A stretch of DNA of 63,575 nt, filler included, from Stramenopiles sp. TOSAG23-2 (lineage: Eukaryota), in assembly GCA_900128395.1 (NCBI GenBank). It is 16 parts of 16 records of this genome, joined end to end, with 100 filler letters (N's around TTAATTAATTAA, not from the genome) between each part and the next. Parts side by side here need not be neighbours in the genome. Positions count along the whole stretch, not along the records: positions 1 to 3,902 come from LT651053.1; 15 more parts are not named here. One strand, written 5' to 3'. The translations under genes and the position numbers were made by a program. The notes beneath the pieces are model-generated. The model ran no database searches, had not been told where the DNA came from, and was given only the letters and a program-made list of their open reading frames with translations. How positions within the stretch are numbered: the first letter of the stretch is position 1; each line of letters starts with the position of its first letter. Shown here one piece after another: positions 1 through 63,575 of the stretch.

Positions 1-57
1 GTAGGAATTATCATGAGTAAATTAAAAATAAATTATGCGTAAATTAAATTATATTTT
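1..57. repeat. Partial copy of the conserved non-coding element (contig edge)
   Basis: gtaggaattatcatgagtaaattaaaaataaattatgcg aligns nearly exactly with 32055-32096. Confidence 0.85.
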
Positions 58-403
58 TACCCATCATTATCATCATCAAACTCTAAATTATAAATCTATA
101 GACTGTGTATGCTGGTGTGCGCTTGCCAGAGTATTAGTATAAATATTATAGCACTGCACAGCACTAGTCATAGAAGAAGAAGAAAAAAGATACGATATAG
201 ATAATAATTTAATAAATTTAAATTGATAGTTCTCTCATTGGATTGGACACAAACACACACAACACACAAAATACAATAAAAGAAAAGAAATAAAACTTTA
301 CAAGCAAGAAAATACATTGAAAAGTGTATAAGAAAGATTAGAAAGAATTACAAGGTCGGTATCAAGACAAATTGTATCGTACATTCAAAAAGTATAAAAC
401 ATT

Positions 404-1445
404 ATGAGTAATTGGACGACTGTTTTGGATACAGCAGGCTTAGCTGTGGTTACTGGAGGCGCTAGCGGGTTTGGATATGAAACTTCAACTAGATTATTAA
501 AAGCAGGTATGGCTGTTGCTATCTTGGATATATCTATCAAAGAATTAGCTAATGCACAAAAATCACTTGGTGAGATTGCAGCAGCAAATAACACAAAGGT
601 TCATGGAATACAATGTAATGTGACAAAAAAAAGTGATTGTATCAATGCTGCTAATGAAATTGCAAAACATTTTCCTAATAAACAGATATCATTTTTGTTC
701 AATAACGCTGGCATTAATGGAAATGCAACTGGTGGTATTTTACAAAGTGACACTGAAGCATGGAAAGGTATCTTTGCTGTCAATGTATATGGTGCTGTAA
801 ATATTTTACAAGTATTTACAGACATCATAGTAAAACAAGGTAAATTGGCATCGGGTAAAAATGCACATGTTGTAACAACTTCTTCCGTTGTTGGCTTGTT
901 AAATCATAATCCTGGGTATGTATTCCTCTAAAAACTGAATGTAGAAATTAACTTACACTCTCTCTAACACACATCACTACTATTATACAAATTATAGAGG
1001 TTATTCCGTTTCAAAAATGGCAGCGACTGCAGTTTGTGAACAATATGCTATTGAACTTAGCGAAATGGGAGATAAAGCAAAACATATAGTTCCGCACTCA
1101 CTGCACCCTACAGCTGCAGCTACGAATTTTATGACACGAAGAACAGCAGATGGTAATAAAACTACTGGCGATGAATTTAAAAATTTTATCAAGGGAAACG
1201 GTGGCTCGACTGCAATTGATATTGTTGATGGATTATTTAATGGATTAGCAGGTGGTGAATATTACATTATTGTTGATAATCCAAATGATGTGCCAACTAG
1301 AAAACAAATTGAGAATCGTATGGCGGATCAAATTAAAAATATGAAACCTAGGAAAGCAGAACAAATTGCAAGTATCATGAATCGTCCTGTTGAAACAAAC
1401 ACATTGGTCAAAGCCACTACATCAGGTTGTATGAGTAATTTGTAA
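404..1445 (+). CDS. Short-chain dehydrogenase/reductase (SDR1), 2 exons 404-915 and 998-1445, 319 aa
   Basis: TGGASGFG nucleotide-binding motif and NNAG. Splicing GTATGT...TATAG (916-997) joins the two track ORFs in frame and restores the catalytic YSVSK (YxxxK). C-terminus is SNL. Confidence 0.92.
916..997 (+). other. Spliceosomal intron I1 (82 nt, phase 2), member of a repeated intron family
   Basis: GT-AG ends, CTAAC branch site, frame restored. Shares TCTCTCTAACACACA with the intron at 2382-2464. Confidence 0.9.
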
Positions 1446-1654
1446 GAATAAGATGTGATTTTGAGGATATGCATATTTGTGTATATATGATACGTATTAA
1501 TAATGAATTAACACTTTGTGATGCATCTCATACAATTTGATTTATGCACAATCATATATATTACATAATATAATATATATGAACATCGTATAATCTTTTC
1601 ACATATTTTTTTATAATATTTTATATGATATTAGAATATTATAACACCCTATCG

Positions 1655-1732
1655 TAGTGTGAGATAAATATTATTGTCTCAGTTATTGTATTCTTTTGAA
1701 GAGTAAGAATTATTTATATGAGTAAAATTAAA
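1655..1732. repeat. Conserved non-coding element directly 3' of the SDR2 stop codon
   Basis: tagtgtgagata...tcagttat.tgtattcttttgaagagta.gaattat...atgagtaaa aligns with 32011-32083. Confidence 0.85.
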
Positions 1733-2772
1733 TCACAAATGACTTTTTAGCAATTTAATTTCAAGTTCTCTTTCTGCTTTTTTATCTGGTGCAACCATCA
1801 TAGCTAGTGGCCTCGCTGGCCTTGGTCGTGTTTGGTTTATTTGATCAGCAACCCTTGCAGCAAGTTGTAGGCCTGTTGGTATATCCAATGGATGATCAAC
1901 AATTATGTATGCTTGATTCATATCCAAACCATTGAATAAACCATCGATAATGAAATCGGCGCTTACAGCCCCCATCTCTTTTGTCATAGCCTTTATAGAA
2001 CCTTTTTCGTCTCGTTTCTTGCCATCAGCATCGCGAAGCTCCATGAAATTGGTCGCAGCGGCTGTGGGGTGCAATGTGTGAGGAGCTATATGAATAGCTT
2101 TAGATCCCATATTTTCTAGTTCGATTGCATATTGCTCACATACAGCCGTTACCGCCATTTTAGAAACAGAATATGCACCAGGGTTGTGATTAAGCAATCC
2201 TACTACAGAACTTGTCGTAACAATATGAGTTTTCTTTCCGGATGCTAATGGACCAGCATCAATAATTGATTGTGTAAATGCTTGTAAAATATTTACCGCA
2301 CCATATACATTGACAGCGAAAATTGGTTTCCATGAATCAGTTGATTTTCCTAAAATATTGAAACCAGCATTCCCTTGTATTCTATATGGAGCATAGCATA
2401 TGAGTGAGTGTTGTGTGTTAGAGAGAATGGCTTCTATAGGTTTAGGGAATAGAATTTTACGCACCCGGCATTATTGAATAAAAATGATATCTTTTTGTTT
2501 TTAAATTCATTTGCAATTGCTTTTTGTGCAGCAGCACAATCATCCATGACTGTTACGTTACATTTAAAACCAAACACTTTTGCATGGTTTTGCTCTGCAA
2601 TTGGTGTTAATGTAACCTTTGCTGTTTGTAGTTCTTTTTCACTCACATCTAATATAGCAACTGACATACCATTAGATAATAATCGTTTAGATGTTTCATA
2701 TCCAAACCCGCTAGCCCCACCTGTGATCACAGCAAGTCCATTTTTATCGAACACATTTGGAAAGTTACTCAT
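1733..2772 (-). CDS. Short-chain dehydrogenase/reductase (SDR2), convergent paralog of SDR1, exons 2772-2465 and 2381-1733, 318 aa
   Basis: TGGASGFG, FNNAG|IQGNA after splicing, YSVSK. Strongly similar to SDR1. C-terminus is SHL. Confidence 0.92.
2382..2464 (-). other. Spliceosomal intron I2 (83 nt, phase 2), member of a repeated intron family
   Basis: GTGCGT...CCATATAG, frame restored. Alignable end to end with the intron at 32854-32932. Confidence 0.9.
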
Positions 2773-3154
2773 TTTTATTGTTCCTCTTCTTCTTGTTATT
2801 ATTATAATTGTATACTTGTTGTTCTCTTTTAAATTGGTATAGTTATATTTGATGTAGTGTAAGAATTTTAGATATTTTTTATATATATAGATTATTTATT
2901 ACTAAAAGAAAGAAGAAGAAGATATAATAATAATATAGTGCAATACCAGGAAGAATATAATAATATAGTTTCCTCGCGTAGATTAATATTAATACATGTA
3001 TAACTATTATACTGTATATTCTGAAAGAAAGGCAAGATTAATTCGATGGTGGTATAGTTGTCTAATGGTATAATATTTTTTATTTTCTTTTTCAATATTA
3101 AATATACATATATATATATATAGAGAGAGAGAGAGAAGTTTACATATCATAATT

Positions 3155-3571
3155 ATGGCAGAAATAAATAATAATAAAATAATGGTTCCACAAATTGATT
3201 CAGTTGTCATTGGAAAAGTCTTGCGGATATCAAGAATGTATGTAAGTGTTGAAATATTAATATTAGATGATAGCCCTGTACCATATCCATTTACAGGGAC
3301 AATACGTAAATTAGATGTAAGACAAAATGCAGTGGATGATATTAAGATTGAAATGTGTTATCGGCCAGGTGATATTGTAAAAGCTGAAGTTATATCATTA
3401 GGTGATCGAAGAAATTATTTATTAAGTACTGCAAAACCTGAATTAGGTGTATTAAATGGAAATAGTGAAAATGGGAATGATATGAAAGCAATAAGTTATT
3501 CAGAAATGGAAGATACCATTACAGGAGAGAAAGAAACTAGAAAAGTTGCTATGATAGATGTAAACAATTAA
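3155..3571 (+). CDS. CSL4: Exosome complex component Csl4 (S1 domain plus zinc-ribbon-like C-terminus)
   Basis: FTGTIRKLDVR, CYRPGDIVKAEVISLGD, YLLSTAKPELGV and ETRKVA are typical Csl4/EXOSC1 motifs. Confidence 0.9.
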   Translation: MAEINNNKIMVPQIDSVVIGKVLRISRMYVSVEILILDDSPVPYPFTGTIRKLDVRQNAVDDIKIEMCYRPGDIVKAEVISLGDRRNYLLSTAKPELGVLNGNSENGNDMKAISYSEMEDTITGEKETRKVAMIDVNN

Positions 3572-3709
3572 TTTGGTACGAGTACATGTTATTTATAATG
3601 TGTACGAATACGAGTATATACTTCGTAGTTACGAACGTCGTATTTTTCAAAAACAATTTTGTTTTCTCTCCCTCTCTCTCTTCTATATTTATTATTTACG
3701 ACAGTGTAT

Positions 3710-3856
3710 CTAATCATCATCAACATCATCATCTAAAATCAGATGTCCTTGTCGTTTCAAATATTCAATCACTTCATCTACGCATTCACTAACCTCTCTA
3801 TCTTGTGTTTTTAATTGAATTTCAGCATCTTCTGGCTCTTCATATGGATCATCCAC
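3710..3856 (-). CDS. C-terminal fragment of adenylylsulfate (APS) kinase, truncated by a chimeric junction (not in ORF track)
   Basis: Manual translation VDDPYEEPEDAEIQLKTQDREVSECVDEVIEYLKRQGHLILDDDVDDD* matches the CysC-type C-terminus. Confidence 0.75.
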   Translation of the reverse strand: MDDPYEEPEDAEIQLKTQDREVSECVDEVIEYLKRQGHLILDDDVDDD

Positions 3857-3899
3857 TGCATTTTGTCTTACATCTAATTTACGTATTGTCCCTGTAAAT
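3848..3899 (-). repeat. 52-nt exact inverted copy of Csl4 coding sequence 3289-3340 (fold-back chimera)
   Basis: Exact reverse complement. It joins the APS kinase fragment at the GATGAT junction. Confidence 0.9.
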
Positions 3900-3902
3900 A
3901 GA

Positions 3903-4002
3903 NNNNNNNNNNNNNNNNNNNNNNNNNNNNNNNNNNNNNNNNNNNNTTAATTAATTAANNNNNNNNNNNNNNNNNNNNNNNNNNNNNNNNNNNNNNNNNN
4001 NN
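3903..4002. other. Artificial contig spacer N44-TTAATTAATTAA-N44. Also at 7904, 11903, 15901, 19895, 23887, 27873, 31857, 35831, 39799, 43766, 47732, 51698, 55658 and 59618
   Basis: Identical 100-nt structure with a six-frame stop linker. Contig lengths decrease monotonically. Confidence 0.99.
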
Positions 4003-4259
4003 AAATGGTTAAATTAATTATATATGTGACTTGAGAGAGATTCGTGGTAAAAAAAAAAATGTTATTTGTGTATGCAAAAGTTAGGAGCTGATTGTATATG
4101 TGTACATATGTAGCGATGTAAGGAAAGTAAAATGTGTAGTGTAATAAGATTAAAAAGTTACTTTGTTTATTGAAAAAAATTATATTGTATCTCTTGTAAA
4201 ATATGTTAATGCTCTAAGTTTTCATCTTCAATCATTTAAATCACCATTACCTGGTCCTA

Positions 4260-4395
4260 CATTTTTCAATAGTGAATGGTTTTATTTTGGAATTATGAAA
4301 ATCATTTTTCAATAGTGAATAGTGTTATTTTGGAATTATGAAAATCATTTTTCAATAGTGTATAGTGTATAGTTTTATTTTGGATTTATGAAAAT
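4260..4395. repeat. Tandem repeat, ~43-bp unit x3
   Basis: catttttcaatagtgaat.gt.ttattttggaattatgaaaat repeated with small changes. Confidence 0.85.
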
Positions 4396-4864
4396 GCACA
4401 AATCAACAACAACAACAACAACAACACAAAACAATCGAATGGCCCGAAAGCCCGAAAGCCCAAAGGCATTTTAATTTGTAAAAGGAGAGATGCACAGATC
4501 TGGGAGATGAGCTTGAGAGATATTCCCAATACATAAAGTGGAGGAGAAATATATTGTACATCCCCTGTGTTGTTTTCTTTTTTTTTGACTCGTATAAGAA
4601 ATCCAACAACCTATATCAAAATTTTTGAGAAAAAAAAAGAGAAAGAAGAACGAAGAATTACTTTTTTTTAAACCAACATTATATAATTATAATTACCAAA
4701 TTTCAAACATATTTATTGTTTTTTGAATTTTCAAGTGATTGTTATATAAATTATTACGGTGATAATTATATATACATATACATCAATTCATCATTTTTAC
4801 ATTTTTACAACAAAAGCATTAAAAAAATATATATAACTATCCATATAGATATTACAAAAATATA

Positions 4865-7433
4865 ATGGCATCCATAGCACGTAAATCAAGACGTGCAAAA
4901 CGACGTGAAAAACGTAAAGCAGCAGCCAATAATAATAATGATGAAACAGGATCTGTCACATCTACTGTAACAAATGATTCAACAACAACCACCAATAACA
5001 ACAACAACAACAACAAGACAGAAGACAGTAATAACAATTTATCCCCATCTTCACAAACAATTTTTAAAATATTAACAACAAATGGTACCGACCCAGATGT
5101 ATTACCTGAAGAAATATTAAATTATATTTCTTCTGCTGCTAGTGATAAATTAACATCAATTGATGATCTTGCATCTATTTTATCATCAATGGAAATTATA
5201 TCAACAACTGATAATGATGACGATGATGAAAATACTACAAAAATTGCAACAACTATCATCAATGCATTGAAACCAAAAGAAGATGATGGAAAAAAAGAAA
5301 AAATGGAAGATCATAAAAACAATCAATATAAAAATTTAGTACGTAATAAAGAATCTGCAGCATTAGCAATGTCTGCTTTATGGGGTATGAAAAAACTAAC
5401 TGTAAATGAAGGTATGAATGGTTGGGTACAAAATGGTGGTGCAACAATTGTAGATTGGTTAGCTAAAAATTCAAAATCAGGACGAAGACGTATACGTTTA
5501 GCAGCAAAGGAAGAAGAAAAGCGTAAGAAATTGTTAGATGAACATATTAAATATATTAAAATGTTACGACGAGCAGAAGCGGAAGCATATAAATCATTGC
5601 CATCTAAATTATTACCATCCTCATCTGCTAAACAAGATTTATTAATTGATGATTGTTCATTTAGTGCACCAGATGGTAAAATATTATGCGATAATGGACA
5701 AATACATTTAGTATATGGTAGAAAATATGGTTTGATCGGTAAAAATGGTGCTGGTAAAACGACATTATTACGTGCATTAGCCAAACGTATGTATATCATA
5801 TATCACATCACATATGTATATATCACATCACTTACCTATATATATATATATATATCGCATCTTTCACGTTTCATTGAAATAAATATATGACTAACATGTA
5901 TATATATATATACAAACATCGACGATCGTATTGTCACATACGGCTTCGCCTCCAATTGCCACTTTGATCTTATTGTCCATAGGCGATATTGATGGTGTTC
6001 CAGATGATTTAAGAATGGTACATGTATCACAAGAAATTGATGGTACTGATACCTCGGTATTACTATCCGTCATGTCATGTGATTATGAATTATTAGAAAC
6101 GAAAAAGGAGGAACAACGTTTATTAAAAGATCCAAATGCAGATCCAGATGAATTACAACAATGTATGGAAAAATTAGATTTATTAGAGGCTAGTACAGCT
6201 GAATCACGTGCAGTGAAAATATTATCTGGTTTAAATTTTTCAAAGGAAATGTTACATGTACCGACGAAACGTTTAAGTGGTGGTTGGAGACAACGTGTTG
6301 CATTAGCAAAAGGTTTATATTTAGAACCACAATTATTATTATTAGATGAACCGACGAATCATCTGGATTTAGAATCAGTGTTATGGTTGGAAAATTTTTT
6401 AATTGAATACGATAGTACATTAGTTATCGTTAGTCATGATCGTAATTTTTTAAATAATGTTTGTACGGATGTGATGCATTTAAATCGACAAAAGTTAAAA
6501 TATTATCGTGGTGATTATGAAAATTTTGTACAAGTAGTAGAGGAAGAGGAAAAACAACAAATGAAAAAATACGAAGCGCAACAGAAGAAACGTAAGCATA
6601 TGCAAGAATTTATTGATAAAAATCGATACAATGCAAGTAAAGCAAGTATGGCACAAAGTCGTATTAAAGCCATGGAGAAAATGGAGATTGTAGAAAATGT
6701 TCAAGTTGAAAATGGACTACGGTTTGATTTCCCAGATCCAGGTCCATTAGATGGACGATTTGTTACATTAACCGATGTGAATTTTAGATATTCAGAGAAA
6801 ACACCAATGTTATTTCAAGATGTTGATTTTAATTTATCAACAGAATCCCGTATTGGTTTAGTTGGTCCAAATGGCGTTGGTAAAAGTACATTATTAAATG
6901 TTATTTATGGATATAGTAAACCAAGTCGAGGTATTGTGAAACAAAATCCACGTTTACGCATCGGTGTTTTTTCCCAACATCATACCGAATCATTAGATTT
7001 ACGTTTAACACCATTGGAACAAATGCGCGTTGCATATGATGGATTTGCAGGTGCAAAAGGGGAGGAAAAAGCACGTTCGCAATTAAGTCGTTTTGGTGTT
7101 ACCTCACGTATGTGTACAAGACCAATTGTTACATTAAGTGGTGGACAAAAATCACGTTTAGTATTAGCCATGGTATTATGGAAAAAACCACATTTATTAA
7201 TATTAGATGAACCGACAAATCATTTAGATATGGAAACGATTTATGCATTAGCAGAAGCAGTGAATTCATTTAATGGTGGTGTCATCGTTGTTAGTCATGA
7301 TCAACATTTTATGAATATGTGTTTAAAAGAAACATATGAGATACGTAATAAAGCATTGGTGAAATTGGCAGGTGGTTTAGAAGATTATAAAAAGAAAGTG
7401 TTGAAGGATATGATGGGGAAGAAGAAACGGTGA
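4865..7433 (+). CDS. ABC-F family ATPase (GCN20/ABCF3-like), exons 4865-5786 and 5983-7433, 790 aa
   Basis: Two NBDs (GKNGAGKT/LSGGW/LLLLDEPTNHLD and GPNGVGKS/LSGGQ/LILDEPTNHLD) with no TM domain. Intron GTATGT...CATAG (5787-5982) restores the frame. Confidence 0.93.
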
Positions 7434-8003
7434 GAGGAGGAAAAAGTGGGGGGGGGGGCTCTTCAAAATAAAACTCAATATTCCTGCTTCATTCCATTAT
7501 TATAAAAAAATACAAAATATTTTACACGCAATGAAACTTGTAGAAATCTACAAGCTAAAGTGATCAAAACCGCGGCTTTTTGCCACAACCGTGCACTTCA
7601 AGATCTTTATCCGGATAGTTACCGGTTGTTGTTCACAACAGGGTCTTTCACTTCGACAACCTCACCGTTTTCGAATGAACCCGGCGTCCAGCCAGCTCAA
7701 CGAGTGCGCATGGAAGGATAGAAACCTACTTGTGCTTTGTGAAGTATTAGTTTGCAGAGGTGCATTAAGAGCTTTACTAATAGTGTATGCATAGGATAGC
7801 ATATTATTCTCTGCGATTGAGTATTGAGCATATATCATATATATTACTCAACAGGTAATGCAACATTTAAACAAGGAAGTAGAGGGACAGTTATTGAGGC
7901 GCCNNNNNNNNNNNNNNNNNNNNNNNNNNNNNNNNNNNNNNNNNNNNTTAATTAATTAANNNNNNNNNNNNNNNNNNNNNNNNNNNNNNNNNNNNNNNNN
8001 NNN

Positions 8004-8700
8004 TCCATCAATAATACTTTGTATTCCACTATCATCAGTAATATTATTATTAGCTAGGTGCAATACCTCTAATGTATTGTTTGTTTTTAATACATCAATA
8101 ATACTTTGTACATCAGTAATATTATTATTATGTAGGTACAAGTACTCTAATGTATTGTTTGTTTTTAATCCTTTACCAATACTTTGTACATCAGTAATAT
8201 TATTATTATTTAGGTACAATCCCTCTAATGTATTGTTTGTTATTAATCCTTCACCAATACTTTGTACATTAGTAATATTATTATTACCTAGGTACAATCT
8301 CGTTAATGTATTGTTTGTTTTTAATCCTTCGCCAATACTTTGTACATCAGTAATATTATTATTATCTAGGGACAATTCATTTAATGTATTGTTTGTTTTT
8401 AATCCTTCACCAATTCTTTGTACATCAGTAATATTATTATTATCTAGGTACAATATTGTTAATGTATTGTTTGTTTTTAATCCTTCACCAATACTTTGTA
8501 CATCAGTAATATTATTATTATCTAGGTCCAATGTCTTTAATGTATTGTTTGCTTTCAATGCTTCACCAATACTTTGTACATCAGTAATATTATTATTAGT
8601 TAGGTCCAATCTCGTCAATGTATTATTTGTTTTTAACAATTCACCAATGGCTAATGCATCGTCATCTGTGAGATTCTTTCCATACAAATCCACTTCCATC
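8004..8700 (-). repeat. Coding tandem repeat: 78-bp/26-aa LRR units with near-identical scaffolds
   Basis: LxxLxLxNNNITDVQSIGEGLKTNNT x8 plus a divergent first unit. Confidence 0.95.
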
Positions 8701-11700
8701 TTCCCATCAAATTCTTTTTCCCATTTCATATATGCAGCACTTTTTTTTATGTCTACTGCGTTGGTATTATCATCTTCTTGGTCATTTGTATCATTTAACT
8801 CAATATTAATATCCTCTAAAGAATTAAACAGTGATTGCTTCGGTTGACCTAATTTGCTTATTGTACTTTCTTGAATATTATTTGTATTAATAAAAGCTTG
8901 TTTAACCTTCTTAACTTCAATTGACACTTCGGTTCCTGCCATCGGCTGCTTCTCTTCGTTAAGTTTTCTTCGTTTTGTTTTAGGTTGCCTCGTGGTATCA
9001 TTAGTATCTAAATCCATTTGATGATTTTCCGGGTTTTCAGTTAAATTACTATTTGATGTTGGTTTTTCAATTTTTGTCATTAATTTACTTTCCTTCTCAT
9101 AAAGCTTACTTCTGTTTGACTCTTCCACTTGACTTTTATCCTCCAGTACTGTATCTGTCCATATACTATGATAAAGTCCATATTGTACAGGCTTATCCAC
9201 GATGCCAACAAATAATTTTGCACGTGTAATAGCACGATATACAGATGCCTTTTTCTTATCAAGTAAAGCCTCTTCGTCATCATCTTTTATTGTTTCATCA
9301 AAACCAACAACAATTGCAGCATCGTATTCTAGACCATCTTGATTTGAAATTGTATCAACAACTATTTGTACTGAGGTATGTTGTAATTGTGGAAACATAC
9401 CAAACATTTTTTCTGCTTTGAAAAAATCGAAATTTATTTCAAGATTCATCTTGTCAATTTCATCTCGCAATTTCAACGTAAACTCATCTACAGGTAATGG
9501 AGGATGATTATCTGGTAATATAATCACAACACGGCCACGGCTTATTCGGAACCATCCATGATCTTTATTCTTTTTCGTTACAAAAGTGTCTTTAATATGT
9601 TCTAAAGCATCTATAGTTCTCATAATATATCGCATTATTGTATCATTATTATTATTATTGTCATCTTTGTCAGAATCAATAATTAAAAATGGTTCAATGG
9701 GACTTCCAAATTTCTGATTTTTGCATGATGGTTGTTCTTCATTTTTTCTAAATAAATGTGATAACAAGGTAATTGCTTGGGTTGAACGTACCACATCACG
9801 AAGTTCAATTAAAAAAACGACTTCACCACTTTCCAACGCATCGTTTATTGCGTTATTAATCTTAAGTATTGCAGATGGTCCCTGGTTATCATCAGAAAGT
9901 ATTACACGCTGTCTTGCGTCTTCAAAATGCCTTAATATTCGTCTCCATATCTTATCATTTTTACGAACAATATGATGGGCTTCATCAATTACGACTAAAT
10001 TATAATTTTGAACTGTCTCCTCCTTATCAATTTCAACAAATTTCAAATACGCATTACCTTGTTCATTTAGCTGAAGTATAGCTTTGTGTGGCTTTCCATT
10101 GGTCTTTCTTGTACAAAAATGTATACGATTTAAAATCGATTCTGGATCATGTTGTACTGCGTCATTATTATTATCATTCTCTTCTCCCTTGGTCTCACCA
10201 TCACCACGTTTACCTTTCCTACTTAACATACGTATTAATATCCATCTTGCAAAAAAATAAGCAAATCCATTTTGTGTGCATGCAAAAAGTATGTTTGCAT
10301 TTGGATTTTCTATTAACATTTTACATATAAAATGTAAACCTAAAAATGTTTTACCCGTACCAGCAAATCCTTTTATATGAACACATCCAATGTTACGTTT
10401 TGCATTTATTGCATTTTCGTATTTCTGGTATTTCCCTTCTTGTTCAATGGTTAAATCATCTTGTGCTAATAATTTTGCTTCACAAATTTTCCGAAGCTTA
10501 ATTATCATCTCAGATGGAATGTTTTCAACTGATATATCTTCAACTGATGTATTTTCAACTGATATATCTTCCAATTTCATTTTTTGTTTAATGCGCTCTA
10601 TCTCCATCCCATCATTTACGTTCAGAGCAGAAATAACTTTTACAAAGTTTTCTTCTTTCTCAATAAATTTGTAAAACAATGTTAAAAACGGTATACCATC
10701 CTTTGATGCTCTCAGTAAGCACAATTCTTGTACACACTCTTTGTATAATTCTTTGATTTTTTCATCGTTTTCTTTGAAAATTGGATCCCCGCCTTGATTT
10801 TCTTTTGTTAAATCAAAGACTTTATCACAAATTGTCAGATTCTTTTCTTTCCATAATCCGCGTTTTTTTACTTTTAAACTTACAGCTATTGTACTAAATT
10901 CAAAAGCATCTTTGGGTGGTTTCTGATTTACAAAAAGTTGATAATAAAAATTTTCACTTAAAATTGGTGCAGCAACAGATGAAACTTTTTTTTTAAAACC
11001 ATATGAATATAAACCACTTTGATCAATAAAATATTGAACAACGTTAGAATTGTCAGTAGCTGTTTCACATGCACTCATCGTAAACAACGTGATGCCACTT
11101 TTGAGTAACATGTTGACGAATAGTCTATAATCAATCCGTTCCAATGCCATGGGATTACTTTTAGTATCAATAAATGTAAGACCTAAAGGAACATCCCCTG
11201 TTGTAAATTTTCCATGACCAATAAAGTGCACAAATCTATACATATTTGTTTGTATTTTGTTTTTAAAATCATCTACTGTACCTTGAAATATTTCGGCATC
11301 AGTTATGTCTTTTATTTTCTTGGCTTCTGCCATGCTCTCTTTAAAATCTACAGCGGCAAAAATTATCCCCTTTTCACCATTATATGACATATTGGCAATA
11401 CGATGTTTCTTAATTTTACTGTTTTCTAATGCTTCAAGACGTGCCTCATGATTTTTAATATCCTTAACATTTTGTTGGACTTGATGCATTAATGTTTTAA
11501 TAGTTTCATTGATACTTTTACATTCGTTCCTAAATTCGGATATGTGTTTTTGTTGCTCTTCTGTGCATTTCAGAAATATATTTTGCTGTTCTTTCAATTC
11601 TTTTATACATTGAAGATTTAATGTATTTAAAGCATTATTGCTTACAATTAAATGTCTACGATTTTGCTTCCGATTCTTCATTTCCTCCTCGGAATTTATT

Positions 11701-11902
11701 CGACTACCATCATTAAATGTTACTAATGGTATTCCTATTTTTTGGCCCAATTTCCATAATTTATCTGCCATTGGTCCGGCATCCATATCACCACTTAACT
11801 TGCCATCCTCATCCAGCCATTCATAAATGTGTAATTCTAATTCCTCCGTCACTGATTTTAATATATTATTAGGACATGTTGAAATAATGTTTTTAAAATT
11901 TG
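8004..11902 (-). CDS. Multidomain protein, open at both contig ends: coiled coil, CHAT (caspase-like) protease, SF1 (Schlafen/UvrD-like) helicase, RI-like LRR array
   Basis: VHFIGHG and MSACET dyad motifs. GFAGTGKT, VVIDEAHH, DGLEYD and YRAITRA helicase motifs. At least 9 LRRs. The frame stays open upstream of the track's GTG to the contig edge. Confidence 0.85.
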
Positions 11903-12002
11903 NNNNNNNNNNNNNNNNNNNNNNNNNNNNNNNNNNNNNNNNNNNNTTAATTAATTAANNNNNNNNNNNNNNNNNNNNNNNNNNNNNNNNNNNNNNNNNN
12001 NN

Positions 12003-12569
12003 TCCTTGTTCTTTCACTATCATAATAATTATTGGAAATATCCTCTTCCTCTGCATCGTTATCGATTGAAACGCCAAACGGAGGTACAATTGAAACAAAG
12101 TGAATCTTGGAATGTTCCAAACAATTTCAACGGTTGGGAATTATATCGCGACAAATGTATTAAATTGAAACATTACATGCTTCGTAATCAATTACAAGAA
12201 TTACTACTAGATTTTGATGTTATACCGACATTATTAAGTAAACGTCAAGTAAATTCAGTGGCCGATACGGTAATGAACAATGATGCAGAGGAAGAGGATA
12301 TTTCCAATAATTATTATGATAGTGAAAGAACAAGGAGAGGAAGACCAAAAAACAACAAGAAAAAAATCAATGTAGCTGTGCAAAAAATTGAATTTCCAGA
12401 ATTTGTTGAAATAATTATTAGAATAGCAATTTTATCATTTCAAAGTGAAGGTTACAATCGTTTATATCCGAAGAAAGAAATGAAATTGGAAGCATTTATG
12501 AATGAATGGGGATTTGCAAATGTTAGTAAATTGCGCAATATTATTTCATATAAAGCAAGGATTAGATAA
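12003..12569 (+). CDS. C-terminal fragment of a protein with a degenerate EF-hand-like motif
   Basis: IEFPEFVEIIIRIA motif. 5' end truncated at the contig edge. Confidence 0.55.
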   Translation, partial: SLFFHYHNNYWKYPLPLHRYRLKRQTEVQLKQSESWNVPNNFNGWELYRDKCIKLKHYMLRNQLQELLLDFDVIPTLLSKRQVNSVADTVMNNDAEEEDISNNYYDSERTRRGRPKNNKKKINVAVQKIEFPEFVEIIIRIAILSFQSEGYNRLYPKKEMKLEAFMNEWGFANVSKLRNIISYKARIR

Positions 12570-12769
12570 AATAAGTTCAGAGAGTGGAAAGGTATCATGT
12601 GTTATTCTAATACCGTTATTTAAGAATAGAGTGTTGTGTAGTTAGTGAGTCTTCGTATACAATTTTTATATACACACAAACATACACACATACATATAGA
12701 ATACATCCTAAGAGACAATTTTTTAATTCGCGCGCGTTGTGTGTGTGTATTTCGTAACATTTCGTTTTT

Positions 12770-13216
12770 TTACAACGATGCATTATCGACATTCGAACTA
12801 CTACCCTCCTCCTCCTCCTCTTCTTCATGAATTAATACAATTTGTTTTTCTTTTAATTTTTCTAACATTTGCTCAATTGAACCAGAGCATGCTTTTAACT
12901 CTATATCATTTAAACCAACTGACAATTTTGAATCTCGACTTTCGACTATAACTACAGGATACTTCACATTTTCCGATTTAATAAAATCATTCACCTTATC
13001 ATTTACTTCATCCCGATGCCATTGTATAATTTTTGTTTTCATTTCACATTTTTGTTTTAAATTTTTCCACTCATCTTTTTCACCTTTACTAGTATGTGTT
13101 ATTGAACATGCAGAACACTCAATTAAACCTAAGGCATGACCTATGATATATTTTATTTCGCCAAAACGTGTGCCATCAGCATCGTATATTACAAACCTAC
13201 ATACATATATAGACAC
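12770..13216 (-). CDS. Small CxxC protein, possibly thioredoxin-like fold
   Basis: VIYDADG...CSACSITH...EKDEWK...YPVVIV, with a clean ATG and stop. Confidence 0.65.
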   Translation of the reverse strand: MSIYVCRFVIYDADGTRFGEIKYIIGHALGLIECSACSITHTSKGEKDEWKNLKQKCEMKTKIIQWHRDEVNDKVNDFIKSENVKYPVVIVESRDSKLSVGLNDIELKACSGSIEQMLEKLKEKQIVLIHEEEEEEEGSSSNVDNASL

Positions 13217-13913
13217 ATATATTGTGTATGTATTATAGTAATTGTTAGTTTATGTAGGGACATAATATATATATATCATTGTGCGTCTGTTACTTACATT
13301 GATTTTGGTGTAGAAGATGACATTTTATTATTATTTTCAATTTTACAATATTATACGTTTTCTAATATCTCCTCCTTTATATGTATAAAAATTATTCAAT
13401 ACTATTGATAAGAAACCACAACAAATGAAATCAAAACGATTACATATATATATATATATATATATACAATATGATGTTCTGGATGTATCTATCCATCCCT
13501 CCATACACTTATTACATCTGTTGATTAAGTTGTTTTACGGGCACGACAAGATCGATGTTCGATTAAGTGAAAATGTATCCATATACTAACAAGTACAAGA
13601 TATTGGTTTTATATTTTTTTTACCAAAATGGGGTTTCCTGTTGTGGGAAGTATCGTACCTGCCGGACCTGGTAAAAGAAAATAATATGAAAAATACTATG
13701 ACACACGGGTAAATAAAAAAGTAACACATTTGTTTTGTAAACACACACTCAATAATATGAACATGAACGCACATACCTAATTACACACAAGTCATGAGAT
13801 ACACATTCGTACATATATGATATATATATCGTCATATTTTATACTTTGTACGTATATATATATATACGTAAAAAAAATATTATTTAATATCATACGAGTA
13901 TTATATATTCGTA

Positions 13914-14145
13914 TCATATTGAATCCCCAACAGGACCATCTTGTTGTGGTATACTATCGTATTTTATATCAGGCCGTTCAATTACCATCCCATCAAAATA
14001 ATTCATATGTAAATATCCACTAGCAACACCTAATCCTAAACCAGTTAAATGACCTTCCCAACTAGTACGATCATCACCAGGAAAAATACCAAATAACATT
14101 CCACCATAAAGAAATACAACAACAATTGCAATTAAAAATTCATTG
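13914..14145 (-). CDS. C-terminal fragment of a rhomboid intramembrane serine protease
   Basis: LYGGMLFGIFP...SWEGHLTGLGLG (TM6 catalytic His). The 5' part is replaced by the antisense of the Ctf4 fragment. Confidence 0.75.
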
Positions 14146-15900
14146 ATTGCTGCTGAAGCATCTTCCGATGATGACGATGATGATATAGTAGATTTTGATT
14201 TATCGAAAATTACTGAAAAGTATAACAATCCTGCACCACCACCAGTTGTTGATAATAGTATGTATGAAGATGATGAAAGCAAAGAATTTGAACCACAAGT
14301 TTTGTACGCTCCTGAAACTAGTTTACAAAATGCATTTCAATCTGGTGAAACATCAAGGGATGAAAAACATCGTTTCATGGTATGGAATTTATATGGTTCG
14401 ATCGTAGTACGAACTGAAGAATCGTACAGCACTATTGAGATTGAATTTAGTAATCATTCCAAACGTGGGCAGAAATTTCCAGATTATACTGGTTTGGAAA
14501 TGGCTGATTTAAATGAACAAGGTGCCGTATTTGCAAGTCGATTGAGCGAGGAGCAAATGTTAGATGAGAAAACGAATATTGGTTCAACTATCAAATATTT
14601 ACCATTTAATTCATGGACGCATACATCAGAGTTAACGTTCAATTTACCAGCACGAGAATCTGCAGTTGCAGTCGCAGTGAATGACACATGCTTTGCAGTT
14701 GGAACGTCTACAAATTATTTACGCGTTTTTAACCGTAGTGGCACTCAATTTTTACCATTACTTTTGCCTGGAAAAGTTGTTACCATGGCAGCTAAAGGAT
14801 CCCTTTTAGCAGTAGTATACCACGAAGCATCTCCATTTACTCCATCACAAGGTGCGTCTCAAACGCTTGGATTTGCATTGTACAATACAAATTGTAATCA
14901 AGCAAGATGTTGCACGGGCTTATTAGTGAAAGAAATTGCATCAGGGCGATTACCATTGACACCAAATATGCCAAATGATGAAGATTTAGTAGAATTGTTT
15001 TGGCTTGGATTCAGTGATTCTGGCATGTTGATGGCGTATGATACAAATGGTGTTTTATTATCGCTTTCCCCAGCCGATTATAAACATTGGATACCATTGT
15101 TAGATACGAGGCAATACAATAAATCCTCAACGGAATTTCATTGGCCTGTTGGAATATCACCAAATCGTTTTCATTTTGTAAAATGTGCTGGGCCAACCCG
15201 TGAGAAGCGTTATCCACGTACAAGACCGAAGCCAATGATGAGCGTACATGATTTTGCCGTATCAACCGTCCATATGACAGGAGCAGATCCAAAAATTGAA
15301 CAGAAACTAATGAACAAAGCCATTGAATATGCATCCAATGTCGCGTTAGTAGAAGCTGGTATTATCAATAGGAGTGACGATAAGAAGTATGGTCAATTTC
15401 AACTTGATCTGGATAAATTTATATTGAAAATGATTAACATAGCATCAAAAGAAGATTTACATGAACGTGTTATTGATCTTGCGAATCGATTGCAGACACC
15501 AAAAATTTTCGATATTGCAATTAAAATATGCCGCAAAAATAGGCAAGATACATTAGTAGAAAAAATATACAATATTCAACAACAGAGAATCAATGAGAAA
15601 TACCATGAACAGCAACAGATGTTAGCGACGACGACGGTGCAACCACAACAGTATCAACCACAACAACAATATGCAGAAGAAGTATCATCGTATGACGATA
15701 GTAGTAGTAGTAGCAACGACAATAACGTAACACCATTGCCAGTTGAGGAAACGAAATCAACAATGGCAAAAACTAGCAGCGATAGCCCACCATTAATGCA
15801 GAATAGATTTCAATTAGCAGCAGAGAAACGTACGGTGAAATCAAATAAACGTACTATTACAGGCAAAAATAAAAATAGTGGCGGACACAACGCTGCAAAA
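14143..15900 (+). CDS. CTF4: Ctf4/AND-1/Mcl1 replisome hub protein (SepB region, partial)
   Basis: FQSGET...RFMVWNLYGSI...IEIEF, WLGFSDSG, WIPLLD, HWPVG and a helical C-terminal bundle. N-terminal WD40 domain missing. Confidence 0.85.
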
Positions 15901-16420
15901 NNNNNNNNNNNNNNNNNNNNNNNNNNNNNNNNNNNNNNNNNNNNTTAATTAATTAANNNNNNNNNNNNNNNNNNNNNNNNNNNNNNNNNNNNNNNNNNNN
16001 AATATATATATATGTTTCTCTCTGTATCTGTCTGTAAATGTAATACACGAACTTGTTATAATTAAAATAAATGTAAAAAAATATATCTTTTTTTCAGATA
16101 AGACAGAGATTATAGTGTGTGTGGATGCCTCGGCTATAGTGTGAGCGTAGCATTGTGATTCATAATTAGCATGGACACAACATTAAAATTAAAAATGTGG
16201 TGAATTCCTTAAAAGCACTTTAACTTCTCTTGTAATTGTATTGCTATGCGGTGAATAGCATTGTTATAGGCATTTATCCAAAAAATTTGAGGATACTGTA
16301 AGGATAAAAAAAAGATTTTGATTTGGAAGGTAAAAACTGTAAAGGACGCATATGCTTGCCTGGCTTGTTAGACGACTACAAAAAAATCTTATACGTTTTA
16401 AACCAACTCGGCATTATGAT

Positions 16421-16543
16421 TTACCAATTTTTCATTTGTTTGTTTCGATTGATATAAATATCCCCACGCTCACATTACTTAATTTTTAATTTTCTGCAGG
16501 TTTGTTGGCATTGATTCACAAGTACATTATACATCAATGGACT
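16421..16543. repeat. Rearranged partial duplicates of the 3' end of the gene at 16544-17266
   Basis: 16486-16543 equals 16576-16633. 16421-16453 resembles 16544-16576. Confidence 0.8.
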
Positions 16544-17266
16544 TTACCAATCTCCCATTTGTTTGTTTCGATTGATTAATTTTCTGCAGGTTTGTTGGCA
16601 TTGATTCACAAGTACATTATACATCAATGGACTCAAGCGCTTATTTATAGCTGCGGTGCAACTTGAATAGCAACTATTGCTGTTGCTGCCAATTTCCTCA
16701 TCATCTTCATCTGCAATTAGGTATCGTCTGTGCCACGTTCTTCCAATTTGGTTCTGTCTGTAACCTGTGTTGTAAAAATCGACACTGTCTCTTCGTTCTT
16801 TTTGTTGCTGCCTCTTTTCCCTTTGCTGTTGTCTCACGCTTTTGTGAAACTCTCTTTCTTCATTAATTACGACAGTTAAAGGGTTTCCTTTACCCTTTGC
16901 ATGCGTGCATGACTTTTGACCCATACTTGCACATGAAGTTCCTGCTTTCCACCAAAATGCTAAGCGTAATTTTGTTGGATCTGAATACCACGGGCTGTAA
17001 CAACAAACTGGAAATCCTTTGGAAGCGCATCTACCTGAAGCTTGCCCGTCACAATCGTACCAACTACGTATTGATTCAGTATAGACAGCATCCTCGTGAC
17101 AGTAATTGCATTGTTCCCCTAGGTTTGTTTTATGGCAATAGCCTGGAATATTCTGTTTTAGCGTGTGACAAATTCTGTTGTGTGCAGGTTTTTGGGCAAC
17201 AGCTAGATTCCCATGAAGCATAAAAACCAAACCACATAAACAAAGCACTAAGGTTGTAGATCTCAT
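16544..17266 (-). CDS. Secreted cysteine-rich protein, 240 aa
   Basis: Signal peptide MRSTTLVLCLCGLVFMLHGNLAVA, many Cys, and a basic/Q-rich linker. Confidence 0.75.
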   Translation of the reverse strand: MRSTTLVLCLCGLVFMLHGNLAVAQKPAHNRICHTLKQNIPGYCHKTNLGEQCNYCHEDAVYTESIRSWYDCDGQASGRCASKGFPVCCYSPWYSDPTKLRLAFWWKAGTSCASMGQKSCTHAKGKGNPLTVVINEEREFHKSVRQQQREKRQQQKERRDSVDFYNTGYRQNQIGRTWHRRYLIADEDDEEIGSNSNSCYSSCTAAINKRLSPLMYNVLVNQCQQTCRKLINRNKQMGDW

Positions 17267-17792
17267 AGTTTCTTTTTTCTTGTTTGTAATTGTATATACT
17301 CTTCTTAAATTTTCTTTTATATATATATATATATAGATATATTCTTGTTAAATGTTGTTTTCTTCTTCTATCTTTTTTTGTCCCTTCTTTGATCTCTGTC
17401 TGTATGTCGTATCTACTCTATATTAATATATTTAATTTCATTAATTACGAGATATACAGCGTATAGCAATCTAAATCGCCATTAGCAATTAGCAATCGCT
17501 TTATTAGTATAGCCACAGTATTGCTTTAGACGACTAGCTTATATTCGAGGTTACGTACGTATATTACGAGTGATTTTACTTTATTTATTTATTTATTTTT
17601 GCGGGAATTCAAAATAGAAACTATATAAAAATGGGAAATATGGTATTAAATAATAATATTATAAGACGTCTGAAAGTATATTATTATAAATATAATTAAG
17701 ATATACACATACATTATATAACATATAAATATATATACCAAACATAATGTCAAAGTGACAAAGAAATAAAGCAAATATCATCAATACAATAA

Positions 17793-19238
17793 ATGATTAA
17801 AAAACGTAACAACAAAATGAACAATTCATGGAAACAGTATTATAATCAATATCTTTCACATATCGTAAAAGTAGATGATGAAAACGATAGGAACAATATT
17901 AATCAATGGCTTGTTATGCTATTAAATGTAATTAAAAATGATCAAAATGTAATAAATGAAATATATCAAATTGAAAATATAGTTTCTAAATTAATATTAA
18001 TAACTACTTCATGTCTTGATCAAGATATATTGCCTGTAACAATCGTAACGAATGTATATAATATATATAAAATCATGCTACGAAAACATGAAAGCAATAA
18101 TAGTAATAATGCACTTTATACTGAACAATTTGTAAAGTTGGCAATAACTATATTAAATCAATTATTTTCAAAGAATTTTACAAATGATAATATTGATACT
18201 TGCAAAATTGCAATAATTTCATCCATTAATAATTCATTAATATCGTATCAAAATATTAGTTTACAAGATGAGAAGCATTATGTTTGTACAAACAATTTCA
18301 CACTTATTCATACTTTATTGAATACGATGAAATATAAAGCATCTGCGAAATATTTAACTATTCTATCTAATATTATTTATAGATGTACTGCATTAAATAA
18401 ACAATGTTTTCAAATATTATATGATGATATCATTTTAATTATTGTACCAACACTTGCTTCATCGTTATATTTATTGAAACATGCACAACAACAACAAGAG
18501 GATGGAATTATTCCAAAAGATTGTGTAGATTTAATGCTTGCAGTATTAAGAATAGTTTCTTTATATGGTCCAAGTTTTTTAAAAAATCAGAATAATAATA
18601 TGGATGAACAAACGATGAAATTAATATCATCAACTGGGATCATATTATTAAATATATTATCATTAAAATTTGATTTATTTCATACAATTTATCCATTAAA
18701 ATTAAGTGTGATTCGAATATTAATTGATGTACCGGAAACATATTTAATATTTATAATAATGAAAAACGGTTTAAAAGATATTCTTAATATGTTAAACATG
18801 GAAAGTGAAAAAATAATGATTGATAATATTAAAGATAATAATATTGTTACAAACAATTTTGTACCGATTTTACTTGTTGTAATACGTATATTGAAAATAA
18901 AGAAATTTAATAATGATGCATTTAATATGGTGAAGACGTTTATTTTTCCAAATAACTTACCACAAGACAAAGATATTGCAACAACAAATGGTAAAAGAAA
19001 TATGGAACCAATTGATGCACCAAACTTTACATTACGTAGGTATTTAATAAATATGTTGTTGGAATTTTCATCTAGTACAAATGTAATCATACCATTAGGT
19101 GATTTATTGTACATTTTATGTAAACAAGATGGTGACGAATTAATCAAACGATGTGGTTTAGGATATAGTGCCGGTATCTTACAACGTCAAGGTGCATTAG
19201 GACAATTTATGAAAGGTGTTCCATCTAATTTTGGGTAA
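17793..19238 (+). CDS. Ric-8/synembryn-like G-alpha chaperone/GEF
   Basis: Helical ARM-like body. C-terminal LRRYLINML...LLYILCKQDGDELIKRCGLGYSAGILQRQG matches the Ric-8 LFxLC...GxGxAAGLL motif. Confidence 0.7.
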   Translation: MIKKRNNKMNNSWKQYYNQYLSHIVKVDDENDRNNINQWLVMLLNVIKNDQNVINEIYQIENIVSKLILITTSCLDQDILPVTIVTNVYNIYKIMLRKHESNNSNNALYTEQFVKLAITILNQLFSKNFTNDNIDTCKIAIISSINNSLISYQNISLQDEKHYVCTNNFTLIHTLLNTMKYKASAKYLTILSNIIYRCTALNKQCFQILYDDIILIIVPTLASSLYLLKHAQQQQEDGIIPKDCVDLMLAVLRIVSLYGPSFLKNQNNNMDEQTMKLISSTGIILLNILSLKFDLFHTIYPLKLSVIRILIDVPETYLIFIIMKNGLKDILNMLNMESEKIMIDNIKDNNIVTNNFVPILLVVIRILKIKKFNNDAFNMVKTFIFPNNLPQDKDIATTNGKRNMEPIDAPNFTLRRYLINMLLEFSSSTNVIIPLGDLLYILCKQDGDELIKRCGLGYSAGILQRQGALGQFMKGVPSNFG

Positions 19239-19994
19239 AAGACGGGAAATATAGAGTGTACAATCGAGGTTCTACTTCCTATACAAATATAAAAGATGAT
19301 AACAAAAGAAAAGTTGGTTTTACTGACGAATGTACTTGATCTGTATACAATATGTATAAAAAAGTTATAAAATTAAAAGTTTAACAAGCCAGCAAGTATT
19401 GTATGATGAGTATAAGTATATTAATATTTAGTAAAAAGCAGCTTATTATTGAAATTATATAGCTTAACAACAACTTCTTCTATAAATCTACCGTTCATTT
19501 TTGGATTTTTGGATAATTTAATGCTTTGTTCTAAAAATAACAATTGTAATGCTATTTCCGTATTAAATATTATTTTTCAGAACTACTCAGCATAACCTCT
19601 GTTCTGTTAATTTAAATTCCTTAGAGCCAATAGTGACGTATAATATATTGTACAACTGTACTGTACTGTATATTGTGCTATTGTATATATAAATGTAGTA
19701 AAAATATAATACAGAAGAAGTAAATGCATTAACAACCATTTCTTCATCAAATATTATTATTGTACCGTGGATGTAGAATAAATTTTCTATTCTTTTTTAT
19801 TTATTTTTTAAAAAAAGGTAATAGAATTCCATAATGAATAATTTAATCATAATAATATACGTCATCGTAATAGCTTTTTATTCTGGGAATAAACNNNNNN
19901 NNNNNNNNNNNNNNNNNNNNNNNNNNNNNNNNNNNNNNTTAATTAATTAANNNNNNNNNNNNNNNNNNNNNNNNNNNNNNNNNNNNNNNNNNNN

Positions 19995-22900
19995 TTACTA
20001 AATATGGATCACCATCATTTGTACATTTAGTTACAGTTGGATTATTACCTTCGTATCCGGAAGCACATTTCAGTCCACTAACACTAAATGAACTCATTTT
20101 TAAATTTTCATTTACACTTGAATAATCATACCCAGTACTTGTTGTACTTCTTGTGCAAAATACTGGTGACCATTTGCATACACATTCAACCTGACCCCAT
20201 CCACATCTATTTGAGCGCCCGCCATTATTAAAATAATAACCTGCGTAGTTTCTTGGCAAGTCGGCTCGATTTATGCATCCTTTAGGGTATAGATCACTCA
20301 ACCAACTACTAATACTACTCCCCCGATATGGTACACGATTAAATCCTGCTGCTGCTTTACACTCATTTTCAGTTGTCATGTAATTTTTGCAATCACCACT
20401 AGTTCGTATTGTTGATAGGGGTGCAGATTTACACAGACATTGATTTGATTGTGAGCAACTTCCAGTATTTGACATATGACCATTAAATTTTAATCTGTCG
20501 TTTTCATAATAACATCCTTTTGGATCCAAATCATCACCGTCTTGATTGTCATTTTCCGCCGTTTTATCATTTAAACTTAACTGTGTAGCAGCAAGTTCAC
20601 AATCGGATATAGATGTAATACTATGATTACATTTTGAACTTGTTTGCAATTTATATAGTGCGCATCCACTTACTAAATATGGATCACCATCATTTGTACA
20701 TTTAGTTACAGTTGGATTATTACCATCATATCCTGATGCACATTGTAAATTTGTAACATCAAATGCATTACCATCCATTCGTAAACTTGTTTCAATAATT
20801 TGTGAAAAATCATATCCAATACTATTACTTGGACTTGGACGTACACAATATGGAATTTTAGTACATCCACTAACGGTATATGCACCACCATCAGTTGTAC
20901 ATTTAGTTACAGTTGGATTACCATCATATCCTGATGCACATTGTAAATTTGTAACATCGAAGTAATTACCATCAAGTCTTAAACTTGTTTCTACAATTGC
21001 TGAAAAATCGTATGGGTTATCAGTTGGTAAACCGCATATAACACCTACATCTTCATTATGGTTACAATTTTCAACCCCCCATCCGCGATGATCACAGTCA
21101 AATATATTATCTTCGTTTCCATTACAATTTACATCATCTAAATATATACTTCCAGTACCTTGCCCGTAAAATGCTCCCGTTCTTGCTGTTGCAGACTCAT
21201 ATCCCAGATCTAAACATTTACATACAACTTTCGCATCGACTGTTGCAAAATTATCATCACAAACAGTTCCCCATGGTGATGAATCTGAGTTTGTTTGCCT
21301 CACTTCAACTCTACCGGAGTGTGCATTTGGTCCATTTACAAGACGTACTTTGCCGCCACAATAGCACAATGGGGGGGCACAATCCCCAATACCTCCTGTA
21401 CTTGGACGTACACAATATGGAATTTTAGTACATCCACTTACTAAATATGGTTGGCCATCAGTTGTACATTTAGTTACAGTTGGATTATTTCCTTCATATC
21501 CTGATGCACATTGTAAATTTGTAACATCGAAGTTATTACCATCCATTCGTAAACTTGTTTCAGTAATTTGTGAAAAATCATATCCAATACTATTACTTGT
21601 ACTTGGACGCACACAATATAAATTGGTGGTGGTAGTAGTGCCCTCATTAAAGTCCAATGTCCACATATCATCAAATTTACTCGAATCATCAGTTCCACCA
21701 AGCATTATCATTTTCATTTCATCAATTGTCGCAACAGATGAATGGCGATACCGACCACTTGGTATATTCGATGCTTGGGTTTTTCCAACAGCAGTTACCT
21801 CTTCCCAACGATTCGTAGTTAAATCTAAGAACCATGCATCATTTAAATAACCACCACCGTAACCACCAAATACAAGCATTTTGCCATGCAACAAGGTGGC
21901 AGAGTGGCCGTAACGTCCAACCGGTGCTGTCCCCGACGTTGATATTTCTGTCCAGATGAATGTAGACAAATCCAAAGACCAAACATCGTTTTTTTGACCA
22001 GCGCCATTTCCACCAAACATAATCATATTTCCATTTAACAAGCAAGACGTATGACCACTGCGAACACTAGGTTTTGTGGCGGAATTTGTTTTTTGAACCC
22101 AGGCATAAGTTGTTAAATCCAAAGTCCATAAATCATTTTTACTATTCTGACCATCGTATCCCCCAAACATAATCATTTTCCCATTCCACTGTATGGAGGT
22201 GTGTTCATCACGTTTATATGGTTTTGTTCCCGAAGTTGGCACCGATGTCCAATCCTCCGAGCCCCATTCATATGGAATTGTTATTGTCATCATCCACACA
22301 TCATTCTTAATTGGAGAATACAATCCTTCTCGACCACCGAACACAAACATTTTATTATTGAATACCACGGATGAGTGACCATATCGCCTTGGTGAATAGT
22401 CACCGCTTAATTGCATCCATGTTTTAGTGCTTACATCTAATATCCACATGTCACTTCTCACACTACTACAACTTGTGTGTGAATCACATATCATCTTACC
22501 TTTACCACCATGTATCATCATTTTGCCTTCCGATACCATGCAAGAAGAATGAAGAAAACGAGCAGCCGGCTTATTCATCCCTGTTGTCAATAATGGTTCC
22601 CACTTTGATCTTGTTGATAATGAAACCGGAGGCATTGTACATCCGCTAATGGTATATGGTTCGAACGCCTTCGTACATTTAATTGCAATTGGATTATTAC
22701 CATGATATTCAGATGCACATTGTAAATTTGTAACATCAAAATTATCTATTCGTAAATTAGTTTCAATAATTTGTGAAAAATCATATCCAATACTATCACT
22801 TGGATTTGGACGTACACAATATAAATTGGTGGAAGTTGTGCTCTTGTTAAAATTCAATGCCCACATATCATTAAATTTACTCGAATCATCAGTTCCACCA

Positions 22901-23886
22901 AGCATTATCATTTTCATTTCATCAATTGTCGCAACAGATGAATGGCGATACCGACCACTTGGTATATTCGATGCTTGGGTTTTTCCAACAGCAGTTACCT
23001 CTTCCCAACGATTCGTAGTTAAATCTAAGAACCATGCATCATTTAAATAACCACCACCGTAACCACCAAATACAAGCATTTTGCCATGCAACAAGGTGGC
23101 AGAGTGGCCGTAACGTCCAACCGGTGCTGTCCCCGACGTTGATATTTCTGTCCAGATGAATGTAGACAAATCCAAAGACCAAACATCGTTTTTTTGACCA
23201 GCGCCATTTCCACCAAACATAATCATATTTCCATTTAACAAGCAAGACGTATGACCACTGCGAACACTAGGTTTTGTGGCGGAATTTGTTTTTTGAACCC
23301 AGGCATAAGTTGTTAAATCCAAAGTCCATAAATCATTTTTACTATTCTGACCATCGTATCCCCCAAACATAATCATTTTCCCATTCCACTGTATGGAGGT
23401 GTGTTCATCACGTTTATATGGTTTTGTTCCCGAAGTTGGCACCGATGTCCAATCCTCCGAGCCCCATTCATATGGAATTGTTATTGTCATCATCCACACA
23501 TCATTTTTAATTGGAGAATACAATCCTTCTCGACCACCGAACACAAACATTTTATTATTGAATACCACGGATGAGTGACCATATCGCCTTGGTGCCATGT
23601 CTCCTTTCATTTTTGTCCATGTTTTAGTGCTGACATCTAACATCCACGTATCTTCCCTCACTCTATTATTAATTGGAGCACCAAGAAACTCACCTCGACC
23701 ACCATGTATCACCATTTTACCTTCCGATACCATGGAAGAAGAATGAAGAAAACGACCATCCGGCTTATTTGTTCCTGTTGGTAATAATTGTTCCCACTTT
23801 GGTGTTGTTGCTAATGACACCGGGGTAAATGTACATCCACTTACTAAATATGGATCACCATCATTTGTACATTTAGTTACAGTTGG
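19995..23886 (-). CDS. Fragment of a very large modular, probably extracellular protein: two Kelch propellers, an SRCR domain and several Cys-rich repeats
   Basis: Kelch motifs (RxxHS...MFGG...NDxW) twice over. SRCR (VRLVNG...GRVEV...WGTVCDD...EDVGVIC) at about 21352-21033. Open at both contig ends. Confidence 0.9.
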
Positions 23887-24271
23887 NNNNNNNNNNNNNN
23901 NNNNNNNNNNNNNNNNNNNNNNNNNNNNNNTTAATTAATTAANNNNNNNNNNNNNNNNNNNNNNNNNNNNNNNNNNNNNNNNNNNNAAAAATATGTAGAA
24001 ATAGCATATAAATACCATTAAAAATTATGTAAAACTAGGTACTATGTAATATTATGGTCTTTTTTTTATTCCTCCTGATCTTATCTCACATGGGTCATAT
24101 ATAATTATATGCAAAAAAATAATGCATTAACTTAAAACTTTTATTATGAATTCTTTTGGAAATATATAGGTAATTTTCAATATAAGCATACTAAATATAT
24201 CTCTTTAGTACAAATAAAGTCAAAATCATCGTTATCCATGTTATTATATTATTATTGGTACACATGTGACA

Positions 24272-24327
24272 CATTACAAATGTATATTACAAATGTATAT
24301 TACAAATGTATATTACAAATGTATATT
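24272..24327. repeat. 13-bp tandem repeat (attacaaatgtat) x4
   Basis: Read directly from the sequence. Confidence 0.9.
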
Positions 24328-24602
24328 TTGGTAAAAAATGTTAGAAACGGTTGGATAAAATAAATATTATACAGTTCGTATGTATTACGCGTATGCCATA
24401 CATACAAGGAAAAAAATGGATTTTCACATCACGTGTAACAGAAAATTTACATGATATTGAGTATTGAGCATATATTACTTAACACGAGAAGTGTAAAATT
24501 ATTATAACTTAGATTTTAACCAATATATATTACCCCAAACATTTTATATACGAGCATCATCTTTTCTCCTTCTTTGATTTTACGTATAGGAAAAAGAACA
24601 TC

Positions 24603-25094
24603 ATGGGAAATGCACATGCAACATTAACACAAGCTGGTTTAAATATATTTTCCATTGAATTAAATGTAACAGTTGTATTAGATCCAAATTTACAAAAAAA
24701 TTACGAAACATATGAACATTACGGGCCTCGTTTCCAAGATTCCATGTCTTTTAACATGTATACTTCAGGGAGTGAGATCAATTTACCAAATGTTGAATAT
24801 ATATTAGATGAAGTACAGGAGACATGTTGGAATATAGAAAATAATAAAGAATTTATGTTAACTGCTGAAGATATGTATGTATATGTGAAACGTGGGGATA
24901 TATATAGTAATATAGAAACTATTGATATATTAAATGATAATGAAAAAATATTTGTAATGGAATATCCTCATAAAGATGACTTAAGAGCCAGCCCAAAACC
25001 AACTTTGAAAACAATGAAAATAGATCTCGGTATTATCGAAGTAGAAAAAACAGAAAGTAATCCTATAGCAGAGAAAGGCGTAGAGGAGTGTTAA
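24603..25094 (+). CDS. Hypothetical protein, 163 aa, with an MG start (possible N-myristoylation)
   Basis: Clean ORF with protein-like composition. No family recognised. Confidence 0.55.
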   Translation: MGNAHATLTQAGLNIFSIELNVTVVLDPNLQKNYETYEHYGPRFQDSMSFNMYTSGSEINLPNVEYILDEVQETCWNIENNKEFMLTAEDMYVYVKRGDIYSNIETIDILNDNEKIFVMEYPHKDDLRASPKPTLKTMKIDLGIIEVEKTESNPIAEKGVEEC

Positions 25095-25314
25095 TTTTAC
25101 GAACTGTATTAAAAATTAATATATAACGAGATTTTAAAAACTACGCGTTGTTGTCCTTATTTTTGATAAAAAATTTTATTTTAAAGTTTTTTATAAGAAA
25201 TAAAATTCACTTTTTCAACTGATGATTGATTTCGGTGCGTACCCGATTTTCTCCCAATATCGTTCTCGTTTTAAAAATATTTGTGTGGGTACATATTTTT
25301 TGCAAAAAAAGTTT

Positions 25315-26646
25315 TTAGCGATCTACTTCACCAAAAACAATATCTTGTGTACCAATAATAGTAACCACATCGGCAATCATATGACCACGTGACATCAAAT
25401 CCAAACCTTGTAAATGTGCAAATCCAGGTGCCCGTACATGGCATCGATATGGTCTATTTGTGCCGTTGGAAACTAAAAATACTCCAAATTCACCTTTTGG
25501 TGCTTCGATTACTGTGTACGTTTCATTTGGTGGAACGACAATACCTTCCGTATGCAATTTGAAATGATGAATCAATGATTCCATTGATTGCTTCATCTCG
25601 CCACGTGCAGGCACAGTAACTTTGTTATCGTCTGATTTCACAGGGCCATTTGGCATTTGATTCAAACATTGATGTACAATCCTTAAACTTTGTCGCATCT
25701 CCTCTAAGCGCACTAAGTAACGATCGTAACAATCGCCATTCGTTCCTACTGGAATTTCAAACTCACATTCATCATATACTTCATATGATTCATTTTTACG
25801 TAAATCCCAACATACACCACTGCCACGTAAAAGGACACCACTGAAACCCCATGCCATCGCATCTTCCACGGATACAACACCGATATCAACTAAACGTTGT
25901 TTCCAGATACGATTATCTGTTAACAACTCCTCGATTTCATCGATACGACAAGCAAATTGTTCAATAAATGTATATACATCTTCCAATAAACCTTTTGGTA
26001 TGTCAGCACTAACACCACCTGGGCGGAAATATGCAGCATGCATACGTGCACCGGAGACACGTTCATAAAATTCCATTAACTTCTCGCGTTCCTCGAAACT
26101 CCAAAGCATCGGTGTCATAGCACCAACATCCATAGCATGGCATCCAACTGCTAATAAATGATTTAAAATACGTGTCAACTCACTAAACAATACACGAATA
26201 TATTGTGCACGACGTGGTACGTCTAATTGACATAATTTTTCTACTGCTAAACAATATGCATGTTCTTGACACATCATCGATACATAGTCCAATCGATCAA
26301 AATATGGCAAAGCTTGTTGGTATGATTTGTATTCAATCAGTTTCTCCGTGCCACGATGTAATAATCCAATATGTGGATCAGCTCTTTCAACAACTTCACC
26401 ATCAAGTTCTAATACTAACCTTAATACACCATGAGCAGCTGGATGCTGTGGTCCAAAGTTCATAGTGAAATTATTAATTTTTTTCGCCAACTGACTTTTT
26501 TGCAAAGCCATATGCCTCACTTGTTGCTGATTGTTGGCATTATTGTCATTGTTAAATGGCGTAAGAATCACATTGTTAGATGAACGTAAATTACGTCTAA
26601 GTAAATGATTACTCGTTCTTAAAGTATTTGATATACTACGTAACAT
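25315..26646 (-). CDS. nad7: NADH:ubiquinone oxidoreductase 49-kDa subunit, nuclear-encoded with a ~45-aa mitochondrial presequence
   Basis: [27 protein letters not shown] and DIVFGEVDR*. The N-terminal extension is R/S/L-rich and ends QVRH-M. Confidence 0.97.
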
Positions 26647-27228
26647 GTTTATATATATTATTATTACTATTTTATATAGTTAATCACGTTAAATTTTTTC
26701 TTGGTCCAAAGAAAAAAAATATTTGTGAAAAGAAAAGAAAATTATATGTATATAATAAATTATATATTACGATTCTCTTTATATATGTCGTGCAATATAT
26801 ATCAAATTAATGTCTCAATATATGCTACAAAGTTTTTCTGTATGATTAACACCAATCTATTTTGCATATTTAGATCCATCTTATGTAAAAACTATATATA
26901 TGGTTATTGTGTTCATTCATTTTTATTGGAATTTAATTTTATCGTCGTTGTTTGGGTGTTGGTAATCCAGTAATGGTATGCACCTGGTAATGCAAAGAAA
27001 GGTGAGCGTGTGCTTGCCTGGGCTTGGCGTGTTGTTCGATCATTTTATTTGAGACTAATAGCTAACCGGATTTCTGTTTTGATAGGGTTAATTAGACTAC
27101 AAAAGTACAAATAAAATTAACGTAACGTAACGCTGTGACGGCCTAAATAACAATACATTTTACTATCAAATACAAATATGTTAATAAAATCTTAAACATT
27201 CTTTAAACACTTCTGGTTTTAATTCTAT

Positions 27229-27426
27229 TAAAATAATATTTGCACCACTATCCAACAATTTTTGTTTACTATGTGCCATTAAACCAATATGACTCATAGT
27301 TTTATCATTTCAAAATTTATTTCCTCTATGAAAATAATATTTGCACCACTATCCAACAATTTTTGTTTACTATGTGCCATTAAACCAATATGACTCATAG
27401 TTTTATCATTTCAAAATTTATTTCCT
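27229..27426. repeat. Direct duplication of ~96 bp (27229-27325 and 27331-27426)
   Basis: aaataatatttgcaccactatcc...aaaatttatttcct occurs twice. Confidence 0.9.
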
Positions 27427-27570
27427 AATTGTGCACATAATGCATCTGATTTACCATATCATTTAGATATGTGAACACATTAGCTTTGAAGCATAATGGA
27501 TTGATATGGAAAAAGTCTTTTGCCACATCATAATTAGTGTGTATGCCAGGAGAAAGGAAAGAAATTTTCT

Positions 27571-27771
27571 GTGAATTTCAACCATGGTCAAATCAAAATT
27601 TTGTGTTACAATTGCATCTCTGTTCCTCCAGAATATAAATGTCCAGTTAGTGCGCTATTGATGAAAGACCCCGTTATTATTTCGTCTGGTAAAACTTATG
27701 AAAGAGAATCAATTGAGAAATGGATAACAACTAGTACCGACCCTTCTTGCCCTATATTTGATCGGGTATAG
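27571..27771 (+). pseudogene. Isolated U-box domain fragment
   Basis: [34 protein letters not shown]...CP followed by an early stop. No ATG-led ORF upstream. Confidence 0.6.
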
Positions 27772-29268
27772 GCGACACATATTTTTCATGTACATATTAG
27801 GGTTTCTATAATAGTACTATTAACACAGCATGGATTATAATTCCCAATGCTATTCCATTCTAAATCAATAATNNNNNNNNNNNNNNNNNNNNNNNNNNNN
27901 NNNNNNNNNNNNNNNNTTAATTAATTAANNNNNNNNNNNNNNNNNNNNNNNNNNNNNNNNNNNNNNNNNNNNATACAACAATATAAAAGAGATGGATCAA
28001 ACGGGTATCAACAAGTGGAAGGGATGACGATATGGATATACTAATTAATATATTTATATACTACCAACTACAATATCCTATATAATTCTCTCCCTCATGT
28101 TATTTTATTTTTAACTGCCACTCTCCCAACACACAACACACATTACAACAACTTAAACTGTTCACCAGACCAGAGAGACATGGACCAGGTGTAATTTACA
28201 TATATCGATATATATACAGACAAAACGTTTGAAATACCGAACATCATTAGTTACTCGCACACCCGATAATATAATATTTATTGTCCACGTGGCTAGTTTT
28301 TCCTTTCCCCCAACCTGTAATTTTTTTTTAATTAATCACTCAAAATCACTGAACATTTAGCTAAAATTAGGAGTAAAATATACACAGTATATATATATAC
28401 ATCGACTAATATTCCCAAGAAATGCAAGCAAAAACAAACAAAATACATGTACAACTAAAACAACAACTACATATACATACATATTAAAAAAGAAAGCAAA
28501 CAAATACACGTATTGCAAACAATATAAACATGAGTATCCCAACCATCATATCAACTCCGTCAATACAGAAAAATCTAGAACAAAAGAGAATAATAGAATG
28601 TGATGATAACAATAACAATAACGAAATTTCATCCCCAAGAATACAACATACTTTCAGTCATTTTTCGATGCTAAAATCCTTCATTTCTAATTTGTAGTTT
28701 CATAGTCTACTAGTACATATATACCATTATACTCCTATCGACACACACGTCTCGAACCTCTACCAATTCCAAAATCAATACTATTTATATAGTAATTGAT
28801 CAATTTCATCGATCATTTCTTCAACAATACATATACTAATAAGTATAAACTATGATAATCAATAAAGGATAATTTTCGTTAATTCCGATTAGTGATATAC
28901 CCCTGTTAATATTAATATGGGAATAACATTAGGAACAGTCACTTTTTAACTTTTTTTTGCTTTTGTTGATGTTTGTTAAAAAACAGTGCTGTGTCTATGT
29001 TAATATTTATCCGTAGGTAAATTTTCACACAAACTCCATTTTATGATGAGCGAAAGACAGACAATTAGCATGGACACAGTATTGATTATAATTTATCGAA
29101 AAAACATATATATATACCATCAAAAAAACATAGAGAAAAGAGATAGATACATATAGATAGAAATAAAAAAAAGAAAACAAAAAACAAATAAAAAGAAATA
29201 TTAAAACAAAAATAATATTAAAAAACAATTTTATAAACAAATTATCAAACGAAAACAACAAAACAATA

Positions 29269-29940
29269 ATGCCAACGCCATTATCAAAACCACGTCGTTC
29301 CAATAACGATGAAACAAAAGAACATGAAAATGCGCTTGAAATTAGCGCAGTAAATGTTGTTGTTGGAAGTGAAAACAAAATCATGGAACAACCAAAACCA
29401 AGTGCACCAAGACAAACATTGGATGCACCACGTCGTCACCGATCGACGTTCCGCAGTTTTAAAAAAAGATGTTATGAAAAGATGACAAGTTGTTTACGTC
29501 CTTCAGACGTTGTTACTCGCCGTGAGTTAAACAGATGTAAATATGTTGTTGCACATTCACATCGTCAATTAGCGTTGGCTTTTGGTAATGAGATTGCCAA
29601 AAACAAAAAATTGCAAGAAGAAAAAGATGAAGAAATGATGAAGATTCGTGCGCAATATGTTGAAGATATGAATAAAGTGAAAGAAGAGTTGCAATCTTTA
29701 AAAGCTACTACAGAAGCTTTATCCCGTGAAATTGCTTCGGTCACAGCTGCAAACGGCATTGTTTCTGATTCATTGAAAGAAAGATGCACCAATCTTGAGG
29801 AAGCTCTATCTCAAACAATATTAAGATCATGTTTCAATGATACTTCACAAAATCAACCATCATCGGAATTGGTTGCAGCAAATCGATTAATTGCAAGTTA
29901 CCAACAACCATCGGCAACAATAGTACAAACTCAACATTAA
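29269..29940 (+). CDS. Hypothetical coiled-coil protein, 223 aa
   Basis: Clean ORF after an A-rich leader, with a heptad-like E/K/L-rich region. Confidence 0.7.
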   Translation: MPTPLSKPRRSNNDETKEHENALEISAVNVVVGSENKIMEQPKPSAPRQTLDAPRRHRSTFRSFKKRCYEKMTSCLRPSDVVTRRELNRCKYVVAHSHRQLALAFGNEIAKNKKLQEEKDEEMMKIRAQYVEDMNKVKEELQSLKATTEALSREIASVTAANGIVSDSLKERCTNLEEALSQTILRSCFNDTSQNQPSSELVAANRLIASYQQPSATIVQTQH

Positions 29941-30702
29941 GCAGTTTCCAAAATTGTGCTAATGATGTTGTACAAAAAGCAAAAGAACTTTTGTAACACC
30001 CGGTGCCGCCGTGTAAAAAGACACAGAAATAAAAAGCAAACACACAAATGTATTTTACTCACACGTATATATATCATTTTTGTTGCATTTTTTATTATTT
30101 AATTAAATATTCATTAATTTAATTTGAAACACATATTAAAATTATTTTTAATATTTTTTTCAATTTTATCATCAAACATCAAAGAATGTCATTCATATAT
30201 ATATGTACATATATATATTTTTATGTTTTCAATTTTCAATTTAATGCGTGACGCGAGAAAAAGATTTTTATGATGATTGTGTGCATAAAATTTATATATA
30301 TAAACCATCATTTATATAATAAAAATATAAACTCCAAACAAAGTATATATATTAATATTTTTCAATCATTATATTATCTACTATATCATCATAGCTGTTC
30401 TTGTTTATATAATTATGATTTATTTCCCACCCTTTTATTGTACGGCCATATTTTATTAAATCAACTGGATATTGACCCATATGTACGTTCTATATCAAAA
30501 GCAAACACATCTATATAAAATGTATACGTAAATGTATATTTCAAGATTATTTATATTATCTATCATAACTGTAATGTATTCATGATTTATTCCCCACATT
30601 ATCACCTTCTCGTACATAATATAATATAACCATTTTTTATTATATCAACTGGAAATGCTGAGATGAATGTTGATGTTATCTATATGTTATAAAGCCATCC
30701 AC

Positions 30703-31695
30703 TTATAATGATCCATATTTACTTTCTATATCGTTGGTATTAGATATTAGTGTAGACATGGGTTTATTGCAACATTTATATATCACATTTTTCCACCATC
30801 CTCCTTTATCGTATTTTCTTGAATCTGCCATATATTCATATCCATTTCCAAATTCATAATTTTTTGGATCTTTCTTATATTTACTCCATTTGCCATATTC
30901 TATAGATGTTTGGCCAGTAAACATTAATTGGCACCAATGTATATAATTTATATATCCTAAATAAATGAATGGGAATATCAATAGAAACATAATAATATGC
31001 CATCCATTCAACGACGTGTACGGTATAAGAAATAAATCGCATATGCAAATAATAAGAGATACCATGCACAATATGAATAACATTGTAATAAATGTTAAAA
31101 AAAATGGGTAATTTCGTTTACCAATATCAACACCAATTATGTTACAATAATGATCAAGCTCTTCCACACAATGTTCACATTCCGTGCAGTGAATTGTCCG
31201 TTCGTTGCAAATGTGGTAACATTTTTGGCATTCGTATTTTTCTTCATTGTTTTTATCTCTTCTATGATCGTCTTTTTTATTGTCATTTTCATCATTATTG
31301 ATTAATGATTGTTGATTATTTTCTTTATTATTATTTAAGATACAGTTGCTAATCCTACGGCTTTGAATAATTCCAGGTTCAATGAAAGCAGTTAAAAATA
31401 AAAATAAAATCACTAAGAATGATAATATTCCGTGTATGCTATGTATAGTCAATAACGTTGAAAGTTCTGCTTCAACAAACGGAATAATATCGTTATGAAG
31501 GAATTCAAATGCAGTATAATGGCACAAGATAATTAAAATTGTTAGTGTAGGTAAACGGTATAACACTAATTTTCGTACAAATATTATTTTTCTACAAATG
31601 TAAATAATAATATGTTGTGTTTTCCATGTATTAAATGCATTTATACTAATATTAATTTCTTCATTTGTTCTTTGGGTTAAAACACGACCATCCAT
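30703..31695 (-). CDS. DHHC-family S-palmitoyltransferase (DHYC variant)
   Basis: CxxC...RTIHCTECEHCVEELDHYC...IGKRNY, four TM segments, and a TSIE (TTxE-like) motif. Confidence 0.88.
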   Translation of the reverse strand: MDGRVLTQRTNEEINISINAFNTWKTQHIIIYICRKIIFVRKLVLYRLPTLTILIILCHYTAFEFLHNDIIPFVEAELSTLLTIHSIHGILSFLVILFLFLTAFIEPGIIQSRRISNCILNNNKENNQQSLINNDENDNKKDDHRRDKNNEEKYECQKCYHICNERTIHCTECEHCVEELDHYCNIIGVDIGKRNYPFFLTFITMLFILCMVSLIICICDLFLIPYTSLNGWHIIMFLLIFPFIYLGYINYIHWCQLMFTGQTSIEYGKWSKYKKDPKNYEFGNGYEYMADSRKYDKGGWWKNVIYKCCNKPMSTLISNTNDIESKYGSL

Positions 31696-31801
31696 TTGTC
31701 GTATTGCATTTCAATTAATATACATTGCAACTACGGGTTTCCTTTGATTTCATAGCTATATGTATTATATATTTTCTCTACTTTCTTTCTTTCTTTCTAA
31801 A

Positions 31802-31856
<55 letters not shown>
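31802..31856. repeat. (TATC)n microsatellite at contig end
   Basis: Read directly from the sequence. Confidence 0.95.
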
Positions 31857-32010
31857 NNNNNNNNNNNNNNNNNNNNNNNNNNNNNNNNNNNNNNNNNNNN
31901 TTAATTAATTAANNNNNNNNNNNNNNNNNNNNNNNNNNNNNNNNNNNNNNNNNNNNACCATCTATTTCACCTTCATTGGTATTCTCTATTATGGGAATAT
32001 ATCAACACAC

Positions 32011-32110
32011 TAGTGTGAGATAGATTATTTCAGTTATTTGTATTCTTTTGAAGAGTAGGAATTATCACATGAGTAAATTAAAAAATAAATTATGCGAAAA
32101 AACTAAATAT
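32011..32110. repeat. Longest copy of the conserved non-coding element, 3' of the FAD oxidoreductase
   Basis: Aligns with both 1655-1732 and 1-57. Confidence 0.85.
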
Positions 32111-32116
32111 ATATAT

Positions 32117-32406
32117 ACATATTCTTCTCAAAAAAGCAAAAAACAGTGTGCAACAAAAGAAAGTCTTAAATTGCAAAAAATATATTCGCTTCTCTTTTAC
32201 CCAAGCACACTTCCACTGGTATCATTAATTTCACGCAATCTGGAAAAACTTTTAGTATTGACATATTCTTCTCAAAAAAGCAAAAAACAGTGTGCAACAA
32301 AAGAAAGTCTTAAATTGCAAAAAATATATTCGCTTCTCTTTTACCCAAGCACACTTCCACTGGTATCATTAATTTCACGCAATCTGGAAAAACTTTTAGT
32401 ATTGAC
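32117..32406. repeat. Exact 144-bp tandem duplication of the last codons and 3' flank of the FAD oxidoreductase
   Basis: 32117-32262 equals 32261-32406. Confidence 0.9.
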
Positions 32407-33787
32407 GTAAGTACCAGGATTTGATTTTTTTAATTCATATTGCATTGGTGTATTGTCGTGATCTAAATTTTGGTTTTCTACTGAATCAATTAAAGATGCC
32501 ATGAGGTCTCCTGCTACACCAGCATTTTTAAATTGATTACCACTAGTTCCAATTGCCATATAATAACCTCCAAGGGATGATTTATCATAAATTGGTGTCC
32601 AATCTGGTGTCACATCATATGCAGAAACAATTCCTTGTGTTTTACTTCCAGTTGGCAATGGTAAATTTGGAATTCTTAATGCGACACGATATATGTAATT
32701 TTGCCAATTTTCTGTTAAAGATAAATTCATATCTACATCTATATCGCCATCTACCCATTCTTCAGGGTCACAATCTGGCTCTGTCCCTCCAATCAAAATC
32801 TTATTTCCAACCTCTGGTCGCCAATATGCACCTATATCTAAATCAGTTGTGATCTGTGGGGCGTAGCGTATGAACGAGTAATGTGTTAGAGAGATACCCT
32901 TTTTAGGTTTAGGGGAATAGAATTTAACTTACCATTCCGTCAATATCCATATTAACACCTTCGGGAGGTTGACAATATGCAACTTCTTGTCTCATCGCTC
33001 TTGTTGTAACTTTCATGTCATTGGGGACAGAATTTTTATTTTCAGGAAAAGCTAATTTATTAATTAATGAACTTTTTGGCCCAGCAGCATTGACGACAAT
33101 TGGTGCACATATTTCAGTACCATCATTTAATGTTAAGCTTTCGACCTTGCCTTCTTTTTGATTAATGCTTGTAACAGTTTTATTATATAGAAATGTACCT
33201 CCATTTTTTTCTGCTGCAAATGCCAAATTCATTGTAGCCAATTGTGGGTCTGATACGTATCCTGTTTCTGGGCAATACACAGCACCTTCGACTTTGCTGT
33301 CTTGAATAGGTATACCAAACTTTGGATCGTCTATTCTTGCGGGTTTGTAAGAATGTGTTAAATCCCAACCGATTTTACCTAACTTCTCCTGTGCTGTTGC
33401 AAGATCCCATTCTACACATTTCACCCCTGCTTCAATCATACAAGGAACGCTTTTATCTAAAAAAGCTTTTGATTGTTCGGTGCGTATTAAAACACCGCCA
33501 CATTCTCTTAGTTTTGCAAATCCTCTTGGATCCTCAACATCTATAAAATTTTCCCAGTCTTTCCAGTAGTGATAACCCTCCCAGCTAAATTTCACACTAT
33601 CTAATATGGAGTAAAACATTCGGCAAATACCACTACTGTAAGATGTAGTTCCGTACCCAGCCCCAGCATTTGAATCAATATTAATAACATTATATCCTAA
33701 CCTAGATAAATGAAGTGATGTCGAAGAACCAATAACACCAGCACCAATGATTGCAACATCATATATTGTTTTAATCTTCTTCGCCAT
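32341..33787 (-). CDS. FAD-dependent oxidoreductase (DAO/sarcosine oxidase beta-like), exons 33787-32933 and 32853-32341, 455 aa
   Basis: IIGAGVIG, VVNAAGP, YDVTPDWTPIYD and GTSGNQFKNA. Intron GTAAGT...CACAG joins the two track ORFs in frame. Confidence 0.9.
32854..32932 (-). other. Spliceosomal intron I3 (79 nt, phase 0), member of a repeated intron family
   Basis: GT-AG ends, frame restored, homologous to I2. Confidence 0.9.
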
Positions 33788-33892
33788 TATTTTTACGTGG
33801 TTATAGTTACATAAATAATATATATGCGTTATATTTCAATTCTGATATAGTAATACATCTGACATCAAAATATACAATTTGCACATTTCTTA

Positions 33893-34077
33893 AAAAAAAG
33901 AAAAACAAATTTATTATTATTATATTTCCAACCAGCAAACTACTAGTACATGTAGTCTATAAAAAAAATAATTCTTTCGGCAAGGTGCCTAGAAAAAAGA
34001 AAAACAAATTTATTATTATTATATTTCCAACCAGCAAACTACTAGTAGTCTATAAAAAAAATAATTCTTTCGGCAAG
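33893..34077. repeat. ~90-bp direct duplication upstream of the oxidoreductase; the second copy has a small deletion
   Basis: 33893-33984 compared with 33993-34077. Confidence 0.85.
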
Positions 34078-36419
34078 CTGGCAAGCCCGGTAAATTTTAA
34101 AATGATGGCGGTGATGGCGATGGATTTTAGCACGACATAGCATTAAAATCACAAAAATCCCAAAACATTCTTACGAATAGGTTCACACTGTATTACAAAA
34201 CAGACAAATAACTTAAAAATAGGAAACATTTACACATAATATAATACAATACAAATATAATAATTAAGGTACATAATAATAAATATACATATAATTAAAA
34301 CATATAACAATACAATATATATACTACTAACTAGGAACATAGGAACATATACTACTCTAAGAATACATAAATCTAGAATAAAAATAAAAGAAAGAGAAGC
34401 GTCATGAGTATGAAGGTGAGGTAAGCCAACCCAGGTCTTACACTCAAGTAGGCTGTTAGACATCAAACGGACACCTATCAGAATAGCAGGTAAATATCAT
34501 TAAGCGTGACATTTTGATTTAAAAAAAAAAAATTAGCATGGGAATAGGCCGTAAAACTGCCCCTTCTTAGGTCCAAAAAAAAGTGTCGCGCGTAAATACC
34601 TGTAATATCAGGTGTTGGCGACATTTTAGAGTGGAAAAAATCAAGTGACCGTAAAAATATATTGGCAATATTTATATAGAATAGCATGGAATAGCATTGA
34701 AAATGAATAAAAAACATAAAAGACTACTAGTTTTCCAGTGGAAGTAACAAAAAACGTCCTATGTCTCTTGGATTATTTTAAATTTTGGTCTACATGTAGA
34801 CAAAAACTAACTAGCTTCAAAATAGCTTCATTTAAGGCACTTTTGTGATACTACTTCAAGTGGTAACAGAAATTATGGTTGCTTTTGTACTTGAATACAA
34901 CAGTATACAAAAGAAGATAGGGAATAAATTGGAAACAGTACATTCTGTAATATAACAAGCATCAAAAAGAAATTATTTTATGTATATGGACCAAAAAAAT
35001 ACACTAGTAAATGTTGCCTTAAAAATTCATAAGAGATTATTTTTTCTTTTCATTTCTTCTCCAATTATTTATTAATATTCTTTATAGTCTCCAATTATTA
35101 TATAGTCTCCAATTATATTATGATTTATTATTATTATTTAATATTTTTATTACTAATATTATTATTATTTATTATTTTTATTAATTAATTAATTAATTCA
35201 ATTATAATGCAATAGATTATTATGTTATACACTTATCAAATGTATTTTCATCTGTTATTAATCTGTATTTCATTTTCTCTTCATTGTATCTATTGCATTA
35301 TAATTTAATTAAAGTATTAATTATTATCATCATAATAAATAATACTGGAATAATAAAAATAACACTGTTGTCGTAATATAATATTTTTTGTGGTGGGTCG
35401 CCAGTAGTCGCCAGTGGAAGTTTAATATAAAATGGAACATAATGGTATAAAAATATGTATACAGATATTACTGTGTTGCCTATGTATATTATCAATTTAT
35501 GTCATGTGTTCTATCCATGATGGACAGAACCACTCCTGCATTATAAATTATAAGGCTCCCTACTAAAAGACTACGAACATATTGATATTAAATAGGTGGA
35601 CCGGAAAACTGTACCGTACAGAAATTCCGGTGATATGTTTGCTGTACTTGCTACAATATACAGTTGTTTAACTTTACCTATATATTTACATACATTTCTT
35701 TGGCTTACCCTAATACAATCCAAGCAAGCCAGAAAATAGATTCAAATAGACTATAGACTACTACTTTTCCAGTGGAAGTACACCAAAACTCCTATGTCTA
35801 AATTTGAATGTTTTGGCCACGCCGTGAAGGNNNNNNNNNNNNNNNNNNNNNNNNNNNNNNNNNNNNNNNNNNNNTTAATTAATTAANNNNNNNNNNNNNN
35901 NNNNNNNNNNNNNNNNNNNNNNNNNNNNNNTTATGTAATAAATAAATTATTGATTATTTCTCTTCTTAGTCTAAGTAGTTTTCACTTCTACAATATGTAT
36001 TGTTCTAGTTTACATATATATGAATTTACAAATGTGAAAATATCATCATTCCAATTTTATAATTATTAAATCTGGAAGTATCCGAAAATAACATAAGATG
36101 TTTGCAATGCTGTGTCTATGTTAGATGAAAATATACTAAAAGTATGACCGATTTCAAGAATTTTTCCTTGCGTAAGCTGGTAAGAATTTATTATTATTAG
36201 TAGATCTATATTATTGCAACTATTATTATATTAATCCAGCAGTAATATTATATTTTATTAGCATATAGTATTTACCAGAACCTGCATAAAAAAGCCTGCG
36301 TATTGATTGAAACGAGCTATATTGGTTGTGAATATATAGTATAAAAAGCAAATCCCTATTATTTGGTCAGCAATACCGATCAGGTGGGAAGCAGAGAAAA
36401 AAGTACTTATTTAATTACA

Positions 36420-38552
36420 ATGTCGAATGTACCGGAAACAACGACAATATCTGTAGATAAAAAAGACGTAGAATTAATTGAAACAACGATACCGTTGAAA
36501 AATAACAATGAATTAAAGGAACTGAAAGACATAAAAAAAACGAGAAATTCAACAAATATTTCAACTATGAATATTGTTAAGGACATAAAAAAAAACAAAA
36601 TTAAATGTTGGAATGTATTTCGGTGTCGTGGTTTGACATTAATTCTATTGACCATTGCAATCACGGTATTTCAATGGATTGTATTGTTTTCTTACACGCG
36701 AACTCCAAATGCCCCCTTTGCAAAGTTAGAAAGACCTTGGATGTGGGTATTTCTTATCATAGCACTTTTGTTTACTTTACTATTTATCTGGATTGTTTTG
36801 CGTTGGAAAGCTATTGCTTTGGGTACACTGAAATTATATCATGAAGAGAAAGAGGACCATCAGGAGAAAGCGGACCAGAAGAAGGTGGTGGAAGAAGTTG
36901 GCCAGGAGAAGGTGGTGAAAGAAGTGGGCCAGGAGAAAGGAAAGATAGTAAAGAAATTGATGCCTTTGAGAAATTTATACAACGATTACTTTGATATTAA
37001 TGGAAAGTATTATTTGTGGAAATTTCATACATCTGAATTCATCGAAAATTGGATTCAATATTATAATTTACAGCAAGTTTTTTTATGCACAATGCCTTTA
37101 GAATATACTCTTGTAGTATATTTTATTATGATATTAGAAACTGGAGGGAGAGCATTTGCATTTGGTAGATTGTTGTTTAAATCTTCCTCAGACACCACGA
37201 CGGTTGAATTTAGAGATTCGCTAGTGGTTTCAGATACAATTGTAGATGTATTTTTTTTGATTTACCCATTGGCAATTATTTACTTGGGGTTTCAAATAAT
37301 ATTGTTACCTGTCCAAGTATTGATAATGATCTCATCACCTAGCATTTCATTATTCAGTATGTTGCGAAATATGCTAATAGAAACAATTACTGTAAATATC
37401 GATAATCTAGTTATTTCATCGCAAGAACAAAGAAGTATGAAACGTGGCCGCCGACGTCTATCTTTATTTACAGCAGATCGAGAGACGAAAATTGCACGAT
37501 TACAAAATGCTCATTTTCCAAGATGGGCTAAGTTAAGTGTATTTGCTACAAGCTTGTTTTATTGGATTTTGATGATTATGACAGTTATAGTTCAAATTAG
37601 TAGTTATGGAGAAGTCGATGAAATTTGTAAATCAATATTGTCGATTGATCAAGATGTTTTGAAAACAGTTTGGAAAAAAGGTTGTAAAGTGAAGACACCA
37701 TATTGTAAAAATATGTTTGAACTAAATTGTGAAGATGGTTGTGCTTCAATAGAGATAAAAAATCATAACTTGACGAAATTGCCTGAAAATATAGTTAAAA
37801 TGACTAGGATGAAGACATTATCAATACAAAACGGGCCATTAAATATTTTACCTGCTGAAATGGAAAAAATGAAATACTTGACATTTTTAGACTTGAAACA
37901 TAATAACTTGAGAATATTTAATGTTGACATAACTAAATACGAATATCTGAACACATTGTATTTGAGTTTTAATAATATAACAACAATTGATAATAGTGTA
38001 TTTTTACATGAAACACTTCAGCAACTTTGGATTAATTCAAATATAGGATTGAACTTCCCATCGAAAATTAAGTTGCCATTTGTATTCTTTTTAGATGCAC
38101 GAAATAACTCTGTTGAAGTTCCTAATCTTGGAAGAGATCAGCTGCCAGCTATTTTATACTTGTATCTAAATGGAAATAAAATGCCAGGTGGAGTTATACC
38201 TGAAACATTCAATGAGCTATCTTCAACTTTAGTAAAAGTTGGGTTATCCGATTGCAAAATAAGATCATTGCCAGTCTATTTAAGTACTTTTGAGAAAATT
38301 CAGTATCTTGATGCAAGAAACAACTACATTGCAACAGTTCCTTCTGAAGTAACAAAATGGATTCAAGACAGAAGTATCGAAGCCTACTTCCATAATAATT
38401 CTTTGCTGTGTAAAAATGATGCAGAGAATTATGGAAAATCTTGCGAAGCTTTATGTAGCAAATATTGCTATGCAAAAGTGCACAAAAATAATTTTTGCGA
38501 CGATGTGTGTAATTCAAAAGAGTGTAATTACGATGATGGAGATTGTATATAA
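36420..38552 (+). CDS. Multi-pass membrane protein with C-terminal LRRs and an LNR (Notch-like) module
   Basis: About 6-7 hydrophobic segments, LxxLxLxxNxL repeats, and terminal CDDVCNSKECNYDDGDC. First ATG is at 36420 (track starts at TTG 36363). Confidence 0.85.
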   Translation: MSNVPETTTISVDKKDVELIETTIPLKNNNELKELKDIKKTRNSTNISTMNIVKDIKKNKIKCWNVFRCRGLTLILLTIAITVFQWIVLFSYTRTPNAPFAKLERPWMWVFLIIALLFTLLFIWIVLRWKAIALGTLKLYHEEKEDHQEKADQKKVVEEVGQEKVVKEVGQEKGKIVKKLMPLRNLYNDYFDINGKYYLWKFHTSEFIENWIQYYNLQQVFLCTMPLEYTLVVYFIMILETGGRAFAFGRLLFKSSSDTTTVEFRDSLVVSDTIVDVFFLIYPLAIIYLGFQIILLPVQVLIMISSPSISLFSMLRNMLIETITVNIDNLVISSQEQRSMKRGRRRLSLFTADRETKIARLQNAHFPRWAKLSVFATSLFYWILMIMTVIVQISSYGEVDEICKSILSIDQDVLKTVWKKGCKVKTPYCKNMFELNCEDGCASIEIKNHNLTKLPENIVKMTRMKTLSIQNGPLNILPAEMEKMKYLTFLDLKHNNLRIFNVDITKYEYLNTLYLSFNNITTIDNSVFLHETLQQLWINSNIGLNFPSKIKLPFVFFLDARNNSVEVPNLGRDQLPAILYLYLNGNKMPGGVIPETFNELSSTLVKVGLSDCKIRSLPVYLSTFEKIQYLDARNNYIATVPSEVTKWIQDRSIEAYFHNNSLLCKNDAENYGKSCEALCSKYCYAKVHKNNFCDDVCNSKECNYDDGDCI

Positions 38553-39213
38553 ATTTGTAAGTGTGAATTGCAAACGTGTTTCCATGTGGATTATTGTCCT
38601 GACAAAGTAAAAATGATTCCATGTGACATATACAAAATATACACCAGGTACCTACAATGACATTGAAGGATTACTAACACCATATACAAAAATATGTGAT
38701 ATTGGTAGAATACCAACTGTAATTCCTTCTAGTTGCACATTTTGCCCAGTGAGGAGGGAAGTAATAATAATAATACAGCAAGGAGAAGACCACCTGTAGA
38801 GTCAAATGATATTAAATTAAATGTTCAAAACCCAATGAACAATCGGAACAACAACAACAATGGCAGTGATGATGATGTTGATGATGAGGAAGCAAGGCGG
38901 CGTGCAAGAAGAGAACGACGTAGACGTAAAAGATGCGAATCAAAAAATTTAAAATTTCCAATTGGTTCAGTACGTACAAATGCATCACTACTGGAGTCGT
39001 CACCAATATCCGGGTAGTACTGATTTCTGATTTCCGTGCGCAGCGTGTCCTCACACAGTATTGACACAGAATGTTTTATTTAATACTAAATTTCCGCTTT
39101 TGTCATTTCAATGTTTTTTATTTTTGGCCATTCTTTGCCATTATTATATTGCACTATTTAGGTAATTTCACTTCTAAATTAGCTTTACATTTTTCCATTT
39201 TAATTTTTATGCG

Positions 39214-39279
39214 ATTAGCATATAAATAGAACTATCGTGATTAGCATATAAATAGAACTATCGATGCTATTTATATGCT
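39214..39279. repeat. Short tandem repeat plus a perfect 13-bp inverted repeat
   Basis: AGCATATAAATAG (39243-39255), an 11-nt loop, then CTATTTATATGCT (39267-39279). Confidence 0.8.
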
Positions 39280-39898
39280 TTTCAATATTACAGGGATTAA
39301 GGGGTGTTTTTCAGTTAAAGAATAATAATTTCCAATAGTAATACGTTTTATTTTTAATTATAACTACACAGTATTGAATTTTCAGCGATATATTACATTA
39401 TCTATCAATATTTTGAGAAGTGTATGTAGTTGCTGTACTTGGTAAAAAAAAAATGGCCGTTGGGAGACGATGCTTCTTTGTTTGCCTTTTTATTTTATGT
39501 TTTTTATTTCGAAACAAAGATAGTCAATAGGAGGAGAGAGTGTAAACACCATCTTTTATTCATAAAAGAGTTAGTTGCATTTATTGTTATTATATTTGTA
39601 TATTTTGTACGCGAGCGCGCGCGTGTGTGTGTGTGTTGGAGAGAAAAAAAAACAATACCTTGTGCTTGTAGTCGTATATACTTTTCCTGATTTATAAATT
39701 AATTAACAAATAAATTAATATGGTGTATAATTTAAAACGTCTATTATCCGATTGCTCGAAACGAAAATGGAGAATACGAAGGTTGAAAAAAAATGTACNN
39801 NNNNNNNNNNNNNNNNNNNNNNNNNNNNNNNNNNNNNNNNNNTTAATTAATTAANNNNNNNNNNNNNNNNNNNNNNNNNNNNNNNNNNNNNNNNNNNN

Positions 39899-40371
39899 AG
39901 CATTGGTTTTATATTTAAATCTAATATAGATGAACATTTTGTACAACGTTTACGACATTGTGATTCATTTAACCATTGTCCAGATACATTCATGACGTAT
40001 GATTTAACACATCGTTTACAACCAATATGTACTTTTAATTTATCAACACGTAATAAATTGATTTTCCACATGATATTAATTTTAATTTCAATTGTTATAT
40101 CATTTTTTTTAATTAAATTCGATGAAGTTAAAGTATTATTTAAATCAATTTCAACACGTTGTTTATTTTGTGATAGATACATCTCACTATCAAGAATATT
40201 ATCTTTAAAACAATCATCTGTATCAATCATTATTAATTCATTATCAACATTGTTGTTGTTGTTATTATTGGGTTTGCTTTTGCTATATAATTTCTTATCT
40301 TCTCGCCATGCAGTTTTCGAATAAAATGAATTTAAATTATTATTGTTGTTGGTGGTATTATTATTATTTAC
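39899..40371 (-). CDS. Fragment of a protein with paired CxxC motifs (putative zinc-binding)
   Basis: GCKRC...RCTKC. Bounded by gaps (internal N run at 40372-40445). Confidence 0.5.
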
Positions 40372-40471
40372 NNNNNNNNNNNNNNNNNNNNNNNNNNNNN
40401 NNNNNNNNNNNNNNNNNNNNNNNNNNNNNNNNNNNNNNNNNNNNNACCTAATGAATTTTCATTTGGAAAGA

Positions 40472-41059
40472 TTAACCATCCATTGTTTTATATATTGTAT
40501 GATTTTTTTCTTTTATTCTCATTTTTGCAGCGGAGACATTAGTAGCTACTTGTGAATCTTTTAAATCAATTTCATTTGAACGTAATTTTCTTGATTCCAA
40601 TTCTTGTTTACGTGCATATGCTTTGTCTTTTTGTTGTTGAATTCTCCTTTCTTCCATTTTTTTCAATAAATATTCTTTCATTTTAGTAAAATAAATGGTT
40701 CTGGAAATGTAGACAAATATTAATGTTAAGAATATGATCATACCTTTCCATGTCATAACGTAATTTTCCATGATTGAACGTGGGGATGCAAATTGGATGT
40801 TTGATTTTTTTATCAAAACTATGCAAATTAATAATATTATGAAGATAACCAATCCATATTTCAATGTTGTGATAATTAATTCTTGTAATTTCTCATCATC
40901 CAAATTATTATTATTATTATTATTATAATTACTACTTTTTTTGTTAAATGTTGTAGATGTTTTCTTCTTATTATTATTAAATAATGATGATAATGATCCC
41001 GTAGTAGTTGATGATGGTATTGTTTTCTTTTTTTTCTTTGTTTTATTACGTGATGGCAT
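40472..41059 (-). CDS. Hypothetical 2-TM membrane protein with a coiled-coil tail
   Basis: Two hydrophobic segments and a basic N-terminus. Confidence 0.6.
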   Translation of the reverse strand: MPSRNKTKKKKKTIPSSTTTGSLSSLFNNNKKKTSTTFNKKSSNYNNNNNNNLDDEKLQELIITTLKYGLVIFIILLICIVLIKKSNIQFASPRSIMENYVMTWKGMIIFLTLIFVYISRTIYFTKMKEYLLKKMEERRIQQQKDKAYARKQELESRKLRSNEIDLKDSQVATNVSAAKMRIKEKNHTIYKTMDG

Positions 41060-41264
41060 TGTTCTTCTTTCAAAACAACAACAATATAAAGATTAATACG
41101 TATATGTTGTTTGTATTTTTTATGTTGTCATTGATAGACTAGACTATATTTTATTTTTTATTTTAATAATTTTGAATCAAAATGATGTGTGTGTGTATGT
41201 GTGTTGAATAGAACAAGTAGAAGAAGGTGGTGTGGATAGTAAGAAAAGAAACAAAATCGAAACA

Positions 41265-42605
41265 ATGACATCTATTGCTACTACTATGAATATTACGACA
41301 AACCCAATCCAAGAAAAAAATGAAAATAAGATCAAAAATATGGTATCATTAACAACACCATTAAATATTCATAATATATATAAACAAGTTTTATTAATGA
41401 GAGAAAATGCTACAACACAGAATGAAATTACTGAAACTATTACCAATTTGACCTTTTTAATGAATAAATCAATGGAATATGAAACATATGAATTAGCTGG
41501 TAGTATCATGGAACAATTGGGATATTTGTTGCTGCAAGAAAATAGACGTGATGAAGCAATAAATATATTAGAACAATTGAATTATACACATTGCCTTGGA
41601 AGAAATATTATATGTTATGATAATCAAATAAATCAAATTGCAACAAAAAATAATAACATTGTACATGTATATCAAAATATAATATCAAACGATAGTATAT
41701 TGAATCAATTAAAAATGGCATTTCATCAAAATTCACCATATTGGACTGAACATAATTATCCATGTGGTTATTTTTCATATTCACATCCGATTTCCACAAC
41801 AACAACAACAACAACAACAACGACAAGAAACGATGATAAGAAGAATCATTTAATTGAACAATTTGCAAACTATATACAAGATATTATATCAATTAAATTT
41901 CCAAAAGTTAAAACTGCAAAAGTTGTTGAATGGTGGGCACATCGTCGACCACATTGCCATTCTCATCAAATGCATTTCGATTCTGATAATGAAGGTATTG
42001 GTACAGTACGTAATCCAATCTGTTCTACTGTCTTTTATTTAACACCAGAAGGTATTGGTGGTCCAACATTAGTTACAACACAAACATTACAATCACAAAC
42101 ATTAGCAAAAAATGGATGGTTAATCTTTCCAAATGAAAATTCATTAGGTGTCTTTGATGGGAAATATTTACATGGGGTTATTCCTGGCAAAGGTGTTACT
42201 AACGTTGCAAACAGAGGTAGTAATAAGAATGGTGTCGATACATCGTCATCATTACCACCACGACGTATTACATTAATGATAGCTTTCTGGGATTCAATTG
42301 AGATACGTTCCAATAATGCCAAACCTGGTGCTTCGAGAATGTTTCCATCACCAACAACAATAACATCAAGTAATGGTGATGATGGTGGTAAATATACATG
42401 GCCAACATTATTAAAACCAGTGAATCAACAATTATTTACAGATATGTATGAAAAGTACGATGTGAGCAAAGAGGAAGTACCAATGATACAAGTGGCAGGT
42501 CCTATATGGGAACCATTAATTGACAACAATAGAAATAATAAAGAAGGTGGCAGTAGTGGTCCAATGCCGCGATATGATGATTGTTTTCAATACCCTGTCA
42601 TGTAA
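41265..42605 (+). CDS. 2-oxoglutarate/Fe(II)-dependent oxygenase-like protein
   Basis: HFD...STVFYL...GGPT...FDGKYLHGV...RRITL gives the HxD...H...R signature. Confidence 0.8.
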   Translation: MTSIATTMNITTNPIQEKNENKIKNMVSLTTPLNIHNIYKQVLLMRENATTQNEITETITNLTFLMNKSMEYETYELAGSIMEQLGYLLLQENRRDEAINILEQLNYTHCLGRNIICYDNQINQIATKNNNIVHVYQNIISNDSILNQLKMAFHQNSPYWTEHNYPCGYFSYSHPISTTTTTTTTTTRNDDKKNHLIEQFANYIQDIISIKFPKVKTAKVVEWWAHRRPHCHSHQMHFDSDNEGIGTVRNPICSTVFYLTPEGIGGPTLVTTQTLQSQTLAKNGWLIFPNENSLGVFDGKYLHGVIPGKGVTNVANRGSNKNGVDTSSSLPPRRITLMIAFWDSIEIRSNNAKPGASRMFPSPTTITSSNGDDGGKYTWPTLLKPVNQQLFTDMYEKYDVSKEEVPMIQVAGPIWEPLIDNNRNNKEGGSSGPMPRYDDCFQYPVM

Positions 42606-43055
42606 AAAAATGAAATATAATATAAATAATCATATATATATAATACTTGTTGCACTCAAAACAATTAATGCATATTAATATAGATAGATAGAAAAATAGA
42701 AACAACGGAAAGAGATGATGGACGAAATCTTAATCTGGTGTACAGTGTATGATGTGTTTGTACTTTTTAAAAAAAATAAATATATTTAAAATATACAACA
42801 CAGAAATTTGTATTTTATATATCTCTCTCTAAGAAAACACTCTGATTCACTCTCTTTCTTCTGTTTTTCACACCACTTTTTAAAAGATCTTATTTTTTCA
42901 TTTGAATGACATTTTTTCAACTAAAAACTACTTCTTTTATATTAAACTAAAAGAGGTGCAAAGAAAATGAATAAATGGAAATAGAAGACTGAGAGATACC
43001 GGAGATAAAAAAAAGAGACAGAAAAAAAAAGAAAGAGAGAAAATAAAATCAAAAC

Positions 43056-43765
43056 ATGGCATCGTTAACTACTAACTTACCACCAAGAAAGAAACTAAAG
43101 CAATCTACTATCGAAGCGTTAAAAGAAAAACCATTACGAAAAATTTATATTGGTTCATTTGTTTTACCAGCTGGAGTGGAATCAACATGTGGGATAATGA
43201 CAAATATGCTTCAAAATTTAGATATTAGATCATTATGTAATGTGAAACGATCTTCTTTAATACAACAAAATTAACTTAGTTATATCATTATGTAATGTGA
43301 AACGATCTTCTTTAATACAACAACTAAGTAAAGAATTTGGATCAGATGATTTGGAACGTGTACGTGATGAAGCATTGAGTCTTGATTATAAAGGTAGAAG
43401 AAGTATAAATGAGATAAGACTTTCACATCCAGCGAGAAGACTTTATTTATTAATTGAAAGGTATAAAAGAGAGTTTCCACGTGGTACAAGTCACAGAGAT
43501 CGAGTACCGACACCTATCGTATGTGCATGTCAACACAGGCGTATGGATGATGTAGAATTATTTATAAATCTTCATTGTTTTCACAAGTATATTACTAATC
43601 GTGATGTGAATGGTTACCGAGATGATATGACATTGAAAGAATACGTGAATCAAGTTGGTAAAAATAGTTATGGTTATGAACGTACACCTTTAATGATAGC
43701 TGCAGAGAACGAACATTTCCAAGTAGTTAAATATTTAATTGAACAAGGTGAAGCTGATCCTAATA
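43056..43765 (+). CDS. F-box-like plus ankyrin-repeat protein (partial), interrupted by a short internal duplication
   Basis: MLQNLDIRSLCNVKRSS (F-box-like) and TPLMIAAENEHFQVVKYLIEQGEADPN (ankyrin). A ~39-nt duplicate lies at 43229 and 43284. Confidence 0.65.
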
Positions 43766-43865
43766 NNNNNNNNNNNNNNNNNNNNNNNNNNNNNNNNNNN
43801 NNNNNNNNNTTAATTAATTAANNNNNNNNNNNNNNNNNNNNNNNNNNNNNNNNNNNNNNNNNNNN

Positions 43866-44216
43866 GCTTGATGAAATTTAATAATACTATTACAATTGAC
43901 AACAAAAATTGATATTGCATACATTGATGATGCCGGAACAAGTGATGAATGGAGGAGAAACTTGGAATTGTTAACAAATCCACATAGAGAAGATATTTAT
44001 GTCAATATGTCAATTGGTGTTGTCAATTGTAATAGTATTATTAAATTTCATCAAGCAAAATTTATAAAAGAAGAGGTATATTCTGAATATTGTAAGATGT
44101 TTACAGATGAAGCAAATGAAGCATATGCAAATAAAGGAAGCAGTATGGTTAATACAAAACGCAAATGCCGGAAAAGAAAGTCCGTTGGAAAGCCTTTATC
44201 AGTTGAACAAATATGA
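43866..44216 (+). CDS. C-terminal fragment of a hypothetical protein
   Basis: Open from near the contig edge, with a basic NLS-like tail. Confidence 0.45.
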
Positions 44217-44401
44217 AGCACATTAAGATGGCGGGAAAAGCAAAAGCATATCAAGTACTCGTATCAAATCTAGGTGGTGGGAAATAAAATTACAAAACTG
44301 TGAAATAACCTTTGACAAAATATTCATACGATATATATATATGCATATAAAATATAATTTTTATCATACTGTAAAACAAAAGTACTCGTATATACAAAAC
44401 C

Positions 44402-47400
44402 CTAGGTTGTTTTAATATTGGTATTGAAATTATTATCACCATCATCATCAATACTGATGATGTCATTATTATTATCATCTTTAGTATTAATTTCAACAAT
44501 TTCTTTCTTCTTTTTCTTGTAAAGCAATGACATATCAATATTTTTTGCTGCAAATCTTTCTTTACAGAAAAAAACATATTTTACCTTTGGTAATTCTCTA
44601 TTTTGTTTTTGGCGTTGATATTCGTTCCTTGACATTGCAAGTACAAAGCAGGTACCTGTGATTTCAGTCAATTGCATCCATGTGACTTTTGTTTCCTCTA
44701 GCAACTCATATCTTTTCCAAAAATCTGTTCGCACTTTATGTCCGACTTTCTTTAAATTTTTAAACGTCCAAAATTTCGAATATGCAATCCAGACACGTTT
44801 TAAACGATCCTTACAGATGGCAGAAACGCTTATAGGGGTTTTAGGACCAAGAATGGTTTTAACCATCATTAACCTTCCACTATTATGAATTTTAAAAGGC
44901 ACATATGTTAAATCCCAGCTAACACTTACATGTTTATAAAATTCACACGGCAATTCAGGCTGTTCTAGGTTTGAGATCATTTTGCATTTGTCACAACGAG
45001 AAGGCATTGGCATGTAGTGCTTCTCACATGTTTTAATAGATACGTTTGATGGGACTTTTTTAGGAGGCACAGCAATAAAACCACCAAGGCATTTAACATT
45101 TGGATCCTCTTCGATGTCCTCCAATTTTGAACGATATCGTTCTTGAAACCTCAAATGTGATATTAAGCCTTTCTTTTGTAAAAATCGTTTGCCAGTAATT
45201 CTAGATACATATTTCTTCCCGACCTCTCCTTTAGATTTGCTATAACGCATTTGTGCTTTTGTGAATTTTCTCCATGGGACATCCTTAGGCCAAAAATAAT
45301 TTAAACTTTGATCCCCATCTGGGGCTCTACTAACTAAACGTGGTTTATTAGTATGTTCTGATTCTTGATGCAGCCTAGCAACTCGTGGATCCGTAAATGA
45401 CTTCCCACAACCTGGATGCGTACATACGAATGGCTTTGTCATGCGATTGACTGCGATAATGTCATCTTTTACTTTCAAGGGCCCAGTTGCAATATCATGG
45501 AAACGTTCGTTAATAGATAATACATTTAATTGTTTTCCAATATCCGGTAATAGCTCGGCGTCCATATTACCACGTCGCTGCAATTGAACACTGTATGGCC
45601 TTGGCATATTTTCACTGCTGCCATCCACTGCCATGCTTCCACCAACTCCTAAACCAATCATAGAATCATCTTTAAAACCTTTCACGACCCCAAGTTGTAA
45701 AAGCGTTTTTGCCCGTCCAACATCCTTCGCCAAATCTCTCACTGTTGGGAATATATTGCCAGCAGTTGATGGTCGAACTAAATTACTATCATCACTTATT
45801 TCATCTAAACGAGGTTCATCGTCACTATCCTCGTCTCCTTTTTCCTCAATGTTATGAAACGTTGAATTGGATGCTCTACGATGGAAACCAAGTTTTTTAA
45901 GCTTTTTATCTAACCATAATGAACGTTTTGGCATTGGTTCTAGGTGTGTTTCGACCATTTCTTTTCTCCCCTTATCGATTGGTAACTCATAGTGTAACGT
46001 CCCTAAACGTAGGCTGCTTACTATTTTTTTCCAATGCCTATCTAAAAAGGTAAAAATGTTATATACATATTGTGCAAATAATTGATCATTTTCTAACAGT
46101 CCTAATTTTCTATCAGAAAAGGCCAGCAAAACTTCAATGAACATATCCACCATATCTGTTCGCATTTGAAGTGTTTTTCCACCGATAAATGGCAATGGCC
46201 GGGTCAATGTAAATTTTGTTTCATAAATTTCTAAGTTTGACACGTTTGCTGCTACGCCAGGTAATAAATCTTGCTCCTCATCCTTTGCCGCATTGACTCG
46301 TTCTCGTATACCAAATGATGTTGAACGGGGATCACTTTTCAATTCTCTCTCAACTTCTGCCTTCTGAAATGCTATTTCTTCTAACTTTGCCTCTGCTTGT
46401 TTTGACAATTTAGCAGGTGCTTTGACATCGCCCACAGATGTTAAGTGTCCACTACCATGTTCAGTTGGTAAAGCAAAGCCGGTTTTAGTTGAACGAGGTT
46501 CTGTACAATCGTTCCACCCTGTGTCCCCATTAAGATCATTTAACACATTTTCGCTAGTTGTTGCGATGGATCCGATAACATGTTTGTACAGCTTAATGTA
46601 CGCAATCGATCCCGTATGGTCAGCTTTCGTCGTCTTTTCCATTGGTTCAATTTCCATTCTTCCAGCAACTCTATCGTCTACGTTGTTCAATGTTGCCTTT
46701 AAATCTTTATACGTATACGCCGTTTCAAAGATTGTGTCTGGTAATTTTGATCCCTTTATACCTTCAGGTATAAACCGGTCACCTTCATATTCTAACATGA
46801 ACTTTAATTGACTCTTTGTATATGCTTCTCCTTCTTTGTATTCCTTATCCATTCTTGGCAACGGTTCTAACAAATGCATTGTTTTGTAATGCCCACATTC
46901 ACACACCTCGGAATAACCTAAATAACCACCACTCGGCTCTTGTTTAAACTTGTGACAGTTGCATTTTAAACACGATTTATGAGTCACGCATAATGCACAA
47001 CCCCATGCTCTATGTCGCGTGCATGGACTTGTTTGGGCCAATACGTATGTTAAAAAATTCTCATAGTTTACCCAGCCAACTTGTGAAGGATCAAATCGTT
47101 GGGTCAATGCCGTGACTTGGTCTGGGGATAAGTAGTGCCCACATGCATGTAATGCCTCCCGAAATTGACGTTTTGATATGACACCACTAGCTTCAGGGTC
47201 GTACCGAAGAAAATATTTCTTTGGCCAACGACGTTTTGCTAACTTTAATTCTTTTTTCTTCTTCTTTAATTGATCTGCAGTTGCTAACGAATAATCTGTA
47301 TTCTTTAATTTTGAGCCTTTATCTACAACTTCAACACCTTCTACACCATCTTTACACATTGTTAAGTATCTAATTAACTTGATGGTACTAGAGTCGCTTT

Positions 47401-47731
47401 TACCACCAAGTTTGTCAGCTGGTATAATCGCAGGTCTTCCACCACCTTGAACATCATACGCACTCCGTGGCATAAACTGTTCAAATGCTTTACGTGGTAA
47501 CGTTGGTTTTAACCAATTCCATGCGTTATGTAACTTAAGCCTTTCCGGCTCTACTTTTTCCCGACGATCCCGTTGTCCACGCCATACTCGTTGAAATAAT
47601 TTTGTTGCATTTAATCGTGGTATAACATCAGAGCCAAAGTATTTGCGGGCAATAAAACCTCTAGTTCGCCGTTGAAACCATTGTATAGCAAAATGATACT
47701 TTGCAATCCAAATTGCTTGCCGTTTTGCTTT
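44402..47731 (-). CDS. Large protein (5' partial): IQ motifs, EF-hand pair, Cys/His cluster, C2H2 finger, BAH-like C-terminus
   Basis: Frame open to the contig edge and adds FQRRTRGFIARK and FQRVWRGQRDR (IQ). Also YDPEASGVISKRQF and FDPSQVGWVNYENF (EF-hands), and FVCTHPGCGKSF...HQESEH (C2H2). Confidence 0.8.
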   Translation of the reverse strand, partial: KAKRQAIWIAKYHFAIQWFQRRTRGFIARKYFGSDVIPRLNATKLFQRVWRGQRDRREKVEPERLKLHNAWNWLKPTLPRKAFEQFMPRSAYDVQGGGRPAIIPADKLGGKSDSSTIKLIRYLTMCKDGVEGVEVVDKGSKLKNTDYSLATADQLKKKKKELKLAKRRWPKKYFLRYDPEASGVISKRQFREALHACGHYLSPDQVTALTQRFDPSQVGWVNYENFLTYVLAQTSPCTRHRAWGCALCVTHKSCLKCNCHKFKQEPSGGYLGYSEVCECGHYKTMHLLEPLPRMDKEYKEGEAYTKSQLKFMLEYEGDRFIPEGIKGSKLPDTIFETAYTYKDLKATLNNVDDRVAGRMEIEPMEKTTKADHTGSIAYIKLYKHVIGSIATTSENVLNDLNGDTGWNDCTEPRSTKTGFALPTEHGSGHLTSVGDVKAPAKLSKQAEAKLEEIAFQKAEVERELKSDPRSTSFGIRERVNAAKDEEQDLLPGVAANVSNLEIYETKFTLTRPLPFIGGKTLQMRTDMVDMFIEVLLAFSDRKLGLLENDQLFAQYVYNIFTFLDRHWKKIVSSLRLGTLHYELPIDKGRKEMVETHLEPMPKRSLWLDKKLKKLGFHRRASNSTFHNIEEKGDEDSDDEPRLDEISDDSNLVRPSTAGNIFPTVRDLAKDVGRAKTLLQLGVVKGFKDDSMIGLGVGGSMAVDGSSENMPRPYSVQLQRRGNMDAELLPDIGKQLNVLSINERFHDIATGPLKVKDDIIAVNRMTKPFVCTHPGCGKSFTDPRVARLHQESEHTNKPRLVSRAPDGDQSLNYFWPKDVPWRKFTKAQMRYSKSKGEVGKKYVSRITGKRFLQKKGLISHLRFQERYRSKLEDIEEDPNVKCLGGFIAVPPKKVPSNVSIKTCEKHYMPMPSRCDKCKMISNLEQPELPCEFYKHVSVSWDLTYVPFKIHNSGRLMMVKTILGPKTPISVSAICKDRLKRVWIAYSKFWTFKNLKKVGHKVRTDFWKRYELLEETKVTWMQLTEITGTCFVLAMSRNEYQRQKQNRELPKVKYVFFCKERFAAKNIDMSLLYKKKKKEIVEINTKDDNNNDIISIDDDGDNNFNTNIKTT

Positions 47732-47854
47732 NNNNNNNNNNNNNNNNNNNNNNNNNNNNNNNNNNNNNNNNNNNNTTAATTAATTAANNNNNNNNNNNNN
47801 NNNNNNNNNNNNNNNNNNNNNNNNNNNNNNNTATATATAAAGTATAAAAGGAAG

Positions 47855-50490
47855 ATGTGGTTATTATATAATAATAGTAATAATAACAACAATAATTATC
47901 ACCAAAAAATCAAGAAATATAATAATAAGAATAGTCCAACAATGTTTTTGATAAGTTTTTGTTTATTTCATTTTTGCACATTGTTTTCTTCATCAGCTAA
48001 TGCGTTGTCTACGTCATCTTTTTCCTCTAATAACGTTTTGTTACGATCAAATAATAATAATGTCAATAAGCCAACTACTGTAATAAAAGATTTAGTAAAA
48101 TTACCAGCACACTGGTCAGAGTCTATTTTAAAACAACATTTATCAGAAATGAAAAATGCTGTTCAGACTAATAATGTTTATAATAAAGAAGATTCAACAA
48201 CTAGAGGAAAAGCGACACCTAATTACCCACTTTGGGCAGCCAACATTGCAAACGAACGCAGCCCATGTACAGAACTTCTACACCCAAATGGATGCCATGA
48301 AGAAAACACAGCAGTTGCAAAAGCAATTGCAGATGCAGAAGAAGCTGCTGATAAAGCCTCGTTAACAGACTCAAATGTTAGTGCGATACCACAGGAAGTT
48401 GTTTGTAAAGAAGGTCAAATACCATCTGCAGCAAGGACAATTGCCATAGGTAATTTACAGGCAGCGCATACGCGATTAAAAATAGCACTTGTAGATGTTA
48501 TGCGTTACATACGGGAAGCGAGGGATAAATTGTCAGCCGCATTAAATACTTGTTCTGGAGGTGGTGATTGGGCTGATAAAGTAGTAGAACAAGTTAAATA
48601 TGTGCGGGAATATTTATATGTTGCAATGCAATTAATTGAAAAAGCACATAAAATATTATTAGAAGCGTTGCAGGTGGCAGAAAGATCATGCAAGGATGAC
48701 ACTTTAAATTTGGAAATATTTTTAAGACGTAGTCATGAAGCATTGCTAAAAGGGTGGAACAATTTAAGAGAAGCATATCGTGGTGCTATGAAAGGTGTGT
48801 CCGTGTCACATTTTAAAAGTGGTGGCGTAATAGGAGATATTATTAAAAAAGCTCAGGATAGTACAGCTATATTAATGCAAGATACGGCTGGTTTGATTGA
48901 CGATGCTGCAAAAGCAGCATGGGGTTCAGTTGCTGGTGATGGTAAAAAACCACCAGTTGTTGATAAGTTGACACCACGTATGATGAAGAAGATCGCGGAA
49001 CAAAAAGCATTGCCGATATTAAAAGGACCAGCAATTAAACAATATAGTCGCACTGGTTTTGCTGCGACATCTGCATTTGTTTGTGCGCAGGAAAGAGAAT
49101 TACGATGGACACCATGTTTTCAAGATTTATGTAGACATGAAGAGGGAACACGGCAATCCGGTTGCATGTATGGTTGTTTTGCCGTCATTGCACAATCATC
49201 CCAGGAAGATGATGATAAAATGTCGCCATTTCGTGCACATGTTCGTCGATTGTTAGGCAAAAAACGTATATTTGCGATGAATCCATTGCATCGTGCTATG
49301 GCAGCAATTGCAGCGTCAACTACGATTCCAATGTTAAATGGTGCTATGCTTACATTAGTGCAAGGAGAAGGCAAAGGCGTTGAGCCGATTTATGGAAATG
49401 ATGACCTAACTGCCGCACGTACACAAGCTGTTTCCGTTTTAGGTACAAAAAATGCAGTAAATGTCGCATGTAATCAACGTGCTACTATAGACACAGCTAT
49501 TAAAGCAGCAAAGAATGCACGTAGCCATGAAGATTTGTTTAACATTGTCTCAAACGTAATAAATTGTAAAGCAGATGATATGGATAAAGCTGTTATTGTA
49601 AATGTTGATAGCCATGGGTGTGTGCATTTTTGCACCAGCCATGTGGATACGGTGTTGGCACATTCATGTGAAAATAAAGTTGCAAAAGAAACTGCAAATG
49701 ACTTCCTCAATACAAGGAAAGGATGGTCTCGTGCATGTGTTTTATCATGCAAGCAACGTACAAGTTCGGAGACATTCCAAAATGCTTGGGGTGAACATGG
49801 TGGTAAAATACAGATGAATCCAAAGCCAGAGAAAGATACCTATGGTGAAGGATTGCCACAAGGACCGCTTACTGTTAAGCACATCCATGCAGGTGCAAGA
49901 TGGAATGTTTGCAATCAAACCATTTGCGGTGGCAAAACGACGTTGAGTCGTTCCGGTTGCATATATGGTTGTAGGGTAATGGTATTGACTGGATTGCCAG
50001 GAAAAGAAGATTGTAATCAATATTGTGATGAAGTTGTGGATCAAGTACTAGCCGATAAAGATCATTTAGGAGCGGAAGCGAATAAATTTGATCCAAAGAG
50101 TGTGGTAGTGGCAGATAGGGAAGCTGTGTGGGTCATGCAATGTAAACGTGGCTGCAAACTTGCAGCAAATTATTACCCACCAAATCATGAAATTAGATAC
50201 ATGTATGAACGTGGATTAGGTAAAAATCCAATACCACCATTAGATAAAGATTTTATAGAACAAAGAAGAGTCATGAAAATTATTGCGAATCACGATGGTT
50301 ATGCATCATTACGCCGAAGTGCAAATGACAAAGAGGGCACAAAGGAAGGTACGTCAAAAATTATTCCAGACGATCCAGCGGAAATTTTAAAAATGAAAAA
50401 AGAAGATGAATTAAAATATCATTTGCGAAATAAAGATATCATTGACGATCATAAACAATTCCATTTGAAAGGAAAAGATATTATTGATCT
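47855..50490 (+). CDS. Large secreted Cys-rich protein; 3' end probably chimeric
   Basis: Signal-like MFLISFCLFHFCTLFSSSANA, and a repeated WxxCxQxxC...SGCxYGC module. Confidence 0.75.
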
Positions 50491-51504
50491 AGCACGTATT
50501 CTTTTCCTCCTCTGTATATCTATTTTAGATCTAAAAAAATCTAAAATACGAGGCAATATATCATATGGATCTTTAGTTGGCCGATTTGGCGGTCCTAATA
50601 ATCTTGATATGTACTGTTCAAGGCATATTTGAGCATATTCTGCATCCGATGCTACCATTTGAAAATATAGATCTTCAAAATTCGGTACGATATTCATAAG
50701 GAATCTTGTGAATATGGTTTGTCGGTCTGTATTTTTTTCCTCTAGCAATGCAAATATTTCATTTAAACAGTCAGCAATTAAATTATCTAATCCGGTCATG
50801 GCTTCAGTTTGAAATTTATTTGCTTCTTTTCTTTTTGTATCATTGACTGCACTAATGACACTACCACCTCCAAATCCAATTTGTTTTAGAAATTCATCTA
50901 TCATTTCTAATTCTTTATCAGAATATGCTCTACGTTGCACGGGGCAAATACGATTTCCTGATTTTATAATATATTCTCCCAAACTTTCAGTGTCATAGGT
51001 AATTTGACATTTACTTTCCGGATCAACCAATACTACCGTTTCATAGGGGCCAGACTTAAATGGTTCTAACGATATAGGGCATTTATTATCTAGTTCAAGA
51101 CCATTTAACCGATTGGTTGTGATTGCATGATATTTTTTATCCGCAGCAACAATTTCCTTTAGTTCTTCCAGAGAAATTTTTCCCTCACAAACTAAAATTT
51201 TCGCGTTTTTAATCCCCTCGGATGATGCTAGCCATTTTTGTTCTTCCTCACGTAAAGATGGCGATTTTTTCGCAGCACGAATAGGGGATAAATCCATAGG
51301 ATTTTGGGTTTGCAGTAAATTTGCTTTGTTTGACTTTGATCGTCTTCGCCTTCGTCTCTTTAGTGACGGTAAACAGGTACCTACCGATCTACCTCGATGC
51401 CGAGCTTTCACGGCGCGTAGTTTTCGCCTTAAATTTTGTATTCTTTCCGAACGACGCACGGTTTTCCGTACGGTTCTTGTTTTACTTGTTTTGTTGTTAC
51501 TCAT
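50487..51504 (-). CDS. Protein with a U-box/RING-like domain; 3' end probably chimeric
   Basis: CPISLEPF...YDTESLGEYIIKSGNRICPVQRR and a basic N-terminus. Confidence 0.7.
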
Positions 51505-52051
51505 ATTTACAATATATTTACAGATGTAATTTACAATTGTTTTTACAAGGATATTTAATGTTTTGTGATTTTGTTTCCTTTAATTAACTATATATCTGTA
51601 TATATCTAATATATGTGTATGGAGTAGGGAGTATTCTACTTTGAAAAGAGATGTTTTCGCGTTTTTTCATTTTTATAATAGTGTGTACATACTATTANNN
51701 NNNNNNNNNNNNNNNNNNNNNNNNNNNNNNNNNNNNNNNNNTTAATTAATTAANNNNNNNNNNNNNNNNNNNNNNNNNNNNNNNNNNNNNNNNNNNNAAT
51801 ATCGATAATTTATATAAACTATCATTTTTCAATAAAGAATAGATTATATACATCGAATATATATATATACGAGATATTGATAGATTGTGATAGAATATAT
51901 ATACACAAATATATATATATATATATTCGTTATAGTATTTTTGTCTTTTTTGTGTTATCGTTTTTTGTTTCTCTAGTCGGTCTATTTTGTAATAATAATA
52001 ATCACAGCAGTTTCACAACTATATAATTATTCAATTAATAATAAAATAATA

Positions 52052-53596
52052 ATGCTAAGTAAAATACTTAAAAGAAAACCAGATAATAATAGTAGTAATA
52101 ATAATAACAATAATAGTAAAAGCAACAATATGCACAGTTTAAACAATGCTATGGCAAATAATAAAATTGAAATCAAACAAGATATAGCAGATAATAGTGA
52201 TAGTAGTAGTAATAATAATAATAATATACAAAATGTGAATAAAGATGTTAATAACATACAACAAGGTATACGTCCAATCATGAAAAATGGTAAAAAGAAT
52301 ACAGCAAGATCAATGACATCGAATGGTAAGCGTATTGGTGTTAAATTTGGAAATATTATAGTACGTGAATTTAGTTCAGAAATAGGTGGTTCCGTTGCAA
52401 GTGCTGGACCTAGTGTCGGTTTAGGACGTGTATTGAAACGGGAAGAAGAAATTGGTATAGATGCATATGAACAAAATGAACGTGGTGGTCGACGTGCATT
52501 AACACCATTGGAATTTTGGTTACCACCTGCAGTACGATTGCAACGTTTGCAAACGGCTGGTATCAAAAAGAATGTAATTGATTTAGAAGGCAGGCAAGAG
52601 GAAATATTACGTCGACATCGTGCAGCAGCAATGATGGATAATGTTAGTATACGTTTAATGGAATCCGATCCAGAAAATTATTCATGTACACTTGCTACTT
52701 TACGTAAAGCACAATTATTACAACAACAACGTATTATGATGGCAAATGCAGCAGCACAACGTAATAATAATGTCATACCAAGAAATTTTCAATTAAATCA
52801 TCAACAACAACGCAATTTACCACAATTAAGACGTCAAGGTACACCACTTGTAAGAAGACGACCACGTAATAGAGTCCAACAACAACGTGCGCAACAACAA
52901 CAACAACAACGTAATAATAATAATAACAATAATGGTGGTGGTATTTCACCATATGCAATTAATCAAAAAAATCGCCAACAACAACAACAACAACAGCAAC
53001 AACAACAAAGTGATTATGCAAGGCAATTGGAACAACAACAACAACAACGATTACAATTATCACAAATGGGACGTGCACAACGTGTTGGTGGTTTAAATAG
53101 TAGACAACAACAATCAGCATATCAACGTAATACGCAACAAGGAAATAATAATAATAATAATAATAATAGTAATATGCGAAATAGTTCATCTAATGAATCT
53201 TTATCAAATCGTAATAGTAATAATAAATGGGGATCACAATATTCACAAAATAAATATCGTCCTAGAACGGCACTTGGTAGATTAGAAGTTCGAAAAGGCA
53301 GTGGTATGCGTAGGAGTGGATTGCAAAGTGCAGGTGGTTCAAGATCACGGAATACAAACATGAGATCGAATCAAAGACGTCCAATGTCAAGTGGTACAGG
53401 TAGACGATCGATGAATAATAGTTGGAATTTAAATGGCAATAGTGGTGGAAATAGTTTAAGTAGTTCAGGAAGTAATGGTAGGATCGCACGTGGAATTGCA
53501 TCTAGGCGTGGTAGGAAAAAGAAGAAAAAAAGTGATGCAGATTTAAGTTTTAATCGTTTTTGGAAAGTTAATGGTAAGAAAGCGGGTGGGAAGTGA
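52052..53596 (+). CDS. Low-complexity N/Q/R/G-rich protein with a short ordered core
   Basis: Core VKFGNIIVREF...AGPSVGLG...IDAYE, flanked by polyQ/polyN tracts. Confidence 0.75.
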   Translation: MLSKILKRKPDNNSSNNNNNNSKSNNMHSLNNAMANNKIEIKQDIADNSDSSSNNNNNIQNVNKDVNNIQQGIRPIMKNGKKNTARSMTSNGKRIGVKFGNIIVREFSSEIGGSVASAGPSVGLGRVLKREEEIGIDAYEQNERGGRRALTPLEFWLPPAVRLQRLQTAGIKKNVIDLEGRQEEILRRHRAAAMMDNVSIRLMESDPENYSCTLATLRKAQLLQQQRIMMANAAAQRNNNVIPRNFQLNHQQQRNLPQLRRQGTPLVRRRPRNRVQQQRAQQQQQQRNNNNNNNGGGISPYAINQKNRQQQQQQQQQQQSDYARQLEQQQQQRLQLSQMGRAQRVGGLNSRQQQSAYQRNTQQGNNNNNNNNSNMRNSSSNESLSNRNSNNKWGSQYSQNKYRPRTALGRLEVRKGSGMRRSGLQSAGGSRSRNTNMRSNQRRPMSSGTGRRSMNNSWNLNGNSGGNSLSSSGSNGRIARGIASRRGRKKKKKSDADLSFNRFWKVNGKKAGGK

Positions 53597-54427
53597 GAGA
53601 TGTAATGATCTCTTTCGCGGTGCAAATAATGTATCTGTGTATTAATCGATATTTTTTAATTTTTACCGACCGGAATAAAATCTTGTGAAAGTTAGGTAAA
53701 ATAAGCTGGGGTGTTTAAACGTTTTCAACTTTTATAAAAACGTTTAAACGAGAGAGAGATTTGAGATTTTTGGCACGTTGGCGCGTGATCTCTCTTGTAG
53801 TGTGTGGTAAATCGATACGAGTAAGGCGTGTGTTTTCGTTTAAAATTACCTCGTACATATTTAGAGATGCAACAGATCCACAATTACCTCTTCCTATACT
53901 CTTCCTTCTCTCTGACTCTTCTAGTATCATACCAAAATTCTTGTGCTCTTCTTCTAGATTCTAAAAAAAAATCGCGATTATTTTTTGTTCGTATTGTTTT
54001 CATCCATCAAGTATGAACATTGATAGAGACACATAATAAAACTGCACAGTATTGGTAAAACTACTCAGAAAAATCATCAAATTTTCCGATTTTTTCAATA
54101 CAGTTATTTACACACACAAGTTCAATAGAAGTTAAAATAGAAGAAGGAAAGGAGATGCGGGTGTGTGCATGACCACATGGTGTTAGGATATTACCATAAA
54201 ATCTTGTCGTATCGTCCTTATAATCGTATAGTTATATTTATTTGTTGTTTGAGTTGTATGTTTGTTGATTGCCTTTGACAATTATAGAATTTGTATATAT
54301 ATATATTATAGTCAGATAAATATATTAATTTAAAAAAAAAAATAGCTAGATTAGCACTACAATTGGAGTACAAACATCTTAATTTAATATATATATATAG
54401 AAAAGCATCTCCATAACAAATCACAAC

Positions 54428-55657
54428 ATGGCCACCAATCATACTACAAATGCATCTCATCATCAACAACAGCAACAACTCCCATTTTGTGCGTATACAT
54501 TACAACAATGTGTATATACCGGTCTAGGTGGAGCAAGAGTATTATCATCTGATATTTATGCAAATGTATTACAATGGATTGGAATATCTATTTTATGGTA
54601 TTATTGTCGGGAGCTTAAAACAAGAACAATTGCAAATAAAAGCAGATCAGAAGTAGCAAAGGAAATGTTTCTACCAATGTATCATGTATATATTCGTTAT
54701 ACTATATATATAACAATGTTTTGGACTTTAATAAGTATGTTAGGTTTTTTTCCAACACAATTAGCAGGAAGTGGCCAAGTAGATGATACAATATCTACAT
54801 CTATATTTACATCAATTATTGTCGGTGTTAACTGGGGAATGTATCATCTTCTTTTTGATTTTGTCATGATATTATTACTCTATCCAGGTTTTGGTAAAAA
54901 TACCATCATAAATGCATTAAAAATATCTATGTTTACTGGTTTTGTATCAGGTACTATTATTGCAATTATAAATAAATGCACTGATCTTAATTTATCAGTT
55001 TTAATCTCGTTAATTTGGGATTTGTTATATAGCTGTTTTTATTTATTTATATGGTTATGGCCGTCGCAGAAAATCTCATGCTGTTGTATTAGTAGTGGTG
55101 GTGGTGCCGGTGGTACATCAGGAAAGAAAAAAAATTACATATTTTTCCGTCGCCCTGCCGTTCGTTATTATGCAATGTGGTGGTTTTTTATACGTTTTGG
55201 AGATACAATGGTAACGTTTCTTTTCAATACAAAATTTGCAATAAATAAAGATGGATTTCCATTGGTTTTACATCAATATAATGATAATGCTGTGTGTGGC
55301 CATTTTTTATTTGCCTGGCTTTTATGGGGTGTTGGATGGCCAATAATTTTAATAAAAACATTTCGTAGAGATACTATTTATTGGTCTGGTGGTTTCAATG
55401 ATTGTCAAACTGGTCCATTTGATGATTTTATTAATGATGTTCAATGGTTATGGTCTACTATTACATGTAAAAAATCTGAACATCCAGATTATCAACCTTC
55501 TTTAAGAACATTATCAAAATTAGCAAACGATGATATTAGACGCCCGCTTTTTGATTTAGGTTTTTCAACTAGTGAAAGTGCAACAGTACGAGAAGGATTA
55601 GATATTGTTCCTAGCGAACTTTTAATTCGATTTTGTGAATTATCATTAGATTCTTCC
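54428..55657 (+). CDS. 7TM receptor-like protein (3' partial), probably a 7TM-kinase fusion
   Basis: About 7 hydrophobic segments, TFRRDTIYWSG after the last TM, and LIRFCELSL at the contig break, resembling a pre-kinase segment. Confidence 0.65.
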
Positions 55658-55758
55658 NNNNNNNNNNNNNNNNNNNNNNNNNNNNNNNNNNNNNNNNNNN
55701 NTTAATTAATTAANNNNNNNNNNNNNNNNNNNNNNNNNNNNNNNNNNNNNNNNNNNNC

Positions 55759-56958
55759 ATGAATTTGCGATCAACTGTAATATTTATATCCACCTTTTTT
55801 TGTATTATATGTTCCTATGTAAAAATATATAATGTACGTGGAATAAAATTAAATAGTAAAGTAGGTTTGAGAGGAGGTAATAGTGTAGCAGTAAAAAATA
55901 CTAGAGGTAGTCCAATGGACTCGTATTGGAAGAAAGATGATAGCAGTATGAATATATTTGATTATAATGCGATTGGTCTCGATCCAATACAAGATTCAAC
56001 ACGTCTTGCAACTGGAAAGAAGGTAATAGAACTTTCTGGTAAAATTGGTGAACAAGTCGAAAATCCTTTAAGACAAAAGGCCCTAGACGTAATAAGGGTT
56101 ACACAGCGGTTTTGGAGTGGAAGAAAAACCAATGATGATTGTCCTACCTTCCCTTTTTGTAACCATATTCCCGCACAACGTCCACTATTACTGGCTCCTG
56201 GGGATCTTCAAAATCCAAATAGTCGTATTTTATATCCATGGCAAAATAGAAATGGTAATTCTGCTGCATTTCCTGGTAATCATGTACATGCAAAACAACA
56301 CGTAAGAGGACATCCAAATCGTCACCGTCAAAGTGTTGGACAAATTAGTGATAGTAGAAAACGATGGGCGCAACCATATGGTCGGTTTGGTGGTGAAATA
56401 CAAATGGAAGATTGGAGCCGAAACGTGTATGGTCATGTTATGGGTGCAATGCCTGTGTCGAATGACATTTCTAACATCGGCAATGGAAAAGATTTGTCCA
56501 AAACGAAAGAATCAATTAAAAAAGCTGTTTTAAGTACTGCAAATAAGGTGGAAATACCACGTTTACAAAACGTGGGACCTGGGGATATACCATCTGCTCC
56601 ACGTTCACGAAGTGAATATCATGAACCACATAAACCAAACAAAAACTGGGATGGTGCGGAGCCAAAAGAAATAGACGTCGAAAAGAACAAAGAAGACAAT
56701 AAAGAGAAAAGTGAAGCTTTAGAAGAGAATAAGGAAAAGGAAGAAACAAAATTAAAGAAAGAGAGTGCTAAACCTGAAAGTGTTCAACAAATGGTGACGT
56801 CGAAAAGAACAAAGAAGACAATAAAGAGAAAAGTGAAGCTTTAGAAGAGAATAAGGAAAAGGAAGAAACAAAATTAAAGATAGAGAGTACTAAACCTGAA
56901 AGTGTTAAACAAATGGTTAAAGCCGAAGCAATAACGAATACAGCAATACAAACTTGAA
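55759..56958 (+). CDS. Secreted or membrane-anchored hypothetical protein whose end is frameshifted by a 122-bp duplication
   Basis: N-terminal hydrophobic segment. The duplicate at 56674/56796 shifts the frame. The probable native end is QMVKAEAITNTAIQT*. Confidence 0.65.
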
Positions 56959-57059
56959 GAATATTTTTGATGATGTTTCAAATTAGTGTACGATTAAAAT
57001 TATGTAAATAATTTATTCAATTACGAATATAAAAAAATATATTACTTCGTATATTTGAA

Positions 57060-58465
57060 TCAAGTTAACCCCAATACATTCATAGTAGCATCTATATCGT
57101 CTAAAGCACCCATTGTCCTAGCTTGTCCTAATCCATCGTCGCCGTGATTATCATGTATATCAGTTGTTTTATCAACAATTACTTCATCTTCATCTAATCC
57201 AAAATCAACTTTTTTAACCATTTCTTTCGTTTCTTTAATCCATTTTGATTTCTTATAATGTTCAATATCTAAAGCACCCATTGTCCTAGCTTGTCCTAAT
57301 CCATCGTCGCCGTGATTATCATGTATATCAGTTGTTTTATCAACAATTACTTCATCTTCATCTAATCCAAAATCAACTTTTTTAACCATTTCTTTCGTTT
57401 CTTTAATCCATTTTGATTTCTTATAATGTTCAATATATGCACTTGTTAAATGTATTAGCTTTTCGAATTTTTCATGAAATTTTAAATCATGACCAACAAA
57501 TTTTCGATGTGCTATTTGTGCAAATGCTTCTAAAAACTCCCCAAAATCCATTAATGTAAATCCACCTGCATCAGCTGCCAGTGCTTTTTTATTGACTTTA
57601 GAATGTATTCTTGAATGCATTTGAGCAGCGATAAATGATTCTTGTCCTTTTTGTATGGTAATATTTTCATCTATGAAATTTGTGCATTGCATAAATTGCA
57701 TCCAATCTTCCATACTCAACTGTGCTTTTAAACCACGATGTACTGGTTTAATAGCACGTTGCGCAGAGTCGCTGCGTTTTGGTCCATCCCTTCTTTTATA
57801 TTTTGCAAAGGCGAAAAATGCTATTTGCAACATCTGAATATTGCCGTTACTAAGTAAAAGATTTTGTATATCATCCGTCATTAAATGTTGTAATGGCTCT
57901 TCCCATTCTTTCATGATTTTATCAGCAACTGGTCCTAAATTTGTGTGAATAAAATAATTCATTTGTTCATATGGATCATTATCAAATTCACCTTTATATC
58001 GTACAAGACCAAGACGAACGACTGCTTCAAGAAATTCATACATAACACATTCATTTTTTCCACCATCATCTTCGACTTTGATCATCTCTTGTTTTCCATC
58101 CTTGCCTGTTCTTTTTGTTACGTTCGCTGCTATAAACAACCGGCCTTGGGTGGATTGATCGCATTTTTTAGTGGTAACATTACATGCTTTGCACATCATC
58201 AAAAATTCACTAGCACCCATTGTGAAACTATTTCCTGGCAACATGAATGCAAAATGTCTGAACAGATTTTCCAATCGTAAGTAATTTTTTGCCAATAACA
58301 CGCGTAATTTTCCTACCGTGGTTGGATCTTTGATTACATTTCCTATTTTTGATCTTTCCATATCGCTATCAAGCAGCGCTTTTACAGTCTCTTGTATATT
58401 TCCACCACGCCTTAGTCCAAACACTATCCTTTTCTTTTTTACAACTTTTTTTACTTTTTTTTTCA
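57060..58465 (-). CDS. C-terminal part of an EF-hand-like repeat protein, with an exact in-frame 168-bp duplication (57100-57436)
   Basis: MYEFLEAVVRLG and MDFGEFLEAFAQIA motifs. A 56-aa block is repeated twice. Confidence 0.7.
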
Positions 58466-59593
58466 CTGTACATATGCACCTCCGTGGACGTCCACTTTGA
58501 CCCATACGTGATCCCCTGTTTTTAATGTTTGATTAATATGATCGTATGATGTAAAATATACAGATTCGAATAAATCTTCTGGCTCTGTTAACAACTTTTT
58601 TTGTAGACTTTCGTTCCATTCTTTACTATATTGATTATTCCGTGTCGATGAATGGCCCATAGTGCCTTCTGCTGTGGACGGTCTGTTAGGAACTCTATTT
58701 TTTTTCATGCCATATTGATTTAACCTTGTATTGTTTGGGACAGTTCTATTTAGTCTATTAATTCGAGTCGAACCTTCACTTGTATGTGGACGTGTTCCGT
58801 AAGTCACAGTTTGTGATAATTGATTCAATTTATTACGTCCTTGTTCTACATTATCTTGCTGCCCTTTATTGCTGTAACGCCTTCGTCTTCTATTTAAACG
58901 TCGTTCTTCTGCAATTGTAGGACGATTATGTGATGATACTTTTTCTTGATTATTCATTTTAATGATTTGGACGTTCTGCTTTTCTTCTTCTTCTTCTGCT
59001 TCCTCCTCTTCTATCGATTTATCACTTAATTTCTGATCAAAAATCAATTGTAATGCTTTGTTGCCTTCGCTTTTATGTCGAGGGAATTTCATTCTAATTG
59101 GACTTAAATTGCCACGTTGTAATAAACCACCAACAGATGTTAAACGTTGCAGTGCTTTTCCATTTTGATACAGTCCATGCAAAGTATATCGTTCCATTTT
59201 ACCTTTGTGATTACTTGTACGTTGCAATGTATTTTTTGGAACGTACTTTAATGTTCTATCTTTACCAGCTGTTACAGGACGCTTGCCACGTACACCCGTT
59301 ACACCTAATGGGCGCAAACCAGAATGAAACGTCTCTCGTTGTCTGATCCTTCCCGAAGGAAATTCAGCTGAGTATCTACGTGCAGCGCATAACGCTAACC
59401 ACCTCATTGTTTGATTGCCTTTACCACAACATATGGGAAAAGAACATTCGTTTATATGTACAAATATTGTTATTTGTGGTTCTAAGTGTCTTTTCTTTTT
59501 CTTTTTCTTTTTTTTTCCTTTGCTAATCATGTTGTGCTTTTGTGGTATATTTACAGATTGTTTATGTACAATGATAGATCGATCCTGGTACAT
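58463..59593 (-). CDS. N-terminal part of a protein with a ubiquitin/PB1-like start; may be the same gene as 57060-58465
   Basis: IFVHINECSFPICCGKGNQTMRWLALCAARRY...GDHVWVKVD. The frame changes at ~58465 with no credible intron. Confidence 0.6.
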   Translation of the reverse strand: MYQDRSIIVHKQSVNIPQKHNMISKGKKKKKKKKRHLEPQITIFVHINECSFPICCGKGNQTMRWLALCAARRYSAEFPSGRIRQRETFHSGLRPLGVTGVRGKRPVTAGKDRTLKYVPKNTLQRTSNHKGKMERYTLHGLYQNGKALQRLTSVGGLLQRGNLSPIRMKFPRHKSEGNKALQLIFDQKLSDKSIEEEEAEEEEEKQNVQIIKMNNQEKVSSHNRPTIAEERRLNRRRRRYSNKGQQDNVEQGRNKLNQLSQTVTYGTRPHTSEGSTRINRLNRTVPNNTRLNQYGMKKNRVPNRPSTAEGTMGHSSTRNNQYSKEWNESLQKKLLTEPEDLFESVYFTSYDHINQTLKTGDHVWVKVDVHGGAYVQ

Positions 59594-59757
59594 AAAGATG
59601 AATATGTTCTTTGTAAANNNNNNNNNNNNNNNNNNNNNNNNNNNNNNNNNNNNNNNNNNNNTTAATTAATTAANNNNNNNNNNNNNNNNNNNNNNNNNNN
59701 NNNNNNNNNNNNNNNNNAAAAAAAAAGTTATGCATTAATTATACTCTCTTATATAAA

Positions 59758-59794
<37 letters not shown>

Positions 59795-60413
59795 GCATTC
59801 CTTTTTTTCTATTTTCTTTGGACTTGATTTTTACTTTACAATATTTATCACAATATGTACATTTTGTTAAAGATCTTCTTCTATTATATATATATATATA
59901 TATATGGCATACATATCTCTTTCCTATTATTCATAAGTTGTTATTCATGTGGTATCCTCCCCTTCATATGAAAATCAATAATTATACAAATTTCCTATAA
60001 TAAAAATGAAACATGTTAGTAAATGTATACATAGAAATTTTTAAATATATAGATATATATATTGTCGCACAAATATGACACAAAGCAACTTTGACTGAAA
60101 CAAAGGTGTTCTTAAGAAACGTGCAAATTATTAAATCTAATACTACAACAACCAATAAAACACTGATTATAATGTTATAATATGAAACAAATAAAAATTT
60201 TCACTATACCGACCTGTCTGGACTCAATGGTATGATAAGTGATGTCTTTCTTGCGAAAAACATCTTTCCATAGAGCAATTAGAATCATAAATGATCCAAT
60301 CGGATAAAAAGTGTATGTATATGATATGTGAGAGAAATACTTACAAAAGATATATACATGTGTGTGTGTATTTCGTTCACACATCGTCATATAGATATAT
60401 ATTGTTTTTTTTT

Positions 60414-60773
60414 TCAGATATCTTTATTTTTTTCTTTATAACCTTCTGCTGTACCAGCACCCTCTCCACGTGTGCTTTGATTTGATGGATATCCACGTCC
60501 ACCACCATAAGTTGTTTCATCTACTAAATCCATCCGGTCTAACTCCGCAACTTGCCGCTGCCCAAATGATAGTTGTTGTTCAGATGGCCCAAAAATTCTC
60601 CACAGAATTACTATGACAAATAAAACTGGTGTCGACATAGAGACAAACTCTGATGTACACATGAAACCAAAAATTTGAAAAAATTCTGTAAATGCAGTTT
60701 GCATCATACTCGTTATCAATCCCATCTTGGCAAAATAAAAATGTACTTGCTTTGATAAATTATTTTCTATTCC
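60414..60773 (-). CDS. Possible exon or fragment of a membrane protein
   Basis: Hydrophobic segments. The frame extends up to an AG at 60775-60774. Confidence 0.35.
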   Translation of the reverse strand, partial: GIENNLSKQVHFYFAKMGLITSMMQTAFTEFFQIFGFMCTSEFVSMSTPVLFVIVILWRIFGPSEQQLSFGQRQVAELDRMDLVDETTYGGGRGYPSNQSTRGEGAGTAEGYKEKNKDI

Positions 60774-61285
60774 CTAATTTCATCAATTCGATACACCATA
60801 GATACATAGATACATATACACATATATATGCAGTATGTGTGATAGTCTACAGTATACCTGGTATAGATATTGTGGCACTACCGCCACCAGGTATTCATAT
60901 ATATACCTTATTATTTATAGAATCAATTTAAATTGCAAAATGCTAGTATACAGGCATAACCACTAACATTAACAATTTCTACTCCTATCAAAATTTTATC
61001 TATTTCCTATGTAATATATATATTCTACTAAGTACAAATATGTCTATCACAATAGCATATACACAGCATTAATACATCCAGGTGGTAGCTCTTATCATTC
61101 ATGTGCCGTTTTATTAGATATTTATGGCTCCATTTTCTCACTCCAACTCTCGTTCGCTTTTCTTCTGTCTAATACCAAATATACAGTTATATATTTACTG
61201 GTATATCGCTATATAGTCGTTATGCAGGCAAAAGAGAATAAAGCAAGCGAGAGAGAGAGAGAGAGAGAATATATAGATGTAAAAC

Positions 61286-62570
61286 ATGACAAATACAATA
61301 TCAACAATAAAAAATAATGGAAGGCCACGGCGTGATAGTATGGATAAATTATCAGAAGCAGAAAAAATACAAGTCATTTGGAGAATGAAAAAAGTATATT
61401 ATTTATCTATGTTCTCAATGAGTTTCATGATGCAGCCACGTATGCAAGTATATTTAGCATCGTTAAATGCAGTTGAATATGCGAGGATGATGGCGAATAG
61501 TGTTATGGGGATGTTTGGTATACAAATTATGTTAAATCCTGTGTTGTCTAAGCTTACAGATGTTTGGGGTAGAAAATATTTATTACAATTAGGTTCAACA
61601 GCATCTTTTTTACTTCGAACTTTCGATTTTCTATCACCAAATATAAATTCATTTTTTTATAGTACAATGTTAGGTTCGATTTCAATGATGTACTCTACTG
61701 GTGTAACATTATCTATTACAGACTTGTTCAAGAACGATCCAACACGTGTAGCTATTGAAGTTGGAAAGTTAAGCATGGGGTTTATATTAAGCTCCATTTT
61801 TTGCCCAATACCTAGTGCATGGTTGACAAGCAAAAATGTTAGGTATGGAATTGGTGTTAGTTGGGTTTTAGCTTTATTACAGCTTTATTTCACGCAAGAT
61901 TTAGAAGAAACCTTGCCAGATGAAAAACGTATACCAGTATCTGGCGTTACTTTCAATAAAGTGAATCCATTAAGCTTCATTAATTTATTTCTCAATGGTT
62001 ACAAACTAGCTGCATTGTCCATCATGGAAGGTTTGACATACATGGTGAAGACAAGTGCTTCTTCAAGAATGGCTTCTTTATCCCAACAACAGTTATTTGC
62101 AAAAAAATTTGATTGGAATTATACAAAACAAACAACGCTTGATACTTGGGGATTTTTTTGTAAAATTTTTGGTTTTGTCTATAACAGAAAAATCATACAA
62201 AGTTTTGGTTTGAAAAAATCGTTATATTATGGCTATTTGCTTGATATGATAAAATGTGTTTCCGACTGGTATAGCGCAACACCGTTTCAATATGGGGTGA
62301 ATTCAATATTATTTGGTGCTCAAGCAGTTGCCAATACATCGGTAAATGCATTATTACGGAAGGAGGGTAAAAGACTTGGAATTGATCGTAATTCGCTTCA
62401 GCAATATTTATCAACATTAGGATTTGTATCAATGTTTTTATGCCAACGATTATGGAGTAATGTATATACTCGTGCTGCATCATCAGGTGATATAAGGAAT
62501 TTTTTTATTGCATTAAGTGTCATTCCATTTGTAAATATGGTATTAGCAAAAATGATATTGAATGAAGAAG
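61286..62570 (+). CDS. Major facilitator superfamily transporter (TetA/DHA1-like); tail probably chimeric
   Basis: Motif A SKLTDVWGRK, central loop ETLPDEKR...NPLSF, and about 12 TM segments. Confidence 0.85.
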
Positions 62571-63015
62571 CACCACCACCAATCCCACCGATATTTTCAT
62601 CCATTAAATCCCCTTGCTCCGGTATAGTTTTGGTCAATTCAACTCTATCCTGATGAGTTGTCATAGTCATTTTTAATTGTAATGGCTGTGTTGCTATGAT
62701 CGCTTCATGTCTTTTCAAATATGCATGTACTAAACGACTGTTTCCTAATTGTAAACGACAACGTGTTGTTTGGCGAGTACTATTTAATGGCATTGACTCT
62801 TTTTCTACATTTTTGCGAAACAAGCCACCTAAACCAGTTGCTGGATTGGAACCATCACCAACAACACTACCAGCGACGCTCCCAGTGCTATTTTTTTTCT
62901 TTAACCCACCAAAATTAGAAGAATTGCGATTTTTTTTCCTACGATTGCTTCCTCGTTTCATCGAATTTCTAGAGCCTAGGCCACCACTGCTACGTCTGGA
63001 AACACCTAATTTAGC
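62570..63015 (-). CDS. Fragment of an unidentified R/S/G-rich protein
   Basis: Protein-like reading frame that runs into the antisense of the MFS gene. Confidence 0.4.
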
Positions 63016-63065
63016 ACTATATATACATCATATAGATATTAATTAAAAACTAATATAATATTACA

Positions 63066-63254
63066 ACTACAAAGGATTTAGCAAAAGCATTGGCAAAACA
63101 ATGTGTCGTATTTAATTGTTCTGATGGTTTAGACTATCAACAAATGGGTAAATTTTTTAAAGGTCTTGCTTCATGCGGTGCATGGGCATGTTTTGATGAA
63201 TTTAATAGAATTGAAGTTGAAGTATTGTCTGTTGTTGCTCAACAAATTATTACA
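63066..63254 (+). CDS. Isolated fragment of an axonemal dynein heavy chain AAA1 domain
   Basis: [24 protein letters not shown]...[24 protein letters not shown]. Confidence 0.9.
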
Positions 63255-63575
63255 TGGAGATTAAACGTCAGCATAGTATTTTAGCATTATTTCGAGACAG
63301 AGCAATGTCTCCAATCGTTGCCTCACCAGCCATATCTCGTACTCCAATCGTGAAAAAATATGGTAAGAAGCCAACCGTACCAAAGGTGAGAGTAAAACCT
63401 AGAAATAGTCCCTCTGCATTGTTTGAAAGGAAGATGAATGTGGTGTATGTTTAATTTTTTTGAGAATTTGAGATTTCGGCAAGAAATTGACACCAAAATT
63501 GGTATTTCATGTTAGTATTGCTATTCTAAAAATGTATTTTTACCTATCACTAGTACGAAACACGAAACACCCAAC

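What the first reader, a model, noticed from the sequence alone, without database searches (positions are those of the whole stretch)
2382..2464. Introner-like family: homologous 79-83 nt introns in unrelated genes
Seen: I2 in SDR2 (GTGCGTAAAATTCTATTCCCTAAACCTATAGAAGCCATTCTCTCTAACACACAACACTCACTCATATGCTATGCTCCATATAG) aligns end to end with I3 in the FAD oxidoreductase on another contig (32932-32854: GTAAGTTAAATTCTATTCCCCTAAACCTAAAAAGGGTATCTCTCTAACACATTACTCGTTCATACGCTACGCCCCACAG). I1 (916-997) shares TATTCC.CTAAA and TCTCTCTAACACACA. Similarity goes well beyond splice signals, and the ABCF intron is unrelated. All three sit at exonic G|A junctions. I see no terminal inverted repeats or target-site duplication. 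I2 and I3 carry a telomere-like CCCTAAACCTA. Established: repetitive introns (Introners) cause mass intron gain in some marine protists and fungi. Inference: a new TIR-less intron-generating element, accounting for 3 of the 4 confident introns here.
Basis: partly seen in the sequence, partly recalled or inferred. Interest (0 to 1): 0.8.

Follow-up and report, generated by a model that had tools for sequence, protein, structure and literature searches.

The report
Short repeated intron family, shared with virus
A marine protist carries a family of related 70-88-base introns in unrelated genes, and the same intron sits in only some copies of a giant-virus-like gene in the ocean, which points to introns that were copied into new genes fairly recently.

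Summary
I2 (2382-2464, -) and I3 (32854-32932, -) align end to end: 57 of 83 columns, local-alignment z 17.9, 0 of 1000 shuffles as good. I1 shares only two blocks and is a marginal member.

A three-block pattern found two more members in public metagenome contigs. One is in a GNT-I-like glycosyltransferase gene (L001). The other is in a poxvirus-A22-type resolvase gene on a giant-virus-like contig (L002). Leave-one-out profiles recover each of the four core members (E 4e-8 to 5e-11). Three non-family introns show no similarity.

All five copies are sense-strand GT..AG introns. They have no terminal inverted repeats, no target-site duplication, no stable fold and no Rfam match.

Evidence for gain:
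- The paralogs SDR1 and SDR2 carry their introns at different positions.
- Homologs of the FAD oxidoreductase are uninterrupted at the I3 site.
- Of 39 in-clade viral A22 protein sequences, 24 are uninterrupted, 8 read into the family intron, and 7 stop at the same codon.

Genome-wide copy number could not be measured. Reads laid at 80% likeness or more showed no pile-up.

Verdict: a real introner-like family, a new member of a known kind, with an interesting virus link.

The parts
2382..2464 (-). I2: family intron (83 nt, phase 2) in SDR2. Boundaries GTGCGT...ATAG.
   Evidence: Sequence. adh_short profile positions 3-85 end exon 1 and 85-188 start exon 2. RNA contigs stop at 2377 and restart at 2468, with no joint listed. 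Leave-one-out nhmmer E 2e-09.
32854..32932 (-). I3: family intron (79 nt, phase 0) in a DAO-type FAD oxidoreductase. Boundaries GTAAGT...ACAG.
   Evidence: Sequence. Exon 1 and exon 2 join exactly as ...DIDGM|ITTDLDIGAYWRPE when aligned with uninterrupted homologs. Leave-one-out E 6.9e-10.
916..997 (+). I1: diverged or marginal family intron (82 nt by reading frame, phase 2) in SDR1. One RNA contig uses the AG at 998-999 instead, skipping 84 nt.
   Evidence: Sequence. Joint 914->999, GT..AG, 1 contig of run X15 with 30 letters on the short side. Leave-one-out E 0.011 and pairwise z 4.3-7.7.
2414..2426 (-). Invariant 13-nt branch-site block TCTCTCTAACACA in I2. The same block lies at 959-971 (+) in I1 and at 32882-32894 (-) in I3.
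   Evidence: Exact matches. The block is identical in 5 of 5 family members. Non-family introns carry only CTAACA.
2437..2457 (-). 5' block AAATTCTATTCCC(C)TAAA(CC) of I2. The I3 equivalent lies at 32904-32925.
   Evidence: 22-nt match at 95% between I2 and I3. The block is also present in the L001 and L002 introns.
1733..2772 (-). SDR2 gene (short-chain dehydrogenase), host of I2. It is a convergent paralog of SDR1.
   Evidence: Pfam adh_short on both exons. Paralogy is shown by the blastn coordinates and inverted repeats I1 and I2.
404..1445 (+). SDR1 gene, host of I1. It has no intron at the place that corresponds to I2 (about 711/712).
   Evidence: Pfam adh_short positions 3-140 on exon 1. 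Colinear blastn matches are window 736-915 with 2178-2357 and 658-711 with 2465-2518, obtained through L003 and L004.
32341..33787 (-). FAD-dependent oxidoreductase (DAO family) gene, host of I3.
   Evidence: Pfam DAO positions 1-217 on exon 1 and 249-353 on exon 2. Homologs.
5787..5982 (+). Non-family comparison intron (196 nt) in the ABCF gene.
   Evidence: Sequence. ORF join. No similarity to the family.

Best explanation
These are members of one family of short (70-88 nt) spliceosomal introns that descend from a common source sequence. That sequence has been copied into unrelated genes, so this is an introner-like element.

Each copy is the whole intron and nothing more. It brings:
- its own 5' splice site (GTRNGT or GTTCGT);
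- a 16-18-nt block, ATTCTATTCCCCTAAA;
- an invariant block, TCTCTCTAACACA, holding a CTAAC branch site about 30-40 nt before the 3' AG;
- a G-poor tail, ACTCATTCATATGC...CAG.

Insertion neither duplicates the target nor adds or removes codons.

Shown here:
- homology of 4 core copies, plus 1 diverged copy, in 5 different genes;
- sense orientation only;
- precise interruption of conserved protein alignments;
- removal of I1 from RNA;
- different positions in two paralogs;
- presence or absence of the intron at one codon of a giant-virus-like A22 resolvase gene across closely related sequences.

Inferred, not shown: how it moves. The copies end exactly at GT..AG, all lie on the sense strand, and none has terminal inverted repeats or a target-site duplication. 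I therefore think the most likely route (about 40%) is RNA-level: reverse splicing of an excised intron into a transcript, followed by reverse transcription and recombination. That is the route proposed for fungal introner-like elements. A DNA-level insertion that leaves no footprint is the alternative.

The invariant branch-site block is best explained by selection for splicing after insertion.
For: Family and new members:
- The three-block pattern occurs 3 times in the window and 0 times in 100 shuffles.
- In metagenome contigs it hit 4 loci. L003 and L004 are the contig-1 locus in other assemblies (100% and 96.6% identical). L001 and L002 are new genes.
- Controls: 0 hits in viral contigs. 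1 hit in 596 billion bases of prokaryote genomes, which has no intron context.
- Leave-one-out nhmmer over 74.5 kb gives I2 2e-09, I3 6.9e-10, L001 intron 5.3e-11, L002 intron 4.4e-08 and I1 0.011.
- All 6 core pairs have z 11.6-17.9, with 0 of 1000 shuffles as good. The 15 pairs of a family intron with one of the 3 non-family introns have z -0.6 to 2.4.
- No antisense or intergenic copy turned up in the window, L001 or L002.

Host genes:
- They are unrelated: adh_short, DAO, GNT-I plus WSC, and Pox_A22.
- Contig 1 also carries an exosome EXOSC1/CSL4 gene, so it is nuclear DNA.

Precise interruption:
- The adh_short profile runs 3-85 then 85-188 across I2.
- The FAD oxidoreductase junction matches uninterrupted homologs residue for residue.
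- L002 exon 1 plus exon 2 equals the 176-aa uninterrupted proteins.

Splicing: an RNA contig joins 914->999 across I1.

Gain:
- SDR1 and SDR2 (about 70-74% nt identity) each lack the other's intron.
- FAD oxidoreductase homologs at 78, 77, 63, 61 and 50% identity are uninterrupted. One of them lies on a 10,188-nt contig.
- Of 48 A22 sequences seen, 43 could be classed: 28 uninterrupted (4 of them distant homologs at 53-63%), 8 ending G[SEA]YILF[PF]stop (read-through into the family intron), and 7 ending GN or GR then stop at the same codon.
- Uninterrupted forms lie on contigs up to 30,161 and 29,713 nt. Intron forms lie on contigs up to 79,871 and 39,852 nt. Both are therefore DNA.
- On a tree of the first 140 residues the intron state needs at least 5 changes. 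Well-supported branches force at least 2.
Against: Copy number is unknown and may be small:
- No whole genome was available.
- The exact-pattern scan of the metagenome collection found only 2 new members.
- Contigs of two DNA metagenomes that hold this organism at about 8x and 16x, laid at 80% likeness or more, show flat depth over I1. Over the I2 bin they show only 17.4 against about 11-13, and 39 against about 16-34.
- Because members are only 59-69% identical overall, that test would miss most of them.

No recent activity is seen in the protist itself:
- I1 and I2 are present and identical (0 differences in 165 nt) in a strain whose exons differ at 11 of 1923 sites.
- No DNA contig lacking I1 or I2 was reported.

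Other weaknesses:
- L001 and L002 were found with a pattern drawn from the window's own three introns, so 24 of their matching bases are there by construction.
- Splicing is shown only for I1, by one contig, and at an AG that breaks the reading frame.
- That L001 and L002 come from this organism or its virus is inferred from composition and from the intron itself.
- Nothing here shows the mechanism.
Confidence: 0.78

Rival explanations
1. The shared blocks are extended, lineage-specific splicing signals: a long branch-site consensus plus an intronic enhancer. Selection would then hold them in otherwise unrelated introns, with no copying involved.
For: The 13-nt block holding CTAAC is identical in 5 of 5 members while the rest differs by 31-61%. 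That points to selection on the block. Non-family introns also carry CTAACA far upstream of the 3' AG.
Against: Three introns of the same or similar genomes lack the 5' block, the TCTCT...CACA flanks and the 3' tail. They are ABCF 5787-5982, the second intron of the L001 gene, and the candidate at 38557-38732. Their z against family members is -0.6 to 2.4. In the core members similarity runs the whole length, spacers and tail included. The intron is present or absent at one site in near-identical viral alleles.
Confidence: 0.07
2. This is an old, no longer mobile intron family. The copies were made long ago and are now ordinary introns. The viral polymorphism reflects intron loss or recombination among virus strains, not new gain.
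For: Members are only 59-69% identical. There is no presence/absence difference for I1 or I2 between two strains, and none in two DNA metagenomes. There is no pile-up of near-identical copies.
Against: The more distant A22 homologs (53-63% identity, 4 of 4) are uninterrupted. All 8 intron-bearing sequences fall inside one supported clade of 28, so the intron was gained within that young clade. This rival differs from the best explanation only in timing.
Confidence: 0.12
3. The conserved sequence is an intron-borne functional RNA (snoRNA, mirtron or other), and the introns look alike because they host it.
For: Blocks are conserved inside introns of unrelated genes.
Against: There is no Rfam match at gathering scores in 79,289 bases. 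Only two chance-level matches (E 3.2 and 8.4) appear at E up to 10 around I1 and I2. Folding energies are no better than shuffles, with z -0.67 to +1.06 for the 5 members. The sequences contain only 6-11% G.
Confidence: 0.03

Closest known systems
Introners, as surveyed across eukaryotes (Gozashti et al. 2022, PMC9860276; 2025, PMC12130899)
   Same: Groups of introns in unrelated genes are alike over their full length but not in the flanking exons. They are enriched in aquatic protists. Many families lack target-site duplications or terminal inverted repeats: 49 of 130 had duplications and 72 of 177 had inverted repeats (passages read).
   Different: Copy number is unknown here. Members are very short (70-88 nt) and already 31-41% diverged. 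Their blastn E-values (about 1e-7 against 63 kb) would lie near the 1e-5 cut-off of that pipeline at genome scale. I could not see the papers' supplementary species and family lists. This organism or family may therefore already be catalogued.
Fungal introner-like elements (ILEs; PMC3609843 and PMC4457414, abstracts seen in the listing)
   Same: The copies end exactly at the splice sites, lie on the sense strand only, and have no target-site duplication or terminal inverted repeats. They degenerate toward ordinary introns. An RNA-level route has been proposed for them.
   Different: ILEs are described as longer than regular introns, with stable predicted folds and hundreds of copies. These are shorter than the 3 non-family introns (103-196 nt), show no stable fold, and their number is unknown.
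Introners in integrated dsDNA viral elements and candidate introners in mirusviruses (PMC12166617, abstract and results read; PMC12768974, passages)
   Same: An intron of a host-type repeated family sits inside a gene of a large dsDNA virus. Viruses have been discussed as vectors.
   Different: Those cases are in dinoflagellate genomes or within single mirusvirus genomes. The mirusvirus study found no match between viral introns and a eukaryote introner database. Here a viral-gene intron matches nuclear introns of a protist, and the site is polymorphic across closely related sequences on contigs up to 80 kb. Whether those contigs are free virus or integrated copies is not known.

Membership tests
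Introner / introner-like element | Several introns in non-homologous genes are alike over the whole intron, and the likeness stops at the exon borders. | tested here: met
   There are 4 core members plus 1 marginal one, in adh_short (two genes, at different positions), DAO, GNT-I and Pox_A22 genes. Alignments end at GT and AG.
Introner / introner-like element | Many copies per genome (tens to thousands). | not testable with these tools
   No genome is held. There are 3 copies in 62 kb of the window. The metagenome pattern scan found 2 more. There was no pile-up at 80% likeness or more.
Introner / introner-like element | Evidence of recent gain: empty sites in close relatives or within populations. 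| tested here: met
   In the A22 clade, 24 sequences are uninterrupted against 8 with the family intron, including within one 90%-identity cluster. SDR paralogs carry their introns at different sites. FAD oxidoreductase homologs are uninterrupted. This was not met for I1 and I2 within the protist.
Introner / introner-like element | Removed by the spliceosome in vivo. | tested here: inconclusive
   I1: one polyA-RNA contig skips 916-999 with GT..AG ends, 2 nt past the frame-keeping AG. I2: RNA contigs stop at both borders, but no joint is listed. I3 and the L001 and L002 introns were not tested.
DNA-transposon-type introner (Micromonas/Aureococcus type) | Target-site duplication and/or terminal inverted repeats; copies in both orientations. 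| tested here: not met
   Inspection of the 5 insertion sites shows no shared flank repeat of 3 nt or more. No inverted repeat lies within the elements. All 5 of 5 are on the sense strand.
Fungal ILE | Stable predicted secondary structure; longer than regular introns. | tested here: not met
   z-scores are -0.67, 0.11, 0.60, 0.51 and 1.06. Lengths are 70-88 nt against 103, 176 and 196 nt for the non-family introns.
Known intronic RNA family (Rfam) | Match to a curated covariance model. | tested here: not met
   0 matches at gathering scores. Only E 3.2 and 8.4 chance-level matches were found nearby.

The most novel reading that the evidence does not exclude
An intron-generating element is currently moving between the nucleus of an uncultured marine protist and a giant virus that infects it. 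On this reading, the virus population carries the element as an insertion polymorphism in an essential resolvase gene. The virus must therefore use the host spliceosome, and it could ferry the element between hosts. The shared intron family would also serve as a sequence tag linking an uncultured virus to its host.
Probability: 0.25. Interest if true: 0.85.

Novelty: new member of a known kind. Interest (0 to 1): 0.62.

Why it matters
Repeated intron families are the clearest window on how new spliceosomal introns arise.

This family is unusually small and plain. It is a bare 70-88-nt intron with no transposon hallmarks, and it sits near the detection limit of published pipelines. Similar families may therefore be under-counted in intron-poor protists.

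The A22 case gives an empty site and a filled site in close relatives of a viral gene, in natural populations. That is the material needed to read the insertion footprint and so the mechanism. It also bears on the recent proposal that large DNA viruses carry such elements between hosts. A shared intron family could further be used to pair uncultured viruses with their hosts.

Tried and rejected
- Whole-genome search: no genome is held.
- Copy number from laid contigs: flat depth on I1 and about 1.5-2.5x on the I2 bin at 80% likeness or more. Because members are only 59-69% alike, this says only that there is no large set of near-identical copies. It says nothing about the size of the family.
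- Parts of contig 1 without RNA cover, and the RNA contigs ending at 2377 and 2468, are weak hints only.
- IMG/VR: the three-block pattern gave 0 hits. The 16-mer ATTCTATTCCCCTAAA gave 13 loci, and none of the 13 has the rest of the element. A22 exon 1 has no relative there.
- Prokaryote genomes: 1 chance hit, in a Bacillota MAG.
- Telomere idea: no array of any of 8 tested repeat units is in the window. CCCTAAACCTA is under two units long, so the link is left as unsupported.
- Target-site duplication: I1 starts GGGTATGTATTCC and the exon after it starts AGGTTATTCC. This is a single case and is not seen at the other four sites, so I rejected it as a rule.
- Weak profile hits at 39622-39679 and 42817-42854 are low-complexity upstream sequence, not members.
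- Taxon of the organism: the best named ABCF hits are trypanosomatids, a bicosoecid and oomycetes, all at 46-47%. The protein atlas gave only 'Eukaryota'. I leave it as an AT-rich marine protist, possibly a stramenopile.
- Two single-cell-genome papers held nothing on intron families.
- Literature: searches for 'introner' with marine, single-cell and stramenopile terms, with 'giant virus', and alone listed no paper describing this family.

Full report
**What the window is.** The 63,575 bases are 16 contigs of 3,858-3,902 nt, sorted by length. They are joined by N44-TTAATTAATTAA-N44 spacers. GC content is 28-38%. The genes are eukaryotic: Ctf4/Mcl1, ABCF, Ric8, Kelch+SRCR, LRR+CHAT+helicase, DHHC, the complex I 49-kDa subunit and EXOSC1/CSL4. 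Contig 1 is found in many marine DNA runs and in polyA metatranscriptomes. The best named ABCF relatives are trypanosomatids, a bicosoecid and oomycetes at 46-47%. I call the organism only an AT-rich marine protist.

**The observation.**
- I2 and I3 align end to end, with 57 of 83 columns identical.
- blastn gives 77% over 75 nt, E 2.7e-07.
- The local score is 60 against 14.8 +/- 2.5 for shuffles, and 0 of 1000 shuffles reach it.
- I1 shares TATTCC.CTAAA and a 20-nt stretch around TCTCTCTAACACA. Its pairwise z is 4.3-7.7. A profile built without it finds it only at E 0.011, so it is a marginal or diverged member.
- The three-block pattern TATTCCN{0,2}CTAAAN{8,38}TCTCTCTAACACA hits exactly these three places and none in 100 shuffles.

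**More members.** The same pattern found 4 loci in the metagenome contig collection.
- L003 (100% identical) and L004 (96.6%) are the contig-1 locus in other assemblies.
- L001 and L002 are new.
- In L001 (31% GC) the element is an 87-nt phase-1 intron (1135-1221) in a GNT-I-like glycosyltransferase that also has a WSC domain. The same gene has a second, unrelated intron (1395-1497).
- In L002 (36% GC) the element is a 70-nt phase-1 intron (4345-4414). It splits the GAT codon in ...DDLC|D|AFLIAYYG of a Pox_A22 RuvC-like resolvase.
- Controls: 0 hits in IMG/VR. One hit without intron context in 596 billion bases of prokaryote genomes. All 13 hits of a 16-mer in IMG/VR were chance matches.
- Leave-one-out profiles recover I2, I3 and the L001 and L002 introns at E 2e-09, 6.9e-10, 5.3e-11 and 4.4e-08.
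- Caveat: L001 and L002 were found with a pattern taken from the window. However, their likeness extends outside the pattern's 24 bases.

**Anatomy.**
- Every copy runs exactly from GT to AG.
- All five share an invariant TCTCTCTAACACA about 30-40 nt before the 3' AG.
- The four core copies share ATTCTATTCCC(C)TAAA near the 5' end.
- I2, I3 and the L001 intron also share a tail like ACTCATTCATATGC.
- The sequences are 6-11% G.
- They have no terminal inverted repeats and no target-site duplication.
- They fold no better than shuffles, with z -0.67 to +1.06.
- They have no Rfam match.
- Phases are 2, 2, 0, 1 and 1. The exon base before the intron is G in 5 of 5. The base after it is A in 4 of 5.
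- Three non-family introns carry GTAAGT or GTATGT and CTAACA but none of the other blocks, and score like random sequence against the family. They are ABCF 5787-5982, the second L001 intron, and a candidate at 38557-38732. The CTAAC core is therefore the general branch signal, and the rest is family-specific.
- No intergenic or antisense copy was seen in 74.5 kb.

**Are they introns, and are they spliced?**
- The adh_short profile runs 3-85 on SDR2 exon 1 and 85-188 on exon 2.
- The FAD oxidoreductase exons join residue for residue with uninterrupted homologs.
- L002 exon 1 plus exon 2 equals the 176-aa uninterrupted A22 proteins.
- One polyA-RNA contig (run X15, depth 6.3, 30 letters on the short side) joins 914->999 with GT..AG ends. 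I1 is thus removed, but at the AG two bases past the frame-keeping one. This may be a tandem TAG/AG acceptor or a contig quirk.
- For I2, RNA contigs of two runs end at 2377 and restart at 2468, each with 20 unplaced letters. No joint is listed. That is only a hint.

**Evidence for gain.**
1. SDR1 and SDR2 are convergent paralogs, about 70-74% identical in nucleotides. Their alignment is colinear across both intron sites, and each lacks the other's intron.
2. FAD oxidoreductase homologs at 78, 77, 63, 61 and 50% identity are uninterrupted at the I3 site. The 63% homolog lies on a 10,188-nt contig. The two closest lie on contigs of 2,137 and 1,573 nt, whose DNA or RNA origin I cannot tell.
3. 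The A22 gene. I saw 48 related protein sequences, 12 and 36 cluster members. Only 15 of the 32 members of one cluster were listed.
 - 5 are fragments and 43 could be classed.
 - 28 are uninterrupted. 4 of these are distant homologs at 53-63% identity.
 - 8 end G[SEA]YILF[PF]-stop, which is the read-through of GT.{4}ATATTCTATTC....
 - 7 end GN- or GR-stop at the same codon.
 - All three forms occur inside one 90%-identity cluster.
 - Uninterrupted forms lie on contigs up to 30,161 and 29,713 nt. Intron forms lie on contigs up to 79,871 and 39,852 nt. The GN form lies on contigs up to 297,791 nt. All of these are therefore DNA.
 - All 8 intron forms fall in one supported clade of 28. There they are mixed with uninterrupted forms in at least three subgroups. 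The state needs at least 5 changes on the tree, and well-supported branches force at least 2.
 - The ancestral state is intronless. The intron entered within a young clade and has since spread or been lost, probably helped by recombination.

**Evidence against recent activity in the protist.**
- A strain whose exons differ at 11 of 1923 sites has both I1 and I2, unchanged.
- The two DNA metagenomes show no contig lacking them.
- Depth of contigs laid at 80% likeness or more is flat over I1. It is only about 1.5-2.5x over the I2 bin.
- Members are 59-69% alike, so that test cannot see most of the family. It does exclude a large set of near-identical copies.
- The exact-pattern scan found only 2 new members. 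How much of this genome the collection holds is unknown.
- Genome-wide number is therefore open.

**The L002 contig.** It has dense short genes on both strands. Besides the A22 resolvase it encodes an HNH endonuclease, a RING protein and a small MutS-domain-I protein. It looks like part of a large dsDNA virus. Some mirusviruses also encode a Holliday junction resolvase, so I do not place it further. I also cannot say whether these contigs are free virus or integrated copies. Its link to this protist rests on the shared intron family alone.

**Mechanism.** What is shown is copying of a self-contained intron into new sites without a footprint. How that happens is inferred. Sense-only copies that end exactly at the splice sites, without inverted repeats or duplications, fit an RNA-level route as proposed for fungal introner-like elements. 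The lack of a stable fold and the small size differ from those elements. The invariant branch block, set against 31-41% divergence elsewhere in the core members, argues for selection on splicing after insertion.

**Comparison with what is known.**
- Introners are established in about 5% of surveyed species and are enriched in aquatic protists. Many families lack duplications or inverted repeats (PMC9860276, passages read).
- Introners inside integrated viral elements, and giant viruses as possible vectors, are in print (PMC12166617, abstract and results; PMC12130899, passages).
- Candidate introners within mirusvirus genomes had no match to eukaryote introners (PMC12768974, passages).
- This is therefore a new member of a known kind. 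Its particular points are the very short, diverged element and a viral-gene copy that matches nuclear introns and is polymorphic in nature.
- My three literature searches listed nothing on this family. Supplementary lists were closed, so prior cataloguing cannot be excluded.

Noticed in passing
window 1-63575: The window is not one locus. It is 16 contigs of 3,858-3,902 nt in descending length, joined by N44-TTAATTAATTAA-N44 spacers. A separate 74-N gap lies at 40372-40445.
   Followed up: yes
window 996-999: I1 has a tandem acceptor, TAG|AG. The reading frame needs the AG at 996-997. The only RNA contig uses the AG at 998-999, which would shift the SDR1 frame and stop it after 13 codons.
   Followed up: partly
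L002 4345 (and proteins P0128, P0148, P0160, P0163, P0164, P0167, P0168): A second class of A22 alleles (142 aa) ends GN-stop or GR-stop at the very codon where the family intron sits. These alleles lie on contigs up to 297,791 nt. This may be another intron, or a variant of the same element, at the same site.
   Followed up: partly
L002 1-7684: A giant-virus-like marine contig with dense genes on both strands. It encodes a Pox_A22 resolvase, an HNH/endonuclease VII-like protein, a RING finger protein, a stand-alone MutS domain I protein of about 100 aa, and several ORFs without matches. IMG/VR holds no close relative of the A22 exon.
   Followed up: partly
window 3286-3340 and 3848-3902: A 55-nt inverted duplicate (98% complementary) of part of the EXOSC1/CSL4 gene lies at the very end of contig 1. 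It looks like an amplification or assembly chimera.
   Followed up: no
window 1-131 and 1573-1834: Thousands-fold pile-ups of metagenome contigs occur at 80% likeness. Loose ends lie at 1679 and 1713, and joints link 1696-1714 to 1-24. The shared piece resembles ATGAGTAAATTAAA, found at 10-49 and about 1717-1733, next to gene ends. It may be a very common AT-rich signal, a repeat, or plain low complexity.
   Followed up: no
window 32024-32410 and 33775-34140: The stretches just downstream and upstream of the FAD oxidoreductase gene each contain a tandem duplication. Repeated peptide strings in the ORF translations show this. The unit is about 144 nt in the first stretch.
   Followed up: no
window 404-2772: SDR1 and SDR2 are convergent paralogs, tail to tail and 288 nt apart, about 70-81% identical in stretches. 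An exosome CSL4 gene lies next to them.
   Followed up: partly
window 38505-38732: The long LRR/LNR-domain ORF stops 5 nt before a good GTAAGT...TTACTAACACC...TCTAG intron candidate (38557-38732). This may be a 3'-UTR intron, or the gene may continue through a different donor.
   Followed up: no

What the first reader, a model, noticed from the sequence alone, without database searches (positions are those of the whole stretch)
8004..11902. NLR-like receptor candidate: caspase-like CHAT protease + Schlafen/UvrD-type helicase + LRR sensor in one protein
Seen: one uninterrupted frame of about 1,300 aa. It holds a coiled coil, a CHAT-type dyad (VHFIGHG, His codon 11216-11214; MSACET, Cys codon 11069-11067, followed by FYYQL...AF), SF1 helicase motifs (GFAGTGKT ~10370, VVIDEAHH ~9990, DGLEYD ~9335, YRAITRA ~9235) and C-terminal LRRs. 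Established: effector-NTPase-repeat is the NLR/STAND layout; CHAT proteases act as cell-death or defence effectors (e.g. gasdermin activation in bacteria); Schlafen helicases are antiviral. Inference: this is an innate-immune or cell-death receptor in a protist in which an SF1 helicase takes the place of NACHT/NB-ARC. I do not know of this architecture being described.
Basis: partly seen in the sequence, partly recalled or inferred. Interest (0 to 1): 0.88.

Follow-up and report, generated by a model that had tools for sequence, protein, structure and literature searches.

The report
Protist CHAT protease–helicase–LRR protein
A gene fragment from a marine protist encodes a caspase-like protease, a helicase-type motor and a leucine-rich-repeat array in one protein, a layout like that of animal and plant immune receptors but built around a different motor.

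Summary
Window 8004-11902 is one stand-alone 3,899-bp contig between artificial N/TTAATTAATTAA linkers. One minus-strand frame fills it (1,299 codons, P about 1e-53) and is cut at both ends. aa 161-345 is a genuine CHAT domain. It passes Pfam's cut-off, and a profile of the family's modules recovers 41 PF12770 proteins among 46 hits. A confident model (pLDDT 79.9) matches SAVED-CHAT at Z 18.5, and His229 and Cys278 are in place. aa 471-905 is an SF1 UvrD/Schlafen-group-3-like NTPase that keeps 11 of 11 family-invariant residues. It is not a STAND NTPase, and there is no Schlafen nuclease. aa 1065-1299 holds 8 near-identical 26-residue LRRs, and the contig ends inside them. Two other contigs (82% and about 50-70% identical) show the same order, one with two CHAT modules. 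Marine DNA and RNA contigs tile the junctions. The same helicase core occurs in cryptophyte, picozoan, choanoflagellate and dinoflagellate proteins. There it is fused to a caspase, TIR, U-box, ART or kinase domain upstream and to LRR, WD40, RCC1, Ank or Arm repeats downstream. The NLR-like reading is therefore plausible, but the function is untested. Eight literature searches found no description. Interest 0.74; new variant of a known kind.

The parts
8004..11900 (-). One open frame of 1,299 codons (P0001) that fills the whole contig. It is cut at both ends.
   Evidence: The GTG 'start' at 11852 listed is a by-product of the ORF tool. P0002 continues about 262 aa further upstream of the equivalent point.
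11619..11900 (-). N-terminal region aa 1-94, with no known domain. It is shared with P0002 and absent from L002.
   Evidence: 84% identical to P0002 and 22% (not homologous) to L002. No Pfam family covers it apart from the start of the CHAT envelope.
11421..11618 (-). Long predicted helix aa 95-160, possibly a coiled coil.
   Evidence: Helix with block-mean pLDDT 84-86 in the single-sequence model and helix 2-15 of the second model. It was not tested with a coiled-coil predictor.
10866..11420 (-). CHAT domain aa 161-345, a caspase-hemoglobinase-fold cysteine protease.
   Evidence: Pfam CHAT 26.3 bits against a cut-off of 24. BLASTP to L002's strong CHAT module gives E 3e-9. A profile search returned 41 PF12770 proteins among 46 hits. 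The model has pLDDT 79.9. Foldseek's top hits are SAVED-CHAT at E 4e-8, and VIA-align gives Z 18.5.
11214..11216 (-). Codon of His229, the predicted catalytic His in HFIGHG, at the end of a beta strand.
   Evidence: Nearly invariant column H75 of alignment A6. Strand E69-73 followed by GHG in the model.
11067..11069 (-). Codon of Cys278, the predicted catalytic Cys in MSACET, after a beta strand.
   Evidence: Nearly invariant column C124 of A6. Strand E118-121 followed by SAC in the model. Poly-A RNA contig X17 record 14 covers 10971-11220 with 0 differences.
10491..10865 (-). Linker aa 346-470. It contains a short 15-nt tandem repeat (10524-10571).
   Evidence: 66-75% identical to the relatives.
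9186..10490 (-). SF1 helicase-type NTPase core aa 471-905, UvrD/Schlafen-group-3-like.
   Evidence: ResIII 36.6 bits. The family HMM scores 255 bits over aa 472-1029. 11 of 11 invariant and 24 of 30 near-invariant family residues are kept. Atlas neighbours are all UvrD_C/UvrD_C_2/Viral_helicase1/SLFN-g3 clusters at 0.96-0.97. The fold itself was not modelled.
10347..10370 (-). Walker A, GFAGTGKT (Lys517).
9972..9995 (-). Walker B, VVIDEAHH (Asp639, Glu640, His642).
9219..9338 (-). C-terminal helicase motifs: DGLEYD (Gly856, Glu858) and YRAITRA (Tyr888, Thr892, Arg893, Ala894).
   Evidence: The family profile matches PcrA 537-612 here at E 8.7e-4.
8709..9185 (-). Low-complexity linker aa 906-1064, with a basic KRRK patch (aa 976-979, nt 8964-8975) that looks like a nuclear localisation signal.
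   Evidence: The NLS reading is from recall and was not tested.
8004..8708 (-). LRR array aa 1065-1299: one degenerate unit and then 8 near-identical 26-residue units. The contig ends inside the array.
   Evidence: Pfam LRR_4 64.7 bits, plus LRR_8 and LRR_6. TRF reports a 78-nt period, 7.9 copies, 88% matches, 8033-8648. The units are listed. The best PDB sequence matches are Roco, ribonuclease-inhibitor and NLRP3 LRRs.
7904..8003 (.). Artificial linker (44 N + TTAATTAATTAA + 44 N), not biological sequence.
11903..12002 (.). Artificial linker (44 N + TTAATTAATTAA + 44 N), not biological sequence.

Best explanation
The contig encodes a fragment (at least 1,299 aa) of a large intracellular multidomain protein of an AT-rich, intron-poor marine protist. 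From N to C it reads: a variable N-terminal region, a long helix, a CHAT cysteine protease with an intact His229/Cys278 dyad, a linker, an SF1 (UvrD/Schlafen-group-3-like) helicase-type NTPase with all family-invariant residues, a low-complexity linker, and at least 8 ribonuclease-inhibitor-type LRRs.

I read it as a signal-gated protease of the NLR/Apaf-1 logic in which an SF1 helicase module, not a STAND NTPase, is the central switch. In this reading a trigger is recognised by the LRR array, by the helicase module, or by both. The trigger could be a foreign or stress-derived protein or nucleic acid. NTP binding or hydrolysis by the helicase module then drives a conformational change or self-assembly. 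This releases or brings together the CHAT domains, which cleave downstream substrates and lead to defence or regulated cell death.

Shown here: the domains, their order, the intact catalytic residues, presence in RNA libraries, and the modular family. Inferred: the trigger, the coupling, the substrates and the biological outcome.
For: Architecture:
- The domains and their order are shown.
- The same order is seen on two independent contigs from other assemblies. L001/P0002 is 82% identical. L002 has a 70% identical helicase and a 50% identical CHAT module.
- Contigs from other DNA and RNA runs tile the junctions. For helicase to LRR these are X3 record 26 (8774-9374) and X2 record 18 (8620-8961). 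For CHAT to helicase they are X17 record 13, X2 records 23 and 24, and X3 record 30.

CHAT is genuine and looks active:
- Pfam scores 26.3 bits against a cut-off of 24. L002 scores 61.7 bits, E 1e-16, in two stretches.
- Our segment aligns to L002 module 1 at E 3e-9 with His and Cys in register.
- The profile search returned 46 hits at E<=10, 41 with PF12770. At E<=1e-3 there are 20 hits, 16 with PF12770.
- The model has pLDDT 79.9.
- The best structural matches are SAVED-CHAT (E 4e-8; Z 18.5, rmsd 2.6, 177 aligned). Csx29/Craspase, MALT1, metacaspase, caspases, gingipain and separase follow.

The NTPase looks competent: 11 of 11 invariant and 24 of 30 near-invariant family residues are kept.

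Modularity typical of conflict systems: 14 of the 24 helicase relatives read singly carry extra Pfam domains.
- P0039: Peptidase_C14, helicase, WD40 (Hemiselmis andersenii).
- P0050 (Picozoa) and P0061: TIR, helicase.
- P0045: U-box, helicase.
- P0072: kinase, ART, helicase, PH (Bicosta minor).
- P0048: helicase, LRR. P0049: helicase, RCC1. P0040 and P0007: helicase with LRR and kinase.
- Four more distant relatives have a CHAT-like module upstream by my own profile, and one of them (P0140) ends in WD40.
- Close relatives differ in their N-termini. L002 has a second CHAT module, and its upstream ORF is unrelated to the N-terminus of P0002.

Precedents:
- CHAT proteases are effectors in Craspase (PMC9729208, abstract in the search listing) and in SAVED-CHAT (PDB 8tl0, title only).
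- ssDNA binding to the helicase domain of SLFN11 activates its N-terminal nuclease (PMC13056530, Discussion passage).
Against: - There is no functional data of any kind.
- There is no genomic context, because the contig is isolated.
- The protein is incomplete at both ends.
- The LRR units are near-identical (88% at nucleotide level). This fits recent expansion or homogenisation better than a diversified recognition surface.
- LRR identity to P0002 (71 of 89, 80%) is no lower than for the other domains, so there is no sign of faster LRR divergence. The data are thin: 146 columns are gaps.
- In P0001 alone the Pfam CHAT score is marginal.
- The helicase fold was not modelled.
- P0001 itself has no PF09848 hit at E<=1.
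- PADLOC finds nothing.
- 10 of 24 relatives have no extra Pfam domain. Several partners (PH, SH3, zf-TAZ, WWE, kinase) are general signalling modules, so the family could equally be a signalling scaffold.
- Presence in RNA libraries does not prove transcription, as itself warns.
Confidence: 0.45

Rival explanations
1. SLFN11/RIG-I-type nucleic-acid sensor. In this reading the SF1 helicase module is itself the receptor, for example for viral or damaged DNA or RNA. It directly licenses the N-terminal CHAT protease. The LRRs serve only for autoinhibition, partner binding or localisation, and there is no NLR-like ligand sensing by the repeats.
For: - All helicase motifs are intact.
- The nearest solved SF1 relative of the N-terminal lobe by sequence profile is SLFN11 (E 2.4e-5). 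MDA5 and RIG-I are also hit.
- P0002, L002 and 14 of 43 relatives touch PF09848.
- In SLFN11, ssDNA binding to the helicase domain activates the N-terminal effector (PMC13056530, passage).
- The near-identical LRR units look little like a diversified sensor.
- A basic KRRK patch in the linker may direct the protein to the nucleus (this reading is from recall).
Against: - Nucleic-acid binding was not tested.
- The PF09848 matches sit at or below the cut-off (24.6, 23.5; none for P0001).
- Downstream repeats of five different kinds recur in the family. That pattern is typical of sensor modules in NLR-like proteins.
Confidence: 0.25
2. A non-immune regulatory or signalling protein. In this reading it is a large scaffold in which a helicase-type NTPase, a processing protease and LRRs act in ordinary cell biology, such as signalling, chromatin or RNA metabolism, or the cell cycle. 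It would compare with LRRK/Roco-like multidomain proteins or with separase-type proteolysis.
For: - Partners in the family include kinase, PH, SH3, zf-TAZ, WWE, Arm and RCC1.
- 10 of 24 relatives carry no extra domain.
- Caspase-fold relatives in the fold search include the housekeeping enzymes separase, GPI transamidase and Raptor.
- No defence-system model matches.
Against: - The closest structural relatives of the protease are defence proteases (SAVED-CHAT, Csx29) by a wide margin: Z 18.5, against 12.8 for DdvA and 12.2 or less for the rest.
- TIR, caspase, U-box and ART upstream modules recur on the same core.
- N-terminal modules differ between close relatives.
- Only three close relatives were found in 5.8 billion proteins, so this is not a conserved housekeeping orthologue.
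Confidence: 0.2
3. The gene belongs to a giant virus or another mobile element that travels with the protist, not to the protist nucleus. It would then act in virus-host or virus-virus conflict.
For: - The contig is AT-rich, has no introns and carries only this gene.
- The top atlas cluster for the CHAT segment is mostly viral (92% viruses among 12 members with a known phylum).
- The contig's origin cannot be tied to the others in the window.
Against: - Composition and poly-Asn tracts match the plainly nuclear genes on the other contigs of the window.
- The viral atlas clusters are short phage proteins (Uroviricota), not giant-virus proteins.
- Named relatives of the helicase come from protist transcriptomes and single-cell genomes.
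- Pieces are present in poly-A RNA libraries.
Confidence: 0.05
4. An artefact: a chimeric assembly of unrelated fragments, or a decaying pseudogene.
For: - The assemblies are highly fragmented.
- Both relatives carry a frame break. L002 has one in a run of 7 G. L001 has a 1-nt slip inside the LRR array.
Against: - The frame of 1,299 codons is open, with P about 1e-53.
- Three independent contigs show the same domain order.
- Junctions are tiled by contigs from other DNA and RNA runs.
- Catalytic residues of both enzymes are intact.
Confidence: 0.03

Closest known systems
NLR / Apaf-1-type STAND receptors (animal NLRs, plant NLRs, fungal NLRs, bacterial Avs and bNACHT)
   Same: The three-part layout is the same: effector, central P-loop NTPase, C-terminal repeat array. 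The LRRs are of the same ribonuclease-inhibitor class as NLRP3, which is matched at E 1.9e-9. Across the family, upstream effectors and downstream repeats are shuffled combinatorially. P0039, with a caspase domain, the helicase and WD40 repeats, mirrors the order of Apaf-1 or a metacaspase-NLR.
   Different: The NTPase is not NACHT/NB-ARC. It is a helicase-type SF1 module (two RecA-like lobes are expected but were not modelled) with motifs through YRAITRA. It is therefore analogous, not homologous. Oligomerisation is unknown.
SAVED-CHAT (PDB 8tl0) and TPR-CHAT/Csx29 of Craspase (prokaryotic defence proteases)
   Same: The protease domain is the closest structural match: Foldseek E 4e-8, VIA-align Z 18.5, rmsd 2.6 A over 177 residues. 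Csx29 chains also match. The His and Cys dyad is in the same motifs. In both, the protease is held under the control of a fused or bound sensor.
   Different: Those enzymes are switched by a cyclic-nucleotide-binding SAVED domain or by an RNA-guided Cas7-11 complex. Here the fused partners are an SF1 helicase and LRRs, in a eukaryote. Sequence identity is only 14-19%.
Group III Schlafens (SLFN11, SLFN5)
   Same: An N-terminal effector is fused to a C-terminal SF1 helicase-type domain. The family profile reaches SLFN11 (E 2.4e-5) and SLFN5 (E 0.0027). PF09848 is touched by P0002 (24.6 bits, cut-off 24) and by 14 of 43 relatives.
   Different: There is no Schlafen (AlbA_2-type) nuclease domain. 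The effector is a protease. LRRs follow the helicase. P0001 itself does not reach PF09848. By its defining domain it is not a Schlafen.
RIG-I-like receptors (RIG-I, MDA5)
   Same: They have a signalling or effector module upstream of a helicase that acts as a sensor-switch in innate immunity. There are weak profile matches to the first RecA lobe (E 3e-5 to 6e-3).
   Different: RLRs are SF2 helicases with CARDs and a C-terminal RNA-binding domain. They have no protease and no LRR.
Unnamed protist relatives of the same helicase family (for example P0039 of Hemiselmis andersenii, P0050 of Picozoa, P0072 of Bicosta minor, P0036 of Symbiodinium)
   Same: The helicase core is homologous: 227 proteins at E<=1e-3 and 84 at E<=1e-10. 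They share invariant residues and the same modular grammar.
   Different: They carry other effectors and repeats. Their cores also share about 180 profile positions upstream of the helicase that P0001 lacks. The family HMM matches P0001 from position 200, against position 16 for P0039 and P0050 and 77 for P0028. None is characterised.

Membership tests
CHAT domain (Pfam PF12770; clan CD, caspase-hemoglobinase fold) | Match to the family profile above the curated cut-off | tested here: met
   P0001 scores 26.3 bits against a cut-off of 24, E 6.4e-6. The relative L002 scores 61.7 bits, E 1e-16. The reverse profile search returns 41 PF12770 proteins among 46 hits.
CHAT domain (Pfam PF12770; clan CD, caspase-hemoglobinase fold) | Caspase-hemoglobinase fold | tested here: met
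   The model has pLDDT 79.9 and pTM 0.78. SAVED-CHAT is the top hit by Foldseek (E 4e-8) and by VIA-align (Z 18.5). Caspases, metacaspases, gingipain, legumain and separase follow. Caveat: the alignment that drove the model was made of CHAT proteins selected by sequence.
CHAT domain (Pfam PF12770; clan CD, caspase-hemoglobinase fold) | Catalytic His (before Gly) and Cys after adjacent beta strands | tested here: met
   His229 and Cys278 fall in the nearly invariant columns of A6 and at strand ends in the model. HFIGH was a seed word of the search, so its invariance among the hits is partly a selection effect.
CHAT domain (Pfam PF12770; clan CD, caspase-hemoglobinase fold) | Peptidase activity | not testable with these tools
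   This needs biochemistry.
Superfamily 1 helicases (UvrD/Rep-like; Pfam UvrD_C, UvrD_C_2, AAA_19 clan) | Walker A and Walker B motifs | tested here: met
   GFAGTGKT (Lys517) and VVIDEAHH (Asp639, Glu640).
Superfamily 1 helicases (UvrD/Rep-like; Pfam UvrD_C, UvrD_C_2, AAA_19 clan) | SF1-type motifs III to VI (a GD..Q-like motif, a ..RS motif, a G.E motif and a T-R-A motif) | tested here: met
   Ser669, Asp670, Gln673, Arg705, Gly856, Glu858, Thr892, Arg893 and Ala894 are kept. The family profile matches PcrA 537-612. Atlas neighbours are all UvrD_C, UvrD_C_2 or Viral_helicase1 clusters at 0.96-0.97. The SF1 consensus motifs themselves are from recall.
Superfamily 1 helicases (UvrD/Rep-like; Pfam UvrD_C, UvrD_C_2, AAA_19 clan) | Two RecA-like lobes in the SF1 arrangement | not tested
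Schlafen family (group III) | Schlafen core (AlbA_2-type nuclease) domain | tested here: not met
   Pfam lists no such domain in P0001, P0002 or L002 at E<=0.1.
Schlafen family (group III) | SLFN-g3_helicase (PF09848) match above the cut-off | tested here: inconclusive
   P0001 has no hit at E<=1. P0002 scores 24.6 bits against a cut-off of 24. L002 scores 23.5. 14 of 43 relatives match at E<=1e-4.
NLR / STAND receptors | STAND NTPase domain (NACHT or NB-ARC) | tested here: not met
   There is no NACHT or NB-ARC match. Only sub-threshold P-loop hits to nSTAND models appear, in relatives, at E 0.0004-0.45. The NTPase is an SF1 helicase module.
NLR / STAND receptors | Effector, NTPase and repeat array in that order on one polypeptide | tested here: met
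   The same order is seen in P0002 and L002.
NLR / STAND receptors | Ligand-induced, nucleotide-dependent oligomerisation | not testable with these tools
   This needs biochemistry or structural work.
Known prokaryotic anti-phage defence proteins (PADLOC-DB) | Match to any defence-system model | tested here: not met
   0 families at E<=1.

The most novel reading that the evidence does not exclude
This protein is one member of an unrecognised class of helicase-centred analogues of NLRs that is widespread among protists. In this class an SF1 UvrD/Schlafen-like helicase module takes the place of the STAND NTPase. It couples sensing by LRR, WD40, RCC1, Ank or Arm repeats, or by the helicase itself, to interchangeable death or immune effectors (CHAT, caspase, TIR, U-box, ART, kinase). 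That would be a third, independent invention of the effector-NTPase-repeat immune receptor, found in cryptophytes, picozoans, choanoflagellates, dinoflagellates and the window's own lineage.
Probability: 0.35. Interest if true: 0.88.

Novelty: new variant of a known kind. Interest (0 to 1): 0.74.

Why it matters
Intracellular immune receptors of animals, plants, fungi and bacteria are built on STAND NTPases. Almost nothing is known about how free-living protists, which face heavy pressure from viruses and parasites in the sea, sense infection and trigger cell death.

This protein and its relatives reuse the same effector-switch-repeat grammar around a helicase-type motor, with CHAT, caspase and TIR effectors. 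If they are a defence or death system, the receptor architecture would have arisen convergently on a different engine. That would also link the helicase-based sensors (RIG-I, Schlafens) and the NLRs in one design. It would give marine microbiology concrete candidate genes for regulated cell death during viral infection and bloom termination.

The family is directly testable. The catalytic residues of both enzymes are known (His229 and Cys278; Lys517 and Asp639), and several members come from cultured species such as Hemiselmis andersenii and Symbiodinium.

Tried and rejected
- The single-sequence AlphaFold model of aa 131-420 failed (mean pLDDT 38.7). It says nothing about the fold.
- phmmer of aa 150-400 against PDB sequences gave 0 hits at E<=10.
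- NCBIfam gave only a sub-threshold HelR tail match, E 0.098.
- PADLOC gave none.
- Complex prediction with two copies of the CHAT segment returned 'no answer' (score 0.00; the alignment was not used). This is evidence neither for nor against self-association.
- The genome search could not be used. No genome is held for this window, and L002's record is not held. The paralogue count in the source genome is therefore unknown.
- Searching papers for the WGS prefixes of L001 and L002 found nothing.
- Eight literature searches found no paper describing a CHAT-SF1 helicase-LRR protein or a helicase-centred NLR-like family.
  - The passages read in PMC7159879 and PMC8195603 treat helicases as effectors or as RLR-type sensors, not as the core switch.
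  - Their supplementary architecture tables could not be opened.
  - Burroughs and Aravind, J Bacteriol 2020 (PMC7685563) is not held. Prior description there cannot be excluded.
- Bins without read cover in single runs (for example 11254-11383 in X1, and several bins in X2 and X17) are not evidence of absence.
- The very high summed depth over the LRR bins (up to 19,409 in X1, against about 1-70 in the bins from 8784 on) probably reflects the same LRR unit in many genes or organisms. It is not a copy number.
- No other contig of the window carries a helicase or CHAT paralogue (249 frames searched).
- The 256-aa plus-strand ORF at 8077-8847 is the antisense shadow of the LRR repeat, not a gene.
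- The lineage hint is weak. The complex-I 49-kDa subunit on another contig is 78% identical to stramenopile nad7 proteins (Heterosigma, Chaetoceros), but most hits are unnamed.

Full report
WHAT THE STRETCH IS

The window is not a continuous genomic region. It consists of 16 small contigs, 3,902 down to 3,858 bp and sorted by length. They are joined by 15 identical artificial linkers of 44 N + TTAATTAATTAA + 44 N. The finding, 8004-11902, is exactly one of these contigs (3,899 bp). Nothing on either side of it is genomic context.

On the minus strand one frame (11900 to 8004) is open from the first to the last base, giving 1,299 residues (P0001). At this base composition the chance of no stop in 1,299 codons is about 1e-53. 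In 200 shuffles the longest open stretch averaged 96 codons and never exceeded 196. The frame is open at both ends, so the protein is a fragment. The GTG 'start' is a by-product of the ORF tool.

The other contigs carry ordinary eukaryotic genes with the same AT-rich, poly-Asn/Gln style. They include a single-exon complex-I 49-kDa subunit and an ABC-F gene in two ORFs about 40 bp apart. The source is therefore an intron-poor, AT-rich eukaryote. No genome is held for it.

THE PROTEASE MODULE

Pfam calls CHAT in P0001 just above its curated cut-off: 26.3 against 24 bits, E 6.4e-6, aa 84-322. On its own that would be thin. A single-sequence fold failed (pLDDT 38.7), and phmmer against PDB sequences found nothing. 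Four further lines settle it.

1. A relative on another contig (L002) has two such modules. It scores 61.7 bits (E 1e-16, two stretches) against Pfam CHAT. Its first module aligns to our segment at 29% identity, E 3e-9, with the His and Cys motifs in register.
2. A profile of the family's modules was searched against 5.8 billion proteins and returned 46 hits at E<=10. Of these, 41 already carry PF12770. At E<=1e-3 there are 20 hits, 16 with PF12770, and the other 4 are short fragments of the close family.
3. The protein-language-model neighbours of aa 150-400 are CHAT clusters (17 of 30 hits, top score 0.91). This is a lead only.
4. With a 49-row alignment of these sequences, AlphaFold2 gives a confident model of aa 155-400 (mean pLDDT 79.9, pTM 0.78).
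   - Foldseek ranks five chains of the activated SAVED-CHAT filament 8tl0 first (E 4e-8 to 2e-6). Csx29/TPR-CHAT of Craspase, MALT1, a C11 protease, caspase-9, gingipain and separase follow. In total 13 matches reach E<=1e-3.
   - The Foldseek-independent VIA-align search of 48,161 chains puts 8tl0_A at Z 18.5 (rmsd 2.6 A, 177 aligned). This is well above DdvA (12.8), metacaspase 4 (12.2), and gingipain, caspase-8 and legumain (about 11.8).

His229 (codon 11216-11214) and Cys278 (codon 11069-11067) lie in the two nearly invariant columns of the alignment and at the ends of adjacent strands in the model.

Two caveats apply. HFIGH was one of the seed words of the search, so its invariance among the hits is partly a selection effect. 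The model also depends on an alignment chosen by sequence similarity to CHAT.

THE NTPASE MODULE

aa 471-905 match ResIII (36.6 bits) and a large family of unnamed proteins. The search of 1.84 billion representatives returned 227 at E<=1e-3, 84 at E<=1e-10 and 8 at E<=1e-30. Nearly all match only this region.

An alignment of 43 long relatives has 11 invariant and 30 nearly invariant columns. P0001 keeps 11 of 11 and 24 of 30. The kept residues include:
- Gln487;
- Walker A Ala513, Gly514, Gly516, Lys517;
- Walker B Asp639, Glu640, His642;
- Ser669, Asp670, Gln673;
- Arg705;
- Gly856, Glu858;
- Tyr888, Thr892, Arg893, Ala894.

By my recall of the consensus motifs this is the SF1 pattern, not the SF2 pattern. 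Independent support:
- The atlas neighbours of aa 440-960 are all clusters carrying UvrD_C, UvrD_C_2, Viral_helicase1, AAA_19 or SLFN-g3_helicase, at 0.96-0.97 with 198-206 of 256 features shared.
- The family profile hits PcrA 537-612 with its C-terminal motifs (E 8.7e-4). With its N-terminal lobe it hits SLFN11 (E 2.4e-5) and SLFN5 (E 0.0027), beside SF2 proteins such as Brr2 (E 2.5e-10, N-terminal lobe only) and MDA5.
- PF09848 (Schlafen group 3 helicase) is reached by P0002 (24.6 bits, cut-off 24). L002 just misses it (23.5), 14 of 43 relatives match it, and P0001 itself does not.

No NACHT or NB-ARC is present and there is no Schlafen nuclease domain. I could not fold this module because both fold jobs went to CHAT.

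THE REPEATS

aa 1065-1299 hold one degenerate and 8 near-identical 26-residue LRRs. At DNA level the period is 78 nt, with 7.9 copies and 88% matches. Pfam calls LRR_4, LRR_8, LRR_1 and LRR_6. The best PDB sequence matches are a Roco LRR domain (5il7, E 2e-21), ribonuclease-inhibitor-type proteins and NLRP3 (E 1.9e-9).

The contig ends inside the array, which is probably why assembly stopped there. L002 is still open in its LRRs at the contig end. P0002's apparent stop is a 1-nt frame slip in the array 27 nt before the contig end, and the repeat continues in the +1 frame. None of the three contigs reaches the real C-terminus.

IS THE FUSION REAL?

Three contigs from three assemblies show the same order.
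- P0002 on L001 is 82% identical over the first 960 residues. It has about 262 more residues upstream of the point where our contig begins, starting with a poly-Asn tract.
- L002 has a 70% identical helicase and a 50% identical CHAT module.

The stretch, or parts of it, occurs in 20 of the 24 public runs listed. These come from 15 studies and are marine or seawater metagenomes except for three: one aquatic metagenome and two with no organism label. Six are RNA libraries, and one run holds half of the words or more.

I laid four runs. No single contig spans the gene, but pieces tile it: 29 of 30 bins in X1 and 26 of 30 in the RNA run X3.
- Helicase to LRR: X3 record 26 (8774-9374) and X2 record 18 (8620-8961) bridge the junction.
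- CHAT to helicase: X17 record 13 (10439-10647), X2 records 23 and 24 (10568-10951) and X3 record 30 (10915-11430) overlap across it.
- Dyad: poly-A RNA record X17-14 (10971-11220, 0 differences) covers both dyad codons.

The tool itself warns that presence in an RNA library does not prove transcription.

THE FAMILY AROUND THE HELICASE

This is the most informative result. I read 24 relatives one by one with Pfam. Of these, 14 carry further domains.

Domains upstream of the helicase:
- Peptidase_C14 caspase domain in P0039, which also ends in WD40 (from Hemiselmis andersenii);
- TIR in P0050 (Picozoa) and P0061;
- U-box in P0045;
- kinase plus ADP-ribosyltransferase in P0072 (the choanoflagellate Bicosta minor);
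- Peptidase_S74 in P0008;
- PH in P0025.

Domains downstream of the helicase:
- LRR in P0048, P0040 and P0007;
- WD40 in P0039 and P0140;
- RCC1 propeller in P0049;
- kinase in P0007, P0025 and P0040;
- WWE in P0036 (Symbiodinium);
- zf-TAZ in P0021;
- PH in P0072.

A tally over 43 relatives adds Ank (2), Arm (2) and SH3 (1), but it shows only 25 of 57 families.

I also searched 191 fetched relatives (139 of them 500 aa or longer) with an HMM built from the CHAT alignment. Four further long proteins have an N-terminal CHAT-like stretch that keeps the Cys motif: P0111, P0140, P0043 and P0055, at 33.6 to 19.6 bits. P0043 also keeps a His motif. Pfam does not call CHAT in these four at E<=1e-3, so I count them as probable only.

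Ten of the 24 relatives have no extra Pfam domain. Among the close relatives, the N-terminus is the variable part. L002 has an extra CHAT module and an upstream ORF of 570 aa with no Pfam match. That ORF shows no significant similarity to the N-terminus of P0002 (best E 0.18).

HOW IT MOST LIKELY WORKS

The anatomy is that of a gated protease: a caspase-fold effector, a competent NTPase and a repeat array on one chain. Known CHAT proteases of this structural type are defence effectors held under the control of a fused or bound sensor. Examples are SAVED-CHAT (PDB title) and Craspase (PMC9729208, abstract as shown in the search listing). In SLFN11, ssDNA binding to the SF1-type helicase domain activates the N-terminal nuclease (PMC13056530, Discussion passage).

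I therefore favour a sensor-switch-effector mechanism (0.45). In it, recognition by the LRRs and/or the helicase module leads to NTP-dependent rearrangement or assembly, which activates CHAT.

The main variant (0.25) is a SLFN11/RIG-I-type nucleic-acid sensor in which the LRRs only regulate. The near-identity of the LRR units favours this variant. So does the lack of any extra LRR divergence between P0001 and P0002: 80% identity over 89 aligned residues.

A non-immune signalling scaffold (0.20) cannot be excluded, because many partners are generic signalling domains and there are no functional data. Viral or mobile origin (0.05) and artefact (0.03) are unlikely.

COMPARISON WITH WHAT IS KNOWN, AND NOVELTY

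By layout this works like an NLR. By descent it is not one, because the defining STAND NTPase is absent. It is a member of the CHAT family and of the SF1 helicases. It is not a Schlafen, since it has no Schlafen nuclease and only a borderline PF09848 likeness.

Eight full-text searches found no description of this architecture or of a helicase-centred NLR-like family. The passages I read in the two Aravind-group papers on conflict systems mention helicases as effectors or as RLR-type sensors (PMC7159879, PMC8195603). Prior description therefore cannot be excluded.

I rate it a new variant of a known kind. The finding is interesting mainly because the pattern extends to a family spread over cryptophytes, picozoans, choanoflagellates and dinoflagellates.

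Noticed in passing
window 1-63575: The window is a concatenation of 16 unrelated contigs (3,902 to 3,858 bp, sorted by length). They are joined by 15 linkers of 44 N + TTAATTAATTAA + 44 N. Any finding in this window that relies on gene neighbourhood across a linker is invalid. One contig also has an internal 74-N gap at 40372-40445.
   Followed up: yes
L002 464-5687: This relative has two CHAT modules in tandem, separated by a helix, then the same helicase and LRRs. An upstream 570-aa ORF with no Pfam match runs into it through a frame break in a run of 7 G (2165-2171). The break is either a sequencing error or a real frameshift.
   Followed up: partly
L001 4800-4863: P0002's stop codon arises from a 1-nt frame slip inside the LRR array 27 nt before the contig end. 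The LRR unit continues in the +1 frame, so the annotated C-terminus of P0002 is not the real one.
   Followed up: partly
window 8004-8783 (LRR bins): Summed contig depth over the LRR units in marine metagenomes reaches the thousands (up to 19,409 in X1), against about 1-70 in the bins from 8784 on. This 26-residue LRR unit seems to be shared by many genes or organisms in these communities.
   Followed up: no
window 8964-8975 (aa 976-979): There is a basic patch, PKTKRRKL, in the linker between helicase and LRRs. It is also present in L002 (AKRRKL) and weaker in P0002. It resembles a monopartite nuclear localisation signal. This reading is from recall and was not tested.
   Followed up: no
P0013 and its cluster: This 1,556-aa relative carries two helicase modules in tandem (Walker B-like motifs at 217 and 1070). 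It is present as 11 near-identical sequences from several metagenome sources.
   Followed up: no
window 19939-23820 (-): This frame of about 1,290 aa is open at the contig end. Two long blocks of several hundred residues, with Kelch-like repeats by eye, are almost identical. They are followed by cysteine-rich modules, one of which looks like an SRCR domain by eye. It was not scanned with Pfam.
   Followed up: no
window 57060-58505 (-): This ORF has an exact tandem duplication of a block of about 55 residues at its C-terminus. It is either a recent duplication or an assembly artefact.
   Followed up: no
window 4865-7433 (+): An ABC-F type ATPase is split into two ORFs (4865-5890 and 5931-7433). 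This fits a short intron or a frame break between them. It is one of the few signs of introns in this window.
   Followed up: no
window 25315-26646 (-): This single-exon complex-I 49-kDa subunit has an N-terminal extension. It is 95% identical to an unnamed metagenome protein (94 member sequences) and 78% identical to mitochondrion-encoded nad7 of stramenopiles (Heterosigma, Chaetoceros). That is a weak hint to the lineage, and to a nuclear copy of a gene that is mitochondrial in those algae.
   Followed up: partly
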